A stretch of DNA of 63,273 nucleotides, the filler included, from Octopus bimaculoides (lineage: Eukaryota), in the NCBI RefSeq assembly GCF_001194135.2. It is 5 parts of 5 records of this genome, joined end to end, with 100 filler letters (N's around TTAATTAATTAA, not from the genome) between each part and the next. Parts side by side here need not be neighbours in the genome. Positions count along the whole stretch, not along the records: positions 1 to 11,189 come from NC_068987.1; 4 more parts are not named here. The stretch is one strand, 5' to 3'. Positions 1 through 63,273 of the stretch are shown here, in pieces (position 1 is the first letter of the stretch; each line of letters opens with the position of its first letter). The notes beneath the pieces were generated by a model that did not search any database, had not been told where the DNA came from, and worked only from the letters and a program-made list of their open reading frames with translations. The position numbers were made by a program, and so were the translations under genes.

Positions 1-243
1 TCTAGCATATCAAGTTTCCCTCAGTGTCTAATCCCAATGTGCACCTTTTTTAAAATTTATTTACGTTGTTTAGAAAATAAAAATTATTTTGTTCACAAAA
101 TTTAATTAAAAGAAAAAAAATGTATGAAGTTAACAAAAACAGATAGTGTGTTATTTTTATTCCTTCTACCTATCTACGTTGTTTAGAAAAGAAAAAAGTA
201 ATTTTAAAAAAATTATTTACTTTGTTTAAAAGAAATTATTTAC

Positions 244-425
244 TAATTTGCATACGCGCGCGCGCACACATGTATTCGTGCGCCCGCGCGCACTTTTCGT
301 AGGATCGACCACTCACGACTAGCTAGCGCGTTCGGGTCCGCTCTGCTTGAGTAGTACCGTGTAATTATGAGGACCATTTAGCTGCAATTTCTAACAGGTT
401 TAATAACCCCGTAGAAGTTCCCTCG
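244..425. promoter_or_regulatory. CpG-rich patch, candidate promoter/first-exon region
   Basis: Dense CG dinucleotides (cgcgcgcgcg, cgcccgcgcg, tagcgcgttcggg) in otherwise CpG-poor DNA, ATTTGCAT octamer at 246-253, minus-strand GTGAGT donor-like site at 316-311. The FAAH ATG exon starts at a splice acceptor, so an upstream non-coding exon must exist. Confidence 0.35.
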
Positions 426-1062
426 TTGCCAACTAAATTAGATATGATTTAACGATCCACTTACTTTTAGGGTGTTATTTAACCCCATGTCAACTCTCGT
501 CAAATAGACCTTTGATTAAAGATGTTCCAGCTGTGATTATCCCGTTAAGTTCCTTAAAATGCATGTAAGACCACATCGTCCATTGTGCATCTCATTTTTC
601 AAGTCAGTAGAATATGATTTGTGGGGGGGTTGACTGCTATTTGTAATTGCTCTTTTTGTTGAATGTTATTTATGTGGGCCACAATGAAAAAGTTGGACTA
701 GATGTTTTATTGCGTCTTATTGACTTTCTAATTGTTTTAAAGTTTAAATCTTGCTGGAGCTCACTCTATTTCTGTTCTCATTTTTGTTCCCTAGTTTGTG
801 AGATAAAGTACTAGCAACAGACAAGAGGACATTCTCTTGTTCAAAAATATTTTTGGAAATAAAATAGTATGTCGTCACTTAAGAAACAAATTTCATGCTG
901 TCAAACTCTGGCAATAATCAATAGTTGTATAGAATAGAAACATAAGATAAATATAAGCATTCAACAAAACAGGATAGTGCAGCTGTAGCTCTTAACATCA
1001 CATTGTCTCGTAGCTTTTCTATAAATTTGCAAAAGAGGTAAGTTAAATATTTATATATACAT

Positions 1063-1452
1063 AATGATGGAAACAGATCAGATGGTCTTGCCCTCTGTCC
1101 CTGGGTTAGAGGTCGGTGCCTCATCTGGGTTGCCACATTCTGTGACTCTTTTGCTCCCTCCCACATTCTGGATGCTGTAGTAAATGGGAGGGTCACTGCT
1201 TCTGTAGCCAAACAGAACAAAACCCTGAAGTATTGGGACCTGACACTGAATTATCTCTTCCAACCTGTGGCGTCTGAGACGTTTGAAGTGGGTAGGCCAC
1301 TAACCGTGAAGTTCTTGTCATCCTTGGCAACTTGGCTCACCGAGGTGTCGGGTGATGTTGGGGAGGGTGCTTGGCTTTTGCAATGCCTTAGCTTTGCCAT
1401 CGCCTGTGGTAATGCTGCGAGCGTGCTGGCTTGCTTCTGTGGGTTCCGTTGA
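1063..1452 (+). mobile_element. 3' fragment of a CRE-like non-LTR retrotransposon (restriction-like endonuclease domain), degenerate
   Basis: Open frame reads DGNRSDGLALCPWVRGRCLIWVATFCDSFAPSH...KYWDLTLNYLFQPVASETF...LQCLSFAIACGNAASVL. This matches the DGKRPDG..PW..G..L.WD / F.P.A.ET / QR.S.AIQRGNAAS pattern of CRE-type RLE domains. Catalytic PD and WD are changed to SD and WV. Confidence 0.8.
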
Positions 1453-3375
1453 TCTTTGTGGTGTGCGACCAATTGAAGTATTTGGACCTGCATTGATGCC
1501 TTTTTCTTCTCTTTCTTTTCTTTGCCTTACTTCTGTAAAAACTTATATGATGGAAGAAACATGACTATTGTTTAGGATTTGTATTTTAATGTGGCTTTAT
1601 ATTATTCATATATCATATACGTGTCGTATCTTCTATATTAATAAAAGCAAAATTCTGTCCGTCAGTTTGGAACCCCTCTATCTCAGTCTGGACATATTGT
1701 ACATTTTTGCACTCAGGTTGATCCCGGGATTGAAGATCTGCCCTTCATTTGATTCTTGAACACCCAGCATTGGGATCTGACTTAAAGCCATTTGGGCTGC
1801 TATTTCTAGCAAGTAAAGCGACCATGAGAGGTTTCAAATCTGTAGTACAAGAGTTACCTCCCTTAGCTTTAAGTTTTAATGTGGAATTTAGTGGGGAGGG
1901 GGGTTCGACAGTAGTCAGACTGTGGCCACGCTGGGGCACTGCCTTGAAGAATTTAAATCGAACAAATCATCATCAGTTCTTTCTTTTTTGTGCCTGGTAC
2001 TTTTTTTTATTATTCCCTTTTACCGAACCGCTAGGTTACGTGAATGTAAACACACCAACACCAGTTATCAAGCGGTGGTGAGGTACAAACACAGACACAA
2101 AACTACTATATATAAATACATATATATATGTATTTAAATTTTCAAAGAACTCCAAAAATTTGTGAACTCACAAGTTTTTCATTTAAACTGAATTTAAAGT
2201 AATACCATATTAGTAGGGTACCAATAAATGCTTTATTATAATTACTCTCTTTAGTTTTTGGACACAGGCCCGATTAGCCCCGCACAGGAGCTAGCTTAAA
2301 AGTCCACATGGAATGCAGCTTTTTAAGCCAGTATGTAATAAATCTCATATTGACTAAGTTAAATATCAATATCGACAGACATCTGAAAAGTATAGACACC
2401 ATATTTTTGAAAGGTTAATTTCTAGAAACAAAATGTCATTTGATGCTATTAAAAACTGCACAAAGCAGTTTTTAATGATTTGACTCTGTTAGGCATTGAA
2501 GTAACGCGTTAGGTCTGCACAAAGGGCAATTACTTTAGGATGTTTAGTTAACTTAATTTCTAAAAACACTTAAAATGTTTCCTAAAAATTTTTACAATGT
2601 GATCTGCAACAAGATGAAGGCAGTTGCATTTTTACGAAGAAATGACCTTTTAGATGGTGGAGAAAATGTTGCACCATGTCATTGTTGTGGTAGAGAAGTG
2701 AAAGAAACTTGAAAAAAAAAAAAAGGGTGAAATGGTGAAATTTTGCTAATTTTGTGTTGCAAAACTTGCAGCTGCCAATCTTGTGTGATTTACGTGCTTA
2801 TTTTAATTATTATGTTGTTTAGCCTTGGTTTCTTATTATTTACTAAGACCTAAATGAAACCTGATTTTATTATTATTATTATTATTATTATTGAAACAGT
2901 AAGAACTTTGAAAGAATATATTTACAATGCTAAGTATGTACGAAAGAGTTTATTAAAAATTTGCATAGCAATTTGGTAATAAAGATGAAATACAAATTTG
3001 AATAATTTTAATGATGAATTGTGTGAACAGTTGCTCGAAATGCGTGAACAGCCTAAGGATTTTAAGAAATTGGAAAGTAAACTAACATGTCATCTAAACT
3101 AAGTTGTAGGTCACAGGCCAAAGTAGCATAAATAAAGTATACAGTGACAGATGTCTGTTTACTGTCAGTGTAAATTGATCTTATTGTCACACAAATAAAT
3201 TTTATTTCAGTTCATATTTCTTTGTAATACTTTTGGTGCAATCTCATTCTGTATTGTAAAGTTTAGTTTGCACTACTTAATTCCGGTAGAGTAATAAGAA
3301 TTAGTTGAACAGAAGTACTTCACAATGGTAATGCTATCAGAAATGAAAAGAAAAATGTATATATTTATACACTAT

Positions 3376-3560
3376 CATCATCTCCATTTTAACGTCCACT
3401 TTTCAGTGCTTGCATGGGTCAGGTGGATTTTTCCATGGTCAGATGCTCTTCATGTCCTCAACCCCCACTTTTATTTTCACAGAAGATTGGAAACAAAGGC
3501 GACTGCTTGCATGACAGTGACACTTGCTTGCAAACTGCATGCAAAATCATGGCTAGGAGA
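3376..3560 (-). mobile_element. Copy of abundant interspersed repeat (RTE-like 3' end with (GAT)n tail)
   Basis: catcatctccattttaacgtccacttttcagtgcttgcatggg...gatgctcttcatgtcctcaacc, shared with copies at ~5270-5480, 6598-6840, 8788-9070, 10150-10348 and 17030-17255. Confidence 0.6.
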
Positions 3561-3699
3561 CAGTAAAACACACACATATGGCTTGCTTCTTTCATCTACC
3601 AAATCCATTAACAAGGCTTTAGTTAATCCAGATGTACAGTAGAAGATGAAACTAAACTTGAGACCATTTTGGTTAGGAAACAGACTTCTTACTGCTCTG

Positions 3700-4430
3700 C
3701 TACCTGGACACGTTAGCAGTGTAACTTGAGGTTATTGGATGTTTTGAGTCTTTCAACAGTCAGACATCCTCACTCAGGCAACCCACCCAGGGTTGTTCAA
3801 ACCCCAGCTTATGTCCCTGTAGCTGTACCCACAGTAGTTCTACTCCCTCCACGGTTTCCATCTGATTCACTGCAATTTTTGGAATGGCATCTGCTGCTTT
3901 GGTAGCCAAATGTTGACCTTCAGCCAACTGGCCTCTATGATGCCCAGTATGTTATACACTTAACAGAGGAATTGATCTGAAAATTCTCATTAAGATCACA
4001 CTTTGTTCCTCATTAGCAATGCATGTATTCCTCCCTTTCCTTTCCTTCTTCAATATGGTCCTCCCAGAGAATAAAAATCACTTACTCGAACATTTCCAAG
4101 ATTAACACCATGTCCGGCTTTTGTGATTATGAAGCAACAATCTTTGGGAAATTCCGTTTTTTCCCCTTGTCAACTTTCAGCTTCCAGTCTTGTACCTTTG
4201 TTAGTAGGTCACATGAGGTAGCTGTAGCAGTTGATATCAGCTTCATTCAAGCCTTGATGAAAACGACGGTCTTCTTCATTGAGCAGAGGTACTTACAGTG
4301 GCTAATCCTACTGAAGATAGTGTCCTCTGTGGCCTTCAACAATCTAGACATGGTACTAATGGTAGTGCCACTTACCGAGGCTTTCGGACATCTGCTGGGG
4401 ATCAATTGGAGCTCTCATAGTTGTAACTTA
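3700..4430 (-). mobile_element. 3' fragment of a Hero-like RLE non-LTR retrotransposon
   Basis: Minus strand gives QDWKLKVDKGKKRNFPKIVAS*SQKPDMVL...WEDHIEEGKER and VYNILGIIEAS, which fit the Hero-type DW...DL..QL.FP...RPD...PWEE..EEA.ERK pattern. A 3' UTR resembling Hero (…caaccctgggtgggttgcctgagtgaggatgtctgactgttgaaagactcaaaacatcc…) follows. Stops and frameshifts present. Confidence 0.7.
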
Positions 4431-4964
4431 CAGTGCTAGTTATGTATCTATTTAATTCCATTTAATTATCACCTCTGCCTTAGCGAAGACAGAGTTATTA
4501 TTTTCAGTCATATTTGTTTGTTTGTTTGTCCATAGACAAAATATCTCAAGAACTGCTTGATGGATTCAGATAAAATTTTCAGGGATGTTTGGCCCCATGA
4601 CTGGCTAGAAGTGATTAGATTTTGGGATCGATCCAGTACCAGACAAGGATTCTGAATTACTTTTTCGTTTTTTTTTTACTTAATTTTTGAAAGCGATCGG
4701 GTTCATTTTTAGTATTCTCGTTTGTGAGAGCAGTCAAGTTTATATCAAATATTCTCATTTTAAAAATCATCTCAGGCTAATGGTTGAGAGGATGTTGATG
4801 TTGCCTTGGCGGGGGTTTGTGCTCTCTGAGTGCTCTTATTTATCTATTTTAAAATTTGTCTACTCAGGTTTGTCAGTATGAAATATATCCTTAGGTTATC
4901 TTCTTTTCACACCTCCTCCACTCATGCTTGTTTTATTTTTATGTCTGTTTATTTTCAGTGAGAC

Positions 4965-5216
4965 ATGGAAAACGTACTTCGTAAATACTGCCAGCTATAT
5001 ATACCTGCAGAGGTATATCCTTACATAGAACCAGGTATATATGCAATCCTGTTGGCATCAGGTGGTGCTTTTCTGGTAAGTTTTATCAAACGAGTACACA
5101 TGCACCTGAAAGTTAAGGCAGCCGTAAAGGATGCCCGCAATAAACGTGCAGAACAACTAAAAGCATTGAAAGAGAGGTTACAGAAATCAAGTGTGAGTAT
5201 TTGAAATACAGGTCTA

Positions 5217-5256
<40 letters not shown>

Positions 5257-7218
5257 CCTCTCCCAAGATTCCACACAAGCCAGGAGGCTGCACCAGGCCC
5301 TAATCTGATCTGGCAGTGTTTCTACAGCCGGGTGCCCTTCCTAACGTCAACCACTCCAAGAGTGTAGTGGGTGCTTTTTACATGCCACCGGAGCAGAAGC
5401 CAGTTAGGGCGGCACTGGCATCAGCCATATTCGAATGGTGCTTTTTATGTGCTACCGGCACGGGGCTCACAACTACAATTTCCATTTGATTTGATTTTGG
5501 TATTGCTGATGTTGATGTACTTGACTCAATAGGTCTCCTCAAGCACAGCATATCACTCTATGATCCAAAGTACTTTTAAATGGGCTGGTTATGTGGCACT
5601 GGTGTAGGTTACATCTGTGGACTCACTTTATTTGCCGGGTCTTCTCAGTCACTGCATACCTCCAGAGGTCTCGTCTTTTGTCATTGCCTCTGTGAGGCCC
5701 AACGTTCGAAGGTCATGCTTCACCACCTCATTCCATGTCTTCCTGGGTCTTCCTCTACCCCAGTTCCATGTTTATTTTATCAACCATGAGATGATAAAAA
5801 GCAATGTCAACCACTTGGTGAGATTTTGAACTTTGTAACATAAGAGGCTGTAATTAATTATAGCCAGAATTTTCTCTGGTGTTAGACTGATTCTGTCATT
5901 GACCAGACTCCTTAATTACAAATAATAATTAAATCCATATTCGTTAGTCTCAATAAAAAGATCAGTATCTTAGCCTCATTATCATTTATAAGTTCTTAGG
6001 CTTTGTAAATATTAATCTGGTATATCCCAATTGAAATGCTAGCATGATCTGTTGTGCTACATCGTTTACTCCATAAGGGAACTAAAAATTTATTCTAAAT
6101 ATGAAATGGTGAATCATTAAACTGCAGATAAGAAACTCTTGCGCTGGCAGGAAGGCCTAAACATAGTCACAATCCCAAAACAGAAAATAATATTTAAAAT
6201 GTTGAAATGCTGTTCTTTTTGGTGGGGGTTTCTTCCTTTTAATTTTCATACAAGACCTTTTTTTTTTGTTCATGTCTTTCAGCTAACAGAAGAAATGAGA
6301 ACCAGAATTCTATCATTAGATGTTGTTGAACTCCAGAAGCAACTCAAAGATCGTTCATTAAAAGCAATTGATGTTCTTCAAGCTTATCAGTACAAGGTTG
6401 TTGTTTTTTTTTATTTTATATCTCTTTTTCTGGGGGTTTTTTTAAACCTTTCTTTGATTGTATTTTTTATGTTTCATTGTAAAACAAGTTTGAAAGATGC
6501 ACTACTGAAATTTTGAATCCTTCTAAGAAGAACCTCCACCTATTATCGGCTGGCATTCTGAAAGGTAGGTTATGTGCAATGATTACTGGTAATTTATCAT
6601 TATCATCATCATCATTTAATGTCAGCTTACCATTCTGGCATGTGTAGGATGGTTTGGCAGGGAACCAACCAGCTGCAGGGTTGCATTGAGCTCCAGTGTC
6701 ATCCTCAGCATGATTTTTCCAACAGGATGCCCTTCCTAATGCCAACCACTTTACAGAGTGTACTGAGTCCTTTTTTTGTGCTATTCACACTAGTGAGTTT
6801 GCCATGTAACTTGCAACACAGACAAGAACAGGAAAATGGTTACAAAAATTAGAAGTAATACATTTCTAAATCTCTCAAGAGAGACTTAAGCACTGAAATA
6901 GTATATCTTTGCGAGAGGTAAACAGACTTTTTCAAACAGCCAGTCGTGCTACTTCAGGCTGATGATGAGCAAAGACTCAGAAACATGTCCCTGAATGCAG
7001 GCTAGGCTGGGTGGAGGAGTTTGTCTCCCCCTCGCAAAGATAAAAGGACACAGGAAATGTGTCAAGGCCAACAGGAAGCGGTCCAGCTTCCTAGGGCTAA
7101 ATAGCAGTAGTATATTCCCTTATTGGGACTGTCACGTTAAGTTGGCAGTATACAACTACTTTATCGCATCACTACTGCTTAAGTCTCTCTGAGAGATTTA
7201 GAAATGTATTATTCTAAT

Positions 7219-7250
<32 letters not shown>

Positions 7251-10200
7251 TTTCATTGCTGGAAGATATCCACCCATCACCATAATTGTTGACCTTAACA
7301 GATTATTGTCTTAATCGTTAAAGTTGCATACAAATTGCTGTACAATATTTTGCTATGTACCTTTACATTCTGAATTCATTTCCTACTGTAGCTGACTTTC
7401 TTTTATGCTCATGCTGGGTAAGGACAAAAACAAAATTATGTACCAGTAATACACTGAAAACTGAGTTAAATAACTGTACTTATCTGCTCAAAATTACTGT
7501 CTTTTTGCTAATATTATAAATAAATATTTAGTGATTAACCTCTGGTTTTCTACCTCAGGCACTTGAAGCACAAGAGAAAACCAATTGTTTAATTGCAGTA
7601 ATTCCTGAAGCTGAGGTAAGAAACTTGGCCTGTTCTTTATGCAGACATCAATGTGTATTTTTATGTGTTTTTATATATATTGTTCGTTGTTTTTTTAAGT
7701 CTTCTATATGTTATATGTAGTATTTTGCATCCACAGTTACTTCAAGTGTATTTTGTGTATGCCACAGATATATTCCCTGCCACCTATATATTGTTTACTG
7801 TTTTTCTTTCTGTGTACACATACACCCCCCCTCTCCCTCTGTATTCTTTTATTCTTTTACCTGTTTCAGTCATTTGATTGCGACCATGCTGGAGCACCAC
7901 CTAAGCTTGAATGCAAAAAAAATTTTAACAATTTTGGTTCTCTTCCCAGGAATTAGCACTGAAGTGTGATTCTCTGCCATCAGTGACAAAACCTCTTCAC
8001 GGAATCCCAATTAGTCTGAAAGAAAATATAATCTACAAGGTTGGTTTCTTCTTTGAACTGCAGTTCATGTATTTTCTCATTTTACCTTAAACTTTTCTCT
8101 GTAACTGTGGCAATCATTAACTCTCTTCCCAGTTTCACCCCAATTACTCCTATCCTCTCTTCTATAATATAAGTAACCATGTAACGCCTCTACAGCAAGA
8201 AACCTGGTTTTTGCAACTAGCAAATTCTAGGTTTACAGTTTTATAAATTAAATTGACCACTAAAGGTCAAATAAGCAACAGACTGACTAAGAAAGTAAAA
8301 AAGCTTGAGTAAGGCTTATGAGCAAAGACATTCCACTTATGATCATCCAGTCAGTTTGTATATCAGGGACTATGTTGCTATAGCAGTAAGGTTTGAGAGA
8401 GATTTGGTTGCTATTTATAACAGGTCAGCTGACCATGTAGCAGCTCTGTTGTTGACTAGTGAAATTAACTTGAATGTTTGTTGCTTGACCTTCTTATAGT
8501 AACTGATCTGGGTTTTTTGTTTTTTTGTTTTTTTGCATCCAATTAGGGACTTTACTCAACCAACGGTTTAGGTTCCAGGCTGTTGAACCCACCTTCTGCA
8601 CGTGATTCAAATCTTGTTAAGGTATGTTTTATTTTTATACTCAAAAAATTCTTCAGCCAATTTTAGCAATCTCAGGACCACAATGCAGTTGTGGTAGTGA
8701 AAAGTGAGGGCTTAACCTATTTGATGTCTTTCTTTCTTTCCAAGACTGACTCTAATCCTAAAACACAAAGCTGCCTCCTCCTCATCATCATCATCATTTA
8801 ACCTCCACCTTCCATGCTGGTGTATGTTGGACAGTTTGACAGGAGCTGCCCAGAGAGAAGACTGCACAAGGCTTCAGTGTCTGTTTTTGGCATAGTTTTT
8901 ACAGCTGGATGCACTTCCTAACACCAACCACCCAGCAGAGTGGACTGAATGTTTCATACGGGGCACCAGCACAGGCAAAGTCAGTTTTGGCATGGTTTTT
9001 ACAGCTGAATGCCCCTTCAAACATCAACCATTTTATAGTGTGGGCTGGATGCTTTTTACATGGCACCAGAAATGTTTTAAAATAATTGCATTTAAATTAA
9101 AACTTCTGTCATGTTTTTATGTAATAATGTTATGTTCTAAATCCTAATTTTATAACAGATTTATTTATTTTATCAAATCCTTTCGAAGTCTTGAAATGCT
9201 TGGTGGTGGTTGGTGCAGTGTGTCCTCATTTTATTGTTAGCTTTCTAATTTGTTTTTTTTCTTTCTTTCTTCCTCATTATTTCTATCCTTTCCATCTTTT
9301 AATTTCTTCAAAATGTATTGGTCTTTGCCTTTCCTTTGGATAACATCAGTGGCATGGAGAGGAGGCGCTGGTATGCATGGGTGACTGCTGGTCTTTCACA
9401 AACAACCTTGCCCTGTCTTGTGTCCCACAGGGGAACTTCCTAGGTGCGATCGTACACACTTCATGACTGAATGAAGTCTTTATTGAGCACTATACAATAA
9501 GCTATACAATTAGTGCTATTATTTTTTCCTGAATTCATTACTATTGTCTGGTGCAATTAAATTGATGTTGAACATTTATAATTTCTATTTCAGTGCCTGA
9601 AAGAACTTGGTGCTGTTCCATTTGTCACAACAAATGTACCACAGACTTTGATGAGGTGAGCCATCATTAATTCCTTGGAGCTATATTATAGTCTTCTTTC
9701 CAGTCTTCAACCTTCTATTTACATATCATATCTTGTATGAAATATCCTTTATTTCAAGCTAAAGAGAAAGCATTTATACAATTGCTTAACCTGCTTCAAC
9801 TTAGCCAGAAATTTTTAGGCTTTATTGATTAAACCAATCCTTGTACTTGACTGGTATTTATTTTATCATGCCTGGAAAGATGAATATCAAACTTGGCCTT
9901 AGCAGAATTTGAACTCGGAACATAAACTGCCTCAAGGCATTTTTTTCTGGTGCTCTACTGATTCAACCAGGACAAATATTTTAATTGCTTCTGTTTGTTT
10001 TTATCAGTTGTTGGGATTTTTAGAAATGCATGGTTTGTACATGAGTAGCTTAGAGTTTCCAAGAAATCAATTCTGGCCTTGGATAAGGACAATTCCAAAG
10101 CAGCAGGCATCAAACTAGAAATACAAAACTTTATTTCAAATATTGAACAATAGAAAAGCTCCAATCTGATCTGGCAATGTTTCTACAGCTGGATGCCTTT

Positions 10201-10349
10201 CCTAATGCCAACCACTCCGAGAGTTTAGTGGGTGCTTTTTACGTGCCACCGGCATGGGAGCCAGTCAGGCGGTACTGGCATTGGCCACATTCGGATGGTA
10301 CTTTTTACTTGCTACTGGCACAGGAGCCAGCCAGAGCTGGGGTACTGGC

Positions 10350-10382
<33 letters not shown>

Positions 10383-11059
10383 TAGTATCTCAAAGAAATA
10401 TGTACAGTCCTAAAAAATTTCACTAAAATTGCCATTATTCTGAGAATATCGAAGCAAATCAAATGAAATTTATACTGAATAAAATGTATTATACATGCAA
10501 ACCTTATACAAATTTGGAACACAAAACAATAAACATTTTCAAAGATATGAATGAAATATTAATTTTCAAGTGCTATAGCAAATGTTTATTGTCTTATGTT
10601 TCAAATTTGTATAATGTTTGCATGGATGATATATTTTATTCAGTATAAATTTCGTTTGATTTCCTCCAAAATTTTCAGTGTAATGTCAATTTAACTGAAA
10701 TTTTTTAGGGGTGTACATACTTCTGTAAGATACTGTGTGTGCATGTGTGTGTGTCACTACAGTAGAATGAATTCATGGATAATTGCTTAATTGCTTGCAT
10801 TTATTTTTATCAATTGTTTTTAACTTTTGTGTATTTATATTTTTCTTTGCAGTATCTCATGCGATAATAATATTTATGGACAGACTAGTAACCCACATAA
10901 AGCTGATCGTTGTCCTGCAGGGTCCAGTGGAGGAGAAGCAGCTCTCATAGGTTATGGTGGATCAATTTTGGGTATAGGATCGGATATTGGTGGTAGCATT
11001 CGCTGTCCAGCTCACTTTTGTGGTATTTATGGATTAAAAACAACTATTACTCGTATGGG
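4965..11059 (+). CDS. FAAH: Fatty acid amide hydrolase (amidase-signature family), 5' part only; coding exons 4965-5192, 6283-6396, 7559-7615, 7950-8039, 8547-8621, 9594-9655, 10853-11059
   Basis: All introns are GT-AG and phase-consistent (0,0,0,0,0,2, then a phase-2 donor at 11060). The spliced ~277 aa product has an N-terminal hydrophobic anchor ([18 protein letters not shown]), [12 protein letters not shown] (catalytic Lys), [34 protein letters not shown] (cis-Ser), [24 protein letters not shown] (nucleophile Ser). Confidence 0.95.
5270..5480 (-). mobile_element. RTE-tail-like interspersed repeat copy (FAAH intron)
   Basis: ggctgcaccagg…ctgatctggcagtgtttctacagccgggtgcccttcctaacgtcaaccactccaagagtgtagtgggtgc, near-identical to 10150-10348 and 6598-6840. 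Confidence 0.7.
6846..7220 (+). mobile_element. Non-coding 375-bp element with ~46-bp terminal inverted repeats carrying a hammerhead ribozyme (retrozyme / non-autonomous Penelope-like candidate)
   Basis: Left arm 6846-6892 (aaattagaagtaatacatttctaaatctctcaagagagacttaagca) equals the reverse complement of the right arm 7176-7220 except two 1-nt indels. The interior is strongly self-complementary, contains a hammerhead core and has no recognisable coding capacity. A (TA)n run follows at 7221. Confidence 0.75.
6953..6995 (+). ncRNA. Type I hammerhead ribozyme (minimal stem III)
   Basis: Stem I TTCAGG 6953-6958 / CCTGAA 6990-6995; core CTGATGA 6959-6965; stem II TGAG 6966-6969 / CTCA 6976-6979 with loop CAAAGA; GAAA 6980-6983; stem III AC-AT-GT; GUC triplet 6987-6989 (predicted cut after C6989). 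Confidence 0.85.
10150..10348 (-). mobile_element. RTE-tail-like interspersed repeat copy (FAAH intron)
   Basis: gctccaatctgatctggcaatgtttctacagctggatgcctttcctaatgccaaccactccgagagtttagtgggtgc…, same family as 5270-5480. Confidence 0.7.
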
Positions 11060-11105
11060 GTAAGTCTGTGAAATGTTTTCCACAACCCTCTTGATTCTAT
11101 AAATC

Positions 11106-11289
11106 TCTTTTACTCTTTTACTTGTTTCAGTCATTTGACTGCGGCCATGCTGGAGCACCGCCTTTAGTTGAGCAAATTGACCCTGGGACNNNNNNNNNNN
11201 NNNNNNNNNNNNNNNNNNNNNNNNNNNNNNNNNTTAATTAATTAANNNNNNNNNNNNNNNNNNNNNNNNNNNNNNNNNNNNNNNNNNNN

Positions 11290-11328
<39 letters not shown>

Positions 11329-35859: not shown

Positions 35860-36400
35860 TGCCTGGTTACAGAACTCCGAGAGCAAAGATTGGAAACACA
35901 GAAGGTGATATATTTGAGAAGAAGAGCGAAGCCTGGGTGGTATGCGACAGTTTGAGATATGAATAGAACTCGGACCTTCGTAAAGACCTGAAGGTCCGTC
36001 TCTTCGTTGTTAAGGTGGAGTCTGTGCTTTTATACGGGTCTGAGACTTGGACACTGACCAAGACACTCACTCAGATAGAGGATGGGTTCTACAGGAGAAT
36101 GGTGAGGATGGCTCTAATCATTAATCCATTAATCAGTATACACTAAGGGTGAAAATCACAGACCTGTACGAGGGCGACTCAAACGTTAGCTCGAAAATAA
36201 CATAGAGGAGACTGAGGTTTGCTGACATACTCACCGTAATTCAGAGTTGATAGTGCACCCAGTGATCCGGTGGGAGCCCCTATATGGACACACTAGAAGA
36301 GGATGACATATGTTGATGCTCTCAGGACAGACACTGGTCTCAGGGAGACACACACGGCATCGGAGTAATGATGCCGTGTAATGATGCATCGGAGTAATGA
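35860..36400 (+). mobile_element. RTE-clade LINE C-terminal fragment
   Basis: KDLKVRLFVVKVESVLLYGSETWTLTKTLTQ…GFYRRMVRMAL…RRLRFA…WEPLYGHTRRG…TYVDALRTDTGL. Confidence 0.88.
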
Positions 36401-37279
36401 GAGACAATGGCCTCTGGAGAGAACTCGTCCATAGATCTTGAGATTTTTACCCGCCTTATATATATATATGAATATATATATATATATATANNNNNNNNNN
36501 NNNNNNNNNNNNNNNNNNNNNNNNNNNNNNNNNNNNNNNNNNNNNNNNNNNNNNNNNNNNNNNNNNNNNNNNNNNNNNNNNNNNNNNNNNNNNNNNNNNN
36601 NNNNNNNNNNNNNNNNNNNNNNNNNNNNNNNNNNNNNNNNNNNNNNNNNNNNNNNNNNNNNNNNNNNNNNNNNNNNNNNNNNNNNNNNNNNNNNNNNNNN
36701 NNNNNNNNNNNNNNNNNNNNNNNNNNNNNNNNNNNNNNNNNNNNNNNNNNNNNNNGTGTGTGTGTGTGTGTGTGTGCGTGTGTGTGTATTAATGCATGCG
36801 TTTCACTTCACAGCATGAAACAACATGAAATAAAGTATCTTGCACAATAATACAACAAAGAGCCGGATCCAGGAATCGAACTCACTACCTCATGATTATG
36901 AGACCGACACTCTAACCACTCAACCATTATATATATATATCTGTGTGTATGAATGTATGTATGTGTGAGAGAGAATGTGTGTGTGTGTGTTTGTGTGTGT
37001 GTGTATGTGTGTGTGTGTGTGTGTGTGTGTTTGCATATACGTATGCATATATGTAAGCATGTATGTTTGACAATTTCAATAGTGTGTATTCAACTGCGGG
37101 GGCGCACCAGGACACCAATAAGAAAGCCAGCAGGCACGTCATAGCATGGAGTGTAATCACATCAGCATGGCTTCAAATCGCGTTAAACCTCCTACAAAAT
37201 ACATTCAACCATAATACAACCCACGCCCGCGCGCGCACTCAAACATACTTATAAATAGATATGACAAAACATATAAGCA

Positions 37280-37349
37280 AACGCGGGCTACTAACTATAA
37301 AATTCCGAGTTTGATTCCAGGCAGTGACCTGAATAATAATAATAATAAC

Positions 37350-37393
<44 letters not shown>

Positions 37394-37540
37394 TAATAAT
37401 ATTAATAACATCGAAGAATGCCTGAGGAATGAGAATCCAGGTTCGAAATTTCCCCAAGACACCTGATGAAGGGTGGAGTGTATATCAGCCGAAACAAATA
37501 TACGTCAATTGTAAATAATATAAATAATGTATAAATATTG
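37280..37540 (+). mobile_element. tRNA-headed repeat with internal (AAT)n and a damaged hammerhead-like core
   Basis: B-box-like gagtttgattcc ~37307-37318, (AAT)n 37332-37405, then CTGATGA 37463-37469 + A + GGGTG/CAGCC stem (1 mismatch) + GAAAC 37491-37495. Confidence 0.5.
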
Positions 37541-37686
37541 CTATATATGTAATATGTGTGTGTTGGCCGGTTTAAAAATGGTAGTTTGTGGTCGGTATGT
37601 CACATATTTCTCTCCATAAATCTCTTCTGCACGCAAACCCATGTCTCCTTTGCAGTTATTTTTCTAACATACGCACTGAAACGGCA

Positions 37687-37744
<58 letters not shown>

Positions 37745-37791
37745 NNNNNNNNNNNNNNNNNNNNNNNNNNNNNNNNNNNNNNNNNNNNNNN

Positions 37792-37836
<45 letters not shown>

Positions 37837-38416
37837 ATAAGAATTTATCAAATAGTTAGCGTGAAAAAACCTCATAAGGAAAAAAAAAACATCATTTTTT
37901 TCCCATAAATATAGATAAATTCGTATAAAGTCTTTATCCTAATATTATATTATGAATAATTAGAATATATTCAGTGCTGAATATTATTCCGTAAAAGCAC
38001 ATGCACCGAAGTGTAACTTAAAAAGCCCGCCTCTTTCATGGATATATAAGGATGAACAATCGTCTATGTACTGTGTTGAATACATCAGGGTATGTTGATT
38101 TTTGTTTATTTTTATGTGTCTTGACCATACGTGTACTGATGAACAAAAGATGCAGTTTACTGCATAGTTTGAAGCATTAATCATGAAATTGGTTTACCGT
38201 TAAGTTAAAAGTTTTTAGGAGGTTACCTTTCAAAGTAGCATTCCCTCGCGATCGGTAAGAATGTGCTTATTTTGGTAGAATGTGCTTATGGAGTCCCTGT
38301 AAGCGTGAGGCATTATTGTATAGTAATGCCCTTATATATATTAAATTATATATATATTGATAGAAAGGACAACAAAAGAAAGAAAGTGACCTCGATATTA
38401 TGTAAATAGAGGAATT

Positions 38417-38511
38417 TATCTGTAAAAATATGTGACACTTATTCGGTAGCCATGATAAAACTCGGAGTTTTATCATGGCTACCGAATAAGTGTCACATAT
38501 TTTTACAGATA
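38417..38511. repeat. Perfect 47-bp-arm palindrome with a 1-nt spacer ending exactly at an N gap
   Basis: 38417-38463 is the exact reverse complement of 38465-38511. Ns start at 38512. Confidence 0.9.
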
Positions 38512-38858
38512 NNNNNNNNNNNNNNNNNNNNNNNNNNNNNNNNNNNNNNNNNNNNNNNNNNNNNNNNNNNNNNNNNNNNNNNNNNNNNNNNNNNNNNNNN
38601 NNNNNNNNNNNNNNNNNNNNNNNNNNNNNNNNNNNNNNNNNNNNNNNNNNNNNNNNNNNNNNNNNNNNNNTATATATGTATATATGTATGTATGTATGTA
38701 TACATGTATATATGCATATATATATGCATGTGTGTACTAGGGCATATACACATAAATGTATAAGTAAAAATAGAGATAAATATATTGATGGATCGATAGA
38801 TAGATAGATAGATAGATAGATGAAAATATATACATACATACGAACACACACACACTTA

Positions 38859-38892
<34 letters not shown>

Positions 38893-41091
38893 CGCTCCTA
38901 TGTCGTTATGTGTATATATACAGCCAAATAAATACATACATACCTACAAACATACATACATACAAACATACTACGCAAGCAATAATAATGTAGAAGGTAT
39001 AGTTACGTACGGTCTAGTTGTTTGGAATAACTTTGAAATCCTGCTGTATTTAATGTCAGTTTTGACACCCAGTGTAGGAACTCGACTCAGGTTCGTATAA
39101 CTTTCTTTATTACTCAAGTAAGCAAGACACCAATGTGAAACCATAGATTTAGTCATTAGTTCTTATTTTATTTCACCATCGTATACATCAAGGAAATTTC
39201 AGTTATTTTCAAACACACCCATATACAGTCACATATATATTTAATATACATTTGGATACGTATATGTTTAAACGTATACGTGTAAATATATATGCACGTA
39301 AATGTATATATATATATATTTATATATTTATATATACACACACACAGATGTGGGTGGCATTTGTACATTATTACCGGATTACTCTTTCTATTTACCACTT
39401 CGTGTATATATATGTGTGTGTGTGTGTGTTCTTGTATGTCTGTGAATGTTTTTGTGTGTGCATGCATCTGTGCGTGCACATGTACATATATGTGTCTGTG
39501 TGTACGGTGTACGCAGAAAGCAATTTTAAGAGAAGGGGCCAAGAGTATTACACCGACCCAAATCAATGTATGATAATTTATTCTATCGACTTCGATTTGA
39601 TGAAAATCAAAGTTGACCTCGGCGAGTTTTGAGATCAGAACATTTTGTTCGAAGTGCCAAAAAATCCGGTAGCTTGTCCCTACTGTATATACGCACAGAT
39701 ATAAACAAATTAATAAGAAACCTTTCTTCCAGTTTTTACGTTTTGAGTTCAAATCCTACAGACTTGAATCTTTCCCCTATAAATTGTTTAAAATAAAGAA
39801 GCAGTTAAGTGCCTCGGTCGATGTAATCGAGTTGCTCCTAGACTGAAAAGAGATTTGCCGTCGGCAAAAACCCCTCTCCTCACCACGAACGACATGTACA
39901 CGCTTTCCACCTTGATGATACCTATCGACTTAGACAGCTTATCAATGATGGCGTTGCGACACTGCAAGACGAAGCAGTGATATTGTATGACGTATGAAAA
40001 TGTGCCTGTTGGCCGAGACTAACGCTTCTGTGACTGACCCTTCTAATTATTTCAAGACATCGAACATAAAAGACGAGTCTGCATTGAAGTAGCTGAAAAT
40101 ATGTGCAGCAGTATGCGTAGTGTGTTGAGCAACAAGCAAGGAGTACTTTTACATTTTCCGCGTAAGATTTGATTCAGACGTGTAAATGCCCTCCATGGAT
40201 CTCAAGTAAGTAATGGAAAATAAGAAACTAATAATTTGCTGCAAGTTGCGTAGAATTACGTTTGAGCGTCATCAATTTAAGGCTGGCTAAATTTGTTTAC
40301 ACAAATGCCTTTTATGAGCACTCTGTGTGTGTTTGTGTGCATGTATGTGAGTGTGTATGTGAATGTGCGTGTGAGAGTGAGAGTGTCTGCGTGTACGCGC
40401 ATATGAATTTCTTAAGAGATTGCNNNNNNNNNNNNNNNNNNNNNNNNNNNNNNNNNNNNNNNNNNNNNNNNNNNNNNNNNNNNNNNNNNNNNNNNNNNNN
40501 NNNNNNNNNNNNNNNNNNNNNNNNNNNNNNNNNNNNNNNNNNNNNNNNNNNNNNNNNNNNNNNNNNNNNNNNNNNNNNNNNNNNNNNNNNNNNNNNNNNN
40601 NNNNNNNNNNNNNNNNNNNNNNNNNNNNNNNNNNNNNNNATATATATATATATATATATACGGGTCTGTGTGTCTGTATTTGTATGTATGAGTGTATGTT
40701 ATATAAATACACATGTACATACATCCTCGTAAACACTTCAATAATATGTACATGCTTATATTGTGATTTAATGTTGTTCCTTTGATATTAATAATTTATT
40801 TTTCAGCTTTGCCTTTTCAAGCTTACATGTCTTGATTTCCTCTAATTACTTGCATGCACACATACACCATACATGTAAATGCATTCGTAATATAAACACA
40901 TATATATACATTAATATACACAAGCTCACACAGACATACATATACAAATATATGCGTGCATTAAGTATGTATACGTGCATGTAAATATACACGTTTTTAA
41001 ACACCGTCACACATATATAAGTATGCATGTATTATGTATGTATGAATAAATTGTATGTAAATACATATGTATATCTGTATATATGCATGTA

Positions 41092-41158
<67 letters not shown>

Positions 41159-42700
41159 NNNNNNNNNNNNNNNNNNNNNNNNNNNNNNNNNNNNNNNNNN
41201 NNNNNNNNNNNNNNNNNNNNNNNNNNNNNNNNNNNNNNNNNNNNNNNNNNNNNNNNNNNNNNNNNNNNNNNNNNNNNNNNNNNNNNNNNNNNNNNNNNNN
41301 NNNNNNNNNNNNNNNNNNNNNNNNNNNNNNNNNNNNNNNNNNNNNNNNNNNNNNNNNNNNNNNNNNNNNNNNNNNNNNNNNNNNNNNNNNNNNNNNNNNN
41401 NNNNNNNNNNNNNNNNNNNNNNNNNNNNNNNNNNNNNNNNNNNNNNNNNNNNNNNNNNNNNNNNNNNNNNNNNNNNNNNNNNNNNNNNNNNNNNNNNNNN
41501 NNNNNNNNNNNNNNNNNNNNNNNNNNNNNNNNNNNNNNNNNNNNNNNNNNNNNNNNNNNNNNNNNNNNNNNNNNNNNNNNNNNNNNNNNNNNNNNNNNNN
41601 NNNNNNNNNNNNNNNNNNNNNNNNNNNNNNNNNNNNNNNNNNNNNNNNNNNNNNNNNNNNNNNNNNNNNNNNNNNNNNNNNNNNNNNNNNNNNNNNNNNN
41701 NNNNNNNNNNNNNNNNNNNNNNNNNNNNNNNNNNNNNNNNNNNNNNNNNNNNNNNNNNNNNNNNNNNNNNNNNNNNNNNNNNNNNNNNNNNNNNNNNNNN
41801 NNNNNNNNNNNNNNNNNNNNNNNNNNNNNNNNNNNNNNNNNNNNNNNNNNNNNNNNNNNNNNNNNNNNNNNNNNNNNNNNNNNNNNNNNNNNNNNNNNNN
41901 NNNNNNNNNNNNNNNNNNNNNNNNNNNNNNNNNNNCCCAATACCCTATTTCCACTAATAATAATACAATTGATGATGATGATGATGATGATGATATGAAG
42001 AAGAAGAAGAAGAAGAAGAAGAAGAAGAAGAAGAAGAAGAAGAAGAAGAAGAAGAAGAAGAAGAAGAAAACTAATAATAATAATAATAATAGTGTTTTCC
42101 TTATTATCCGTTCAGTCTCTATGTATCTAATACAAAACACATTATGGGGAATAGTTACAAAATATGTGGAGATTTTACACATAAACTATCACAAAGGTAG
42201 TGGACCCAAATAGAAAGAGAAGTTAAATATTTTGCGAAGAAATATGTTGTTCCTCCATTCTTCAATGAAGAATCAGGCCATCTTTCTCTCCCTTCCAATC
42301 ATGTCCTCCTTCCAACTGCAAACCGGATCTTAGGAATTTTTGCGTTGGTCGCGAATAAGAGCAGTCACCAATCCATGCAATTGGTGATTCTGCGGATGAG
42401 AGGGTTCGTTTCTTATTCACTTTAGCAGACTTCGCATATGTCATGAATATTGATGAGGATATCATGGGAAGCAGGCGCCATAGTCTTGAGCTTCGGTGCT
42501 TGCCTATGCCGTTGCTATCTCTTATTAAAGATTCTATCGACCTTCACATTTATATTGTCTCTTCTGGGAGGGTAGCGAGAGAGAGAGAGAAAGAGAATGA
42601 GAGAAGAAATTATTGAGAAAAGGAATGGTGAAAAAATGAGTGAAAGAGAACAGACATGAAAAAGTAATAGAGAATACTTACTGATTGGTTATAAGTATAT

Positions 42701-43331
42701 AGGCGGTGGAGTGGCTATGTGGTTACCAACCATATGGTTCCGGGTTCAGTTCCACTGCGTGGCACCTTGAGCAGGTGTCTTCCACTATAACTTCGGGCCA
42801 ACCAAAGCCTTGTGAGTGGATTTGGTAGACGGAAACTAAAAAGAGCCCATCGTATATATATATATATNNNNNNNNNNNNNNNNNNNNNNNNNNNNNNNNN
42901 NNNNNNNNNNNNNNNNNNNNNNNNNNNNNNNNNNNNNNNNNNNNNNNNNNNNNNNNNNNNNNNNNNNNNNNNNNNNNNNNNNNNNNNNNNNNNNNNNNNN
43001 NNNNNNNNNNNNNNNNNNNNNNNNNNNNNNNNNNNNNNNNNNNNNNNNNNNNNNNNNNNNNNNNNNNNNNNNNNNNNNNNNNNNNNNNNNNNNNNNNNNN
43101 NNNNNNNNNNNNNNNNNNNNNNNNNNNNNNNNNNNNNNNNNNNNNNNNNNNNNNNNNNNNNNNNNNNNNNNNNNNNNNNNNNNNNNNNNNNNNNNNNNNN
43201 NNNNNNNNNNNNNNNNNNNNNNNNNNNNNNNNNNNNNNNNNNNNNNNNNNNNNNNNNNNNNNNNNNACTAAAGGCGGTGCTTCCTCATGGCCGCAGTCAA
43301 GTAACAGAAACAAATAAACGAGTAAAAGAGT
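42701..43331 (+). mobile_element. tRNA-derived CORE-like SINE with gap in internal microsatellite
   Basis: Head aggcggtggagtggctatgtgg…ccgggttcagttccactgcgtggcaccttgagcaggtgtcttcc… and tail ctaaaggcggtgcttcctcatggccgcagtcaag…gagtaaaagagt. Confidence 0.8.
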
Positions 43332-44120
43332 ACATATTTGTGTATGTCTGCGAATGTGCGCGCGCGAGTCCGTGTGTGTGTGTATGAGTGTGTGTGTGTG
43401 TGTGTGTGTGTGCGAGTATGCACGCGTGTATGTGTATGTGTGTTTTGTGTGTGCGTTCGTGTGTGTCTGTGTTTGCGTGGGAGTGCCTGCGCGCGTGTAT
43501 ATTTCGAGGGTGCTATGCAAGCCTTGGTAGGTTCAAATGAGTTCAAATTTTCTTCATCCTTTGCTACTGTCTCTCGCTCAACCGCACCCCCTTTTTTGTT
43601 TGTCTTTTTAACACAGAAATACATACATACATATATACATACATACATACATACATACCAGAACTACGACAACTTACACTACCTTCGGCACTAACAACAC
43701 CATCACAACCAACAACAACAACAACAACAGCTTCATTTTTTATTTTTTTTTATCAACATCAGTTTTTGAGCATTAGCCCTTTACCGATATGAAAGTTTTA
43801 AATTAAAAACAGCAAATTTTAAATGAAATATTTTTGTTTTTCTTTATTTGTTGTTCAGCTCCAGGATAACGCTTATCCAGCAGACGTATCATCAGAATCG
43901 TTTACCCGTTTGATCAAAGCATCTTTCTCTTTTCTCCTAATTGATATGAAAAAAAAAAACAAAAAAAGCATACAGAGGCAAAGGTTAAGAAGTACTCGGT
44001 TTCATTTCGAATTTGGTCAAAACTCTCAGACAACTTGAGTGATTGTCTTTACTGTATCTTCAGACTGACCAATATCTTCAGGGATGAACTCATTAAACGA
44101 GATATGAATAGGATCTCAAG

Positions 44121-44165
<45 letters not shown>

Positions 44166-44390
44166 TGTGTGTGTGTATACATATACATATATATACATGT
44201 ATATATTATATGTATATATATACATAAATATATNNNNNNNNNNNNNNNNNNNNNNNNNNNNNNNNNNNNNNNNNNNNNNNNNNNNNNNNNNNNNNNNNNN
44301 NNNNNNNNNNNNNNNNNNNNNNNNNNNNNNNNNNNNNNNNNNNNNNNNNNNNNNNNNNNNNNNNNNNNNNNNNNNNNNNNNNNNNNNNNN

Positions 44391-44452
<62 letters not shown>

Positions 44453-45292
44453 ATGTGTAAAATAACGAAGGCGGCTATAAGCAACTTAAATGCAAAAAAG
44501 AAGAAATTCAATTGTCACTAATTATGATGACGGAGCTGGGTAGCACCTACATTGCTAGAAATAAGAGGTAAAAACCATCTTGGCCGTAAAGAAGCACAAG
44601 TAGTACACACTGACAGGGGAGCTAAACGAGCAACATAATCATGCAAGAATTCTAGTTTCACTTGCATTCAAAGCTCTTCAGCGACATCCATTTCGTCGGT
44701 GAATGGTTTGGCCAAGTCGACTCTCAGCATATACTATTTACCATATGAAACAATGGATGATTCAGCAAAATGTTAATGTGAAAGTTATAAAATAACGAAG
44801 TCGGCTATAAGGCTATAAGGAGGAATTAAGTTGTTACCAATTGTAACTGTCAGTGCAGGGTGGCACCTATATTGCTAGAAATACGAGGTAAAACCCCTAT
44901 TAACAGCATCGAAACACAAGACTATGTACTGACATGCATATATGATATATATATATACATATATAGCATCCGATACGTGTGTTTCTCCGTGTGTCTGCAT
45001 GTTCAACGTTTCTTTTCGTTATATTTTGCCAGTTTGAAAAAAAGAATTACAAATCACTCTTTTCCTGTTTATATGCATTTGTGTGTGTGTTTGTGTGTGT
45101 GTATTGTGTGTTTGTGTGTGCTGTGTATATAAAAGTATGCTGGTATGTATGGACTTGTACGTGTAATATATGCCATCTTCCAGGGCTTCTCTCTTTGTTT
45201 CTCTTATACTCAATATTCTCCAGCAGCTTTTCAAGCTATCCAGAATTTGTCTACTATCACACTCTTTCTCATTCCGGTGCTTTCCTTTTATA

Positions 45293-45405
<113 letters not shown>

Positions 45406-46024
45406 NNNNNNNNNNNNNNNNNNNNNNNNNNNNNNNNNNNNNNNNNNNNNNNNNNNNNNNNNNNNNNNNNNNNNNNNNNNNNNNNNNNNNNNNNNNNNNN
45501 NNNNNNNNNNNNNNNNNNNTATATATATCTGTATATCTGTTTCTTTCTTTCTTTCGTTCCATCCATTCATCTATCTATTTATCTATCTATCCATCCATCC
45601 ATATATATATGTGTGTGTGTATGTATATATGTATGTACGTATGTATGTATGTATGCACACACGAATGTATGTATGGATGTATGTTTGTATCCATGCATGT
45701 ATGCGTGCGTGTATATACGCTGCAGAATCCAGGAAACAGAACTTTTGAGCCAATGGCTCGGTAAGTAACATTCATCCTTTTCCATGTGTGTTTGCATGTG
45801 TGTGTGGGGGGGGATGTGTTTATGTGTCTGTGTATGTCTATGTGTCTCCTACAGGTCAAATTTCTCCTTCCGTTATTTTTCAGATTCATATTCTCTGATG
45901 TGTTGCAACATTATTTTCTCTCTCACCATACTGTATCTTTTCTATTAACGTCTCCCCTTATATTTTAACTATTGTCTGTCTGTCTTTCTCTCACCTTCCC
46001 CCTCTCCCCTTCCATCTCTCTCCT

Positions 46025-46055
<31 letters not shown>

Positions 46056-48289
46056 TTGTCACTGTGTCTCCCTCTCTCTCTCCCTCTCTCTCAGTTGTTC
46101 TTACGTACTCGATATTCTTTCTAATCTATCTTTCATTCAATAATCACCCGCTGTCTCCTCATCTTCGGGCAAATTGCACCAATTTGCATTTTCTCAATTC
46201 TGGAGGAGAAAGATCAATAATGATATATTAATTGTTATTAATCTTTGTTTCAATATCAGCTTTCTCTTTTCCACGCACCAAATTTCTCTCGCTCTCAATG
46301 CCTCTTTCACTCCCACTTTCTCTCTTTCATTCTCTCTCTCTTTATCTATTTATATGTATATATATTCCTNNNNNNNNNNNNNNNNNNNNNNNNNNNNNNN
46401 NNNNNNNNNNNNNNNNNNNNNNNNNNNNNNNNNNNNNNNNNNNNNNNNNNNNNNNNNNNNNNNNNNNNNNNNNNNNNNNNNNNNNNNNNNNNNNNNNNNN
46501 NNNNNNNNNNNNNNNNNNNNNNNNNNNNNNNNNNNNNNNNNNNNNNNNNNNNNNNNNNNNNNNNNNNNNNNNNNNNNNNNNNNNNNNNNNNNNNNNNNNN
46601 NNNNNNNNNNNNNNATATATATATATATATATATACATACATACATACATATATATTGTGAGTTTGATGGCGTGATGAGAAGAATTTAGGAGACAGAAAT
46701 GTGCTTACATTTCTTTTTTTTTTGCATTATATATTCTGGATTCATGATCACGAATAAATGGGCCGTCTAAAACACACATGCAATCATATACAACTACACA
46801 CAAGCTCACACACACATATATCTCTATCTACATACATATACACACACATGTATGTAATATATTATATATAAATGTGTATGTGTATGTGTGTGTACGTATC
46901 ACTTGATCGATCCTCCCTTCTTATGACGAAGAGATTTTCGCTGTTCGTTAAACTGAAAGTGAAACTATAAACGCAAGGGAAACTATAAACATGTGTTCCA
47001 CAACATAATTTGCAAGCTCAGTCAGCATGAATCAAATTTTGACGGGATAGGATCTTTAAATTCTAAATTCATGTACGTATGCATATTTCAAATAGGGTGT
47101 AATAATTTGCACTCCAGTAAACCAAATTTACTTGGGTCGTTTCATTTCAGTGGTAAGAAATACATAGATTGTGTAATATACATAGATTGTGTAATTAATT
47201 TCTGCAATTTGTAAAAAGTAACTATTGTTTAGCCAAAAGCACTGCAATAGAGACTTGAAACATTTTACCGATTACGAAAGCAATTCATACAGACTAATTA
47301 TTTAAATTATACATTAGTACAGGACTTCGGGAAAAAGATTGATTTTACAGAAAAAAATTAAAAGTTTGAAATTTTTACTAAAGTTATGCATCTACGAATC
47401 TATTAAAGTAATGTATACATGGTATTGAGATTCTATTAGTTCTGCTAATGAACGCAAGCGGGATCAAATACTGCTTCTAGTATGTAGGCATATATATGTT
47501 TGTGTGTATGTATATGTGTGTATATGTATGTGTGTGTGTGTGCGTGCGTGTGTGTGTGTGTGTGTGTGNNNNNNNNNNNNNNNNNNNNNNNNNNNNNNNN
47601 NNNNNNNNNNNNNNNNNNNNNNNNNNNNNNNNNNNNNNNNNNNNNNNNNNNNNNNNNNNNNNNNNNNNNNNNNNNNNNNNNNNNNNNNNNNNNNNNNNNN
47701 NNNNNNNNNNNNNNNNNNNNNNNNNNNNNNNNNNNNNNNNNNNNNNNNNNNNNNNNNNNNNNNNNNNNNNNNNNNNNNNNNNNNNNNNNNNNNNNNNNNN
47801 NNNNNNNNNNNNNNNNNNNNNNNNNNNNNNNNNNNNNNNNNNNNNNNNNNNNNNNNNNNNNNNNNNNNNNNNNNNNNNNNNNNNNNNNNNNNNNNNNNNN
47901 NNNNNNNNNNNNNNNNNNNNNNNNNNNNNNNNNNNNNNNNNNNNNNNNNNNNNNNNNNNNNNNNNNNNNNNNNNNNNNNNNNNNNNNNNNNNNNNNNNNN
48001 NNNNNNNNNNNNNNNNNNNNNNNNNNNNNNNNNNNNNNNNNNNNNNNNNNNNNNNNNNNNNNNNNNNNNNNNNNNNNNNNNNNNNNNNNNNNNNNNNNNN
48101 NNNNNNNNNNNNNNNNNNNNNNNNNNNNNNNNNNNNNNNNNNNNNNNNNNNNNNNNNNNNNNNNNNNNNNNNNNNNNNNNNNNNNNNNNNNNNNNNNNNN
48201 NNNNNNNNNNNNNNNNNNNNNNNNNNNNNNNNNNNNNNNNNNNNNNNNNNNNNNNNNNNNNNNNNNNNNNNNNNNNNNNNNNCATGGTT

Positions 48290-48574
48290 TACTCTTTACT
48301 CTTTTACTCTTTTATTTGTTTCAGTCATTTGACTGCGGCCATGCTGGAGCACCGCCTTTAGTTGAGCAAATCGACCCCGGGACTTATTCTTTGTAAGCCT
48401 AGTACTTATTCTATCGGTCTCTTTTGCCGAACCGCTAAGTGACGGGGACATAAACACACCAGCATCGGTTGTCAAGTAATGCTAGGGGCACAAGCCCAAG
48501 ATGCCACGCAGTGGGACTGAACCCGGAACTATGTGGTTGGTAAGCAAGCTACTTACCACACAGCCACTCCTGCG
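48290..48574 (-). mobile_element. Same SINE family, internally deleted (no microsatellite)
   Basis: Tail and head are contiguous, joined at …gctaggggcacaagcccaagatgccacgcagtgggactgaacccgg…. Confidence 0.8.
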
Positions 48575-48764
48575 GAGATTATTTTCATTAATATTGGATG
48601 CTTTTCATCATAGATGACCTTATTAGGCTTACGCAACGCTTTGATATTTTCGTATTTATTTGCATGTGTGTGTGCGTATGTATGTGTGTGTGCGTATGTA
48701 TGTGTGTGTTGTGTATGTGAAAGTGTGTGTGTACGTGTAAATGTGTGTAGGCACGTGTGTCTCT

Positions 48765-48810
<46 letters not shown>

Positions 48811-63273: not shown

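What the first reader, a model, noticed from the sequence alone, without database searches (positions are those of the whole stretch)
6953..6995. Complete type I hammerhead ribozyme in a FAAH intron
Every conserved hammerhead position is present and every helix can form. Stem I is TTCAGG/CCTGAA (6 bp), the core is CUGAUGA, stem II is UGAG/CUCA with loop CAAAGA, then GAAA and the A15.1-U16.1 and C-G pairs, and a GUC cleavage triplet (cut after C6989). Stem III is minimal (AC-AU-GU) and ACAUGU is self-complementary. Established knowledge: this is the signature of the minimal type I hammerheads of Penelope-like elements and metazoan non-LTR retrozymes, which typically cleave efficiently as dimers. 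Deviation: the first stem II pair is U-A rather than the usual purine-pyrimidine. No supplied ORF explains the stretch.
Basis: partly seen in the sequence, partly recalled or inferred. Interest (0 to 1): 0.92.

Follow-up and report, generated by a model that had tools for sequence, protein, structure and literature searches.

The report
Hammerhead ribozyme repeat in intron
A complete self-cutting "hammerhead" RNA motif sits at the tip of a 385-base, hairpin-rich repeat copy inside an intron of a cephalopod FAAH-like gene; ribozyme-carrying repeats like this are common in animal genomes, so the find looks genuine but is ordinary.

Summary
The motif is at 6953-6995 (+), as described. It has a 6-bp helix I, a CUGAUGA core, a 4-bp helix II with loop CAAAGA, GAAA, an A-U pair capped by the palindrome CAUG, and a GUC cleavage triplet. 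It is the only such core in the window. It fails every Rfam gathering score. On a short stretch it aligns end to end with Hammerhead_HH9 at 25.5 bits (cut-off 52), including loop 1 (UAC) and loop 2. A descriptor match this strong appeared in 2 of 12,000 shuffles.

By the published definition it is a canonical metazoan type I hammerhead with a weak, dimer-dependent helix III. It is not the minimal Penelope type.

It caps a 139-nt hairpin inside a 385-nt, 40% GC element (6841-7225). That element has 52-bp inverted ends and an extremely stable fold (z = -12). It lies on the sense strand of intron 2 of an octopod-like FAAH1-like gene. The Octopus bimaculoides homologue lacks it.

The best reading is a solo monomer of a hammerhead-bearing non-autonomous retroelement (non-LTR retrozyme, Penelope-derived). 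Copy number, tandem arrays and cleavage could not be tested. It is a new member of a known kind, of low to moderate interest.

The parts
6953..6995 (+). Type I hammerhead ribozyme motif. Helix I 6953-6958/6990-6995; core CUGAUGA 6959-6965; helix II 6966-6969/6976-6979; loop 2 CAAAGA 6970-6975; GAAA 6980-6983; helix III A6983-U6988 enclosing the palindrome CAUG; C17 = 6989. Predicted cut between 6989 and 6990.
   Evidence: Read directly. Only core in the window. Only descriptor hit. Full-length HH9 covariance-model alignment at 25.5 bits.
6947..6999 (+). Loop 1 region and closing helix. Internal loop UAC (6950-6952) opposite U6996, closed by UGC 6947-6949 pairing with GCA 6997-6999. This is the position of the loop 1 partner of loop 2 in canonical type I hammerheads.
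   Evidence: MFE fold. Aligns with UUAC of the HH9 consensus.
6904..7042 (+). 139-nt hairpin arm that extends helix I by about 39 further base pairs. The hammerhead is at its apex.
   Evidence: Inverted repeat I5. Self-match 6904-7042. Helix list.
6841..6892 (+). Left terminal inverted repeat of the element.
   Evidence: 52-bp inverted match to 7176-7225 at 92%, with a 22-bp perfect core 6856-6877/7190-7211. It forms a 45-bp closing stem in the fold.
7176..7225 (+). Right terminal inverted repeat of the element.
   Evidence: Same as the left arm.
7043..7175 (+). Branched interior of the element: three local hairpins at 7047-7063, 7066-7098 and 7101-7164.
   Evidence: MFE fold of 6841-7225: -171 kcal/mol, 135 bp in 385 nt. 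z = -12.2 for 6850-7215.
6841..7225 (+). Whole hammerhead-bearing element (approximate limits): 385 nt, 40% GC, single copy in the window.
   Evidence: No Pfam domain in its 65-aa ORF. No protein resembling any of its six frames.
7216..7255 (.). (TA)13-T12 microsatellite touching the right end of the element.
   Evidence: Read directly. (TA)n is a reported Penelope-like-element target bias (PMC8557442). This is only suggestive.
6397..7558 (+). Intron 2 of the FAAH1-like host gene (GT...AG). The element lies on the sense strand.
   Evidence: tblastn of O. bimaculoides FAAH1-like against the window. Splice sites read directly.

Best explanation
The stretch is a real hammerhead ribozyme of the canonical metazoan type I class. 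It is carried by a single (solo) copy of a small non-coding, non-autonomous retroelement of the non-LTR retrozyme / Penelope-derived kind. That copy inserted, in sense orientation, into intron 2 of a cephalopod FAAH1-like gene.

How it would work. The element is transcribed as part of the host pre-mRNA. Its RNA folds into a 139-nt hairpin whose apex is the hammerhead. The core catalyses attack of the 2'-OH of C6989 on the next phosphate. This leaves a 2',3'-cyclic phosphate on C6989 and a 5'-OH on C6990.

Helix III is only an A-U pair closing the palindrome CAUG, so one copy alone should cut slowly. Two copies can pair ACAUGU with ACAUGU to build a 6-bp helix III (a double hammerhead), as shown for newt and axolotl repeats. 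In tandem arrays of such a family this releases unit-length RNAs. Those are ligated into highly self-paired circles and copied back into DNA by a Penelope-like reverse transcriptase.

At this locus there is only one copy, so no circle can be released. The most likely consequence for the host gene is none, or a slight loss of pre-mRNA.

Shown here: the motif, the fold predictions, the host gene and strand, and the element's absence from the O. bimaculoides homologue. Inferred: catalytic activity, family membership, how the element moves, and the lack of a host function.
For: 1. The motif is complete and unique in the window. Matches of comparable strength occurred in 2 of 12,000 shuffles.
2. 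It aligns over the full HH9 model, including the UAC of loop 1 and CAAANA of loop 2, which the descriptor does not require.
3. It fits the published definition of canonical metazoan type I hammerheads: helix I of 6 bp, helix II of 4 bp, helix III of 1-2 bp with a 2-4 nt palindromic loop (PMC4209133, read).
4. The double-hammerhead pairing scores -26.6 kcal/mol. That compares with 2 x -11.3 for two monomers without helix III and 2 x -5.0 with the 1-bp helix III.
5. The element matches retrozyme traits in PMC7229834:
   - Size: 385 nt, within the 150-450 bp range; mussel units are 350-390 bp.
   - GC content: 40%, under the 50% limit.
   - Self-pairing: 71% of bases paired as a circle, and z = -12.2.
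6. Solo monomers are common and dispersed in Xenopus, many of them in introns (10.64898/2026.07.22.740005).
7. The homologous intron 2 of the O. bimaculoides FAAH1-like gene has no gaps (no N runs) yet lacks both the element and any hammerhead core. Intron flanks of the two genes are only 70-77% identical, while the element's two arms are 92% identical. This points to an insertion younger than the split of the two genes.
8. A (TA)n tract abuts the element, and PLE endonucleases favour microsatellites (PMC8557442).
Against: - There is only one copy in 11 kb. No tandem partner, target-site duplication or reverse-transcriptase remnant was seen.
- No Rfam gathering-score hit. HH9 reaches only 25.5 of the 52 bits required.
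- The pair next to the core reads U-A rather than the highly conserved G10.1-C11.1, unless U6966 and A6979 are extra bases. Either way activity may be reduced.
- The genomic copy is not permuted at the cleavage site. Its ends are inverted repeats, which is what a DNA-transposon-like foldback element also looks like.
- No other copy of the element could be found with the collections available. Multi-copy status is therefore unproven.
- The MFE fold pairs core bases AUG 6962-6964 with CAU 6984-6986. That is an inactive alternative.
Confidence: 0.6

Rival explanations
1. The carrier is a foldback or MITE-like DNA transposon (or simply an inverted-duplication hairpin) that holds a hammerhead. The ribozyme would be a passenger, or a relic of an older retroelement captured in the hairpin. 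Movement would be by cut-and-paste, not through circular RNA.
For: 52-bp terminal inverted repeats at 92% identity with a 22-bp perfect core. Small size, AT-rich, intronic. A second long foldback (10364-10754, 175-nt arms) lies in the same window, so such structures are common in this genome. The copy is not permuted at the ribozyme cut site.
Against: No target-site duplication could be identified at the ends. The interior is also strongly self-paired around the ribozyme, which is typical of retrozyme RNAs. Canonical type I hammerheads in animals are reported mostly in retrozymes and PLE-related repeats (PMC7229834, PMC4209133).
Confidence: 0.17
2. The motif is a domesticated intronic hammerhead, like HH9 in the amniote RECK intron. 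Sense-strand self-cleavage of intron 2 would tune FAAH1-like mRNA output or splicing. Alternatively the long hairpin serves as a double-stranded RNA substrate.
For: Sense orientation in a canonical GT...AG intron. The best Rfam alignment is to the intronic family HH9. The core and all stems are intact, and the arms are well preserved.
Against: It is absent from intron 2 of the only homologous gene that could be fetched, in O. bimaculoides. The weak helix III predicts poor cleavage as a single copy. Intactness is equally explained by a young insertion.
Confidence: 0.08
3. It is a chance look-alike: a hairpin repeat whose apical internal loops happen to spell the hammerhead core. It was never a ribozyme.
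For: A descriptor-level match occurs in about 2e-4 of shuffled windows. That scales to tens per Gb-sized genome (my extrapolation). The 25.5-bit HH9 score is below Rfam's cut-off, and rescaled to several Gb its E-value approaches 1 (my rescaling). A hairpin supplies stems I and II for free.
Against: Even given the stems, the asymmetric core needs about 11 fixed bases plus a palindromic 15.2-16.2. The motif also has loop 2 CAAAGA and loop 1 UAC at the canonical distances, all ten stem pairs Watson-Crick, and GUC as the triplet. The 24-base pattern CTGATGANNNNCAAANANNNNGAAACATGTC is absent from 596 Gb of prokaryotic genomes. The looser pattern ending GAAACNNGTC is absent from IMG/VR.
Confidence: 0.07

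Closest known systems
Canonical metazoan type I hammerheads of non-LTR retrozymes and satellite repeats (newt satellite 2, axolotl HHR_Amex1, Schistosoma Sm-alpha, coral and mussel retrozymes; PMC7229834, PMC4209133)
   Same: Helix I of 6 bp, helix II of 4 bp, and loop 1 and loop 2 sequences of the canonical kind. Helix III is reduced to one A-U pair capped by a palindromic tetraloop, exactly as described for HHR_Amex1. The carrier is about 385 nt, low in GC and highly self-paired.
   Different: Here it is a single copy, not a tandem array. The copy ends in 52-bp inverted repeats. The pair next to the core is U-A (or G-C flanked by two extra bases). No cephalopod retrozyme is described in the papers searched.
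Rfam Hammerhead_HH9 (RF02275), the intronic hammerhead of amniote RECK and related genes
   Same: It is the best-scoring Rfam family and aligns over the full model: UAC loop 1, 6-bp helix I, CUGAUGA, 4-bp helix II, CAAANA loop 2, GAAAC...GUC. It also lies on the sense strand of an intron.
   Different: 25.5 bits against a gathering score of 52. Helix III is truncated by five positions and the outer helix differs. It is not conserved in the homologous octopus intron. HH9 is an amniote family.
Minimal hammerheads in the pseudo-LTRs of Penelope-like elements (PMC4209133)
   Same: Palindromic 15.2-16.2 with GAAACAUGUC. A U directly after A9, as in the nucleotide conserved between positions 9 and 10.1. 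Expected dimeric action. Adjacent (TA)n. Inverted-repeat architecture is frequent around PLE insertions (PMC8557442). A metagenome repeat family with the same GAAACATGTC and extra U was found.
   Different: [quoted passage not shown] No RT/GIY-YIG coding sequence or direct pseudo-LTR is present in the window.
Plant LTR retrozymes and viroid-like circular RNAs with hammerheads (PMC4918200)
   Same: A non-coding, strongly self-paired RNA unit that carries a hammerhead.
   Different: Those use type III hammerheads in direct LTRs with PBS and PPT, about 700 bp between ribozymes, GC above 55% and 4-bp target duplications. None of these features is present here.

Membership tests
Hammerhead ribozyme, type I | Conserved core: C3 U4 G5 A6 N7 G8 A9, G12 A13 A14, A15.1-U16.1, and a non-G at position 17. 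| tested here: met
   All positions are present at 6959-6965, 6980-6983, 6988 and 6989.
Hammerhead ribozyme, type I | Three helices around the core, with helix I open-ended. | tested here: met
   Helix I has 6 Watson-Crick pairs and helix II has 4. Helix III is a single A-U pair plus CAUG in cis, or 6 bp as a dimer. Helix I continues into the flanking hairpin.
Hammerhead ribozyme, type I | G10.1-C11.1 pair adjacent to the core. | tested here: inconclusive
   The direct register gives U6966-A6979. [quoted passage not shown]
Hammerhead ribozyme, type I | Reaches the Rfam gathering score of a hammerhead family. | tested here: not met
   No hit at gathering score. The best is HH9 at 25.5 bits against 52.
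Hammerhead ribozyme, type I | Site-specific self-cleavage. | not testable with these tools
   Needs transcription and cleavage assays.
Canonical metazoan type I hammerhead (definition in PMC4209133) | Helix I of 6 bp and helix II of 4 bp, with conserved interacting loops. | tested here: met
   Stem lengths are exact. Loop 1 UAC and loop 2 CAAAGA align with UUAC and CAAAAA of the HH9 consensus. The tertiary contact itself is inferred.
Canonical metazoan type I hammerhead (definition in PMC4209133) | Helix III of 1-2 bp capped by a 2-4 nt palindromic loop. | tested here: met
   A6983-U6988 encloses CAUG, and ACAUGU is self-complementary.
Non-LTR retrozyme (PMC7229834) | Head-to-tail tandem repeats, each with a hammerhead. 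| tested here: not met
   One copy and one core in the 11,189-nt piece. Solo monomers of such families are known (10.64898/2026.07.22.740005), so this does not exclude derivation from one.
Non-LTR retrozyme (PMC7229834) | Unit of 150-450 bp, GC below 50%, no LTR, PBS or PPT, and no coding capacity. | tested here: met
   385 nt at 40% GC. The longest ORF is 65 aa with no Pfam match. No protein homologue in any frame.
Non-LTR retrozyme (PMC7229834) | RNA predicted to be stable and highly self-paired. | tested here: met
   z = -12.2. Circular fold of -161.7 kcal/mol with 71% of bases paired.
Non-LTR retrozyme (PMC7229834) | Multi-copy in the genome and expressed as circular RNA. | not testable with these tools
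   No cephalopod genome or transcriptome can be searched by DNA here. Indirect attempts found nothing.
Penelope-like element minimal hammerhead / pseudo-LTR | Minimal architecture: helix II longer than 4 bp, helix I of 4-5 bp, no tertiary loops and no helix III. | tested here: not met
   The architecture is the canonical one.
Penelope-like element minimal hammerhead / pseudo-LTR | Lies in direct or inverted pseudo-LTRs flanking an RT + GIY-YIG ORF. | tested here: not met
   No ORF above 138 aa, and no RT or endonuclease domain in the ten ORFs scanned (nine of the largest plus the element's own 65-aa ORF). Full six-frame domain scanning was not done.
Rfam Hammerhead_HH9 (domesticated intronic hammerhead) | Conserved at the orthologous intron position across species. 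| tested here: not met
   Absent from intron 2 of the O. bimaculoides FAAH1-like homologue L018. That gene may be a paralogue, so the test is weak.
MITE / foldback DNA transposon | Terminal inverted repeats plus a target-site duplication. | tested here: inconclusive
   Inverted ends are present (52 bp, 92%). No duplication is recognisable, and the right flank is a (TA)n tract that would hide a TA duplication.

The most novel reading that the evidence does not exclude
The 385-nt unit could represent an undescribed cephalopod class of hammerhead carrier. One version is a foldback element with long inverted ends whose apex is a canonical type I ribozyme, moved as DNA or integrated from a circular RNA opened at the hairpin loop opposite the ribozyme. 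Another version is that the octopod FAAH1-like gene has taken it over as a sense-strand intronic switch or double-stranded RNA substrate.
Probability: 0.1. Interest if true: 0.6.

Novelty: new member of a known kind. Interest (0 to 1): 0.3.

Why it matters
If confirmed, this adds a cephalopod example to the known spread of hammerhead-bearing retroelements in animals. It also gives a clean, intact test case of a canonical type I motif with a one-pair helix III and an unusual base pair next to the core.

It does not open a new question. Thousands of comparable motifs are catalogued, intronic solo copies are common, and hammerheads have already been counted in a squid genome.

Its practical value is as an annotation. 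Intron 2 of this FAAH1-like gene holds a ribozyme-carrying repeat, not a regulatory element of the gene.

Tried and rejected
- **Rfam, whole piece at gathering score:** nothing.
- **Rfam, 6700-7300 at E <= 10:** only noise. The hammerhead was lost to the filters and recovered only on a 76-nt stretch.
- **Six-frame translation of the element, joined with X, against 5.8 billion proteins:** this was meant to catch ORFs called on other copies. No hit.
- **Exact look-ups of the element's 65-aa ORF and two neighbouring ORFs:** not on record.
- **Pattern scans:**
  - IMG/VR: none.
  - Prokaryotic genomes: none.
  - JGI metagenomes: 16 loci, none related to this element. Most belong to one other repeat family (probably from an insect; source not checked) with a Penelope-like minimal motif. 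Three (L003, L005, L010) show no stems and look like chance matches.
- **Reverse transcriptase near those metagenome motifs:** no long ORFs of that kind.
- **Second copy or degenerate partner in the window:** low-stringency BLAST found none.
- **Rebuilding an empty site from the flanks or from the O. bimaculoides homologue:** the flanks are unique and the two introns are filled with different repeats.
- **Pfam scan by DNA reference of whole frames:** Only ten ORFs were scanned, nine of the largest plus the element's own 65-aa ORF.
- **A first hand-written dimer structure was mis-nested** and was redone correctly.
- **Rejected: type III or plant LTR retrozyme, and viroid-like agent.** Wrong topology, no LTRs, and the copy is integrated in a nuclear intron.
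Full report
**Observation**

The sequence at 6953-6995 on the + strand reads TTCAGG CTGATGA TGAG CAAAGA CTCA GAAA CATGT C CCTGAA. In hammerhead numbering:

| Part | Coordinates |
|---|---|
| Helix I | 6953-6958 with 6990-6995 (six Watson-Crick pairs) |
| C3-A9 | 6959-6965 |
| Helix II | 6966-6969 with 6976-6979 (four Watson-Crick pairs) |
| Loop 2 | 6970-6975 |
| G12 A13 A14 | 6980-6982 |
| A15.1 / U16.1 | 6983 / 6988, enclosing the palindrome CAUG |
| C17 | 6989 |

A scan for CTGANGA...GAAA found no other core on either strand of the 11,189-nt piece. A type I descriptor found this site only.

**Is it more than chance?**

- A relaxed descriptor (helix I of 4 or more, helix II of 3 or more, G-U allowed, helix III hairpin or short palindrome) hit 14 times in 3,000 dinucleotide-preserving shuffles and 43 times in 12,000.
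- Only 2 of 12,000 shuffles reached helix I of 6 or more together with helix II of 4 or more. That is about 2e-4 per window.
- Scaled linearly to a genome of a few Gb (my extrapolation), the descriptor alone would still be met tens of times by chance. The features outside the descriptor therefore carry weight.
- Those features are: all ten stem pairs are Watson-Crick, loop 2 is CAAAGA, and an internal loop UAC follows helix I at the canonical distance.

Rfam gave no hit at gathering score. Nothing was listed for 6700-7300, where the speed filters are stricter. On 6935-7010 the best match of all 4,227 families is Hammerhead_HH9 at 25.5 bits (gathering 52), E = 5.9e-5 for that search. The alignment covers the whole model. 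It matches UAC, the 6-bp helix I, CUGAUGA, the 4-bp helix II, CAAANA, GAAAC and GUC, and the gap falls in helix III.

As specificity controls, the looser pattern CTGATGANNNNCAAANANNNNGAAACNNGTC is absent from IMG/VR. The stricter version ending GAAACATGTC is absent from 596 Gb of prokaryotic genomes.

I conclude the motif is real in the evolutionary sense. I note that it formally fails Rfam's threshold.

**What kind of hammerhead**

Cervera and de la Pena define the canonical metazoan type I hammerhead as follows (PMC4209133): helix I of 6 bp and helix II of 4 bp interacting through conserved loops, and helix III of 1-2 bp capped by a 2-4 nt palindromic loop. This motif fits every term.

Their minimal Penelope-type motif does not fit. 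[quoted passage not shown] That is the closest published description.

[quoted passage not shown] A metagenome repeat family found here shows exactly CTGATGA-T-GGCC...GGCC-GAAACATGTC. U6966 may be that nucleotide, which would make G6967-C6978 the conserved pair and A6979 an extra base. Which register holds in the folded RNA cannot be decided here. Either one could lower activity.

**Monomer versus dimer**

| Structure (59-nt segment 6945-7003) | Energy |
|---|---|
| MFE (pairs core AUG 6962-6964 with CAU 6984-6986, an inactive alternative) | -14.4 kcal/mol |
| Active-like fold without helix III | -11.3 |
| Active-like fold with the lone A-U pair | -5.0 |
| Double hammerhead (two copies exchange helix I strands, ACAUGU pairs with ACAUGU) | -26.6, including the bimolecular penalty |

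They agree with the published behaviour of newt and axolotl motifs, which cut weakly as monomers and efficiently as dimers (PMC7229834, PMC6155905). Activity itself was not tested.

**Surroundings**

The hammerhead is the apex of a 139-nt hairpin (6904-7042) that extends helix I by about 39 pairs. This arm and three small hairpins (7047-7164) are closed by a 45-bp stem made of inverted ends. Those ends (6841-6892 and 7176-7225) are 52 bp long and 92% identical, with a 22-bp perfect core.

- The 366-nt stretch 6850-7215 folds at -165 kcal/mol, against -92 +/- 6 for shuffles (z = -12.2).
- As a circle, 71% of bases are paired. GC content is 40%.
- The element is unique in the window.
- Its longest ORF is 65 aa with no Pfam match. 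No frame resembles any of 5.8 billion proteins.
- Its right end touches (TA)13-T12.
- Its left flank is a SINE-like repeat also present at three other places in the window.
- No target-site duplication could be recognised.

**Host gene and taxon**

Seven exon-sized matches on the + strand align in order with 'fatty acid amide hydrolase 1-like' of Octopus bimaculoides at 59-75% amino-acid identity. They lie at 4965-5195, 6283-6396, 7559-7615, 7941-8039, 8547-8621, 9585-9653 and 10851-11057. The last carries the amidase signature GSSGGE...GSDIGGSIR.

Intron 2 is 6397-7558 with GT...AG. The hammerhead is on the sense strand near its middle.

The O. bimaculoides gene locus (L018) is collinear with the window at 70-83% nucleotide identity in and around the exons. 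It shares the window's SINE families at up to 95%. The window therefore comes from an octopod-like genome. The two genes are either paralogues or distant orthologues, and a third homologue (L001) is equally distant.

Intron 2 of L018 (about 14023-14954, no gaps) contains neither the element nor any hammerhead core. Intron flanks of the two genes are 70-77% identical, whereas the element's two arms are 92% identical. This suggests the insertion is younger than the gene split, or that its structure is maintained (inference).

**Interpretation**

Size, composition, lack of coding capacity and extreme self-pairing all match the non-LTR retrozymes described in corals, mussels and amphibians (PMC7229834). 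So does the canonical type I motif with a dimer-dependent helix III. A 2026 preprint derives these retrozymes from the pseudo-LTRs of Penelope-like elements (10.64898/2026.07.22.740005).

The defining tandem arrangement is not present here. The same preprint reports dispersed monomers as a normal fraction of such families, with about 43% of Xenopus copies overlapping introns.

I therefore read the locus as a solo monomer of such a family. It would be co-transcribed with the host intron and able at most to cut slowly on its own. It cannot release a circle, because that needs two cuts. The adjacency to (TA)n and the inverted ends are compatible with Penelope-type integration (PMC8557442), but they are weak evidence.

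**Rivals**

- *A foldback or MITE-like DNA element carrying the ribozyme.* This is the main alternative. The copy ends in long inverted repeats, is not permuted at the cut site, and another long foldback lies at 10364-10754.
- *A domesticated intronic ribozyme of the HH9 kind.* The sense orientation makes this possible. It is disfavoured by absence from the homologous intron and by the weak helix III.
- *Pure chance.* This is unlikely given the loop matches, but a sub-threshold covariance score in a Gb-sized genome cannot exclude it by sequence alone.

**What could not be done**

No cephalopod genome or transcriptome is searchable by DNA with the tools available. Copy number, tandem arrays, covariation among copies, links to Penelope elements and circular RNA expression all remain open. 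Indirect routes all came back empty:

- protein look-ups and six-frame searches;
- pattern scans of viral and prokaryotic collections;
- the metagenome scan, which returned only unrelated families.

**Novelty and score**

Hammerheads of this class are known in hundreds to more than 100,000 copies per animal genome. 235 Hammerhead_1 matches are reported for the giant squid (PMC6962438). I found no paper describing octopod retrozymes.

This is a new member of a known kind.

Noticed in passing
window 10364-10754: A second long foldback: two 175-nt arms, 85% complementary, 41 nt apart, bordered by (CA)n/(TG)n runs, in the intron before the amidase-signature exon. It has no hammerhead core. It looks like a MITE or an inverted duplication.
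   Followed up: partly
window 6597-6840, 8779-9069, 5297-5470, 10158-10330; also 7845-7902 and 11106-11163: Two SINE-like repeat families. One is built of subrepeats of roughly 65-100 nt containing GGTGCTTTTTAC..CCACCGGCA. Both also occur several times in the O. bimaculoides locus L018 at 70-95% identity, which places the window in an octopod-like genome.
   Followed up: partly
window 4965-11057 (+): Seven exons of an FAAH1-like amidase gene with short introns. It is collinear with an O. bimaculoides gene at only 59-75% amino-acid identity. A third, equally distant homologue sits on a Logan contig (L001). This suggests a multi-copy FAAH-like family, or a species distant from O. bimaculoides. 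No near-identical protein is in the protein collection.
   Followed up: partly
L002, L006, L007, L009, L011, L012, L013, L015, L017 (metagenome contigs): One repeat family, probably from an insect genome (source not checked), carries CTGATGA-T-GGCC-AAATA-GGCC-GAAACATGTC. This is a Penelope-like minimal hammerhead with the extra U after A9. In L011, 4748-5198 is a 96% palindrome with one motif per arm, and L017 shows the same arrangement. L014 holds a different, well-paired motif of the same style.
   Followed up: partly
window 7216-7255 and 5213-5262: Two microsatellites: (TA)13 followed by T12, directly abutting the right end of the hammerhead element, and a (TC)n run just downstream of exon 1.
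   Followed up: no
L018 8675-9326 (-): Remnant of a mariner-type transposase (…PHPPYFPDLAPSDYHLFHSLQNHL…) upstream of the O. bimaculoides FAAH1-like gene, interrupted by an assembly gap.
   Followed up: no
window 6856-6892 and 7176-7211: Each terminal arm of the element contains its own short palindrome (TCTCTCAAGAGAGA on the left, TCTCTCTGAGAGA on the right). The arms could therefore also pair with themselves or between copies. The significance is unknown.
   Followed up: no
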